NCBI GenBank assembly: GCA_965637545.1
Contig: OZ281495.1
Coordinates: forward strand, 29,512,001-29,576,000
Origin: Phallusia mammillata
Lineage: Eukaryota
DNA length: 64,000 nucleotides
Direction: 5' to 3'
Position 1 is the stretch's first letter. Each line of letters begins with the position of its first letter. Below the pieces are notes generated by a model that worked only from the letters and a program-made list of their open reading frames with translations, searched no databases and had not been told where the DNA came from. The translations under genes were made by a program, and so were the position numbers. Positions 1-64,000 of the stretch are shown piece after piece.

Positions 1-1327
1 AAACTTCCCTATAAATTCGTTTACCTCTGTCCCGTTAAGCATTTTGGCTCTTTGAATGTCTTCTTCGTCCAGTATAGTTTCAACATCGTGTTTTCTGATG
101 GACTGCATCACTCTTTTAACCAGTATTTGGGGAATGTTTCCATGGTGCACCAAAGAAAGCATACATATTGCCTGCCAGTGACATTTATCTTGCTCATTTT
201 GGCTTTCTTGGTCGTTCTGACTATTTTGTTCAGGGTTTAATTGACTTAAAATTGTTTGATATAGAAGCTTCTTTTGTCCAGATTTAGTTTTCTCATGTTG
301 CAGAAACATATAAGGGTCTATTTCCAAAAAGCTCAAAGGCTTTTTTGCCATTTTAACTGCACACAATCCCAATGGAAATCCACTTAACTTTTTTACGATT
401 TGTTTGGCAGCAGTTCGGTCGTTCTCTGTCCAAGTTTCATTAACTCCAAGAAAGTGAAGTCCTTCTTTGACTGTAAACCCTTCAATCTTTTCTGTGTGAA
501 AAGCACCAGATTTTGTTTGGGTGCAGGTAGCCTTGTTGTTCGATGTGATGTAGACGTGAATCATGTTTTCACGGTCACTGATATCGCCAATGCTCCTCAA
601 AAAATCTTCTAAGAATTTATCATCAGATGGATCTTCTATGATGATAAGAATTGGACAATTGCTCGAAGCCAAGACATCTACAAACTCCTGGCAATTTCCT
701 TGCTTCATACTAGTTGTTGCAGACTTGATTAACCCATCAGAACTATTCAACAGATTAGATGCCACCATCAGATCAATAAGCTTAGCTAACTGCTTCTTAA
801 TGTCGTGCATCTTGTCGCTACACTCAATATGCCATTTGACGAATAACTTTTCCTGGTTGTAAGGAAAATTTTCTCCAAGCTTTAGCACGATCTCGGACTT
901 TCCTGAACCTGCCATCCCGTAAAGGTGCAGCACTGAGACCCTCTTGTCCTGCTGAAGTTTTTTCACTTTTAAATAAACCTCAGTCTCCACAAAATGGGCT
1001 GTGGCTCGGGCGACATTTTTAATCGAGGTCGGTTTGATCTCTTCTCCTGTTAAAAAAATAAATAATTTGTGATCGCCTGTACACGATAATACAAAATTTC
1101 CCAAATATCTCAGACGGTTTAATGGCACATTTAAGTGTTGTGTAGTTATTGGTTGTCCGACTGGTTTGAATGTTTGTTGTATATTTGCTATAAATGAAAA
1201 TTATGTTTTTTTACCAACAAGAACTCTTACCTGTCTTATTGCTGCTTAACCAAGTATGCTCTCCTCCTAGCACCAAATTACCAACAGATTCAGTAATGTT
1301 ACAGCCGAAATTTTGTCTGGAATCCAT
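1..1327 (-). CDS. NLR-like NB-ARC-TPR protein, copy A (5' part; runs off the window start)
   Basis: Exon 1 1327-1231 encodes MDSRQNFGCNITESVGNLVLGGEHTWLSSNKT with donor G|GTAAGA. Exon 2 starts at 1046 (ttttaacag|GA) and I translated it open to base 1: Walker A GMAGSGKS, Walker B ILIIIEDP, YITSNN, GFPLGL. It is absent from the ORF track because it has no stop inside the window. Confidence 0.9.
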
Positions 1328-3289
1328 TTAAACCATCTTTTGTTAAAACAAAAACCACTTAGGATCTGTTGACACGCCACATATATCGTTCATTGCTTTA
1401 GCAGTCTGAGTTAATTTTAACAATATTGGCAGTCAGATTTGGTGCATTATTTCCTTGACACTGTTCAAACTATTGTTAGCAGCCTTGTGTACTCACTGGT
1501 TTCAACAAAATAAAGTTTGCAAATGAAAAGAGGAACTTCCTTGCAAATCTACACCTCTTATCCTAAGACACTGAAAAAATCTACACTTCTTATGTACAAT
1601 AACACTGAAATACTGTACATATAGTTCAATGGCAAGAACTCTACTCAAAATATTCAAGAACGTAACAAGAACAGAGACTTTGAACGTTTCTCTTTCTCCT
1701 GTAACTATATTTAACTAAGCAGAGTCAAAGAGTCGTAAAACAACGTGTTAGGTAATGCGATCCGAATTGTTAATAAGTGGCAAAGAGTAAACAAAACCTA
1801 CAGGTGCGTTGTTTTGTATGTTAGTGTGTAAGTACAATGAGAGTTGTTCTTGTTTAACTGTTGAAATTAGAAAGTCACAAACATGCTCATTGTGCATTGT
1901 GGCGACATAATGTGCATTTTTGCATATGTTTTGAAAGAAAGCATACAGGATGTGCTCTGCAGAAGCTAATCCACACTTTGACAAGCTGTGTGCAGCACAG
2001 TTTTAAACTACAAACTTACAAACACTCCTGAGTTAAACACGTTTTAATTTATTTAGTAACCGAAAGAAAAACAAATGGGGTCGCATGCAAAAAGCAAAAC
2101 CATTGAAGAACGCTTTTCAAGAATTTGAAACGGCTCTTTAAAAAAGTATGTCCGGCAAGTACAGAAACAATGATATATTTTTGCATTTCCTGCACGGAAT
2201 AAATGCCAACAAATAGTCAATTTAAGTACCCTGGAAACATACAAACAAAACAGAACATATCTACACTCTACTGTGGATTTTTACATGTAACCTATACCCA
2301 TCTTCTATTATTCTGCTTACCTTAATCATTATGATGTAAGGCAGGTGTTGTAATTCTCTCTCTATTCCATGGTTCTTGGAGCTTTTCGCCCCTTTAGGCC
2401 AATTAATCTGATCTGAAATACAATAAAGTGAGTTAATTTTGACTATTTTGTTCAGAACATAGTTGACTTGTTTGCACGTTTTTTAATGATTTAGTTTAGG
2501 TACGAATTCCACTTAATGGTTTCTTTAAATGTCAATCAAACAGTTTGACATTAACCATCACATGATTCTGTTAGTGTTCCAGCTGGTGTTTTTAAATCAA
2601 TCCAAAGCCTACGCGGAGAAAACACGTGTTAGAGAAAGCCAAATACACGTTGGAGGTGGTTTTATTTGGCCTTATTAAATCCAGCACTTTAATTGAATAA
2701 AGAAATCAGTTAACTTTAGTTCAACCGGAATATTCATTTACCCAATGCCGGATACATACAGTTTGAATGCATTATGCAAAAACTGAATTTGCAATTAAAC
2801 GGAGCGATTGACCACAATTATAAGAATAATGTCGTTGCTGGAAGGGTGCAAGAGAAGTGAATCAGTAAGGTTAGGGAATATTAAACACTTTCCGCTGACA
2901 CAGGTGGGGTGCAAGTACGGGCTAAATATTTCGTAGGGGAGTTTCAGGAAAGTAAAAAGTCAATAATCATTGTTTTACTATTTCAAACGTATAAACATGT
3001 TGCCACAAAAAAAATACGTGACACCAAGTATTGATAACAATTCAAAAAACATCCGTTATATTAAAATAAAGTAGTTTCCTAACGTCAACTTCTACCAAGT
3101 GCAAAAGCAGTTTTGGCATTTGAGACAAGATCAAATCTAGACAAGCACGTCATAGTGAAGAATACCGTAGGCTTTATGTAACTAATTGACTCAAGCCATG
3201 CACAATTCTTAAGGTGTCAACGAGTAAGTCAAAACAAAACATTTGCTGTCTAGACGGCAGACTTGGACAACTAGATTTTTTTTCGGTTT

Positions 3290-3420
3290 TTTAAATTAGA
3301 TTAGAATTAGAGCATTTCAGATTTTTCAAATTAGATTAAAATTAGAATTAGAGTATTTCAGATTTTTCAAATCAGATGAGAATTAGAATTACCATTTTCT
3401 CAAAAGCTAGAATTAGATTT
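3290..3420. repeat. Minisatellite, ~3 degenerate copies of a ~35-41 bp unit (aaattagattagaattagagcatttcagatttttc)
   Basis: Visible tandem repetition of attagaattag / catttcagatttttcaaa. Confidence 0.7.
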
Positions 3421-5248
3421 GGACCATCCAACTTAAGTTTTGCACATTTTACACTATATCAGAGCTAATGTTGCCGTTATATCAAGTAGTTCTCGAGCAG
3501 CATTACTTTAAAAATTGTCCATTATTTTGATCTGAGATTTTTCGTGAGGGTCCACTTTTTTGACATGGCGGACAATTGCAATCGTATGGGCCTTCAGCGA
3601 TTGACGCAGATATCTTAGTTTTTCACATCCCTGTATTTCCTGTCTTTAAACAAATACATAGCATATTGGTTTATATAATCTGTTGATGTTAGTTAGTGAA
3701 CTTTAATGCAAAACTTATTTTAACCGACAGACAAACTAAATTGCTTTTATTTTAAGACCGCATTTTGCCGCAGCCCATGTGGTAGTGAATCGTACTGTTA
3801 GTCACAGTTCAAAGTGTAACTGAAAAACGTATTTCAGTGATGAGGTTTGGTCTCGTTGGTTATGTGGCTTTGTGCGTTTTTTTTTTCACGAAACAAATGC
3901 TCGTATCACATGCCTATAAAAATGTTGTTGGACGGCTTGTTTTTTACTGATAACTGCCTGATTTTCTGGGTAGTTTATATTTTCCATCACTTGATACACA
4001 ATATGCGTTTTTATGAGTTTGTTATAGTACTGGGGCTTTTGGGTTTTTTTCTCTTTACCAAATTAATTAAGGTTCCCTGAGGTCTTTTTCAGCGGTCGTT
4101 GTTTGCTTCCCTTCGTTTTTAAACCCGCTCCACCCATATTGCCCGCAATCTTCTCTTTTTTCTTCTCATTACAGAGCAAGACTCCAATTTTCTCAGGTCT
4201 TATTTTTTGCTGCCATAAGTACAGCTGCTTATTTTCGTTACTCCTTTGCAACAGTTACTGTGTCCTGTGTTTTTGTACCACAATATCCGTAATGTAAATA
4301 AGTTTGTTGCATCACTGCGCTCGTAAACAAACTTAATACAATTAAATCTGGTCCACAAATAAACAAAGGTTATATTAAATGCATAGTTTCTCCTACGTAT
4401 GTTGGTTTAGCTTGGTCCCAGGGATTCTGTTTCATGTCTGATTTAGTCTATACGCTTTGGTCAAGCCCATGTGTGTTTTACTGGTCAGTTACCATGCCCC
4501 ACAGGTTTCTTGCTCAGAAAATACAAGTGATGGAGACAGTAGTAACAGTGCTTAAGTCATTCGTATATATTTTATTAGCTGCTTACATCATGCGCATCAT
4601 CCACCACACATATATCAACAGTAAAATGAATCAGGTATTGATTAGTGCATGGGTTGGCAACCCCGTGTCAAGCGAGGTGGTTTTTCATTGCATGTCAAGT
4701 GTATTTCGAAATTATATTTCAGTACAGTTTGATACATTTAAATCTATTACATCGTTTGCTTTTTAGTTCGTTACGATTTAATGCAACATATACTTACACG
4801 AGTCCGCGTGAACTTTAAAACAGCTTGCACAAAACATCAATCACACATAGCAGGTAAATTGGCAGGCGGCGTTTCAAAGATTGCCAGGTTTAGTGTGTAC
4901 AGCCTTGTTTGTCATGTGATGAGTTAAGCAAACAAACACGAGAACAAAAGTAAATCAGTCAAATAAAACTGGAGGCAAAGTACAAAGTATTTGCATGCAT
5001 GTTGTACAGGTTCACAAACAAAACTGAAGCAAACATCAGGTGACAGCTTGATCGCAGTAAAACCTTTCTCTAGATCAATAACATTTGGCACAACAAAGTA
5101 CTTTTGACAAAAGACAACTCATTTCGAAACGCACCGCATGCATTTGTATCAAATCAAGAACGAAACGATACAGAATAAAATACAGCATTGAATAATTAAT
5201 ACAAATATTTGTACATTGAGTAATAACAAGTAAAAACCTGCCAATTCG

Positions 5249-8152
5249 TTACCGAGAGTTTGACCTAATCATTTGATTCAAAGCTTCAAGAGATCTTTCA
5301 AGATGATTTTGAAGATCGTTTGAGATATACTCTTGCATTTTCAAAGCTTGTTCACAAAGTGCTTTGCTTTTTGCAGCACGATCCTCTATGTCACCATACA
5401 CCACTGCCCTTGCGTGGTTGTAACATGCCCACGGAAACGCCATTGCAGCCTCGGCCGTACTAAGAATGCCCTCGCATTGCAAAGCCTCATCGAAATGCTT
5501 TACGGCTTTGGCGTAATCGCCTCTGGACGCCCAGTATTTGCCGCAGTACACAATGCATCTGATAGAGATTTTCCATTCCTTCCATTGCATAGCTTTGTCA
5601 TACAAATCCTGGCACTGTCGGTCTGCTTCTGCGCCATCAAAGTTCTCGTTTAGGCCCAGAGCAATTAGCTTTATGTTGATTCGAGTGATCTGACGTTGGT
5701 GCCTCAAGTAGTCAAATTCTTGGGTGCTGATTTGTTTGCAGATACCGTGCTCATAAAAATGTGTTTCTTTAATTCTGTCTTCCATGTTATTTTCGTGGAT
5801 AAACCTTTTGATTTCCAAAACGGTGTTTTGCTTCTGGCTGCCCTGAAAAAGTTTTAGTGCTGTCAACTTCACTCGTACAGACCCGCGAGCAGATAGAACT
5901 AAGAAGAGTGGAGCTACTTCAAATCGTGTGTAAACTTCCTCTGAAATCGCCACCGCCAAAGTCGCGTAGTCTTTGCATTTTTGTCCAATAGCTTGAGTGA
6001 TATTTCCTCGATAACTTTTGATTAAAAGACTCATCGTGTGCAAGACAGATGCAATTCGCTCAGCAATCAAAGATTTAAACAACTTTTCTTTTTTCATGAA
6101 AAGGTGAACATCCATTTCTCTGAACTCTCGTAGCTTTGCAGGGTTAAGAGGCTGACTGGCCTCTAAAACTGTTTTGAGATAATTTTTAACCTCCCTGTTT
6201 GATTTTTGCCCATAGAAATCAACTTCTTTTGTCCTCGGTTGCAAAACAATGGAGATATATCTTTCAATATCAAAATCGGTCGACATAAGTATTCTTCCGG
6301 CTTCTGCACAATGATCAACAATCAGTTTTGCCTTCGTTTGTGTTCCATCTCTCAGGAAAGTTGCCACAGGACTGTAGAAAATGTCTTCACCCTTTAGTTC
6401 TTCAAGAATGGTTAACCATATTTGCACAGATGACTCGAGATGCTTCTCTGCTTCGATTACGTGGCTGGATTGCTTGCCAAGGGCTGATCCAAGAACTTCA
6501 TGCAGATGGGCACAGCAGAATTGAATCAGTCGAGTATTTTCACCATGGTAGGATAAAACCGATGGATCTTCTTCTTTGCACTCCCTTACATTGTCGAGTA
6601 TTGCTTGCAAATGAGGTATCATGTCAATTATGAATTCATGGTTTTTGGTAAGCCTTAAATCCTTGTGCACGATGGCTGCTATGCAAGTGACCATAGATCT
6701 CTTTGTAGTTTGTAGAAGCTCTTTTTGCTGGTGTAAGTGCCATTTCACAGCTCCAAAAACAACAGCGTGAAACGTAATTATTTCCTTATTTCGGTCTGTA
6801 GTTTCCTTTTTGCAAAAACCGTAGTCGCTGAGTTTCTCGATGAAATCATTTGCCTCTGTTTCGTTAAGAATTTGAGCTTTTTGGATGTCCTTCTCGTCCA
6901 GGATAGTTTCCACATTCTGTTTCCTGATCGACTGCATCACTCTTTCTACCAACATCTTTGGAATGTTTCCATGGTGCACCAAAGAAAGCATGCAGATTGC
7001 CTGCCAATGACATTTATCTTGATCAGTTTGGCTTTCTAATTCATTTATATTCTTGTGCTCAGGATTTAGTCGATAAAGAATTGTTAAATAGAGAAGTTTC
7101 TTGTTCCCCAGTTTCTTTTTTTCTCGTTCCAGCAGCATGTGAGGATCTGTTTCTAAGTACTCGTTGTACTGTGTGTAGGTCAATGGTTTTCTTGCCACTT
7201 TTACTGCACACAATCCCAATGGAAATCCACTAATCTTTTCAATAATTTGTTTGGCAGCACTTCGTTCTTTTTCCTCCAAAGTTTCATCCACCCCAAGAAA
7301 GTTAAGACCTTCTTGGACCGTAAACCCTTCAATTTTTTCGGTGTGAAAAACACCAGATTCTGTTTCGATGCAGGTAGCCTTGTTGTTCGATGTGACGTAG
7401 ACGTGAATCTTGTTTTCATTTCCACTGATACTGCCAATGCTTTTCAGAAAATCATGTAACAAATCCTTATCATATGGATTCTCGATAATGATCAGAATTG
7501 GACAATTGCTCAAAGCTAAAACATCTGCATATTCTTGGCAGTTTCCCTGCTTCATGCTGTAAGTAGCAGATCCAATCGACGCATTAGGATGATGCAAGAA
7601 GCCCTTTGCTGCCATCGATTCCATAAGCTTTGTAAGCTGTTCCTTAATATCGTGCTTCTTGCCGCTACACTGAATGTGCCATTTGACAAACAGAGTTTCG
7701 TCGCTGTAAGGAAATTTTTCTCCAAGCTTTAGCACGATTTCGGACTTTCCTGAACCTCCCATGCCCTCAAGTTGCAGGACAGCGACCGACTTGTTTTGCT
7801 GAAGATTTTGTAATTTTAGATAAACCTCAGTTTCCACGAAATGGGCTGTGGCTCGGGCGACATTTTTAATCGAAGTCGGTTGGATGTTTATTCCTGTTTA
7901 AAAAAAAAACACTGTCACAACTAATCCATTATTACTACTATTTCGATTTTGTTTTTGGCCCAGCAAAATGTTGTCACGTTATAATTAACTTAGGTGCTTT
8001 TGGTATATTTTGTAACAAAAAAAAATTAAATTGCTTCAACAACGGATAATCTTACCTGTCATGTCGCTGCTAGCTTCACTGTTTGAAACAATCGCCACAT
8101 TGCCAACTGATCCAGTAATGTTAAAGTTTGTAACATTTGCAGCGGAATCCAT
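5249..8152 (-). CDS. NLR-like NB-ARC-TPR protein, copy B (913 aa; most divergent paralog)
   Basis: Exon 1 8152-8056 (MDSAANVTNFNITGSVGNVAIVSNSEASSDMT, donor G|GTAAGA) joins exon 2 7893-5249 (ttttaaacag|GA) in phase 1. Motifs: Walker A GMGGSGKS, Walker B LIIIENP, sensor-1-like YVTSN, GxP motif GFPLGL, MHD-like TFHAVV, and C-terminal TPR-like YCGKYWASRGDYAKAVKHFDEAL and ACYNHARAV. Confidence 0.9.
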
Positions 8153-9344
8153 TTAAAAGCACTGTTGTGACAAACACCAACTATGTAAGACCTGTCGATA
8201 ATTTACAAAAATCAATGCATTTAATGACCGTGGGTTTCTGCTTTCACTTCTTATGTTTTTACACCCACCAAAAACTAGCATTGAAAATCAAGCAACCAGG
8301 AGTGCAACGCAAAAACTGCAGGAGCCATGGCATAGAACCCTACTTAAATACTTCACGAGAAAAAAAGTCGTTTGCTGCAAAACAGTAAACATGATCCCCG
8401 TGTGCTCGCAGGCGGGCTCTAGATGTTTCGCAATCCTATGTTTAAATGGCAATAAAGTTTGTTTAGTCGGTACTGTCTGTTTGCCGATGCAGTGAAGTGG
8501 GTGTTAGTTGTTGTTCGTGCAAGGTTAACAGCTGAGCAATAAATTAGAATGCAAATTTAACGTATTTCGGAAACGTTGCGAAATATAAGCCTTCTTTTGA
8601 ACTCCATCAGTCACGTATTCAGGTAACACAAGCAACTGGTTTTCCTTAACTATTTTAGTTACGGCATGTTCAACATTGCGTGTGCTCAGAGTGCTTTCAA
8701 TGTTTCCAGTCAAAAATTTCGTACACTCAAATGCAACAAAACAATTTTATTCTCGCATATTACAGACCAGTATTTTTCAACTTACGTTTGTTTGATTTTT
8801 GAAAGTTTCATTAACAGACACATACACAACCAAAGTAGTAAGAAGGCAAGTATTTGGTTCATGTTAAAAAAAGTTGGGAACCATTGTTATAATAGACCAT
8901 TGTTTTCGAACCTTTTATCCCAGCAACACACAAGCCATTTTGACCACATCCAGAGGTCCATTTAAAAGCAGATAAAAAACACAAGTTGTTTTAAGCAATT
9001 CATTTGCATCTTTTTAATATGACGGGTGAGGTTGGTTTAGAATAACAAATAAGACAAGTCAGAGATACAGCGTTGTAATGTAACTTAAGTGCGCATTTTG
9101 CCACCAAACTCCAAAACACGAGAGGCCTCTATAAAATAGAATAGTTTGTGGACACTTGCCAATCTTTTACGACACACCAGTATATGCTGCCACTTATTAT
9201 TGGTTGAAAAACAAGAGAAAATGTCAGCGTGGAGAAGAAATAAAAAAAAAATTCGTCAGAAGTTTTGTGTGGGCTAGGGCAGCAAATGCAGTTTTATCAA
9301 AATTATTTTGCCGAGGCTTGCATGCAAGAGGAAAAGCCAAAGTC

Positions 9345-9935
9345 CTTTTAAAAGTGGTTTGAGTGTTTATGGTTCATCTATTAAGTTAGGCTTTTATTGT
9401 GATCGCTTTGTTGTCTGACGTTTGACCTAGTTTGTTTGTGAAACTCGAAACTTGGATGTAAATGATCTGTGTGGTAAATTTGTTTGTTTCTGTATTTGAT
9501 TTAGGTTTTCTGTCACCAAGCTTATGAAACTCATCATATGACAAACCAGACTTAGCATACAAATCGACGATATATCCACTTTTGTTTATTACTGTGAAAA
9601 AATTAAAATTTATGCATCTAATAATAAAAACCTATATCGCCGCAAAACTGTCTTTAAGAAACTGTTACAGAGTTCGGGAAATCGATTTAGTTACGTCGCT
9701 CAAAAGAATTACCACCAAGCCTAAAAAATTCAAATAAACTAACAGTACCTTTTCATTCATCTTTTTTCACTCCAGTTATAGACAGCCAATACACTTTTCG
9801 CGATTAAAAAATAAGATTAAGCTATGTGGGCAATAAGGGCCTGTAAGAAATGCTAGTTGCTTTCCAACCGTTTATACAATGAAACCAATATAATACCAGT
9901 TTAAAATATCTCAAAGATGTTTCATCTTATACTTA
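9345..9935 (+). repeat. Direct repeat 'X', copy 1 (copy 2 at ~12160-12680)
   Basis: Colinear shared blocks, e.g. gagtgttta.ggt.cat, aaactcgaaacttggatgtaaa, tcatcatatgacaaaccag, aaataaactaacagtac, ccgtttatacaatgaaaccaata. Confidence 0.85.
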
Positions 9936-10129
9936 CGTTGCAGATCAAAAAACCCTTAGGACAGTCCTCCAAACCAAGTACATCCGTGCAACCCATTTGG
10001 TATCTACATCCTACCTAGGTTTACCAACACAACAAACGGAATATGCAAAGTTTTGTAACCCTTCGCTGGAATGGTTGAAATCATGTACAAAACGATAAGA
10101 ACATTGCAAAAAGCGCTGTAGCCATAAAA

Positions 10130-11465
10130 ACACACACATTTCTTTGATCTGCGAAAGGATGAATCGGTGACAATCTTGAAAGCGGACAAAGGAAATTGCA
10201 CAGTGGTTATGGATAGGAAGCAATATGAACACAAGGCACAAGCACTTTTGGACGACAGCTCGGTATACCTACGATTGACAAAAAATCCACTCAAGGGCAT
10301 AGAAAGAGAATTAAACAAGTTCATTTGGAAACTACGCACGGAAAACTGTCTAACCGACCAAGAATACCGACACCTCAGAAGCACTGACGGACTGCTTCCA
10401 AAGTTTTACGGTTTGCCAAAGATTCATAAGGATAATATCCCTTTGCGACCCATTGTTTCTTTCGTAAACTCACCCACGTATAATTTATCAAAGTTTCTCG
10501 CCGCCATAATCTCGCCTATCGTGGGTCGTTCCGGTTACACAATTAAAAACTCTTTGGGCTTTTTAGACACTATTTCGAATTTTAATATAAAACCAAGCGA
10601 ATGCCAAGTTTCGTTTGATGTTGTCAGTTTGTTTACGTCCATACCTACCGATTTGGCACTCTCGATCACTCTGGACAAACTCAAACACGACACTACGCTA
10701 CACGAACGCACCGGGCTAGATCTTTCTCACATACAGACGGCTTTACAGATTTGCCTTAACGCAACAGTTTTTACTTACAGAGACACAATATACAAACAAA
10801 TCTTTGGTACACCCATGGGCTCTCCTATTTCAGCAATTCTTGCTAATCTCACTATGGAACACATAGAGCAGAAGGCACTTGCAACATTCCACACACCACC
10901 ACGTCTATGGCTTCGATACGTTGATGACACATACGTCATTATCGACAGAAACATGGTCCACACATTTCACACACACCCGAACACCATATCACCTACAATA
11001 GCTTTCACCATGGAAACCGAACAACACGATACCATTGCGTTTTTAGATGTGGCTGTTACCAGGCAGCCAGATCAAAAGCTCAGCACTGGCATATACAAGA
11101 AGCCCACGAACACTGACCGCTACCTACACTATACTTCTCACCATCCACGGCACCAAAAACTTACAGTCGCCAAAACGCTTTACAACAGAGCCACAACTCA
11201 CATCAAGGATACGGTTCTTCACAAACACGAATGAAAAAATATTGCACGCGTGTTAAAGAATAACGGTTTCCCGCAAAACTTACACTACTTGACCCATAAA
11301 ACAACCACCTCACAAAACAGACAGTTCAAATCATTCACATGCTTACCGTATGTCCAGGGTGTGTCGGAGCGCCTAAAACGAATCCTGAATGATGCTGGGG
11401 TAAAAGTGGCAATGAAACCTTTCAAAACTATTGGGCAATTACTACCAAAACCAAAAGATGCCACT
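10130..11465 (+). mobile_element. Truncated Penelope-like retroelement (PLE) reverse transcriptase fragment
   Basis: ORF 10167-11234 has PLE-type RT motifs: ILKADKGN, PKFYGLPKIHK, PLRPIVS, VSFDVVSLFT, GTPMGSPIS, WLRYVDD, FLDV, YKKPTNTDRYL, SHHP. After a frameshift near 11234 the thumb/linker continues (LPYVQGVSERLKRIL...PKPKD) and stops before the GIY-YIG endonuclease. Confidence 0.9.
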
Positions 11466-11469
11466 ATAC

Positions 11470-12155
11470 CACAATCCTGTATGAATCCTTTTGAGCATGT
11501 GCACAAATATTTATTAGGTCGCCACAACACACTATGAGCGTATTCGTGATTTTCCAAATTCAACAAAAAAACAAAACAAGAACAACTTTTTTTCACGGGG
11601 TTCGAACCCAGGACACAGCCGGAGAAGAATCCCCAACAGGTTTTTTTAGGTCTGTACATGGGTCAGGCGCGACAGACAAATCGGCCAAGTTCTTACACAC
11701 TGCGATACAGTACAGCGCCACCTATTAGGTCATGGAAGGGTTTTGTTTACTCTTTGCCACTTATTAACAACTCGGATCGCATTACCTAACTTGTTGTTTT
11801 ACGACTCTTTGCCTCTGCTTTGTTAAATTTAGGCTCAGGAGAAAGGAAACGTTTCCTGTTTCTGTGCTTGTTGTCTTCCATTGAGTTGAGTCCTTGTCGT
11901 TAAACTGCAGTTCTTCGGTGTTTTTCCCCTCTTAGTATGAGAGGTGTAGAAGATAAGAATAAGAGGTATAAGAGGTTGCAAGGTAGTTCCTCTATGCGTT
12001 TGTAGACTTTGTCGAAACCAGTGCGTACACAAGGCTGTTCGCAATAGTTTATGCAAGGTCTCCAAACACAAGCAGCCGAAGCAGATGCTGACTGCCACTA
12101 TTGTTGAAATTGACATAGACTTCTCAACTTTATTTTTGCAGAGGCTTTGCACGTT
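11470..12155 (+). promoter_or_regulatory. Orphan copy of the NLR upstream region 'P' (no exon follows)
   Basis: Shares blocks (gccacttattaacaactcggatcgcattacctaac, ttttacgactcttt, aggttgcaaggtagttcc) with 1328-2030 (- strand), 12690-13119 and 24380-24998, but breaks off shortly before the acceptor of the motif exon. Confidence 0.75.
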
Positions 12156-12159
12156 TTTA

Positions 12160-12680
12160 AGTGATTTGAGTGTTTACGGTCCATTTATTGTGATCGCTAT
12201 TGTCTGACATTTGCTCCAGTGTGTTTATTAAACTCGAAACTTGGATGTAAACGAACTGCTTTGTAAATTTGTTTGTTTCTGTATTTGATTTGGGCTTTCT
12301 GTCATCAAGCTCATCATATGACAAACCAGGCTTAGTAAAAACCTATATCGTTGCTAAACTGTCTTTAAGGTTGGTCCAAAACGTTACATTTTTGCAAACA
12401 ACTGTTACTGTAGAGTTAGGAAGTCGATTTAGTTAGGTCGATTCAAAAAATTACTACCAAGGCTACAAAGAATTCAAATAAACTAACAGTACTTTTTCAT
12501 TCACTTTCTTTTACTCAAGTGATAACCAGCCCATAATCTTTTCGCGAGTAACAAAAAGAACAGGATATGCATGCAATATAGATGTGCAAATAATGGTAGG
12601 TGCTTTCCAGTGCCGTTTATACAATGAAACCAATACAGTGCCCGTTTTAAATACCAAGAATATGTTTCATTTTATACTTG
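12160..12680 (+). repeat. Direct repeat 'X', copy 2
   Basis: Diverged colinear copy of 9345-9935, immediately upstream of the copy C promoter region. Confidence 0.85.
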
Positions 12681-12689
12681 CAAGGTTGT

Positions 12690-13119
12690 GGATACTTTAT
12701 TCCACCTACTAACAACTCGGATCGCATTACCTAACTTGTTGTTTTACGACTCTTTGACTCTGCTTTGTTAAATATAGTTACAGGAGAAACTTTCATCTGT
12801 ATGTGCTTGATATGCCATTGAGTCGAGTTCCTGCCATTAAACTAGAGTTTTTCAGTATTGTTTTACTCTTAGTATAAGAGGGATAGAAGATAAGAATAAG
12901 AGGTTGCAAGGTAGTTCCTCTTTTCATTTGTAGACTTTGTTGAAACAAGTGCGTACACAAGGCTGCCCGCAGTAGTTTATACAGGGTCAACAAACACAGC
13001 CAAAATAAATGCTGACTGCAACTGTTGTTGGAATTTACGTAAACTGCTAAAACAATAAACGATTTGTGTCGCTTGTCAACAGGTCCTAAGTGGTTGTTGC
13101 TGTTAGTAACATGATTTAA
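12690..13119 (+). promoter_or_regulatory. Conserved upstream/5'UTR region of NLR copy C (paralogous to 1328-2030 and 24380-24998)
   Basis: Conserved aacaactcggatcgcattacctaac...gttttacgactctttgactctgct block. A CAG splice acceptor 37-39 nt before the ATG is conserved in all four paralogs (13082, 24959, 1366, 8192). Confidence 0.65.
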
Positions 13120-15999
13120 ATGGATTCCAGACAAAACTTCACTTTTAACATTGCTGGACCGGTTGGCAATTTGGTGACCGGAGGAGAGCATACTTGGTCA
13201 AGCAGCAGTAAGACCGGTAAGTGATTTTTTGCTGATAAAAAATGCAACTTTCATTTATAACAAATATACATCAAACATTCAGTCCAGTCGTACAATCAAT
13301 GACCACACGAGACTCAAATTTGCCATTAAAGAGTTTCAGATTTGTTGTATGTATTATCGTTTACAGGCGATCACAAATGATTTATTTTTCTAACAGGAAA
13401 CGAAATCAAACTAACCTCGATTAAAAATGTCGCTCGAGCCACAGCTCATTTCGTGGAGACTGAGGTTTATGTGAAAGTGAAAAAACGTCAGCAGGACAAG
13501 AGGGTCTCAGTGCTGCACCTTTACGGGATGGCAGGTTCAGGAAAGTCCGAGATCGTGCTAAAGCTTGGAGAAAATTTTCCTTACAACCGGGAAAAGTTAT
13601 TCGTCAAATGGCATATTGAGTGTAGCGACAAGATGCACGACATTAAGAAGCAGTTAGCTAAGCTTATTGATTTGATGGTGGCATCTAACTTGTTGAATAG
13701 TTCTGATGGGTTAATCAAGTCTGCAACAACGAGTATGAAGCAAGGAAACTGCCAAGAGTTTGTAGATGTTTTGGCTTCGATCAATTGTCCTATTCTTATC
13801 ATCATTGAAGATCCATCTGATGATAAATTCTTAGAAGATTTTCTGAGGAGCATCGATGATATAAGTGGCAGTGAAAACATGATTCACGTCTACATTACAT
13901 CGAAAAACAAGGCTACCTGCATCCAAACAAAATCTGGTGCTTTCCACACTGAAAAGATTGAAGGGTTTACAGTGAACGAAGGACTTCACTTTCTTGGAGT
14001 TGATGAAACTTGGACAGAGAACGACCGAAGTGCTGCCAAACAAATTGTAGAAAAATTAAGTGGATTTCCATTGGGATTGTGTGCAGTTAAAATGGCAAAA
14101 AAGCCACTGAGCTTTTTAAAAATAGATCCTTATATGCTGCTGCAACAAGAGAAAACTAAATCCGGACAAAAGAAGCTTCTATATCAAACAATTTTAAGTC
14201 AACTAAACCCTGAACAAAATAATCAGAACGACAAAGAAGGACAAAATGAGCAAGATAAATGTCACTGGCAGGCAATATGCATGCTTTCTTTGGTGCACCA
14301 TGGAAACATCCCAAAGATCCTGGTTGAAAGAGTGATGCAGTCCATCAGAAAACAGGATGTGGAAACTATACTGGACGAAGAAGATATTCAAAAAGCCAAA
14401 ATGATCAACGAGACAGAAGCAAACGAATTCATAGGGAAGTTTAGTGACTGTGGATTTTGCAAGGAGGAAAATACAAATCAAAATGAGAAAAGAGTAACGT
14501 TTCACGCTGTTGTTTTCGGAGCAGTAAAATGGCACTTACACCAGCAAAAAGAGCTTCTCCAAACTACAACGAGATCTATGGTCACTTGTATAGCTGCCAT
14601 CGTACACAAGGATTTAAGGCTTACCAAAAACCACAAATTCATGATTGATATGATACCTCATTTGAAAGCACTACTCGATACTGAAGCAGTGTCCAAAAAA
14701 GGAGGTATACATATCGTTCAATTTTGCTATGCCCATCTCCATGAAGTTTTGGGATCAGCTCTTGGAAAACAAACCAGTCAAGCAATCGAAGCAGAGAAGC
14801 ATCTTGAGCTTTCCTTGCGCACTTGGTTCAAAATTATGAAAAGATTGAAGGGAGATGATATCCTTTACAATCCTGTGACAACTTTCCTAAGAGATGGAAT
14901 ACAAGAGAAGGCGAAATTGATTGTTGAACATTGCGCAGAAGCTGGAAGGATACTGATGTCTACCGATTTTGATATTGAAAGATACATCTCCATTGTTTTG
15001 CAACCTAGAGCAGATGAAGTTGGTTTTTATGGGCAGAAATCGAACGAGGAGGTCAAAAGCTACCTCAAAGCAATTTTAGAGGCCATTCAGCCTCTTAATC
15101 CTGCCAAGCTCAGAAAGTTTAGGGATCTGAATGTTCCGCTTTTCATGGAAAAGACAAAGTTGTTTGAAACTTTGATCGCTGAGCGCATTGCATCTGTCTT
15201 GCACACCATGAGTCTACTGATCAAAAGTTATCGTGGAAATATCACTCCAACTATTGGTCAAAAATCAAAAGACTACGCGACTTTGGCGGTGGCGATTTCA
15301 GAGGAAGTTTACACACGGTTCAAAGTAGCTCCACTTTTCTTAGTTCTATCTGCTCGTGGCTCTGTACGAGTGAAGTTAACGGCACTAAAACTGATTCCGA
15401 GCAGCCAGAAACGAGAGGTGGTTTTGGAAATAAAAAGGTTTATCGAGGAAAATCAGATGGAAGACAGAATCCAGCAAATGTCTTTCTATGAGCATGGAAT
15501 TTGCAAACAAATCAGCACCCAAGAGTTTGACTACTTGAGGCATCAACGTGAGTTGACCCGTATCAACACAAAACTGATTGCTCTTGGCCCAAACGAGGAC
15601 TTCAATCTCGCAGAAGCAGACCGACAGTGCCGGTCTTTGTACGAGAAAGCTATTCGTCGAAAGCAGTGGAAAATCTCCATCAGATGCATCGTGTACTGCG
15701 GCAAGTACTGGGCCTCTCGGGGTGAGTTTGCCAAAGCTGCAGAGCACTTCGAAGTGGCATTGGAATGCAAGGGTATCCATAGTACAGCTGAGGCTGCAAT
15801 GGCGTTTCCGTGGGCGTGTTACAACCACGCAAGGGCAGTACTGTGTCACAAAATAACGGATCGTGCAACAAAAAGCAAAGCTCTTTGCGAACAAGCTTTG
15901 AAAATGCAAGAGTATATTTCAAACGATCTTCAAAAACATCTTGAAGATTCGCTTGAGGACTTAAATCAAATGATTAGTCCAACCAAACCCACTGTTTGA
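13120..15999 (+). CDS. NLR-like NB-ARC-TPR protein, copy C (899 aa)
   Basis: Exon 1 13120-13216 (MDSRQNFTFNIAGPVGNLVTGGEHTWSSSSKT, donor G|GTAAGT) joins exon 2 13397-15999 (ttttctaacag|GA) in phase 1. Same NB-ARC motifs (GMAGSGKS, LIIIEDP, YITSK, GFPLGL, TFHAVV) and TPR-like C-terminus. Confidence 0.9.
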
Positions 16000-17430
16000 G
16001 TGATAAAATTTGTAATCTCGTTAGCTTGCAGATGACCTGTGCAAAAACAATTTGTGTTTCAAGCAATGACCGTAGCCAGTATTTTGCCTTAAGCCAGTGA
16101 AATTAATATTGTTTGTTTAAAGTCATAGTGTGCGTTCAGCCGTTTCGTTTAAGTGCATAGATCATAGTATATTGTGTGTTTTTTAGAGATGATGGTACTT
16201 CGTTTTGTCGTGATTTGTGCGTTTAAACTCTTTGTTTTACGTATACTGCGATCGGTAAAGTGCATGGTACTTTCTCCTGCTTTGTTTGTGTATCTACCTA
16301 ACTTGCTGTTAATGATTTGCCATTTGTTTGCGGTTTAGCTGTCATAATCTGCTTATGTGCTCGACCACTCAAACTTGCAACAACCAGCAAACAGACTGAA
16401 GAAATATATTACTGTCGCATTTTTCTTTATTTTTGTATGTTAATGTTCGTATGGATGTGTTCAGCTACAAAAGTTTTGCAATCGCTTGAAAACTTTCATG
16501 TCATGTCACGCAAGTTGATGTGAACATTAATTTGAGCGTAACCATTCCTAAAGGCTGGTTAAAGAAACAAAGGCAAAACGAATCCAAATAATATCACAGT
16601 ATTCTTTTTCTTCATTTTTTTTCCATTTAACTTAACTGTGCCGAATCCCGAGGTTTCTTAAAGTAACATGTTTCATCGTTTTTAAAATACTATTTACGCA
16701 TGACGACAGTCACGCTGTGTATATAGGGCTGTCCGATCAATGATTGACAAGGCCTTTTGGATAGTAAAAACACCTAAATACCTTTCAATTGCTTACAGAC
16801 ATGTTTTGTGTTGTGCTTGTGCTACGTCGCTTGTCTTTCTTCGGCAATTAATTTAACTGGCATTTCCGCAAACAAGCGCTTGCGCAAAAATACAACTTTG
16901 CGCTTGAATCTTGAAAAACGTTAACAGTATTTTGTTATTATTGCCGCGTCTAATAAAAGGTTCGGAATTTTAGTGGAGCTAAAGATAAAGAGTAATGGTT
17001 TGGGCAGTGGTCACAAAGAAGTGATCAGGTTAATGATATGCCAGCATGTGGACAGATTCAACGTTACAACCAAAACACAACAACTAGGTGCATGGCTATG
17101 GGATTGCTTAAAGTGACATAAACATAGTCGGCTTGGAGTTAGCCACTGAGACCAAAATGGCTAGTTGCGTATGCCAGGTTGTAACAATCCGGATAGAAAC
17201 AGGTCATGGCTTCAACTCGCTATGCCTTATTGCACAGTTTAACCGGTTTACTTGCAGCCAAACAATTTCCATTGAGGTCTTTGATTTAAAACAAAGATAA
17301 CATTAGTCATTTGTGGCGGAAACAACCTAATCTAATAATTTCAGTTCCGTGTTTATATTTTCTTCAAACTACACTACAGCTTCTAAACTGCCTCCTTTAA
17401 AACTTTCTTAACAAACATAATCTGATGTAA
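16000..17430 (+). repeat. Duplicated 3' flank of NLR copy C (paralogous to ~27920-29560 after copy D)
   Basis: Long colinear matches, e.g. tagtatattgtgtgtttttagagatgatggtacttcgttttg, gcgtctaataaaaggttc, taaagataaagagtaatggtttggg. The duplication resumes after the CACTA insertion (22951-23280 matches ~30800-31120). Confidence 0.9.
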
Positions 17431-19391
17431 CGAAACAGCGACTTAATTTTACTACAAGCCCTATAAAGTAGGCTACGCTGGCGCAAGTGAATCAGATAAC
17501 ATAACTGTACTAGACTTTGATATAACTGTACTAGACAGTCAAAGAAGTTTTACAATAGTAGTAGTAATGGCCACGTTATTGTTTCACAGACTTCAAACCA
17601 ATGGCTTGCGTATACGCTAGAAAAGTCGGTGTGTTGTAACAACACGCCAATTTTGAAGCCGTATACAACACACGACACACCAAGCCGTGTTGTTAGGTGG
17701 TGTGTTGTTTGGAGGTGTGTTGTTCAACGACACGCCTGCCGTGTTGTTTGAAGCTGCAGTTTTGCGACACACCTGGTGTGTTGTTTGAACACACTCTTAC
17801 AACACGCGTGTTGCGTGTTGTTTAGAGCTATAAAGCATGACACACCAAATACCGTTTTGTATTTTATTGTAAACAGTACCGTAAACCAACGAAATAGCGC
17901 ATTTATCGAAGAAACAGAACATAACGTTTAACAGAACAAACGAAACAAAGTTATGGCATGAATGTAACGGTGGGGGAAAAACACAGGTAAAAAATACACA
18001 CAAAACAAAAGTTCAACTGCATGTCAGATGCTATATAATTGTAATGTACTCAACAAGGCATATGTCATATGCATAGTCATGGCATGTTCAATATCACTAC
18101 AATAAAAATAACAAGTATTACAATAAAAAATCGAAACCAAAAGAAAACCTGTTCATTTCATTTTTATTGACAACAACACTTGGATAACCAGGTGATGTTG
18201 CAAACTGGTCCTGTAAAGTAAATAACCAGTTATTAAACAAGGTTTTACTGCCAGTTAATGTGATTTTAATAGTTAAGGTTACCATGAAATCAAAGTTTGT
18301 TGGAGTTACTAATGGATCTAATCAAAATACCTGTGTTTCAAAGATGACAACATTTCTTTTTTTGTAGCAATTTCCTTTCACAAACGAGCAGCAGCATATG
18401 ATTATCAGTTACGTTTACCATCTGCAAAACAGTATACACCATATATATTCAAAATATGCTGGAGAAAGAGGCCGATTACTTAAAAGGCAATTAAACTCAC
18501 ACCAAATGTCCCTTAAGATTTCTGGTAGCAAGTGATATTGAGTGTCCCTTAATGTTGATTGTCTAAAAACAAGTAATGTATATAAAGCAATGTATAAGTA
18601 ATGTATCCATCAACAAGAGTTCTTGTATATGATAATACACTATGATAATATGCTATTGCATAATGAAAAAAAGATGTATTTTCTCAAATGTAACTACCTC
18701 ATACATGTTTACTTGTTTGCAACGCAGCCATAAAGATTTGGTTTAATGCCTACCACATGCTGCCTTTGTAACAGAATTAATTCCATCAAAGAATTCCCTT
18801 GGTTGTTCAATAATCCATGTTATGCACAGTAAGGCCAGATGCATCATTAGGTTTTGTACAGGACTCTGCAACAAATTATACACTTGAAATACGTAATCAT
18901 TAAGCAGACAGTTCTGTTATAAAGGAATTGATATTGTGGAAAGTTAAATTCTTTACCACTTTCAAGCACTTACCAACAGAACTGTAATAATTTGGCAAAA
19001 AATGCAAATAGAGGTCACTTGAATGCATGTTTTGTATGTGTTCTACTTGATAGAGATACCAAGTTGTTAAGAAAACCACTTCACTCAGTCATTTGGTAAC
19101 AGGCTAGCCTAATACAAAAAACAAGCCATTACAACATGCACAAACATATGTTTTATACATGCACAAATTACAAATGTATGTAAAATTGTAAATATACCAA
19201 CCTTTCATGAGATTTGCACCACCATCCTGTTCACATTGTCCAAAAGTCTTGAATACATTAAAACTTGTCAATTAATACTCAATTAACTCCTATTAGCCTT
19301 GATATTAAGTCTCTTAACAATTTACTTACTTTAAGTCAATCAAGTAAAAAAAGAACTTTGCAGCCGTTTCGTCAACAGGGGTTGTAACCAA

Positions 19392-19530
19392 AAATTGCCA
19401 CTTGCCACTTGCCACCGGTTCAGTGGCAATTGCCACCGGTTCAGTGGCAATTGCCACCGATTCAGTGGCAAGTGTTTCGGTTGTCACCGGTTTCGGTGGC
19501 AAGTCGGTTTGGTTTTGGTGACAAGTGCAA
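19392..19530. repeat. Left subterminal TTGCCAC/GTGGCAA array of the hAT element
   Basis: ttgccacttgccacttgccaccggttcagtggcaattgccaccggttcagtggcaa... Confidence 0.85.
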
Positions 19531-22074
19531 AGTAAATCAATTGATACAAATTGTTCCCGATCGTTGACAAGCTATTAAGTCGCAAGTTGCTGTGGAGTGT
19601 GGTGTCTTTACCAGGAGCACATGAGATATGGCTTGAAGGAGATATTCTAAGAAGTGGTGTACACAAATGGCATTATTTTATTGGGTATAACGCTAAATTT
19701 TTTGGATATAGTTATCATAATTTGTGTGTACTGTGATATGTAAACTTTAAGATCAAACTTATTTTTTATGTTTTTTTGCAATTTTGCTCCTTGTAAACAT
19801 TATTATTTTTCTTTGTCAATGTGGCTTTTGCAGTATGGATTATAATAAATAAATACAAAATACTTGAATACATTTCGTGAACATTTAGGCAAATTCCTAG
19901 GTCAGTGGTTCTTAACCTTTCATGCACTGTACCCCCACCCCCACTTTTGGGCCTCATGGGACCCATAAGTGGTAACCCAGTAAGACTCGTGCCCCCCTAG
20001 CAAAAATGTATTTGACAAACTTAACTAAATTAAAAAGACCATAAACCACAAAATAGTCGATTAAATTAGGTTATTTAATCATTTGCAACATATAATTAAT
20101 TATAAGCTTTAAAATAGAAAAGGGCTCACTGACTTTTAGTGGGTGGTTACAGCAAGCGTACACCCATGACTGCCCTAAATACAGCTCCTGGGCCCTGGTT
20201 GGAATCCCCTGTCCTAGGCAGATGCACTACAAGCATAAATAAATCATTAATCTTGTTTATTGATGAACTTGCATGAACAAAGAAAATGGGTGCAAATAGG
20301 GCATTTATACTTTTGCTGTTGCTCAAGGAGGTGAACAAAATCGTAAGCACATCTAACAAAACAGCAGTAAGAAAAAACATTATGGTTAACGTCTGTGTCA
20401 CCTTACTGCAAAAACATAATTAAGAGGAAATATAAAGTCCATCTAGTAATTGTCAAATAACATATCATAATGCAGTAACAAACAAAAAGCTTGACAATGC
20501 ACATAGGCTTGTGTGTGTGCCAGAGGAGGAGAGTGCTTGCTCGACACTTAACTACAAATTTATTACCTATAAACATTTTTCATTAAAGTATCACATGCTA
20601 ACACATGATGAGTTGGTAATAGATCACAGAACAACTAAACATCCACGTAAGAAAATATGCTTGGGCGATCGCCAAAAGGACCATTAAAATCCAACATGGA
20701 AAGAGTAGTGATGGCACAATAGCTAACCATTCAAGTGTAATGAATAAATGTTGGATAGGGTAAAATTCCATAATAATTCACAAAACTATTATCAATCAAT
20801 ACAATATGCTAAAACAATGAAATATATGTAATGCTTGCATTCCATGGACCAGGTTATGTTCAGTTGCAGGTCAACAATATTGTGATGCAAATCAAATGTC
20901 CTTAAATCTTATACTAAAATATGCTTCGTAGAGAATCACACATCAATTCTGAAATGATAAATAGAGCCAGCAATTATACAACAGATACAGAGCAATGTAA
21001 GTTTCCTTTGTACTAGAACAAAATTTAAGTCTAAGCAAGATAAAAGTCAAAAATTGTCACTAATTAATTGTTGCTTTTACTCTGAGTCTGATTTAGAATG
21101 CAACATCATGGTTTCAATTGACAGCCATGGCGAGTAGACACCACGGCTTTAAGTAGCTGCCATGGCCAGTGGGCATCATGGCTTTAAGTAGCAACCTTGG
21201 CCAGAAACATATATGGCGAGAATAAGTTCTGCATCAAGTATTTAAATACCAGGTACAGCAACCTTGATATAAATGTCATAAAAGAACAGCTTATTGTGCA
21301 TCAACATAGGGCAAAACGGTCCTTGCAACCAAGCAACTGCTAAGGGATTCCTTCACACCCACCACAAGGGATTGTGTGCTAATCAGAGGCAGAGCCAACT
21401 TTTTCAGCATGGGGTTATCTTTTCAACATGGCCTAACGATTAAAGTGTCTTAACTCTAAAAAGACAACTCTCCACTTCGTTGATGGGTATCAAGACAACT
21501 ACATGTGATAAATATGTAATTAGTCCCAAACAAAAAGTTGGAATTGACAGTGTTCACAGTACTTGACTCCCTATAACATTAGCAATTGGAAAAAAAGTAA
21601 CATAACATGTTTGGCATAGCTTGCTAAAAAAATTACATTTCACCAACTTACATGTTGCTGTCTCAATGAACATAATCGTCTGAGTGTTTGTCTATTTCCA
21701 CTTTTGCATGTATTTTCATGCTCCTGTGAGACTTTATGTCAGAGAGTTTTTGTATGGTTAAAATCAAATGTTTATGAGATTACTTTTCCATGTTTGAAAG
21801 CAAGGTTAAGTCCTTTTACAGATTGAATTAATCTCATTTTCTTAATCTCATTTTCAACTGTCAGCTAAGTCAGGCTCACAATTGTTATGAATTAAGTAGA
21901 AATTTCAGCCATTGAAATTTGTAGACTTGTTGTTTTCAACGATTTCAATCTGACCAATTCACAATGGCGGGATTATTCCATGAACACATGCAAATTCGTT
22001 GCAAACTAACGACGATGTTAAGTTCAGTAAAAAGGTGTTCGTTTAACTGTTCGTTCGGTAATAAGCGAACTTTT

Positions 22075-22645
22075 CATTCAGTGGCTACCGAACCTTCAGT
22101 GGCAACCAAACCTTCAGTGGCAACCGAACCTTCAGTGGCAAGTCTCATCCGATCGGAACGTTCAGTGGCAAGTCTCATCCGATCTGAACGTTCAGTGGCA
22201 AGTCTCTTTGAGTTTGAACACGTCCAGTCATAGAAACCAAATACATTTGACAGACGCAATCATCTACATTATATATACTCATCAAAAAAATTAGCATGCA
22301 GAATTTTTCTTTTTCACCTCACCAAAACTCAATCTGAGAGTTTTATTCGCATTATAATCGTCCACGAATGGATATTTGCTTGTCTCGGCATCGAGGTTTA
22401 CATCTCTTGCCGTTGAGACATTTAACACATTTACTTGCCCCTTGCCAACCAGACTTGTCTACAAAACTTGCCACTTGCCAACAATACTTGCCACTTGCCA
22501 ACAACGCTTGCCACTTGCCAACAACGCTTGCCACTTGCCAACAAGACTTGCCACTTGCCAACACCGCTTGCCACTTGCCACAAAAATTTCTTGCTTGCCA
22601 CCGGATTGAGTGGCAACCGTGGCAAGTGGCAAGTGGCAATTTTTG
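22075..22645. repeat. Right subterminal arrays of the hAT element (ttcagtggcaa units of 18 and 30 bp; ttgccacttgccaacaa units)
   Basis: Two visible tandem blocks, ~22075-22205 and ~22430-22645, built on the same TTGCCAC core. Confidence 0.85.
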
Positions 22646-23485
22646 GTTACGACCCTCACTCCGTTTCGTGCGTTCCCGCCGTTACGGTTGAGTGATTTCA
22701 AAGTCAAAAGGAAAGAAGGAAAGCAACAAAACAACACTACGGCGTGTTGTTCTGTGTTTCTGGACTTGAAACGGATCATCTTGACCTTGAATCGACACAC
22801 CTGGCGTGTTGTTCGTCCTGTGCGGCGTGTCGTTAAGCGAATACACATCGATTATCGCGGTAACAACACACCTGCCGTGTTCTTGGAACACACCGTTAGT
22901 GTGGTTGAAACACACCGGCGTGTTGAAACAACACACTGTTTTTTGTAGTGAATAAGGGCCAAAGGTTGCGCATCAATGTTATAACAGACTTGATTATGCC
23001 TCGGTTTTTAAGGACCAAAACGTGAACACAACAACGACAAATTCGCTTTGACAAGAGACAACATTGCACGCAGTAATAACAGAACCTAAAATTTCCCATT
23101 AGGGTAAGCAATTCGGCTGATAAGGACATATCAGGCCATTTTTCTGTTGAGGGTTTTGTTCAGTTGATGTACAGATACGGACATACGAGCGAAAACAAAA
23201 ATCTCTCTACGTCATTTAGAAGTTTCGCTGGGAAGCAAGTTTTGCGTGAAAGCCAAGAAACTTTGTCCTGAGTGACGGTCATAATTATTCAGTACTTCTA
23301 ACGATTCTTACATGTTGGTGAAAATATAAACGGACAATACGCTACGCTGTACAGTGTATATAGATAAATAAGCAAATCTGTCCATGTCATATCGGTTTCC
23401 GTTCGCATACACACGAAGTTTTCTACATCAGCCATTTTCAAAATGCATTTTAAATTTATCTGGTGCATTGTAACATTGTGTACAG

Positions 23486-23966
23486 CAGGGGTGTCAAACA
23501 CGCGGCCCGCGGGCGGCATACGGCCCTTCAAGATTTTTTGTGCGGCCCACGAAGTAACTTTTAGAAGTTACATATTTGACTCAGGCGGAATACCCTGTCA
23601 GACCAGTGAGCTTACATGATACAATCATTCTCTATTTGTGCTATATGCAAGTTTTAATAAGATGAACAAAATAGCCCATGTTTGGAATCAGTAATTGTGA
23701 TTGCTGCGTCATTGTATGCCATTGTTTTCACAAAAAGCAATAAAGCACAGTTGGTTCTTCCACACTATTACACTGCATATTTGTTTGGTATCTATCGCAA
23801 TGTTGTTTTTAAATGTAGTTAATGGCATTAATGAACATTTTACTTTTTAATCATGCATTTTTATTGTTGTCATGTTACACTGTAACAAGTGTTTCGATAG
23901 TGCACCCCTCGACTTACTTAAAACTTAGTTTTTGGCCCTCAAAGTTGTTTGAGTTTAACACCCCTG
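23486..23966. mobile_element. hAT MITE
   Basis: TIR CAGGGGTGTCAAAC / GTTTAACACCCCTG; perfect 8-bp TSD GTGTACAG. Confidence 0.9.
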
Positions 23967-24998
23967 GTGTACAGCGCAGAAAATTGTAACGCCCAGAGGT
24001 GGGCGCTACTCTCCAGGTTGGCGAGTCCTGTCCTTAGCTGTTTTGATAGATTCTACGTTTTATTACGCAATGAGCTTTTATGCTCTCGTAGGGGCGTAAA
24101 CATAGATTTTCTAAACCCGAGGTAGGCTAACCACAAACCTAATTCAAATAACTATTTCAACTTCAGATGAAAAGAGTTTGGGAACTACTGACCGACGCAC
24201 ACCTATAGCTTCACCCTTTGCTTATCGGAAGCTTGGTCTATAGTCGGTCTTCCCCAACAGGGCAACATTCGTATCTAAAAAAGATTGAAAAGTGTTAATT
24301 CAGGAGTGTTTGTGAATGCGGTCCGCGACGACATTTTACATGGAAAAGTTTGTAGTTTAAATCTGTGCTGCACACAGCTTACGAAAATGTGGATTACGCT
24401 TTACCGTATCCTACCCTTTCAAGCGTATGTAAAAATACACAATACATCGCTACAATACACAATGAGCATGTTTGTGACATTCCAAATTCAACAATTAAGC
24501 AACAACAACTTCCAACGTACATACACACGGCGATACAATAAGGCGTCACCTGCTAGGTCGTGGAATGCTTTTGTGTACCCTTTGCCACTTATCAACAACT
24601 CGGATCGCATTACCTAACCCGTTGCTTTACGACTCTTTCACTCTTGATCTGTTAGATATAGTTCCATGGAGAAAGGGAAACTTTTTGTGTTTCTGTCTCT
24701 GTTATGCCATTGAGTAGAGTTCTTGCAACTTAACTACAGTTTTTTTAGTATTAATGCATTGTAAGTAAGAGGTGTAGCTTTGTAAGGTAGTTTCTTTTCA
24801 TTTGCAAACTTTACTTTGTTAAAACCAGTGATTACACAAAGCTGCTCGCAATTGTTTATGCAAGATCAAAGCAAATAAATGCCAAAACGGTTTTGCCACT
24901 ATGGTTGAAATTAACATAGACTGCTAAAGAATTAAAAGATATATGTGGCTTGTCAACAGATCCTAAATAGTTCTTCATAGTAACGAAAGATGATTTAA

Positions 24999-27918
24999 AT
25001 GGATTCAAAACAAAATTTCGGCTGTAACATTGCTGAATCTGTTGGCAATTTGGTGCTGGGTGGAGAGCATACTTGGTCAAGCAGCAGTAGGACAGGTAAG
25101 AGTTCTTCTGTTGGTAAAAAATACAATTAGCATTTATAGCAAAGACACAATAAACATTCAAGACCGTCGGACAGTTACTAAGAAAAAAACACTTGATAAT
25201 GCCATCAAACAGGCTCCAATATGTGATAATCTTTATCTAAAATCTTTTTTATAGTTACCAGGATCACAAATGATTTATTTTTTTAAAGGAGAAGAAATCA
25301 AACCGACCTCGATTAAAAATGTCGCTCGAGCCACAGCCCATTTCGTGGAAACTGAGGTTTATTTAAAAGTGAAAAAACTTCAGCAGGAAAAGCGCGTCTC
25401 AGTGCTGCACCTATACGGGATGGCAGGTTCAGGAAAGTCCGAGATCGTGCTAAAGCTTGGAGAAAATTTTCCCTATAGCCAGGAAAAGTTATTCGTCAAA
25501 TGGCATATTGAGTGTAGCGACAAGATGCACGACATTAAGAAGCAGTTAGCTAAGCTCATTGATCTGATGGTGGCATCTAACTTATTGAATAGTTCTGATG
25601 GGTCAATCAAGTCTGCAACAACTTGTATAAAGCAAGGGAACTGCGAAGGGTTTGCAGACATTTTAGCTTCGTGCATTTGCCCGATTCTTATCATCATTGA
25701 AGATCCATCTGATGATAAATTCTTGGAAGATTTTCTGAGGAGCATCGATGATATAAGTGGCAGTGAAAACAAGATTCACGTCTACATTACATCGAAAAAC
25801 AAGGCTACCTGCATCCAAACAAAATCTGGCGCTTTCTACATTGAAAAGATTGAAGGGTTTACAGTCAAAGAAGGACTTCGCTTTCTTGGAATCGATGAAA
25901 CTTGGACAGAGAAAGACCGAAGTGCTGCCAAACAAATTGTAAAAAAATTAAGTGGATTTCCATTGGGATTGTGTGCAGTCAAAATGGCAAAAAAGCCACT
26001 GAGCTTTTTGGAAATAGATCCTTATGCGCTGCTGCAAAAAGAGAAAACTATATCTGGACAAAAGAAGCTTCTGTATCAAACAATTCTAAGCCAACTAGAT
26101 CCTCATCACAATAATGGAAATGACCAAGAAAGCCAAAATGAGCAAGATAAATGTCACTGGCAGGCAATATGTATGCTTGCTTTGGTGCACCATGGAAACA
26201 TTCCCAAGATCTTGGTTGAAAGAGTTATGCAGTCCATCCGAAAACAGAATGATGAAACTATACTGGACGAAGCAGACATTCAAAAAGCCAAAATACTCAA
26301 CGAGACAGAAGCAAACGAATTCATAGGGAAGTTTAGTGACTGTGGATTTTGCAAAGAGGAAATTACAGTTCAAAATGAAAAAAGAGTAACGTTTCACGCT
26401 GTTGTTTTCGGAGCAGTAAAATGGCACTTACACCAGCAAAAAGAGCTTCTCCAAACTACAACGAGATCTATGGTCACTTGTATAGCTGCCATCGTACACA
26501 AGGATTTAAGGCTTACCAAAGACCACGAATTTATGATAGACATGATACCTCATTTGCAAGCGCTACTCGATGGTGAATTAGAGTGCAAAAATGACCCATC
26601 CACGTTAACCTGCCAAGAAGGTCATACACAACTAATTCAGTTTTGCTACGCACATCTGCATGAAGTTTTGGGGTCAACGTTTGGCGAACAAATGAGTCAA
26701 CCAGTCTTGGCTGAAAAGCATCTTGAGTTTTCAATGCGCACATGGTTTATTATCCTAAAAAGATTGAAGGGAGAAGACATTTTTTACAATCCCGTGACAA
26801 CATTCTTAAGAGATGGAATACAAGAGAAGGCAAAAGTGATTGTTGATCACTGTGCAGAAGCCGGAAGAATACTGATGTCAACCGATTTCGATATTGAAAG
26901 ATACATCTCCATTGTTTTGCAACCGAGAGCAGATGAAGTTGATTTCTATGGGCAGAAATCGAACGAAGAGGTCAAAAATTATCTCAAAGCAGTTTCAGAG
27001 GCCATTCAGCCTCTTAATCCTGCCAAGCTCAGAAAGTTTAGGGATATGAATGTTCCGCTTTTCATGGAAAAAACAAAGTTGTTTAAAACTTTGATTGTTG
27101 AGCGAATTGCATCCGTCCTGCACACCATGAGTCTTCTGATCAAAAGTTATCGAGGAAACATCACTCAAGCTATTGGACAAAAATCAAAAGACTACGCGAC
27201 ACTGGCTGTTGCTATTTCAGAGGAAGTTTGCACACGATTTAGAGTCGCTCCGCCATTTTTACTTTTATCTGCTCGTGGCTCAGTACGAGCGAAATTAACG
27301 GCACTAAAACGGATTCAGAGCAGTCAGCAGCGAAACGTAGTTTTAGAAATAAAAAGGTTTATAGAGAAAAACCACATGGAAGACCGAATCCAGCAAATGT
27401 CTTTCTATGAACACGGTATTTGCAAACAAATCAGCACCCAAGAGTTTGACAATTTGAGGCATCAACGCGAGTTGACCCGGATTAACACAAAGCTGATAGC
27501 TCTTGGCCCAAGCGAGGACTTCAATGTCGAAGAAGCAGACCGCCAGTGCCAGTCATTGTACGAGAAAGCTATTCGTCGAAAGCAATGGAAAATCTCTATC
27601 AGATGCATCGTGTATTGCGGCAAGTACTGGGCCTGTCGGGGCGACTTTGTCAAAGCTGTTGAGCACTTCGATGAGGCATTGGAATGCAAGGGTATCCATA
27701 GTACAGCTGAGGCTGCAATGGCGTTTCCGTGGGCTTGTTACAACCACGCAAGGGCAGTACTGAGTCACAAAATAACGTATCGTGCAACAAAAAGCAAAGC
27801 TCTTTGTGAGCAAGCTTTGAAAATGCAAGAGTATATTTCAAACGATCTTCAAAAACATCTTGAAAATTCTCTTGAGGATTTAAATCGTATGATTAGTCCA
27901 ACCAAACCCAGCGTTTAA
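24999..27918 (+). CDS. NLR-like NB-ARC-TPR protein, copy D (908 aa)
   Basis: Exon 1 24999-25095 (MDSKQNFGCNIAESVGNLVLGGEHTWSSSSRT, donor G|GTAAGA) joins exon 2 25289-27918 (tttttttaaag|GA) in phase 1. Same motifs as copies A-C. Confidence 0.9.
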
Positions 27919-28073
27919 GTACTGAAATGAGCATTCTCGTTAGCTTGCAATTAACCCGAAAAATATTCATATGAGTTTACTTAGGGCAGCTGGTGTTTTG
28001 AGCCTGTGAAATTATATTTGTTTGTTTAAAGCCATTCGCATTCAAACCAACCGTTTCGTATAAGTGCATAGAT

Positions 28074-28310
28074 CAGTGGTTCTCAAACTTTTAATCATGC
28101 GGCGCATTAAAAATCTGAAATTTCCTTCCCCGGCACACTTCGCAGGTAAACATAACAGAAGTTGTTCAAAGAATGTTAATTTTCAACTTTATTGTGGTGG
28201 GTAAGGATGCTTTTCATTACGAATGACAAAAATAAGATCTTTAAAACGTTGTTATGCACACCAGTACTTCGTCATGAAGTCCTATAACACCAGGAACTGT
28301 TTGCACTTAA
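28074..28310. mobile_element. Partial hAT MITE-like insertion specific to the copy D flank
   Basis: Begins CAGTGGTTCTCAAACT. Absent from the paralogous C flank (aagtgcatagat|catagtatattg at ~16150-16170). No clear right TIR. Confidence 0.55.
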
Positions 28311-31300
28311 AGATATCATAGTATATTGTGTGTTTTTAGAGATGATGGTACTTCGTTTTGTTGTGATTTGTGCGTTTGAAATCTTTGTTTTACGTTTACT
28401 GCGATCGGTAAAGTGCCTGGTACTTTCTCCTGCTTTGTTTGTGAAACTACCCAACTTGCTGTTAATGATTTGCCATTTGTTTGTGGTTTATCTGTCATAC
28501 CCTGTTTATGTGCTAAATCACTCAAACTTACAACCTAACAACTAGCTAACAGACCGAAGAAGAAAAATAATACTATTGCACTTTTCTTATTTCTGTATGT
28601 TAATGTTTACTTAAGTGTGTTCAGCTACAAAAGTTTTGCAAATTGCGTGTAAATTTTTCTGTCATGTCACGTCAGTTCATTTGAACATTCATTTAAGCAT
28701 AACCTTGCCTAAAACTGGTTAAGGCAATAAAGGCGAAACGAATCCAAGTAATATCACTAGTATTATTTTTGTTTACCCCTTTGAAGTTGACTGTGCCAAA
28801 TCCCGAGGTTTATTAAATTAACATGTTCCATAGCTTTTTTGAAAACGATTTACGCATGACAGTCACGCTGTGTAAATAGGGCTGTCATGTATGAAGTGAA
28901 AACACCTAAAGTTCAAGACGACAGACATATTGTACGTGTGCTTGTGTGTTCACATCCCTTCTACTACGCTTGTGTTTTAAATTAAAATTACTTTTACTGG
29001 CATTGCTGCAAGCCAGTGCTTGTGCAAAAGACAATGCAATCTCAAATCGTAAAAAGTGTTTTGTTATTATTGGCGCGTCTAATAAAAGGTTCAGAATTTT
29101 AGTGGAACTAAAGATAAAGAGTAATGGTTTGGGTAATGTTTACAAAGAACTGATCGGGTTAAAGATATGCAAGAATGTGGAATCAAAACAAAACAGCTAG
29201 GATGAATGGTTAGCGGATTGCTTAAAAGTGACACCGACATGCTTCAAATTAGCCGGCTTCGAATTAGACTCTGAAACCAAAATGGCTAGTTGCAAGTAAG
29301 TTGTTTGAAACCATCCGGCTAGAAACGAGTCGTGACTTAAACTTGGTGTGGCTTATTGCGCAGTTTATCCGGTTTACTTATAGGACAAAAAAATCTAGTG
29401 AGTTATTTGACTTATAACACGGATAAGTTTAAGTACTCGTGGCGGAAACAAAGTAATCTATTAATTTACATTCGTTTTCAAATTTTCTCCAAACTACACT
29501 GCAACTTCTAAACTGCAATCATTTAGATTTATTTAACAAATAATTAGATTTTGCGAAAAGCCGACCTAAAAGTCCCAACGTCGGCGCTTTATCGACCAGA
29601 TTGAAAAGAGCTGTATTAGACTATGTTGAAAGACACAAAAAATGTAATTTATGCCTGGAATTACAAGAGCGCCTGGGGTTAAGCCCCGTACACCTGTCAA
29701 ACCGGGTCGACACGGGCAATTGACAAGTTCCTATTGACATTGGCATCGATGTGGCGGCAGGCATGGCATGATGGACGACCTGTGTGGCATCTGTGACAGC
29801 TTTAAACTGTCTGTCAACTTTTGATGCACCAAACGTGACACTGGTCGAGGAAGTATACAGTCCACACTGTGCTCTGATATGCAAAATTTTAATGGAACAC
29901 TAACGGCGGCTATTTTCGAGAATATGTCTCAAAAAATGCACCAATGAGCGTTTAATATTGGTCATTTAAACCGATGAACGGATCCGTATGTATTGCTCAT
30001 TGCATCAATTTGTATGTTAAAAAGTAAAAATAAAACAGAATATATTTTGGTGCTGTTAAAGATTCTTCAGAAATAAAGGTGTGCGTTTTATTTTGGTTCC
30101 AACGACCTATTTAACGTTTCGACAATTACTGAAACGCAAATCGTTTTTTGTTTCACCCTTGCATTCCGAGGCTGTTGAGCATGCCTAGTTAAACAGATAC
30201 ATCAAACAATTGGGCAACGTAGCATTGAGAAGTAACAAAGAAAAGCTATGTGGCAATTTAGTGAAACTGCTTGGTTGACACTTAACAAATAACCTGCACA
30301 TATGAAGTGTCTAAATGTGTTAACACTTTGTTTGAACAAAAATATAAAGTTTAAAACTATATACTAGTGCGTAAAACTATAGAGTCTGGGACAAAGTTTA
30401 AGAAGCAATAATTTTTTGGGACGCAACTTTAGAGGAAGCTGCATTAAAGTGGTGAGTAGTGGGACAAAAATGTTTGTTTGAAATATTTAAGACCTTGTCT
30501 AGTGTTTGAAATCGTAAAGTGACGAACAGAAAAAAATATTATTGATTTAATTCCCAATTGTGGTAAACTAGCCACCGGTGGCACTAAAGAGCTAAGACAT
30601 TACTGAAATATTACAATCGATCAGAGGTCAGTCATGATAACGTATTGTGTCAAATAATGAGGCACTTATTCCCCAGTAAAAACATGCTTCACCCCCTTGG
30701 GTGAAACAATGGATTTTTATCAAAATAATCTCAGTAAAAAAAGTTTTACAAAAGTACTAGTAACGACGACGTTATTTTGTACAGATTTCTAACCACTCTT
30801 GCGTTAGAAGGACCAAAGGTTGCGCATCCATGCCATAACAGACTTAGATAGTTTTTACGGCCTAAAATGTGAACACAAAAATGACAAAGCGCTTCGACAA
30901 GAGACAACATTGCACCCCGTCCTAAAGTTCGCCAACAGTATGAACAATTCAGGATGAGGACATATCAAGTCATTTTTCTGATGGAGGTTTCCGTTCAGTG
31001 TATGTACAAATACGGACATACGAGCGGAAACAAAAATCACTCTGCGTCATTTGAAAGTTTCGCTGGGAAGCAGGTTTTGCGTAAGAGCCAAGAAACTTTT
31101 GACGTACTCTAAAATCCTGTCAATACGATGTTTGCAACGAACCGGAATGCGTAACATAATTTCCAGGATCCCGTCGTCACGTACTTCCATACCGCGGGGA
31201 CACGAGACACGGTGGTCTGGGGTAGATCGGCACGCTATACCGCCCAGCCGTTGTTGGCAAAGTGCCCCATTGCGCCATTAAATCCGCTTTTTGCGTGAAC

Positions 31301-31399
31301 ACTACTCCATATTGAAAAGCAGGGTTACAAAAACACAGTTCACTTTTGCTTGAAAAAATATGCAAAATCGCGACAAAACACTTCGTGACCTTGAAACGC

Positions 31400-31605
31400 T
31401 GATGACGTAGCGATATGACGTGTAAGGTCATTTTGTGGCCAATGAGGTCAGCCCACCCATTCGACAGTGGGCGTGAGAGCAAAGGTATTTATTGATCCAG
31501 CTCTCTTTTAGTTTTGCCTTTTTCGCGCTCGATCCACGGTTTATATAAAGCGAAAGCGCAACACTTCGAAGTGAAATAGAAGATTCCTCAGTTTGATCGG
31601 TAAGG
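31400..31605 (+). promoter_or_regulatory. Putative promoter and short non-coding first exon of the IGFBP-domain gene
   Basis: CCAAT at 31439, TATATAAA at 31542-31549, and a donor CG|GTAAGG at 31600 about 50 nt downstream. Candidate acceptors at 33156 (gtgcag) and 33187 (attcag) precede the ATG at 33198. Confidence 0.45.
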
Positions 31606-31657
31606 AGGTTTGTTAAGACCGTGTAGGTGCTCTTGTATAATGCAGAGAATTATTTTA

Positions 31658-31830
31658 TATCCCGTTTCCATGGCCGTTGGTCCGATCGGACTTGTAAAAG
31701 TCCCATCGGACCTCCTCGCGAGGAGGTCCGCGAAAACGCTGAAAAAATTGCTGAGTCATTCCTTATTGCGTCCGATCGGACCGAAATAGCGGAAAAGTCC
31801 GATCGGGCCAGCGGCCATCGAAACGGGATA
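31658..31830. mobile_element. PIF/Harbinger (Tourist-like) MITE
   Basis: ~36-bp TIR tatcccgtttc(c/g)atggccg(t/c)tgg(t/c)ccgatcggactt; 3-bp TSD TTA; internal perfect palindrome ggacctcctcgcgaggaggtcc. Confidence 0.85.
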
Positions 31831-32189
31831 TTAGACGGCAAGTGAATCGTTATTGTGAGTTGCATGGTTTAAATTACAATTTGACATTAAACGCACCATA
31901 AGATACGACAAGTTATAGGTAAAAATAAATTGTTTATTTCTCAAAATAATTTGTGTATGGTTTTATATTTTTTTGTTTATCGAGTCAATAAGAAACCGAT
32001 TATATTTTTTACGCTACAAAACTTGTTGCACGTAAGGTCAGTTTATCAAAAATTTGCAAACGCATCTTTTAATTGTTAAACTACGTTTATCTGGTTGATT
32101 TTAGTTGTCATGAACGTTCTTACTTAACAAGTTTATTATATTGTTAAACTGTACAATTTACTAATTTTCAACCACGTTATACTCTAAGC

Positions 32190-32399
32190 CAGCAGTTCTC
32201 AAACTGTGCGTCGCGGCGCCCTGGTGCGTCGTTTGAATTTTCCAAGGACGTCGCAGAATATTCGTTTCGTGGCTTGTTGTTGTATCAATAAACACAACTT
32301 TAATAAAAAGTTTCCTCATTAACTTTTATTTGATGGTGCGTCGCTAGTCCAGAAAACTTTTCCAGAGGCGTCGCAACAAAAAAAGTTTGAGAAACACTG
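32190..32399. mobile_element. hAT MITE (family shared with 39152-39346)
   Basis: TIR CAGCAGTTCTCAAACT / AGTTTGAGAAACACTG; perfect TSD CTCTAAGC. Confidence 0.9.
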
Positions 32400-33197
32400 C
32401 TCTAAGCCGTCATCGGTTTTCAAACGCCAACCACAAAACAAACAAACATTGCTTTACGAAATTAAATTTTGCCTTTACCGTAAAGCATTTTTTTCTTAAC
32501 ACTTCCCCTTAGCGGCAACCCTTTTTTCAACCCTGGCCCTTCAACACGAAGGAATACTTAAAATGCCGGCAACCGCGTAATTCTCCGCTAGCCAGGCTTG
32601 TTAGCAGTGTTTGCTTTGTCGATTATACCGATTACTCTGGCCCGCATAACGCGTAATCGCTTATCGAGCCACCGACAGAGGTGTTCAACTACCAACCATG
32701 CGCGTAGCGAGCAAAGGCCTGTACCGAAGACCGCAAGTGGTGGATTGAAAATTCCATTACAAAGTTTCTAAACTTAAGGCCTGGTAGGATTCGTTGCGTG
32801 TAATGTTTCGAAATAGTGTTGAACCTGTTTAGTGTTAAACACCGTTAGCTGTCTGATGTGGTTTCGGAACGATTTACGCTTGGTTTTGTTGTTTGTTCTA
32901 GAAGCTTGCGTTAACACAGTTGACTGTTGGGATAGTTAAGGCTTATGTTAAGACAGTTTAACGGGAACATCAATTTCTACAGTTGCAAAGAAAAAAAAAA
33001 CGTTTTTGAAGTGATTAGTATTCTCACTTTCAGGATGATTTATAATCGAGGTTTATTCCTAAAATTTATGTTACGATATATTTAAGCATTGTCCAATTTC
33101 TATAAGATTCCTAATATTTCTGTAAACTTATCAAATATTTGCTTTGTGTTGTGCAGAAATTTAGGATCCCTATATATTTCAATTCAGCGTCAAAATC

Positions 33198-36100
33198 ATG
33201 AAATTCTATCATAGCTTCGTCGCGTTTCTGATTCTTGTATTACAAGTGCAAGCCGGAAAACTAAAGCACGAATCGACTCTGGACTGTGATCCGAACATAG
33301 GCGGATGCGAAAGTAATACTCACACCGATTCAAACGCAGAAGCGCCACAACCGATCCCAGCCCCGGTGGAACTGAAGCAGGAAACGGGTCGAAGTGAATT
33401 TGACATTGTGACTTCTAAACGTACCAGATCGACGCCGGCAAGACGACGTGAAAATCGACAACGTGAACGACATAACGCACCTACAATGTCGGTAGCAAGG
33501 CCTCAAGGAACAGCTGTTTCTGAAACCCGTGCTTTGACGGCAGAAATCGAAAGGCTAGAGACAGCGAGGGGTGGTTTACCACTTCCGAGGTCTGCGAAGG
33601 GCAAAAAATCGAAACGAAACAGAAGACGCAAGAAACAACGTCGCGGAGAACGTGTTTTCAGGCCAACGAACGCGAGTTACGAAGCTGAGGACGCGGTAAG
33701 CACGAGTGGACCTTACTGTCCTGAATGTTCACACATAGATTGTCGCGCCGACTTGAACAATTGCAAAGGCGGTTTGACGTTCGGTTTCTGCAACTGCTGC
33801 AAGCAATGTGCGAAAGTGGCGGGCGAGGAGTGCGGAGGAGTCCATGATCATTTCGGGAAGTGCGACAGGGGTCTAGAATGCAGCGTGTCACTGCGGAAAG
33901 CATCGGACGTGAGGGTTCTGACTACACGGAACACGCCGGAAGATATGAAGGGAATTTGCACCCGAGGTGAGAAAAAACAACAACAGTTTAAGCCGCACTT
34001 ATAAGAACATCAAAACATGTCAATTTCAAGAGGCACCAAAGCCCCCAAAGCGACCGTGATGGAGTGGGTGAAATATTCGCAGAATTATAGCAATTCTAAA
34101 TCACATAAGGCTAAGAGCTGGGTCAAAACAAGAGTATAATATTGATATAGATTTTTGTTAAATTAGTCCTCACCTGCATTAGGTCATGCAAAAACTAATA
34201 TTATTTGATTTGGGTACAACTGCTAAGCCACGCTGGAAGACAAATGTACACAATTGGCCTCGTTGAGTTTATAAATAGTAATAGTAAAGTCATCAGACGA
34301 TGTTAAAATGGTTCTAAGATGCTTTCATAAAAAAATCACTTTGATCACTTCCATATTGTTTTTCCAAAAAAAAGAAAACAGTATCTTTAGCCGTTCAGGG
34401 TTGTATTTTTGTGGCGGCAAGTGTCCCGAGAACCCGGGGCCTCCCAAATCCGCTCTTATACCATACTGGTAAAGTTGTTTCTTTTATAGTAATGGTTACT
34501 TCAAAATAGGTGAATTTTTACAATGTGAAATTGACAAAAACAATTAGCGTTCTTTTCTGGAAAAAGTTTGCAAAAATCGAATTTCCTTCAAATTCAGATT
34601 CCCTTTCCAATCACTCTTTTGATTTAGCTTATTTGCCTTTCAAATGCTCAACTAGACCGAAAAGGGGAAGTAACAAAGACCACGGGGCCGCTTCGCAACT
34701 CAAGTAGATAAGTTTCGGTCAAATCATCAAACCCGAACCGCGGCCAATCTCCTTAGCAGACCTCGCGTTTAATAATTCAACACCGATGACCCAATTGGTG
34801 CAGCGTTAGTAGAGGCACGTACACTTTCAACCGGGAGGGTGACGTCACGAGTGATGACGCCGCACACTGTGACGTAGTATGCTTTGTTTACTTAAAACAA
34901 AACTGGTATAACTGATGTACATTAAATACATTTCAATGCAAACCTACGTTTTTAATCAAGGACCTTTTCAATTGTTTAGTAATTATTATCACATATTTGG
35001 ATGGGGTACCATAAATGTTACGGTATTGTAAGATTTGGTTTTAATTTGTTAAAAAACAAGGTTTAAAAATGCACGCTAATTAAAGGTCTACGAAATTCTG
35101 TGGCAATGTTCAATGAATTAAAAAATAATTTCATCGGGGGCAATGCCACTAAAGTTATAAACATAAAGGCAGTGGGTGCGATTGATCTCAACAAACAAAG
35201 AATCTATCGCTTAATCATTGCAATAAACCAGGCGCTTTCAATTTGTGGCGTTTTCGGGTTACTTAATATCGATCGGGCTGTCAATGTTTCGCTCTTAGCG
35301 CAATAAATCGAATAAGCGACTCTTCCGCCTCTCAATGCTCGATTAAAAGTTGAGGGCTTCATTGTTTTGAATAAAGTTTACATAGTGACGCGAGAGCCGA
35401 CCACGGTCGATGTCCTTTTGTCTAAACGTTCGACATCGAAACAATAGCGGTCGATAAGGCTTATTGTGCTAAAGAGCTGTTGATCTAAATTGAAGAGGGT
35501 CAATAAAATGAGAATCGGCTTGTTAAGAGTACCAGGGTATGATATGGAATGACAAGTATCCAACAGACCCCTGAAGGGGACCACGGTGGCGTCAGTGCTG
35601 GCCACGTTTCATCACCACAGTGATTATAAATCGCTTATGGTCGCTGTGTTAGACAAACCAAGCATATAATGGTGTTTTTCAGTTGTTGATCAAAATGGGC
35701 GTCTCCGGAAATGTTCCCTAGAGTTCTAAATCGGGGCGGGCTTTTTTGTTTGGGTTCGGGCCTGATAAAGGCTTGGGTTTAAATAAAACGGTGTTGATTT
35801 AGGCCTGACCTCACACTAAGCCTCATGTGTGCCACAATTTTACCAACTATAGGGCGTAATTCGGGCTTAGTTTTTTTTAAATACATTTTCGTCTTGGGCC
35901 GGGTTTTGGACTCTTTAGGGTTCGGGGCGGTGCGGGGCTCGCACGTTGGGTTCGGGCCTGGGTTCCCTTTGCAATTTCGGGCCCCGTGCTTACAACTCTA
36001 GTTCCCTATGTTGTGCGCTTTCACAACTCCGCACTACCACAGCATGCTCCTTCAATGTTTCTTACAGTGGTCTGATCACATCCACGGTAACTTTGCCTAT

Positions 36101-39100
36101 TACTGCTGTGTCATGTTTATGACTCAGCAAAGCCCAAGCCCGCGATTAAACCGTAAGAAAGGTGACTTTTAATTTACAACAACAAACACCGTAACTATAT
36201 ATGACATGTGACAGCTCACATACGGAACACACAAATCGTTTCCATTTCCCAGAGCCCATTACGTAATCGCTGATGACGTCATACTGTTTGTGAGTCGCTA
36301 AATCACACGGGTTGGCTTTTAATTAACAGGAACTTGTGCGATCGTTAAAATTCCGTGGTCATGAGTCGGAAACTTTACCAGGCGGAGGACAGGGCCGGTC
36401 GCTCGGGGAGGGTTCTAAACCTACCTTTGTAAATGCTAAATAAATTTTTTGTCTGGAATACAGCAGCATGTTTGTAGGCAATGAAACACAGAGGTTATGT
36501 GCTGCGCAAAGAAATAGGACGACAAGGGGTAAAAAATACCGTTGCAAAGACCCTTTGGTTTAGCTGCATTTTAATTAACAAGACCCCTTGTTTAATATTC
36601 GCCGGTGTTGTAGTTGGACATTAAATGTGTCGCGAAACGTTCGCATAAATGTTTTAGAAAAAGTAAATCTCTCTAAGTGTTGCAAATTACAGACTAACCT
36701 ACAAATCAGCGAAACATTTGAAAATATAAATACCTACAAAACATTGTATTCCCGCTCTGGCCTGAAGGAAATACATTAAGAAGCAATTTTTTATGCTTGG
36801 CGATTAAGCGTACACTTAGGCAGTTGGTATGCCATTTGAAACTTGAAGGGTATTACGAACGTTTAATGGTACTTGTATTGTGTAGTGCGAAAGTCCCTGT
36901 ACTCCGCACTTACAATGTTCCATTTTGTTTGTTAAACAAGCACATTGTTGGCGAAAAAAGAAACGAATTGCATCGTACTCTGAATATATTCCCATGACAC
37001 AATTATGATAAAAGTCCAAACATTGTGGCAAAATTTAACGGTTGTTTATGTGTGAGCCAAACACAAATCTAGCAGAATACAAAGCAATCTGCGCCCCAAA
37101 CGTTGTTGTATAAATCCAGTGGTGGGATTCAGCCGGTTCGCACCGGTTCTAAAAATCGTCTTACGAAATTGCATAAGATCACCGAACCGGTTAACATTAC
37201 TGGTTACTGTCAATGTACTTTTTGTAACAGAACCGGCAGAAAAATATGAATTTTGTGGTAGAACCGGCTGACAAACAATTTTATTCTCACCACTGCATAA
37301 ATCGAATGAAACTAAAATAGTGCAAATTAAGTCTTTTGCGGGCTCTAGAAAAATCCCTATTTCCTTTCATCAGTTGTAGTTTGTGGGGCTCGGGAGTGCC
37401 ATTGTCCTCCCAAGGCAGAAACTGTCCATTCCCTGTCTGTTATGTGTGCTCGGTTGCAACTTAGCGCTCGAATGCAGGTGATTGTTGACTAATTTACAGC
37501 GTGTTTGCCCGGTGTGACAACGGCGTCGCTTTGTTGAAACCGCGCGGCTCGCTCTGATATACTGCGGCTACTTAAACATAGGTGACGCAGAGCAGAGAGA
37601 CCGGCCAAAAAGTGATAAGACTCTTCAGAAGCCAAGCACGCGAGGAGTTTCCTTTGTGAAAGAGCCACGGTATTCGGAAGTCACCGGTCAGTTTGTAGCA
37701 AGTAGCGATGATTAATGGCGCAAAATCGGATGTGTATCAAATGCGTTATCGGGTTATTGTGTGTAGAAATTCTTAAAACGGCAGCGGGTCGTTGGTCCAT
37801 CGCCGCTGAGCAAATAGAGATGATATGAGTAACTGTTTCGTGACTGGTAAACCGGATTATTTCACATGTAGGCGAATACTAGCTTACACAATAAACATCA
37901 ATCTTACGCAACAGATGTTTTGAACATATGAAATCAATTCAACCGAAGATAAATAAAAGTTTCAATTTAACCTTTGCGAACATAAAGGTGAAAATGTAAA
38001 ATAATGAGATCAGGCTACATTTAAACAGCATTTAGTATCATCTTTTCTGACCTTTACACACATACAACAATTGATAAATACAAACATACTAAGACCTTGA
38101 CTCTTTAAACAAACGCAGGAAATAAACAGCAGAAAAAACGATTACAAAAATCCAATTGTAAAACCAAAAACAAGAATTTTAAATTTGTGGGCGCGCTGTC
38201 AACTTTAAAACCATGGCCCATTTACAAATGAAGAAGCGCTACTGTATACCAAACACCACAATACGGCTCGGTGCATGTGTATAGTACGGGCGACATATCC
38301 CAAAAGGGTGATGACATAATGTAGAAAACACTTTTATCGAGATTACAAGCTTAGGACGTCGTATTGCTTTTGTTATTCACAAACATGATTTGGTAAAACT
38401 CGTACTTGTCTGTGAATGTATCGTGACAAACAAGGATGTTGTCAAACCGACACAGTAATAAAGTTCTGTGAAAAAAAACTGACAAAATATGTGACATTTA
38501 GAAGTTCTGCGAAAAGATAAATCTTTTTTCCGCGATACGAAACTAAACAAAAAATAAACCAATAACAAAGAACGGTGTTAAGAAAGGCGTTTTGAATGTT
38601 TAATATACTGGCCACAATCACTTGACAATTGACGTTATATAAAGGTCGTTTATCACTGACGTTTGTTTCGACATTTTGTGGGTGTTTACGAAACAATAAA
38701 AGTGTGCTGTGACTCCGTTTAGCCATTACATCACTTTGGGCTTAATAAATCACATTTGAAACGATAAATCCAGCCGCAAAAAGCCTTTAGGTCTCGCAAT
38801 TCAAACATTAGAGACTATAAGGGCAACAAAAGTAAGTTGCATCACACCTGAAAATAAGACTTTAGCCACAGGAGAAACGATGCCTTGGCGCTCTTGAAGC
38901 GATTTTACATCATTGTGCGGTTCCGACGTACCTGGCTACCGTATCAATGGCAAAACAACAAGGTAAAACCGCGATAATAGCGCAAACCGGTACTTGGACA
39001 ACACAAGTGGATGGGGAAATTACTCAAGTAAATTTTCCAACCAAACCACGGAAAGACTTGAAATCAATCTCAACAAACCGCACAATTGAATCTAAGAAAT

Positions 39101-42100
39101 GATAAATTTTTGCCGATGTAATTAACATCGTACAACTATTACTGCCTGAAGCAGTAGTTCTCAAACTGTGCGTCGTTTCGATTTTCCTAGGGCGTCGCAC
39201 AATAGTTCCGTTTCGTGGCTTTTTGTTGTTGTATCAATAAACACAACTTTATGATAAGTTTTCTCACTAACGTTTATTTGCTGGTGCGTCGCAAGACCAG
39301 AAAACTTTTCCAGGGGCGTCGCAACAAAAAAGTTTGAGAACCACTGGCCTAAAGGATCAGGCCCAATGAAAATGTAAACCGAAAATCAAATAAATATCTT
39401 TACAAACAGCAAGAAAGTGTGGTTTTGTACGTGCATGACCAAGACCAAAATTGCTGTTCGCAAAATTAACAAAAACACCTTCCCAACAAAAGCATTCGTA
39501 GAGACATCTTACGAAGCATATTGTTAACAACTCCAGTGTGTCGGAAAAACGCGGTCTGGGTCAAAAACAACAAGTTTTGGTTGCCTGGAGTGTTGAAACC
39601 GTGTGAAAATGGACAGGGCGTTTTATGTCCACGAGTTTTGAGTAGCTTTCCAACACACCTTCGCGATACGTCATACTTAAACTTTTGTCATCTTGTCTAT
39701 ATGTTTGTATAGTGTCAAGCACAGGTTAGGAGCAAATTCTTGTTTCCGGAATGTTCGGATGTGTTTAAATTTTAGTTTTGGTCGAAACAATTTTGTCGGA
39801 ATCTAGGATTAAATTTACTGTTGCTGCCAGACATAATATATCAACAATCATTTTCTCTTTTGAAAAAGCATTTCCCTTTATCCGACGGTCTGGCTTCCCA
39901 TGCGGCCACCTTTTCAGGAAATCTGGGACTAGAGATAACAATTGCCAAATGTTTCTCAAAAATTAAAACTATGTAATCGATTGCGCTAGGTTGTCCAACA
40001 ATGACAACACAAATCCTCAGTATTTAGTTCGTGCGTTTAGTTTATATGTTTGCAGATTTTGAATGGGACGTTGTATAACTCACGTAAAATATTACCAAGA
40101 AAGTTTGCCTGATATAAAAGTGTAAATTGCGAGTGGAATACCTTATGACAATATGAAATCACTCCTGCACGTATATTTGTGGTAGTTATTTGGAAAACAT
40201 TTCATCAGAAAAAAACGGTCACAAAAGTATCAAATTTCCTTTTCAAAATCCGAAATAAAATGTTCTCAAACAACTATGTTAGATAAAACGAACAAAGTTT
40301 CCTTTAATCCAAGACGAAATATGTTTAAAATGATCGATAGTTTTTTTTTGGCATACAACCACAAAACCACGCAAACATTTCACTTCCCATTTCCTAGTTG
40401 TAACAACTCGTATAGTGATGTGGGATAACCAAATATGGAAGCGCATCTGGTTGCAATACCGAGTTCAGCTGTTAAAGTAAGGTTACCAAGTGTTTGCTCA
40501 GGATGGGTTCTTTCGGGCGAGAAAGCGACCTCTTTACCCCGTTGTGAAAGTACAAGCCAAGCAACATATCGGGGTATATATATATATCACCCAAAGCGCA
40601 TTCCGGGTTTTGTGTATCGTTCCCACGCATAACACCAAATATGCTTTATGGTCATCGGCTTAGCACTGCACACAAAACACGACATCAGTGAAATAACACG
40701 ACTAATGGGTGATGGCTGAAAAAAGCGTGGGGTCCGTAACGCTTCGGGCAGGATCGCTAACTCACGTGAGGGCAGGGACCCTCCACGAGAAGGGGGGTGC
40801 GAGGGTTTTGAGGCAGAGGGCACTTATGCACTTGACGCAATGTAAATAGCAGGCTGTGAGGATTAAGTGAAGCGGTAGCGTCGGTTTTGTGACGCAACAG
40901 TGGCTTTTGCGACCCGGGAAATGTTACGGAAAAATTGGACGCGTTGTCAGCATCCAAACACCCCTAAAACACTTGACCTTGGGTAAACCTGGGGTCCCTG
41001 GCCGGGGCTGGGTCCCACTGGTGCACGGAGAGACATGCCAGCGCAATGCCAGGCCAATTGTTTCACGCGGGAAACACGCCCATGCAACCCGACGAACATA
41101 ATCGCGCATAAGTCGAGGATAAGAAGTTTAAACATCGGTAATAAGGGCAGCGCCCATGAGGATAATACTGCCAAGGGGGGCTTAGGGTTTGTGGGGCTTC
41201 AGAGAGTAAAAAGCATTAAGTGGCCATTAACTAAAAAAAGCAAAACTTGTCAAAAATTTGTAGGAATCGCTGACACCCCTTTATGTGAAGTGTTCTAACA
41301 AAAACGCCTAGAACGAATGACGTTTAAAAAACGAACTTTGAATATTTAAAAATAGTAACTATTTGTACAAGAATCAATCGACAAAAAGCTGAGCAAAAAA
41401 ACTTACATTTTACCCGTATAGACATTTACACTGCCTTACTTATTTAAATATCAGATATTGGGCTTCTCTATGTAGTAAATATAATTTTATCCATAAATGC
41501 AGACTCTTTATTTTGCATTAAAGAAAACCCGAAATCCCCAAATTAACTAATAATAAGGCATCAACAAGTGTACAATCTCAGAATGCAACATCTTTAAACT
41601 ATTGGCTTTAAACTTTGTCCAGCGTATGTCGTTTCAAAGTTTAATAATCAGAAAACTATTTCGCTTTTCACAACAGACTTAATTTTGTTTTCAGCGGATC
41701 CACCGGAAGAGGAACAATGTAAACCCGAATGTACTCGCGAATTCTGCACAAAGAAAAGGCGGCACGCCATTTGTTCTGCACGGTGAGTGAACAGAATATT
41801 TTAAGCCAACTTACAGCACACAACCACTACTTGCCATTAAACGCCTAAACCTTATTCAAAGGTACCGTTTTGTAAAGCGAGTTTAATGTCGCCTACTCCT
41901 GTTTACTGTCGATCCACTTTTACTCCATAATGTACAACATACAACATTATAAACCCACTAAAAACCGAATCTTTGCATTTTAAGCTGATTGGATCAAAGT
42001 AGGTTCACATCAACAAAAAAATTTTGCCGTACGAAATAACTTCAAACTTTATGATGACAACACTGTTGTTGAAACTGTTTATTTTGTGAATTACAAAACA

Positions 42101-45100
42101 GCGAAACGTTTTATGCCATGTTCTATGTAACAAAGCACGATGTTATATTACACTTACAACACTTCTGGCATGGATAGAGACTCGAAAATCTCAATACCAA
42201 AACATTATGTCATTTTGGACGATTTAATTTTCGTCACTGTCAAAAACATCGACCAGTTCAGTAAAAAGGGAAAGTCCCGATTAATTACTATCGATTGTGG
42301 GAGTTTTTTGGCTTGCTTGAACCTTCTGGCCCCTGTCCAGCTTAGGGTCAATCACTAGGGATAAACGTCCAACTGGACAATGGACAGTTAAGTTCTTCAG
42401 TGAAATTGGTTCAGCATGTCCGGCAAAGTATATGCAAAAAGCTTAAAGGGTGTAATGCAAAAAGGAAGAGGTTGTTTTTGTTAGGATGTGTAACGCGAGA
42501 GGTTGTTTTTGTTGACAGCCCAACGTTCTGGGGTTAATGAGGTTTTTCCGATGGTGAGTCACACTTAATCTATGTAAGCAATACAATTTTCCTTCCTAAG
42601 TTTCCGATTTTCCTTCCTAATTTTGTTGATATTGCCGTGCAAAAACATGCAGACCGCATGATGCATAATTAAATGTTGTTTTCAACTTAAATGACGACAT
42701 TGTTTTGTAGAATTAAACTAGGATTGTTTATTATCCACCACTACTTCCCAATAAAACACCATTACCGTTACCAACTTGCCCCATGTTTCGTATAACAATA
42801 AGGTTTGCACGAAAAACAGAAATTAAAATATGTTTATGTGCAAAAAGATGTTCTCTCTGAAATTATCTATGTTAGGGACTTTATTTATTTTTTATCTTTG
42901 TTTTTTTTCTTCATTTTATAAATCTTTGTTGCATAGAGCCCAAGGTATTTCAAAACTTTTCCAAAAAAATTCCACACAGCTTGCAACTTAATCCCAAACG
43001 ATAAGTCACAATCCAAAACCATAACTCATGATCTACTTGAACCGCAATTTACACACCGGACCGATACCGCAAAGTTATGCTCCCGTTTATATCCGCTGCT
43101 TATCGATGCCGGAATCTAACAAGTCAATAGGGCTATGACAGGGACCGTTAATAACCCTAAAATCTCGCCAAACGCAACTCCGACAAACGTATGAAGAATC
43201 CGTAATTCACACAGAAGCTGGGACTAGGGGGGTAATTGAGGGCGGAATAAAGGACCGTAAGTTTGGATAGAGATTAATTTGTTTCAATGCGAGTCCAATT
43301 GGCGTGTTTGGCAAACGCAAATAAAGGCCCTGAGCGTCAACGCCCGCTAACAGGCGCAGCGTGGGGTCCGAAATCCTAGTCAAAACGCCGGGGACCTGCG
43401 AAAGATAGCACGCGATCGAGTTTACCTTTCTATCCCAGCGCTATTGTTTTGCCTGCGATTCTTGTCAAGTCACAAATAGGTGCTCGATCGTTATATCAAA
43501 GGCGTAGTGCGCGCGACAACGGGTATTATTCGGTCAACAGCGGCGTCGGGATACCCCCTCGGAGATGGAAGGACCCCCACGCGGGATTTGGGCTTAGATC
43601 AGGCCGCCGAAGCGTAAACTTCTGTCAAAGTCTTTCAAACTTGCGACAGGTGGGCCTTAACCAGTTCGGGTCTGGAGTTTGGACTTTCGATCCCGGCGCT
43701 CGAGTTATTACAACCACCAGTATCAATATGCATTATTGTCCTTCCAAATCCGCTGTGATGTTTCAAGTACTGGTACCGCTTGATGAGTGCAAAGGCCGAT
43801 AGGTTTAGGTGCTTGAAATACCGATACGGGTTTATATTACGAAACATCAAGCCACGGCGAAAGTACCTTATAGCTTATGGACTGTGTACTCACGCCGGTG
43901 CAACGGTCTCGTTATTGTCGTGTTGTTGTCCGCTATCGCCAGAAATAGACATGTTTACATGTCCGTTGAAAGCGGATTCAAAGCGAGTATGGAAACAATG
44001 CACTTACTCAAAACCATCTTACAAAAACGGTGTACTAATACAGGAGCAAATTTTTATTTCATGTTAAGCAAGTTTGAATTTACCATGTTCTAGTGTTCGC
44101 GTTTAGCGATAATTCAAGGCTGCTCACCATACGAGTTTTGTGCCGCAAAACATAGTTAACGTGAAGTTGGTTCCTGCTGAAGTCTCAAATCTTAGCTACT
44201 TTTTTAATACGTTCGCTTCGAAATAATAAGCACCTCCGGACAATACTGACCGACATCGTAGCAAAACAAACGCCAAAGTTATCAACTAAAAGTTGATTTA
44301 CATAGTGTAAATTCCAACTTTTACACTGAGGAGAATTACACCCATTTTCGCCACATATCCAAGAAATTTTACGCGCGGGAAATGGTTGACCATATGTGGA
44401 AACCGATTTTAACGAGTGAAATCTAAAATCTTTGCCAAAAAATAAAAATTCTCGCGCTAATCATTCTAGTTAATTTTGAATTCAGCAACAAAAACGTTAA
44501 TTTTCCAATATATTGTCATGTAGGTTATTACTGCGGTTTATACACACAGCACAGCATGTCAACCCACTTTCCTCTGCTTTTTATAACTTAGCGAAAGGGA
44601 AACTTTTAATATGTCGATAAAAACAAGGTCATGAGCCGTAATGTAATCCTGAGTTTGCAGTTTTCGGCGTCGTAAACTTCTAACGAGGCCAGGACAAATA
44701 GGATTTATTATGCGATAGTCGAGTTGTGGTTTTAGCCAGAGTGTAACGCCGGCTCGTATAGGCCAGGATCTTTTGGATTATAAGTTAAACTCGATTCATG
44801 CATACCAACACATAACTAGCTTGAGCAGTTTTCCTGCAAAAACACATTTGTGTAATCAAACAACTTTAGGTTAAACCTTTATGTTAAATGTTTATAGCCA
44901 AAACTAGAACCTCAACAATTTATACCGATTTATAAGGTAATAAAATATTTGAAAAATCATGAAACGAAAAAGCGACCAAATAAAAAAAACTGGTCAACTA
45001 AATACTTGCAGTTTTATACTTTGGAATCCAGGTTTTTATTAAAGGCTTTAATTAACCAAAACAACAGTGACATTAATAATACGTTTTTAACAAACATTCT

Positions 45101-48100
45101 TTAGAAGAACAAAAACTGTATTTACAACAGAACATACAACCAAATACACTCAACAAGTTAATGTGGAGGGTAAAGGTCAAATTGAAATTTATGTTGTTTT
45201 GAAGAGTTGTGACGTGTTGCTTAATGTGCTTCAATGCTTTGCTGTTGACTATCTCGTCATACTGTCTTTGTGGGAGCCTAAAATTTATGAACCAAGTCAA
45301 CAACGATGTAATCGTCGACATCGCGCACTTTTCAGTAGCGCGGCCGGAATTCGAGAGCTCGGCGCCCGCAAAGTAGGCTTTAATACGCGGGATTTTGTTG
45401 AAAAACTGGCGCTCTAAACAACTTGTTGCAGCCAATACACTTTCACCAATACTGGGAATTCCATTTTAAACACATTACTGGAATCGGAAAATTGTTTTTT
45501 GGTATATCAAACAAAATATTGTCACCGACACTTTGCTTTGAAGTTACATTTTTTTCAGAGGCAAGAGTCGATGTTTACAGAGTAGAATATTTTAACTTTA
45601 GCGTTACAAAATCGATCTTGCATTGTGGAATTACACAAACCAGACAATTAGCCAATTATTCAACCAACAATTCAAGTAACAGTTAGCACAATTTAAACAT
45701 CAAGTCGATCGTTATAGGTTATTTGGCAGGAGATTAGGCTTTAAAGGTTTATGACATCTCGAATTAGGTCATAAAAACATTGGCACGCGACTAAGTTTAA
45801 ATTAAACTTTCAGAACCGCGTAGCCGGGTAAAAACCACAGTCATCCGGTAAAACTAAGCCAGATCCTTGTCTTTTAAGCCCAGATGATCACAGTAAAATG
45901 TGGTAAGTCTATACCATGTTTTGGTGTTTTATCATGCCTCGGTACCCCGCGCTATTATAAGACCCCTACACTAAACAAACAAACCCATATGGGGCAAGTT
46001 ACCCAGCGGGGTAAAAGGTCTGCCGGGTCCGGGGTAAAGGGGAACCGACGTGGGGTGTGGGGTTGCTATGCGGGGTGAAGAGCGATGGTCAGATAAGCAA
46101 AATACGTGAGGTTTGTTCGTGGTTTGCCACATACTTCAGGGTTGGGTCGACCTTCATAATTTGCCGGGTTTCAATTCTATGTCGAATACTTAAAATGCCC
46201 GTGCAAGAGAAAAGCGACTTGCGAGTTTTTGTTCAACCTTTTTAATGGTTGTTTATCAGTATGCACAATAAAGCACTACTGAACCGATGTCACGTGAATC
46301 ATATGCCTGACCTAGTTGTATTTTTTAAAATCATTACAACTGAACTGTTGTGAAATTGTGGTTGTAAGTCCGGCCTTGCTTTAGTTTCAACAAAAAGACT
46401 GACCAAGTTTCTGGCTTTAACTTTATTTTTGATTTCAGATTAGTTTACCTACACCTTTTAGGCTTAATTCAAGCTTGCTTTGAAACAGGCTTCGGGCGGG
46501 TTTGGGGCTCGTCATTACTCGTAGTAACATTTCAACCTACCGCCCGCATAAACCTGTCCAATTCTACAAATTGCATCTAAGCAACTTGGGCCTAAAGTTT
46601 TGACGAGCGAGGCTTATATAATAATGTAAATAGAACAAATATATGGGACTTTCAGCTGAATCTGGTTAACACGGTGACTGTCATAGAATACCATTACAAG
46701 ATGTCTCAAATACATTTTAATTCAAGTTCACGGTTTGAGTAGTTGACGATGAAACAAGGTAGTAACGACCAAAATGGTTACGATTGATTTCAGTGAGATG
46801 AGGTTGACTTTCAATGACAAAGTTTATTTTTTTTCGAGAAAACTGATCATTGCAAGTTATTCAATACAGTTTCAACCTATGTGGTAGTTATTATCTCGCC
46901 ATTTCGTTAACCAACGCATTGCCCAATTCAGTGCTTGACAACAAAAACGTGCAACTATGAAAGGTCATAAGGAATGCATTTTACCTGTATTTACACACTT
47001 CGCACAAACTTTTTTTTTACATCAATGGCATTGTGTATATTGACCATCCCACCGCGCCTCTTTTAATTCGCAACAAGGTCAACCAGCGTCTGATGTTTCG
47101 CTGGAAGTTCACCCTTTAGGAACAAACACCTCGAAACTGCACAACTGCGTTTGAAAACATGCAGCACTGAGCAAATATTGAATCGAAGGTTCAAAGGTCA
47201 AGAACGCCACCAGTCACGAAACACGAAACAACGACACCTCGCCCTCAAAATAACCACGGCCCGTGTTGCCCTTATACCACTTCCAACTTCACAGAGACCC
47301 CAGAATTTCCACTATGACGTCATAAACCCTGTTTTTACACGTGATCACAAACAGAATCGTCTATGTCCATAAAATGTCAGATCCATTTTTTGTAGGGTGT
47401 AGGACATGAACAAATCCACAGGCAAGCGATATGATGACGCTATCACATGACGTCACTAATTGCGTCATCTTGCTTGTAAATATCACACACAGCATTAATC
47501 CTTTTACTTCTTTGTTATTAAAAAAGACCCTACAAAAGCGTTTAAACAAACGTAGATTCATCAAAATGTTTCAGTTTCAAAAATGTTGAACCAACTTAAT
47601 TCGTGAAAGCGTTTTGTATTTAAGTGTTGTTTTATCAAATGGTTTTACGTTTCAATAATAGTTTTTTTGATGCAGGTCAAAAACAATACAACATCAGTCC
47701 TGTCAGGGAGATTGTCAGCACACGACGTGTTCGGCTTGTTTTCACCAGAAAGCTCCCGATTGCAAGGACAGGTGCGATTTTAACGACTTCAACTGCATCA
47801 AGAAGTTCGGAAAATGCGCAAAACGGAAGATTTACTCCAAGAGAAAGAAGCTGAGGGGAAAGTTTAAGCCAAAACCAGGGGTAAGAGCCATAAAAGATTA
47901 TGAACAGGAACTCACTGTCAAGTTTAAAGAGCTCTTCTGGCAAATTTAATTTTATTCCAACGTTTCGCCGTCCTATACAGGTCTTCTTCCTCAGGGTAAA
48001 TAACACTCACCGTGTTTTGCATTTTTTTTAGACAAATCAAGTATCTGGATATTTGATAGATTAATGCAAGTTAAACAACTACACTTAAATTTTTAATAAC

Positions 48101-51100
48101 ACGGTTTTTATACGTGGCTAAGTTAAATAACACCATTACAGCATCGAATGCAAAACATTGATACTCCTTCGGGCAGTTTGCTGCAACGACGGGTTGTCAG
48201 TAACCAAGGGTATAATTAGCGTTAAAATAGTATTTACCAATAAATGACAAGCAGTATGTTCAAAGCAATCACCGCCTTTGCCTCGTTCAGTCACGCCCCA
48301 CGGTGATTCGCTACAGCCAAAACACTAAGTAAGAATACGACGTCATATCATGAGAAAAGTGACGCAACAATACAGTTTAGGAAAAGAAACAAAAACCTCC
48401 TTCAAATTGTGTACCACCGCAAAGCACTTTATCAGTTTTACATATTACTTGATAATATTTCACCCAACTTAGCTTCAAGGAGCACTTATAAACAAAGGGG
48501 CAATTCATTGGGATATCAAGGCAAGCGCACTTGCCTGAAAGATAAGAATAAATCATCATGGAATAAGGGTTTTTGACCGATATGAAAACCCTAAACACAC
48601 ACTTAAAGCTCGAAGGCAAACAACAGGGTTTGACAACCAGGACTTTTAAGTGGTAGTAGGTGAAAATTGTCAATATATTATGTCATATTTTTAACCGTAC
48701 GGAAAGATTTAGATTTTCCTCGATTTTGCTTGATTTGTATTTACCTGATATTGTTTCAATTTATATTAGAGAGCATTTACATTGTGTTAACGTATGTACT
48801 CAATACTGAACTGGGAATTTTTGGTCATATTAGGAACGATAACACACAATTCTTAAGGGTTTTTTTTCACTACACGATGCAAATTTATTTAATACAATAA
48901 TACGGTATGGCAGTTTCAACGAAAAACAAACGATCTGGGCACAACTACAAACTTGAACATAGATCGGAACATCAATCTACCGCATCTACAAAACTTGGGT
49001 TTAAAAGTGAAAACCTTATGACAAAAACATGTTTACGATTTTTCAAGGTGACGAAGTGACACATCGCATTTCGTATTTTCATTAAGGCGTTGCCTTCCTG
49101 AAACGTGTCAGAAAAACCCAGACCACTTGTCTATGGAACCTAAATATATCGCGCAAAAACAACTTTTTCACGCCGCTATTGACAACCCATACAAACGCGA
49201 TCTCGCCATAATGTGGACAAGGTTTGAACGACTTGTCACAAGAGTTGCGTAACTTTGAGCTGGGTGTTTCGATACAGGAGTGACGTGGACTATAATATTC
49301 TTTCTGTACAACACTTACGCAATCCGACCTAAAACCAGAGGAGTGTGTATGCTTTACGCTATATTTTTGGGGGGTCTGAAGCAGCCAAAATCTAATAAAG
49401 GAGCCTGTCCTAAAAGGCTAATAGAGGGAAGTACACATTTCTGGCTTGCACTTTATATCCCTAATTGCGGGATATAACGCCAAAATTATTCGTCAATATG
49501 GTAAAGTTAAGTGTAAGTGTACAGAAAATTGCACATTCTGGCCTAAAAACAACCTTTATCGGTTTTAGTAACTGAAAGTGCTGACATATTACTGTATAAC
49601 AGTAAACGAAGTGTCTGCAACCTGATTGTCATTTAGTAATGTCACTTACGAAAAAATTATGTAAATATTTACCTATTTACATAGGGGCTCTCCGGCCAAA
49701 TGGGTGAAAAACGTGACTGGGTTGTATCGCCCTATGGGTCCCTTATCCTACGTGGACAACGTTTCCAACACGATCTAAAGTATAGATCTGTCGACGTGGG
49801 TAGTCTTGACCTATCATGAGTCGGCAAGTTTACTCCAACAGAAATGGGTGCGATATTTACGCTTTGTCATGTTACGTCAAATATTGGGGCGTTTCATAAC
49901 TTGATCAACTTACACCTTTTATTAAATTGGAAAGCCATTACGGAAGGTGACGATATTATGAATGTTGTCATTAAAAGTGTGAACAGCCATAGCCCAACGG
50001 TGATCGCGTAATAAGCTTGATGTTCCAGGAGTAAAATAACAATATACTTTTGAAGGGGTCGTTAAACAGCATAAACATGGAAAAGATTGTGGTTGTATAG
50101 GACATCGAAATGTCGATTGTTTATAATAAAACTGCCGGATGAGCAATACTTGGTTATACATTATGCCTGGCATCAATAGCCTATTTCATTATTGTGGTTA
50201 CAAGTCGTTAAATTATTTTTTACCCAATGTATTTGCATTACGGAAGGCGTTATCATACAATTTTAAGTTTGCGAAGTTAAAGATGGATTTATTCAGTTAT
50301 GAAATAATAGTGTGGTAAAAAATTGTGACTGTTAATTTTATCTTCAAAAGCCTCTTTGAAAAAAAGGTTCGCTGAACAACAATTACAACGACCAGAATTT
50401 TTTACAAAAATTTAGAGGCCCATAATTTCCCAAGAAGTTGCAATAAGAAATGCACATTTGGTATTTCGTCATTTCCAATTCCAAAGATCCTAAAACCGAT
50501 TGTAGCCTGAGTTTGTGTCTTGAGGTATTTTGTCATCGCTACAAAACTGAATCTAACGTCAACGAGTCAGACCTACATACAACGCACCCAACAGGCTCGT
50601 GACATTTTACCACAAGCTGAATAGCACAGATAACAAAGGTTTTCAAACCACAGGCGTATTACATTCAGTTTCTCGTTATAACGACCAGGTGTCAAGTATT
50701 AGCGATTGGCACAAAATGGGTTCGGCATATGGTTCTGGTATTTGGGATTACATGCTTTGTGATATAGAGGTCAATGACATTAGCATTAAAACTCGGCTTG
50801 CTTAAAGGGCGAGAACTGTGGTCTACAGAATTGTACGTTATGTGAAAGTTCTTGTGGTGACATCATAAGCTGAAACTAAATCAATGACCTAAGCAGTGTG
50901 CAATATTGCACAAAGTTTGAGTAGTTACAAACAACGTGGGAACGAAAAACCACAAAGCTTCATGATTTACTACTAGTGTATAGACGAATTTCGCATTTTA
51001 AGACCCTCGTTATGAAAGCAAAGCTGAGGCGACTGGCAACCTTTCAAAATCAACCCCGGCACGCGAACGATTGCTGCCAAAACATACGTCAGTTAATGGC

Positions 51101-52443
51101 CTCCTATGATTTTGCCTCATTACATCGCAATATGAGTTATGATTTACGGCTTGCGGGGGAATATAGTTGCATATGCAGTCGCTTGAGCGGCGAAAGGGCC
51201 TTTGAACCGGTCTGTGCCGAAGATCGTAAACTTACGGTAAATTGCTTCAGCACATCAAAGTACCGGTTAATTATTCACACAGCCGTCTGCATTAGGTCTA
51301 CCAAGCAGCACTAAAGGGACAACACTCCAAAAGGACATAGTTTGTTAAACTAAGAACAATAACGCGAAATCTTAGTTGTAAAGATTATGCACATATGTAT
51401 TATCACAAAACATTTTTGCATGTACATTGCATGTAAAAACCTCATAAAAACGTTTTATAACATAGTAAAAAATCACTAATGTTTGGCTGCGCAGTTTAAC
51501 AAATTATTGCTCAAACAAACAGCACCGAATTTGTTTTGTTAAAGTTTGGAACTAAACATTCAACTTCAAATATTTTTGAAGAAGCTTTTGAAAATATTTA
51601 CCTACCAGGGCGGAAAAAATGACCTAAACTCCGGAAGCACCAAAACATTAACAGAAAATGTTTGGTCAACACTTTTCGTTTTTTTGTTCTAAACACAAAA
51701 TTTCGCTCTTCTTTCATAATCAATTCATCAGCATCGTTTTGATATCCCTTTGTCAAACACCTCGCCTTTAATTGACACGGGGTTGCGAAGCTCCGTGGTG
51801 TTGTTACCGAGTCAACAAGAGGTCAAAGGTTAACGCAGAGCGCTTTGTTTGTTCGCCTGGCAACTTTCAAGGACGGACATTGTCACAAAACCTGCCGACA
51901 AGTTGTAAATTTGACAAGGCGTCAACAAACAAGCTCGATTGATAGGCAAACTTACGCCGCTTGTCCGGAACATTTAAGTTTGACAAGGTCTGGAAATCTT
52001 CCAAGGTTTAAAGTGGTTACACTTACAGGACAGACAAACAAGACAAACTAAAAATGCACTTTAACAAAAAAGCAGAAAATCCATTTTCTTTCAAAATTTA
52101 GGTATGTCCTAATAGAAGAACCAAACTTGTCCCCGATTTATCCCCATAAAAAACATGTAACAAATCCCTAAATTATAAAGTTTACCCTATTAATTGCTCA
52201 AATAAAGCCTGAATGGTGGCGAGGCCATTTTGTGTCAAAAAAACGTCGTTTCTTTCAATTTAAGAAGCACTTGACCAAAAAAGTTTAATAAAACGAACGT
52301 ACAACTTGAATTACCTCAACCAAAAAGTAGCAAAAAAATATTTGGAAAGCAGTCACTTGCATTAAACTGTATACTTCTTTTCTCCGCAGGAGAGCCACCC
52401 ACGGTTTGTTTGCTGGGTGCCCCAGTGCAGGGTCGAAGGTTAA
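33198..52443 (+). CDS. Secreted CRIM1-type IGFBP-N-domain protein with a C-terminal 14-Cys domain (371 aa, 4 coding exons)
   Basis: Exons 33198-33966, 41695-41782, 47676-47880, 52390-52443 are all GT-AG with consistent phases (1, 2, 0) and total 1116 nt. Features: signal peptide MKFYHSFVAFLILVLQVQA; 12-Cys IGFBP domain (CPECSHIDC...GFCNCCKQCA...CGG...GKCDRGLEC...GIC) ending at a phase-1 intron; then CKPECTREFC...ICSAR...CQGDCQHTTCSAC...RFVCWVPQCRVEG*. The terminal exon choice is less certain than exons 1-3. Confidence 0.85.
35719..36000. mobile_element. hAT-like MITE with cgggc subterminal repeats
   Basis: Ends TAGAGTT...AACTCTA; flanking direct repeat gttccc(ta), so the exact boundary is ambiguous by 2 bp. 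Confidence 0.65.
37117..37295. mobile_element. hAT MITE (family shared with 60636-60847)
   Basis: Starts CAGTGGTGGGATTCA and ends TCTCACCACTG; gaaccgg internal repeats; TSD (t/c)ATAAATC. Confidence 0.85.
39152..39346. mobile_element. hAT MITE (family shared with 32190-32399)
   Basis: TIR CAGTAGTTCTCAAACT / AGTTTGAGAACCACTG; TSD GCCT(G/A)AAG; internal sequence near-identical to 32190-32399. Confidence 0.9.
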
Positions 52444-55400
52444 CATCAAAAGTGGAACAAACAACATTAAGTGCGACGACCCAACGCGAGCACGCAACCT
52501 GCCACGTTTGACTACGGACCGAGTGCCGGATACCAGCCGATTCTGCTGCTGTCCCTGCATTCCAGCTTTGCAGTACGCACTCCAAGGCTGCTATGAGACA
52601 ATTTTGAGACGATTTCTTGCTTTACTGTGCCGCCGTTTTTACAACGCTTGAAGGTGCTTTCCCGAGAACTTGCTTTATTTGTGCGAGGATTCCCCAAAGG
52701 CGAGAACCTGGCCGCGTGTGGCTTGCGGGACAAGCTAAAACGCCCCATTGGAAGTAATGCATCCCGTTAGAGCAGTTTTGCTTTTTTCCATGTTTCAAAA
52801 CCAGTTTCCAACAAAGTTCAACATTTGCACTGCTACTAAAATACGGATTTTTTCGTCCATAAACAGAGCAGAATTATCAAAAACCCTCCTGGTTCATGTT
52901 AACGGTGGATTCATGTAACAATAAAAACACATTCTAAGTGCCCCAATAAATAAGGAAACGTTTAGTTCAAGGCAAAAAGTTTATCTTTTTTATTACGCAA
53001 ATACATTTTTTGTCATTGTCCAATATTTATTGCATAACAATAGTCGGAAGCTTCACTGACCCTCTTTTGTCGTGTGTTTGCATTTATGCTTTGCATTACT
53101 TCAAGCTTTAAAGCCAAGAAATAAAAAAACTGAAAATCATTGCACTTGTGAAAATTATAGTGAGCCCGTGCGTCCTGATCTTTGGCAGTTTTATTTTTGA
53201 TCAAAAGTGATTTTTTAATATTAGATATTTCCACATAAGAAAACTGGAAGTTACAATTGATGGCTTCCATTTTTACATTTATCAGCAGCGACTTTACGCT
53301 ACTCACAACCAAAATAAATGAAAGGCAGTTTACAAAAAAATCGAACAAAGGTTTCTAAACGTCACCCTGAGCAAACAAAGCGAAGATTCTTTGCAATGTC
53401 CTTTGCGCAGCTGAAAAACCGGCAGCCATCAAGCGAGAGTAGATGTGGGCTCGACAAGCGGACTCAGATCACAAGATAAGGCGGGGCAGCGGTCGAAGGG
53501 TGAGACGAAGCTCGACAGCGGGGCTCGGATTACAAGGAGACCGTGCTTCCGCGTTACGTCGGCGGGGTTTAGGCCTTTGATTTTGGGTGGAACGAAGTTT
53601 AGATTCCCCGAGAGGCAGCTGTCGTTACGGCCTGTTGGCTACCAACGCAGCGTCCAGATACACTTGTTTGACACTTGCGCGCTTTTGTTACGGCATCAGT
53701 AAGTGGCGTACTTGCCAAAAGTGAACTGGACTGCTTTGAACATGATACGACTGTGGACTGTCGGCTTCAAGAGTACCAGCTAAGAACCAGAGCATATCTA
53801 TCAGCGAGTTTCATCGCAAAGTTCAACTTAGGGGTGTTCACCATGTGGGCAGAGCCACCATTTTGTAAATAAAACTCGGTAGGTATTTTGGGCCGCGAAA
53901 AAAGGGACACTGCCCCGAAGTCTAGAGTTAAAGTAAAGAGAAATGCAAATTTTTGCTTGTCTGTAGTACGTGTGTGTGAAGCATTAGAACCACTGTTTTA
54001 AATCCCATAGTCAGTACAACTATCAAAACGACTAACATTCAACGAAAATGCGTTTTCTTATATAAGTAACATACAAAACTGTTCGCTTGTTTAGGTTTTA
54101 ACAGAATAGCACAATTTTACACCCTAGTACCAACATAGGCAGTGCAAACGAACAGAAAATGTAGAGAATTGCAACGAAAAGTACAAAGTTATCAATCTGA
54201 TTCGTCTAACCAACAATCATGACACTATTGAAGTATTACCGCATTAACAAGGTGGGTTAGGTGCCGGCCGTTGTGGGGTTAAAATACATCATTTTCAGCC
54301 GCACCCACACCCGGTATTAGGGGTGGGATTTTCGTCTGTCGCAGGGTTGCAATTTATTGAGCAGGAAAACAGTACGGACCATTCACGAGTCCCTACATTG
54401 TGAAATACTAAATCTATACATAGCCAAGAAATCTGCGTAATTCTATTGCGGCGCAACCGTTCCCTTTAATTTTTATTTGCAAAGGCCCAACGTTTCGCCC
54501 TAAATTCATTTTCGTTGTTTTGCTTGAGTTTTTTGGATCATCCAAAAAGACTATGATGAAAGGCTACCGTTTCATGAACGACACGAAATCAACCCTAAAA
54601 CCCGTACTTTTTCACTTCGTGCCGTTTCAAAGGTCAAGATAGTTGAAAATAATGAAATATTTTCGTCATACCCATGGCCTTACAAAATAGTTGTCCTTTG
54701 CGGCACAGTTACAGAAAGTTTGCGGTAGCATAAACAATTTTTGCATATCTTCAAGCAACTTTTGTAGATAAGTAGAGTAAGACATCTAGGGGCGATGCTA
54801 TTAAACTTTCTAACCGCCCTCCAAACAGCTAAAAAAATTAAAAACGCACCCACTCTTTAGTCAAAACCCGAAACTCAAACACATTTTACGGGCAATAAGC
54901 CAGTTTTTTTGCGTATGGTTTCAAGCTGAAGATTTCCACTTTGAACTTTTGCATTAAACGGCAAACAAATGTTGACCATCAAATTCATAGCACTCTATAA
55001 ATTTGATAGTATACCTGGCAGCAACAGCATACATAAATGTTGACCACTCTAAACAATATAAAAAACCTCCGTATTTTTTACGTAAGGGCTGAAAATCCTT
55101 ACCCCGAAAGGCATAAAATATTAAGTGGAAACTTAACAACATATCTTCTTAGTCGCATAATCGTAACTTTCGTTTCAAAAGAGCACGTCGTATACGACAT
55201 ACGATCAACGGGATTTGTGTTCCATAAATATTTGACCACAGATCTTCCTAATATGGACCGTAACTGGTTTGGAAATGGGTCTTTTTTCAATTCTGTAAGT
55301 GCACCCAAATGCAGCGGATGCGGCAAGTGACCGTGAAAAACGTGGCCGGGCAGCTTTTAATCATGGCATATACTGTTGCCATTTGCACTGTTGAGAAAAT

Positions 55401-58002
55401 GCCTACAAGGTCAAAGAGCAAAACTGAACAACTAAAACTAATAGGATCCAAACTGATGAATCAGGCATCACAACACACAATATTGCCGCTTGACTGAGCC
55501 TCTGTCAAATACATGACATTTGTTTCCATTACAGCGTCTTTACTTTGCTTGGTTTACGTGTAATTTCTTTTTTACGTGTAATTTCCCAATAAATTTGTTT
55601 AATACACCCAATGAACCCATTTAAGTTCATAAAAAACATTATTCATTTGTCCTTAAAATGTACATATTTCGCCTTTACAGCATAATCAGTATAAAGGACA
55701 GTAAAATTACTAATACTTTGTAGACGTGACAAGCAGCTTTATGTGAAAACAGACGCATTTATACATATACAAACGCCTAATTTGGCGCTTCATGGCCGTT
55801 TTTTGACCGCCTGTGCGCAAGTATTTGCTGCTCGGGGGACGCAATCATTGCCTGTTACGCTTGTGCCTGCCTTGCAATTTTGTAATACAACCTGCTAGGT
55901 TGGCTTTAATCACAGGAAAATGTTTTTATGCAACTCCACACTTCGAAATGGCTGTTTCCAATGCTAATTTGCGTTCCTACTTTTATAAATATTTAACACT
56001 GATAGTATACATTGGTGATATTCATTATAAGATATGCTTGATAACAAACTGAATGGAAAAGAAAATAATTTAGAGGCAAAATGTACAAGTACATACTTTA
56101 GTTATGTCAGCCATTTTGCCAAACCCTTTTAATGGCAATAATGATACTTTATACAACTATTATGACGTAATAGGTCAACTTTATATCATGTATAAATAAC
56201 AGGTCGTTTGAAACAGCGCTAAACAGTAGCTTTCCTGGCAAATCAAATATCAACACGCCAATGATTATACCTTTGTACTTCAAGCAAAGTTATAACCTTT
56301 TAAGTCAACATCTATAACAAGTTGACTTAGGGCGACATCAAACGCATATAAACACAAAAAACATGTGTTATAAAGCCGCCCTAAATAACTTAACATAAGA
56401 GCCTTGATTCCAACCAGCTAGTAAAGATAAGCATCTACCTCCAGGATAGATCTAACGCAACCGGTGTGATGTTTTTGTGTAGCATTATTTACCTTAGCTT
56501 GTAGACATGTTTTCAACCCGGCATATGCTATCCGTGTTGCAGAAGTTCTAGCAGTTTGGCATTTTCCAAAGGCCTTGTCAAGGTCAATAAACTACGTTCG
56601 GTATCTTCAAAGCTGATTTGCTGTTAACGGTTTCTTGAATTTTCACAAAACAAGTCCTGTTGAATTTGCTTGCAAAGTTTTCCCGCTCAAAACTTGCACA
56701 AACAGTAAACATTAACGTTTATCCAATGATCGAAAGGACAGTTATTTTATTTTTGTTGTTTTATCGTAAGTTTACTACAAAATGACAATTTTGGTGCATT
56801 ACAGTTTATTGCCACAAACTTCCAGTAAATATATGTTCGAATTTAAACATGTGAGACACATTCGTCCTTAAGAAAAGAAGTCTTAACATTTGGGGAGGGT
56901 GGGCATTTAATACAATGTTAATGGGTGGGCATTTAATACAATGCTGACCAATTTTACTGAAATTTTTGACAGCTTCATAATTTTATAAATTTTAGCATTT
57001 AGGCTATTGTTGGCAAAGGGTGTGGTTTATTTGATTGTCCCAGAAATCAACAACTTTGTTCACCAAAGAGCAATAAAAGTCTTCTTGTGTTTACTTTTAC
57101 ACCAATTACAATCAAGCTCTAAACCAGGGGTCTTCAACCTTTTTGGTGCAATTGGCCCCTTTCCAATGCACTGCCTCAAAATCGCGTGCAAACGAAACAA
57201 ATGTGAAGTAAAGCTCGTTACCGTTGTATTTAAAAACTATGGCCTGTCACCATCCATAGCCTCAATACAGTGTCCCATGTGGCTAATTAAATGCCCAACC
57301 TTGCTTTCGAGATCAAAAAAGTACAAAAATCCCCAGTAAACACAATGTATTCAGTTAGCAGCATGTTTATGCTGATGCGTCTCTTGTCCCTGGTGTTTGT
57401 TTGCAAGACGAATTACATCTGCTTGTAAGTTAAAGTTAGCTGAGTCTCACAGTTCTTGTACACATTTCAAATCGCCCCAGCTTCCAAATGGTTTTGCTGA
57501 AAATCAGGTTGATGTGGCAATGCTTGGCAACTGGCCGATTCTGTAAACTACTTCAATAGGCATGGCGTGCCATTTTTATTCGAGTTCGCATTTATCGTCC
57601 TCGCGCATCACCTAGTGTTAAACGAAATATTTTTGTTCGAGGCTTTCGTTAACTGTACTGGCCGAAACGTTTGCTTCTATCGTCTTTCTCAGCCGTCAGC
57701 AATAACACAAAATATTGTAGTTGTATTTGTTTGTCATAAAGCATGTAACAGCACGACCAAACACATAGTTGACAATAATAATAGACGAAGCGATGTCACA
57801 ATTTTCGTGGAATCTTAGATTCCAAAGCATTATTTACGAAAAAGCAAAACCCACAACTGCCACCAACTTCGCTAGGCAAAGTTTAAAACAACAATGAAAC
57901 GAGAGAGTTCAAAAATGCTATCGAGGACATAGGTTTGAACAGTTGACTCATATGAAAGCAAACAAAACTATCAGAGATGACATTTAGACACAACCCTTAG
58001 GT

Positions 58003-58266
58003 CAGTGGTTCTCAACTAGTTTCAGGGTATGAGTAAGAATAAAGAGAGCATACACAACAAGTACATTGGCTTGAAATGTATTCCTTCAATACAGAATTTG
58101 TGGAGGTGCTATCAAACAACCGACAGCTAACAATAATAACATGGATAAGTTTTTTTCGTACTGAATATTCAATAAAGTATATGTGACTATTTCCAGTTTA
58201 TCACCAAATATGATTAACGTCTTGTGGACCACGTAAAAGTCATCATGGACCACTAGTTGAGAACTG
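58003..58266. mobile_element. hAT MITE
   Basis: Starts CAGTGGTTCTCAACTAGT and ends ACTAGTTGAGAACTG; perfect TSD CCTTAGGT. Confidence 0.85.
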
Positions 58267-58428
58267 CCTTAGGTTATGCAGTGGTACCAACTACTGCACT
58301 GTGATTTCGAGCACATCATTATTGCAATCTGTACGAACACATTCGTGTACCAGCTATACCTGTACGGAAGTGTCAACACAATATTAATAGGTGATAGTTT
58401 GGATGTCCTTGGGACAAATAGTGTTCGA

Positions 58429-61400
58429 TTAATGAACTTTAAGATGCTTCTGAATTTTGTGAATCGTTTTTCGGTCAAGGGCACAGAGGTCAAAGTCCAT
58501 TGCGTCACCGTCCATCGCGAATTGACCGGATTTTTGAACAATTGAACGAACCTTTACAAGCACAACGACATAAGTGAAATATGGTCAAAAAAGGTGAAAC
58601 CTAATCGAACCCTATACATTGAAAGCTTGAACAAAATTATAAACAAAATAGATTGACATAAGGAAAAGACAAAAAATAATCACATAAAATAAAAGTAAAA
58701 AAAAACATAACTAGAGACTTACAAACGACTTTTTTTACAAGAAATTTGTTAAATATCGTTTTTACTGCACTGCACCTAACTTTGTTTTTGTGTCAAACCA
58801 ATCTGCTTCAAAATTGCAAACTTTCACAAAATATTTTCTACAAATATTACATTTTAATCAAGACTACAAACAACAAAAGAACTGAAAAGTTACCTTTTTC
58901 TTGACTGCAGCATCGCGTATTTGTGACAAAGCATTCTGCAGTTGCTTCAGTTGTTCGAACCAATTCGCGTTCAAACCAGGAAAGTTTTTGAGCTCCGTGC
59001 CGACGCTTACAGTAACCATGGGCGACGGTGGTCTAGCAACGCGACTGGGAGGTCTGAAAAGTGAAAAATAATTCGACAAAAATATATATATATCACTGCA
59101 AATCAACATTATAGTATAACCAGGGTTGCCATACCGTCCTTATTTCTAAGATTTGTCCTTATTTTGAAGGGCTATGTCTTAGAAAAGTTTGTTTTCCTTA
59201 TTTCTAAGAAATGTCCTTATTTTTGGCTTGAGTCCTTCTTTTGTCTAATTTTCAACAATTACTGGTCAAATCCCTGCTACAAGTAACAGTAAACCTAGAC
59301 CTAAGCTGTTGTGAGATGCACGAAGTATTTTCTACGAACAAGGAGTAGCTGCAAAAAAATTGTTTCTGGCCAAAATATTTCATATGACATGTCATGACTC
59401 GTATAAATGCAAAGATTTGTTCAAAAACGTTTGTTTTGTATGAAAATTTTTTTCTGTTGTCCTTATTTTTGGTTTCAAGCCGATGGCAACCCTGAGTATA
59501 ACGCTAAATTAAAAATAGTCCTTTGCACAACAAGGTCAACTGTTAAGCGTACACCAGTTACACAAATCAGCAACGAATGTGATTCTAACTTAAAACAATT
59601 ATGACAAAGGGCTTTGCACTCAGCTTTGATTAACGAACGATGTAGAATCTGCTCGTAGCAAAAGCTGGCCAGTGCAACTACTTGAGTAGACCCAACATTT
59701 TTCCCAGGATTTGCAAATACATATTTTTTGGTAGCTCAGCATAAAAAAACAATATCACACGTACGATGTTTCAACTAGTCGCTTCTTTTCAGGAGGAAAG
59801 CTCTTAGGATTTCTATGCTGCGGGGAATTTTCTTCAAACAAATCTCCTTCACTGTCGCTATGACAACACAATTTGCTAACAATAAATTTTATAAAACCAA
59901 ACAATAAAGGACTCTCATTTTATTAAAAAAAAAATTCAGTGCAACGTTAGGTTCCCAATTGTTTCACCCAAAAAAATCTTCTTCCAAAAATTCTTTTCAA
60001 AAACATAGTCACAAAAACATTTTTTTACTGAAATCTCAAACTTTGAAACTAAGCAAATTACCTCTCGCGATCATCACGTGATGAAACCGATGCAGCGTCA
60101 TCGCTTGTGACGTCATGGGTGTCTTTATGCAGGAGAAGCGGTGGCAAGGGGGAGTGGACGGGGGAGGGCGACTCAGATGATGATCGAATTGGCGAAACTG
60201 CAATGTCATGCAAAAAAACATGACTCATGGAACATTCAGCGGTTAAGACCTAGCGTTCAAGCTTTAAACTTATTTATTTATTTTTCTTGTACTTGTGATA
60301 TGAACGAATATGCTTACTCAGATCTTGTTGGAAGACTTGTTGTCTTGACGGTACACGCTCTGGTTCCTGTTCAACTAAAAACACCACAACGTCAAATACA
60401 AATAAACGATAAGATAGTCCAGTGTGATTTTTACCCAAAATAGCAACAAAGATATTAGCTAAAAGCATGGATTTTGTGATAATATTGGGCGAAGTGTTAC
60501 ATTGGCATGTTTGTATGTGGTGTTAACCAACCAACACTTTAAATGTAATTTAAACCTAAATTTTAATACTTTCTGTCAGTGAGCGGAACTAATGTACTTT
60601 TGTTTACTAACTCGACTAACACTGCATGCTGTAATCAGTGGTGGGGTTCAGCCGGAACGCACCGGTTTTATAGAACCGTCTCACGAAATTTTATGAGATC
60701 AGCGAACCGGTTAGCATTACTGGTTACTGTCAACGGACTTTTTGTAACAGAACCGGCTGAAAAATATGACCTTTGTGATAGAACCAGCTGAAAATTATGA
60801 CCTTTGTTATAGAACCGGCTCACAAAATATTTTGAATCCTACCATTGACTGTAATGTTGTAACAGTTTGTGAAACAGTAATTGTATATTACGTAAAAACT
60901 CCGTATTATAAAAGAGACAGATGTAATATCAGGATCCGGTAAATCGCATGATCCGTTTTATTGCATTGAAATCATAATTCTCAGGCGTAGCTAATTGTTA
61001 AAAAAAATCAGTCTGGTTAATGGCATAATCGAAAGTTAGTCACGCGATTAACCGGATTCGTCAGTATCAGTTTACCTGCGCTTGAATCGCTGTCGCTTGT
61101 CACAGGCAATCTGCTTTCTAAAACAAAACACAATTTTGTGTAAATGACACAATTTAAGACAGTCGTAAAAACAAACCTCTAGTTGGGGTTGGTTTTGATC
61201 TCGGTTTCTTGTCACTAGAGTGCGCTGCAGGGCGCTCTTTGTGGCTTGAGCTGAAAACCAAAAAACACGCCTTTCAAATACGTAAATTTTTACACAATTT
61301 TTCCCATGCATAGCTTATGTAACAGCAATATACGATAATTATCCAAAGATTACACGCGGAATGTTGTTTTAGCGGTGGGGCGTGAAATACTAGTTTACCT

Positions 61401-63848
61401 GGAATGAGACGATTTCTCTTTCTTTCGTTTCAGCTGTGGCGAGTTACCCGGAAGTACTTCCTTGTTGTGATTTCCCACGCTCGTAGGAGTTGTGGTAATT
61501 TTCGCACGCGGCTTAGATGACTTGTGTCTTTTCTCTACAATGTAATGCCGTTGAAGATTGTTTCAGTAAAAACTTACACAAGTTTGCATAGGTGCTGACA
61601 ACTTCATTTTGAGAAGATATTTTTTTTGCTCTAATGCAATTCATGATGTAATTTAAACATAATTTTTGTAAGTATGTGATGTAGCACCAGCGCAGGCGCA
61701 AAAATACCACTAATTAATAAAGAAAGAGGAACCAGTTTTATTGAAAACATTAGTAAGGTCTTCTCAATCTAAGCCTAGCGCTCCCCTGGGTAGTTGTTGA
61801 ATTAGTACACATAAAAAAATGGTCTCAAAAACATCCATTTTTTAAAAACAAAACAATATGAAAGTGAGTAATAAAGCAAAAAAAGTTGAGAAACTTGGGA
61901 ATAATCACTAAAAATTCAACAAAAAATTACCTTTCCCACTGTTTGGTGCACTAGACCGTGCAAAGGAAGTGTCTGAATTGACAACAAAGGTGTTATGCGG
62001 AGGTGTCTCACATATGTCCATGTCCATTAACTCTGTGTTGTCCCTTTTGGGAGGAAGAGGAGAAGGTTTCCTCACTTCTTCTTTCTTCATTTTCTTCGCC
62101 AACTTTTTGGCCTCCTTTAGTTTATCCTTCTTCATCTTTTTCCTGATTCTCCTCTCCTCTTCGGAGTCAGAGTCCGAACGCATCATCTCGACTTTCTTCG
62201 GAGGAGCAAGATCGCTGTCGGAAGACGACATGGTCCGGCGCTTCTTCTGTTTTGTTTCTTGTTTAATCTTCAGGACACTAGGTGGCGGTTTTCTGCACAA
62301 AAGGTCCAAAATATTTTCTAATGACATTTTCAGTTTATCAAGACTTTCAGCAATTTGTTGAAACGTCTGCATGATGTATTCTGTATACACAAGCTCTCTG
62401 GCTTTTTGATAAATTTCTAGGTGTCCCTTTTCTAGTTCTACGCCAGTGGTTTAGACCAGGGAGCCGAACCGCTTGTCATACGGGTTCAGGTTCGGTTCGG
62501 GTTCACCTGGTTTTGTTTTTAAGTGTTCGGGTTCTGTTCCGGTTTTTAAAAATGTATATTTTCGGGTTTGGGTTTTGTTCAGGTTTGGCCAAATTATCTG
62601 GTCCGAACTGGTTTGCGGTTTTTAAACCGGTTCAAATTTTTATTCATTTTAATTTTTTTTATCCATCATCTACGTGGCCTTATAAAACTCCAAAAGAATT
62701 TTGTCCGTGCACTGTTATTTTTGACACGCCCTATAAGTGTTATCTTTTGTATTTTTCAGTGCGGTGTTTGAAAAAAATTCGCAAAATATAAAACAGACTG
62801 CATTTTTTACTGGTTCGGTTCCGGTTCGGGTTCAACGCCAAACGAAATACAGGGTTCAACTTCGGTTCGGGTTTTTAGAAAATCGTAATTAGCGGTTCAG
62901 GTTCGGTTCGGGTTTAATGAAATTAACCGCTCAAACCGGTTCGCGGGTTCGGGTTCAGTTCCGGTTTGACTCCCTGGTTTAGACCCACTGTAGATACTCA
63001 TTTAAAATCCAGTCAGCTCTTCACTTCATTCTATAATTTCCAAAAAGTAAGTAATATTTTTCAACACCAATAGTTCAGCATACCCCCCACCACCAAACAG
63101 CCCCTGGGGGTAAAGGGTAGGGCTGTATAAGAACCGCTGTTTTAAATTTTTTGTACTGGTTCAACGCACATGTTTATGCTCAAAGTTTGTTTATTTAATT
63201 TATTTTTTTGTTAGTGGTATTAAGAGTAACTTTTCTAATTTCTATACATTGTCAGTGGATTAAATATTTTACAATTCTTACACAAGGCAACATTAATTAA
63301 TGGCCCGACCCAAAATATCTAGCATATCAGCAACAAGCCTAAATTAACACAAGAGCAGAACACAAATCCAAATACTTCTCTTTTTTTCTTTTTTCCGGAA
63401 ACTTCTCAATTCTTTCACTTGACTCCTTCTTTATTTTAACATCAGGAGGTGAAGGCCTAAAATATATTTTTTATTTTACATTTAAAGCCTCGGTTTGATA
63501 AAATAGATCTGACAACACATTTTAGCTCCATCAAAGTAAAATTTGACTTTGAATTAAAAAAGAAAAACTCACTGATGTTTCGATTTTACAGTCTCAAGTC
63601 AAACATCACCTTTTTTCACTTGAAGCTTTGGTGTCTTCTCTTTTACTTGGTTCCTTCTTTTTAATTTGCTTTATATCGATGCTTTCTTCACGTGAGAATA
63701 GACTCGGGGGCTGACCTTTCTCAATTTTAATCTGAGAAAAGTAAATTCAGCTGCACAGAAAATGTTAACAGTCTTCTGACATTACCTTGATTTTGTTCAA
63801 CTTTTCTCTTGGCTTTTTGTCAGCTGGTGCTGATGAATTCAACTTCTC
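58429..63848 (-). CDS. MLLT3: AF9/ENL-like (MLLT3/MLLT1 family) protein, 3' part: K/S-rich linker + ANC1 homology domain; YEATS domain expected beyond the window
   Basis: Twelve phase-consistent GT-AG exons: 63848-63786, 63731-63610, 63456-63376, 62292-61931, 61534-61399, 61250-61177, 61117-61076, 60374-60318, 60197-60062, 59857-59765, 59053-58894, 58551-58429. The C-terminus WFEQLKQLQNALSQIRDAAVKKKVRSIVQKSGQFAMDGDAMDFDLCALDRKTIHKIQKHLKVH* matches the AHD pattern (helix-helix-G.F...DFDLC.LD..T..K.Q..L). The symbol denotes the family; MLLT1 and MLLT3 cannot be distinguished here. Confidence 0.78.
59121..59494. mobile_element. hAT MITE in an AF9/ENL intron
   Basis: TIR CAGGGTTGCCA / TGGCAACCCTG; perfect TSD AGTATAAC; internal gtccttattt repeats. 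Confidence 0.9.
60636..60847. mobile_element. hAT MITE in an AF9/ENL intron (family shared with 37117-37295)
   Basis: Starts CAGTGGTGGGGTTCA and ends TGAATCCTACCATTG; TSD (g/a)CTGTAAT. Confidence 0.85.
62457..62976. mobile_element. hAT MITE in an AF9/ENL intron
   Basis: TIR CAGGGAG(C/T)C(G/A)AACCG; perfect TSD GTTTAGAC; many ggttcggg/ccggtt subterminal repeats. Confidence 0.9.
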
Positions 63849-64000
63849 CTGAAAAGAATTGAAAGAATTTAGTACATTTAAAAACCCACGCCTAACTATA
63901 CTGTTAAATAAAAACAAATGCTATTCAAATTATGGTGTATTTTTTCCTATGCAAATAAGGAGAAAAAATACACAATTACTGTAAATCATTTACAAAAAAA

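What the first reader, a model, noticed from the sequence alone, without database searches (positions are those of the whole stretch)
13083..15999. Animal NLR-like NB-ARC-TPR receptors whose only N-terminal module is a 32-aa amyloid/RHIM-like motif on its own exon
Seen in sequence: all four paralogs have a 97-nt coding exon (A 1327-1231, B 8152-8056, C 13120-13216, D 24999-25095) spliced in phase 1 to the NB-ARC-TPR exon. An in-frame TAA directly precedes the ATG in every copy (ttTAAATG), so no CARD/DD/TIR can be added upstream. The exon encodes beta-prone N/G/V/I/T-rich motifs: QNFGCNITESVGNLVLGGEHTW, QNFTFNIAGPVGNLVTGGEHTW, QNFGCNIAESVGNLVLGGEHTW, ANVTNFNITGSVGNVAIVSNS. Established knowledge: RHIMs follow a hydrophobic-x-I...G-(I/V)Q(I/V)G-x-x-N pattern (RIPK1 IQIG, RIPK3 VQVG; cRHIMs in Drosophila PGRP-LC/LE and Imd). 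Fungal NLRs (e.g. NWD2/HET-s) and bacterial NLRs signal through short N-terminal amyloid motifs that template a matching motif on a separate effector. Inference: this is a fungal-style amyloid-signalling NLR system in an animal. The tetrad (LVLG/LVTG) deviates from the canonical RHIM, and no cognate effector was found in this window.
Basis: partly seen in the sequence, partly recalled or inferred. Interest (0 to 1): 0.88.

Follow-up and report, generated by a model that had tools for sequence, protein, structure and literature searches.

The report
Tunicate NLR-like receptors with motif exon
Four tandem genes for NLR-like (NB-ARC plus TPR-like) receptors each begin with a tiny separate exon encoding a floppy, Asn/Gly/Val-rich peptide in the slot where such receptors normally carry a signalling domain; it could be an amyloid-type signalling tag as in fungi and bacteria, but no partner protein with a matching tag was found.

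Summary
The window carries exactly four paralogs (A, B on the minus strand; C, D on the plus strand). Each has a 97-nt first coding exon (TAA directly before the ATG, GTAAG donor, phase 1) joined to one long exon.

The long exon is a real NB-ARC-type STAND NTPase with an all-helical TPR-like half. Evidence: Pfam NB-ARC, an AlphaFold model with pLDDT 84, and Foldseek hits to a STAND-TPR protein, Apaf-1, CED-4 and plant NRCs.

All named relatives are tunicate proteins (Ciona, Phallusia, Clavelina, Styela). Many also carry a short N/G/V/I/S/T-rich, K/R/P-poor motif on its own phase-1 exon. These exons are sometimes alternative or skipped. One Clavelina relative has a TIR domain joined at that phase-1 position.

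Exon 1 is under purifying selection (dN/dS about 0.3). In a homolog the motif is predicted to be a disordered tail.

The amyloid-signalling reading therefore fits position, length, composition and modularity. It is not a RHIM:
- it lacks G-phi-Q-phi-G;
- RHIM, HET-s and PP profiles did not match it;
- every search for a motif-bearing partner came back empty.

Precedent exists: a predicted RHIM-NACHT-repeat protein in amphioxus (Kajava 2014). I rate it a new variant of a known kind, mechanism unproven. Other first-stage notes flag related motifs elsewhere in this genome.

The parts
13120..13216 (+). Copy C, coding exon 1 (97 nt, phase 1): MDSRQNFTFNIAGPVGNLVTGGEHTWSSSSKT + first base of a Gly codon
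   Evidence: TAA at 13117-13119 directly precedes the ATG; donor CCG|GTAAGT
13217..13396 (+). Copy C intron (180 nt), acceptor tttttctaacag
   Evidence: an upstream AG gives an in-frame stop, so 13397 is the usable acceptor
13397..15999 (+). Copy C exon 2: NB-ARC-type NOD (Walker A GMAGSGKS, Walker B LIIIED, GFPLGL, FHAVV) plus winged-helix and all-alpha TPR-like solenoid; stop at 15997-15999
24999..25095 (+). Copy D exon 1: MDSKQNFGCNIAESVGNLVLGGEHTWSSSSRT
25289..27918 (+). Copy D exon 2 (homologous acceptor at 25289; alternative in-frame acceptor at 25262 would add 9 aa)
   Evidence: NB-ARC E 4.2e-5
8056..8152 (-). Copy B exon 1, divergent motif class: MDSAANVTNFNITGSVGNVAIVSNSEASSDMT
   Evidence: 65% nt identity to A/C/D exon 1 against 79% in exon 2
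5249..7893 (-). Copy B exon 2 (NB-ARC E 2.3e-6; marginal TPR_2)
1231..1327 (-). Copy A exon 1: MDSRQNFGCNITESVGNLVLGGEHTWLSSNKT
1..1046 (-). Copy A exon 2, truncated by the window start (NB-ARC E 2e-7)

Best explanation
These are four recently duplicated members of a STAND family whose named members are all tunicate proteins. Each protein has a flexible N-terminal tail, an NB-ARC-type nucleotide-binding oligomerisation domain, and an all-alpha TPR-like sensor.

The tail is encoded by a small phase-1 exon. It carries a roughly 20-residue motif with core N-[IV]-x-x-S-x-V-G-N-[LV]-[VT]-[ILV]-G. The motif is rich in N, G, V, I, S and T and almost free of K, R and P. It occupies the slot that holds TIR in one paralog, and possibly death-fold domains in others.

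Most likely mechanism (inferred, not shown): ligand binding to the TPR-like half drives NOD oligomerisation. This brings several tails together, and they assemble into an ordered beta-sheet, amyloid-like nucleus. That nucleus recruits or templates a downstream protein carrying a matching motif, as with fungal HRAM/PP/sigma motifs, bacterial BASS motifs and animal RHIM/cRHIM.

The motif is its own family, not a canonical RHIM. Different motif classes (B against A/C/D; alternative first exons in Ciona) would set different signalling specificities.
For: Architecture:
- Pfam NB-ARC in A, B, D and in homologs, down to E 1.8e-11.
- AF2 model with pLDDT 84 and pTM 0.84.
- Foldseek top hits are a STAND-TPR protein (6mfv), Apaf-1, CED-4, NRC2, MalT and Avs3.

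Family: 89 representatives; every named one is a tunicate protein.

The motif recurs on its own phase-1 exon ending in a split Gly codon:
- Clavelina L003:10370-10456.
- L002:9587-9719.
- L006:5701-5812 and L005:9900-9984.
- Ciona alternative first exons, and isoforms that lack the motif.
- Styela GNVCLGLGN.

Same slot as TIR: the Clavelina TIR-NOD gene joins TIR to the NOD exon through a phase-1 intron at the equivalent place.

Selection: exon-1 dN/dS is 0.29-0.38.

Composition: N 2.7x, G 2.5x, V 1.9x; K 0.07x, P 0.37x, L 0.43x. This matches the bias reported for NLR-associated amyloid motifs of about 25 aa (Dyrka 2020).

Disorder: AF2 gives pLDDT 22-28 for residues 1-53 of the Clavelina homolog while the rest is confident.
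Against: - No second protein with a matching motif was found. The motif HMM hits only the four exon 1s in the window. A broader core HMM hits only NLR exon 1s in 179 kb.
- Region-limited database searches returned only an NLR paralog sharing the same first exon, or the query itself.
- No Pfam match to RHIM, HET-s, PP or sigma. No match to solved amyloid sequences.
- The G-phi-Q-phi-G core is absent.
- Exon 1 evolves faster than the NOD. Some annotated isoforms in Ciona and Styela lack the motif.
- No dedicated amyloid predictor (ArchCandy, ASMscan) and no experiment could be run.
- The motif segments from homologs used in the composition count were picked by eye.
Confidence: 0.4

Rival explanations
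1. The tail is a non-amyloid short linear or beta-strand motif. After NOD oligomerisation it binds a folded adaptor or enzyme by beta-augmentation or as a docking peptide, with no templated cross-beta polymer. The signalling logic is the same (induced proximity) but there is no prion-like propagation.
For: The tail is disordered in AF2. Its conserved core is short. It lacks the RHIM core and matches no known amyloid-motif profile. No motif-bearing partner was found, as expected if the partner is a folded domain rather than a matching motif.
Against: The composition (N/G/V/I-rich, K/P/L-poor) and the 20-25 aa length are those of beta-solenoid or amyloid signalling motifs rather than typical docking peptides. 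Motif classes diverge and are swapped as cassettes, which fits homotypic recognition better than binding to one conserved domain.
Confidence: 0.3
2. The tail is an intramolecular regulatory element. In the resting state it occupies the TPR-like groove or pairs with the NOD, as an autoinhibitory pseudo-ligand, and is released on activation.
For: TPR domains commonly bind extended peptides (established knowledge). Isoforms with and without the motif exist, as might be expected for a regulatory add-on.
Against: AF2 does not dock residues 1-53 of the Clavelina homolog anywhere (pLDDT 22-28, coil), although the alignment is shallow at the N-terminus. A TIR domain takes the same position in a paralog, which argues that the slot is an output module rather than a plug.
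Confidence: 0.12
3. The exon has no specific function. It only supplies a start codon and a spacer, and its similarity among copies reflects recent duplication.
For: Exon 1 is less conserved than exon 2: 84-91% against 90-93% nt identity among A, C and D, and 65% against 79% for B. Some homolog isoforms lack it.
Against: dN/dS is well below 1. The core N-I-x-x-S-V-G-N-[LV] survives between the two classes. Related motifs recur on the same kind of exon in distant homologs at only 21-32% identity.
Confidence: 0.1

Closest known systems
Fungal NLR-associated amyloid signalling (NWD2/HET-S HRAM, PP and sigma motifs) and bacterial BASS motifs on NB-ARC/TPR proteins (Dyrka et al. 2020)
   Same: A short (about 20-25 aa) beta-prone motif, rich in N, G, V and I, sits at the extreme N-terminus of a NOD-plus-repeat (here NB-ARC plus TPR-like) protein. 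It takes the place of an effector domain. 'All-in-one' paralogs carry a TIR domain there instead.
   Different: No effector with a matching motif is known. The genes are not paired with an adjacent effector gene. The sequence matches none of the described motif families. The motif is encoded by a spliceable cassette exon. The host is an animal (tunicate).
Metazoan RHIM/cRHIM (RIPK1/3, ZBP1, TRIF; Drosophila PGRP-LC/LE, Imd) and the amphioxus RHIM-NACHT-repeat protein BF82280 (Kajava et al. 2014, PMC4262963)
   Same: A short non-globular homotypic motif sits in innate-immune proteins at positions otherwise taken by death-fold domains. The amphioxus protein has the same overall layout: motif, NOD, repeats.
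   Different: The window motif lacks the G-phi-Q-phi-G / (I/V)Q(I/V)G core and does not match Pfam RHIM. The NOD is NB-ARC-type, not NACHT. [quoted passage not shown] Only some homologs come close to the tetrad (Phallusia MQIG; Ciona and Clavelina VTIG).
Apaf-1/CED-4 and plant or prokaryotic NB-ARC STANDs (6mfv STAND-TPR, NRC2, Avs3, MalT)
   Same: The fold and motifs of the NOD (Walker A, Walker B, GxP-like GFPLGL, MHD-like FHxVV) and a helical-repeat C-terminal sensor.
   Different: There is no CARD, CC or TIR in the window copies. The repeat half is TPR-like rather than WD40 or LRR. Sequence identity to any solved structure is 10-16%.

Membership tests
NB-ARC (AP-ATPase) clade of STAND NTPases | Pfam NB-ARC profile match at or above the gathering score | tested here: met
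   A 31.0 bits, B 27.5 bits (cut-off 23.5), D 23.4 bits (just under). C matches only nSTAND6 at E 7.7e-4. Homologs P0002 (44.2 bits) and P0022 (36.4 bits) pass.
NB-ARC (AP-ATPase) clade of STAND NTPases | Walker A, Walker B, GxP (GLPL-like) and MHD-like His motifs in order | tested here: met
   GMAGSGKS, LIIIEDP, GFPLGL and TFHAVVF in copy C. The same blocks are conserved in the family consensus.
NB-ARC (AP-ATPase) clade of STAND NTPases | NBD-HD-WHD fold similar to Apaf-1/CED-4/plant NLRs | tested here: met
   AF2 pLDDT 84. Foldseek: 6mfv_A 1.9e-9, Apaf-1 3sfz 5.2e-9, CED-4 1.1e-7, NRC2 6.8e-7.
TPR repeat sensor | Recognisable 34-residue TPR repeats (Pfam TPR profiles) | tested here: inconclusive
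   Only copy B has TPR_2 at E 0.021 and TPR_1 at E 0.072, both below the cut-off. The C-terminal half is an all-alpha stack of paired helices, and the best structural match is a STAND protein with TPR repeats.
RHIM / PP / BASS3 amyloid motif | Central G-phi-Q-phi-G (I/V-Q-I/V-G) core | tested here: not met
   The window motifs read GNLVLGG, GNLVTGG and GNVAIVS. The core is as defined in Dyrka 2020.
RHIM / PP / BASS3 amyloid motif | Match to the Pfam RHIM or PP profiles | tested here: not met
   No Pfam family at E<=10 for the four peptides or for eight homolog N-termini. HMMER filters may hide very weak matches.
NLR-associated amyloid signalling motif (functional class) | Short motif at the N-terminus of a NOD-repeat protein, in place of an effector domain | tested here: met
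NLR-associated amyloid signalling motif (functional class) | The same motif present on a separate effector protein (usually C-terminal, often encoded by an adjacent gene) | tested here: not met
   Window scan, 179 kb of window plus six related loci, and database searches limited by region and protein length found none. Sensitivity is low and the window's own genome could not be searched.
NLR-associated amyloid signalling motif (functional class) | Composition and length typical of the class (about 25 aa; enriched in N, G, V, I, Q; depleted in K, P, L) | tested here: met
   against the criteria. Q is only 1.2x enriched, and the homolog segments were chosen by eye.
NLR-associated amyloid signalling motif (functional class) | Forms cross-beta fibrils and templates its partner (ArchCandy/ASMscan score, ThT, EM, prion assay) | not testable with these tools
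   No amyloid predictor is available here and no experiment could be run.

The most novel reading that the evidence does not exclude
Tunicates were reported to lack RHIMs. They may instead run a lineage-specific amyloid-signalling network. In it, NB-ARC/TPR-like receptors carry interchangeable cassette exons encoding G-N-phi-x-phi-G-type motifs, and these motifs template matching motifs on separate effectors. Candidates are the ZU5-UPA proteins and the Asn/Gly-motif proteins that other first-stage notes flag in this genome. That would be a complete fungal- or bacterial-style NLR-to-effector prion-like relay in a chordate, with specificity set by alternative first exons.
Probability: 0.25. Interest if true: 0.85.

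Novelty: new variant of a known kind. Interest (0 to 1): 0.62.

Why it matters
NLR-coupled amyloid signalling has been demonstrated in fungi and filamentous bacteria. In animals, amyloid signalling is known for RHIM/cRHIM proteins, and for an NLR-like layout there is only a sequence-based prediction in amphioxus. A tunicate family with a distinct, exon-modular motif in the effector slot would extend this mechanism to the sister group of vertebrates. It would also explain how these receptors signal without CARD, PYD or TIR domains. It offers a simple test system, because the motifs are short, come in several classes, and occur naturally alongside motif-less isoforms and TIR-bearing paralogs. 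If the motif turns out not to be amyloid-forming, the family remains an undescribed tunicate-specific NB-ARC/TPR-like receptor expansion with an unusual cassette-exon N-terminus.

Tried and rejected
- The search for homologous proteins with copy C returned nothing, so the word index missed a family at 21-32% identity. The exhaustive HMMER search found the family.
- Pfam scans of the motif peptides and of homolog N-termini were empty.
- A PDB sequence search with a motif profile gave one chance hit: 6qsp_B, a ketosynthase chain-length factor, E 0.24.
- An ESM-Atlas look-alike search with the 32-aa peptide gave only unnamed short clusters below the evidence level.
- Partner searches: P0126:1-40 found only P0134, an NLR paralog that shares the same first exon. 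P0048:1-45 found only itself.
- Metagenome locus scans with A1 and with the L002 exon-1 ORF were blank. A2 was too diverse to scan.
- The search of earlier findings by sequence was blank.
- Rejected readings: signal peptide or mitochondrial presequence (no hydrophobic core, no basic residues); N-glycosylation sequons (NIT/NFT/NVT occur, but the protein is cytosolic and copy D has none); membrane beta-hairpin (the strands are too short).
- The weak Atlas hints that the P0035 and P0038 N-termini are death-fold-like (scores 0.55-0.62) are kept as leads only.
Full report
**Observation**

The window (64 kb, 38.6% G+C, no N) holds exactly four paralogs of one gene (tblastn).
- A TAA abuts the ATG in every copy.
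- The donors are strong (CAG/CCG|GTAAG).
- The introns are 160-195 nt and end in long pyrimidine tracts plus AG.
- Joined in phase 1, with a Gly codon split across the intron, the exons give open frames of 899 aa (C), 913 aa (B) and 908 aa (D). A runs off the window start.
- D also has an in-frame acceptor 27 nt upstream, at 25262.

Among A, C and D, exon 1 has dN/dS of 0.29-0.38, against 0.15-0.29 for the first 347 codons of exon 2. It is therefore coding and constrained, but more loosely than the NOD. The counts are small.

B carries a second motif class. It is 65% identical at the nucleotide level in exon 1 against 79% in exon 2. It still keeps the core N-I-T-x-S-V-G-N-[LV].

**What the long exon encodes**

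- Pfam gives NB-ARC at or around the gathering score for A, B and D. C matches only nSTAND6.
- Homologs match NB-ARC more clearly, down to E 1.8e-11.
- Walker A (GMAGSGKS), Walker B (LIIIED), a GLPL-like GFPLGL and an MHD-like FHAVV occur in the right order. All are conserved in the family consensus.
- An AlphaFold2 model of copy C's exon-2 protein is confident (pLDDT 84, pTM 0.84).
- Its best Foldseek matches in the PDB are a STAND protein with TPR repeats (6mfv), Apaf-1, CED-4, SAMD9, tomato NRC2, MalT and Avs3.
- The C-terminal half is an all-alpha stack of paired helices. Pfam TPR profiles are only marginal, so 'TPR-like' is the safe wording.

**Relatives**

The word-indexed search found nothing. 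The exhaustive HMMER search found 89 cluster representatives, 34 of them below E 1e-30. They are 21-32% identical to the window proteins.

Every named relative is a tunicate protein: Ciona intestinalis, Phallusia mammillata, Clavelina lepadiformis or Styela clava. The rest come from unnamed ENA, JGI or Logan contigs. The window genome is therefore most likely a tunicate whose proteins are absent from the databases searched.

I found no paper that describes this family.

**The N-terminal motif across the family**

Where a eukaryotic gene model or the genomic DNA can be read, relatives again show a short Asn/Gly/Val/Ile/Ser/Thr-rich peptide just before the NOD. It lies on its own small exon, joined in phase 1 through a split Gly codon.
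- Clavelina P0022...VLNVSIEGSNVTIGDGIQG, on an 87-nt symmetric 1-1 cassette exon, L003:10370-10456.
- L002: NVYNFYGSTQVAIDSNVAFGS, exon 9587-9719.
- L006: NEVEISNSSVQNLTIVNN; L005: SPNVNIVGSTIKKLVV.
- Ciona: NIHNSNVGNLTV and NISGSTVGTVV.
- Ciona LOC104265769: alternative first exons encoding TSNTVVIEQCGQVNVLAG or SSIVVNTEVFNLSDSNISSIIVNQG.
- Styela LOC120345199: FHGNVCLGLGNQENQHE, very close to the window's VGNLVLGGEHTW.

Some annotated isoforms in Ciona and Styela lack the motif.

A distant Clavelina paralog has a TIR domain instead (TIR_2, E 1.6e-19). Its four TIR exons join the NOD exon through a phase-1 intron at the equivalent position. The motif exon and TIR therefore use the same modular slot. 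For two other distant members the N-termini look faintly death-fold-like in a language-model search; this is a lead only.

**Properties of the motif**

- Fifteen non-redundant motif segments are enriched in N (2.7x), G (2.5x), V (1.9x), and T, I and S (about 1.6x each).
- They are depleted in K (0.07x), R, P, D and L, relative to the bodies of the same proteins.
- This is the bias Dyrka et al. describe for NLR-associated amyloid signalling motifs of about 25 residues and for beta-helices. I chose the homolog segments by eye, which weakens this point.
- In an AF2 model of the full-length Clavelina homolog, residues 1-53 have pLDDT 22-28 and no secondary structure, while the rest is confident. 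The tail is a flexible appendage that is not docked on the body.

**Tests against known motif families**

- None of the four peptides, and none of eight homolog N-termini, matches any Pfam family at E<=10. That library includes RHIM, HET-s, PP/Ses_B and sigma.
- A motif profile finds no solved amyloid sequence in the PDB. The only hit is a chance match at E 0.24 to a ketosynthase chain-length factor.
- The signature shared by RHIM, PP and BASS3, G-phi-Q-phi-G, is absent from the window motifs.
- Some homologs come closer: Phallusia has MQIG, and Ciona and Clavelina have VTIG.

The motif should be treated as its own family, not as a RHIM.

**The missing partner**

The feature that defines fungal and bacterial amyloid signalling is the same motif on a separate effector. 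I did not find one.
- The motif HMM hits only the four exon 1s in the window.
- A broader core HMM hits only NLR exon 1s across 179 kb of window plus six related loci.
- Two database searches restricted to the motif region returned an NLR paralog that shares the same first exon, or the query itself.
- Metagenome scans were blank.

These searches are insensitive, because they need exact 5-mers and work within length bands. The window's own genome could not be searched either.

Unverified first-stage notes on other parts of this genome mention three things: ZU5-UPA proteins ending in RHIM-like motifs, three classes of C-terminal RHIM-like motifs, and an exon-modular Asn/Gly motif. These are the obvious candidates to compare.

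**Interpretation**

Shown:
- a tunicate NB-ARC/TPR-like STAND family in tandem arrays;
- a constrained, disordered, N/G/V/I-rich tail encoded by a shuffle-competent phase-1 exon in the effector slot;
- several motif classes, alternative first exons, motif-less isoforms, and a TIR-bearing paralog.

Inferred: oligomerisation of the NOD clusters the tails, which nucleate an ordered beta assembly that recruits a motif-bearing effector. I give this amyloid-type mechanism about 0.4. I give about 0.3 to a non-amyloid docking or beta-augmentation motif, and about 0.1 each to an autoinhibitory plug and to no specific function.

**Comparison with the literature**

Kajava et al. 2014 (PMC4262963) described RHIMs in amphioxus at positions usually held by death-fold domains, including a RHIM-NACHT-repeat protein. 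They noted that tunicates seem to lack RHIMs. An animal NLR-like protein with a short amyloid-type N-terminal motif is thus not unprecedented as a prediction. The tunicate family, its distinct motif and its cassette-exon organisation appear to be undescribed.

This is a new variant of a known kind. Interest is moderate to high and depends on finding the partner.

Noticed in passing
window 13111-13122 (C), 24990-25001 (D), 1325-1336 minus strand (A): In A, C and D the TAA before the start codon is the stop of a two-codon upstream ORF (ATG-ATT/GTT-TAA) that abuts the main ATG. Copy B has no such upstream ATG in the 30 nt read. This could affect translation initiation.
   Followed up: partly
window 13090-13106 (C) and the equivalent 9-20 nt upstream of each ATG: Each copy has a pyrimidine-rich stretch ending in AG shortly before the ATG (e.g. 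ttgttgctgttag, tgtttgtcacaacag). It looks like an acceptor for a 5' UTR exon or for spliced-leader trans-splicing, which is common in tunicates (established knowledge).
   Followed up: no
window 25262 versus 25289: Copy D has two in-frame acceptors 27 nt apart, and the upstream one would add 9 residues. In copy C the equivalent upstream AG gives a stop (checked directly); the other copies were not checked.
   Followed up: partly
window 10167-11234 (+): An ORF fragment with a reverse-transcriptase domain (RVT_1, E 1e-8) lies between copies B and C. It is a retroelement remnant inside the tandem array. An RVT_1 ORF also sits next to the homolog in L002.
   Followed up: partly
window 33198-34004 (+): A 268-aa ORF with an IGFBP N-terminal domain (E 1.1e-6), unrelated to the NLR array.
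   Followed up: no
L003:10456-10462 (Clavelina): The motif cassette exon of the Clavelina homolog appears to use a GC donor (CAAG|GCAAGT), and it is an 87-nt symmetric phase 1-1 exon.
   Followed up: partly
Ciona P0126 / P0134 (LOC104265769 and LOC144744498): Two different Ciona NLR-like genes on the same chromosome are annotated with an identical 30-aa motif first exon. Either the exon is shared by two downstream gene bodies or it is a very recent duplicate.
   Followed up: no
L004:7690-9995 (Ciona, assembly GCA_018327825.2): The motif exon of Ciona LOC100185875 (present in XP_002121784) could not be found between the first exon and the NOD exon in this assembly. This could be presence/absence polymorphism or an assembly or annotation difference.
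   Followed up: partly
L007:18008-21385 (Clavelina): Two small stand-alone protein-kinase genes (310 and 340 aa) and a fibrinogen-C gene lie just downstream of the TIR-NOD gene.
   Followed up: no
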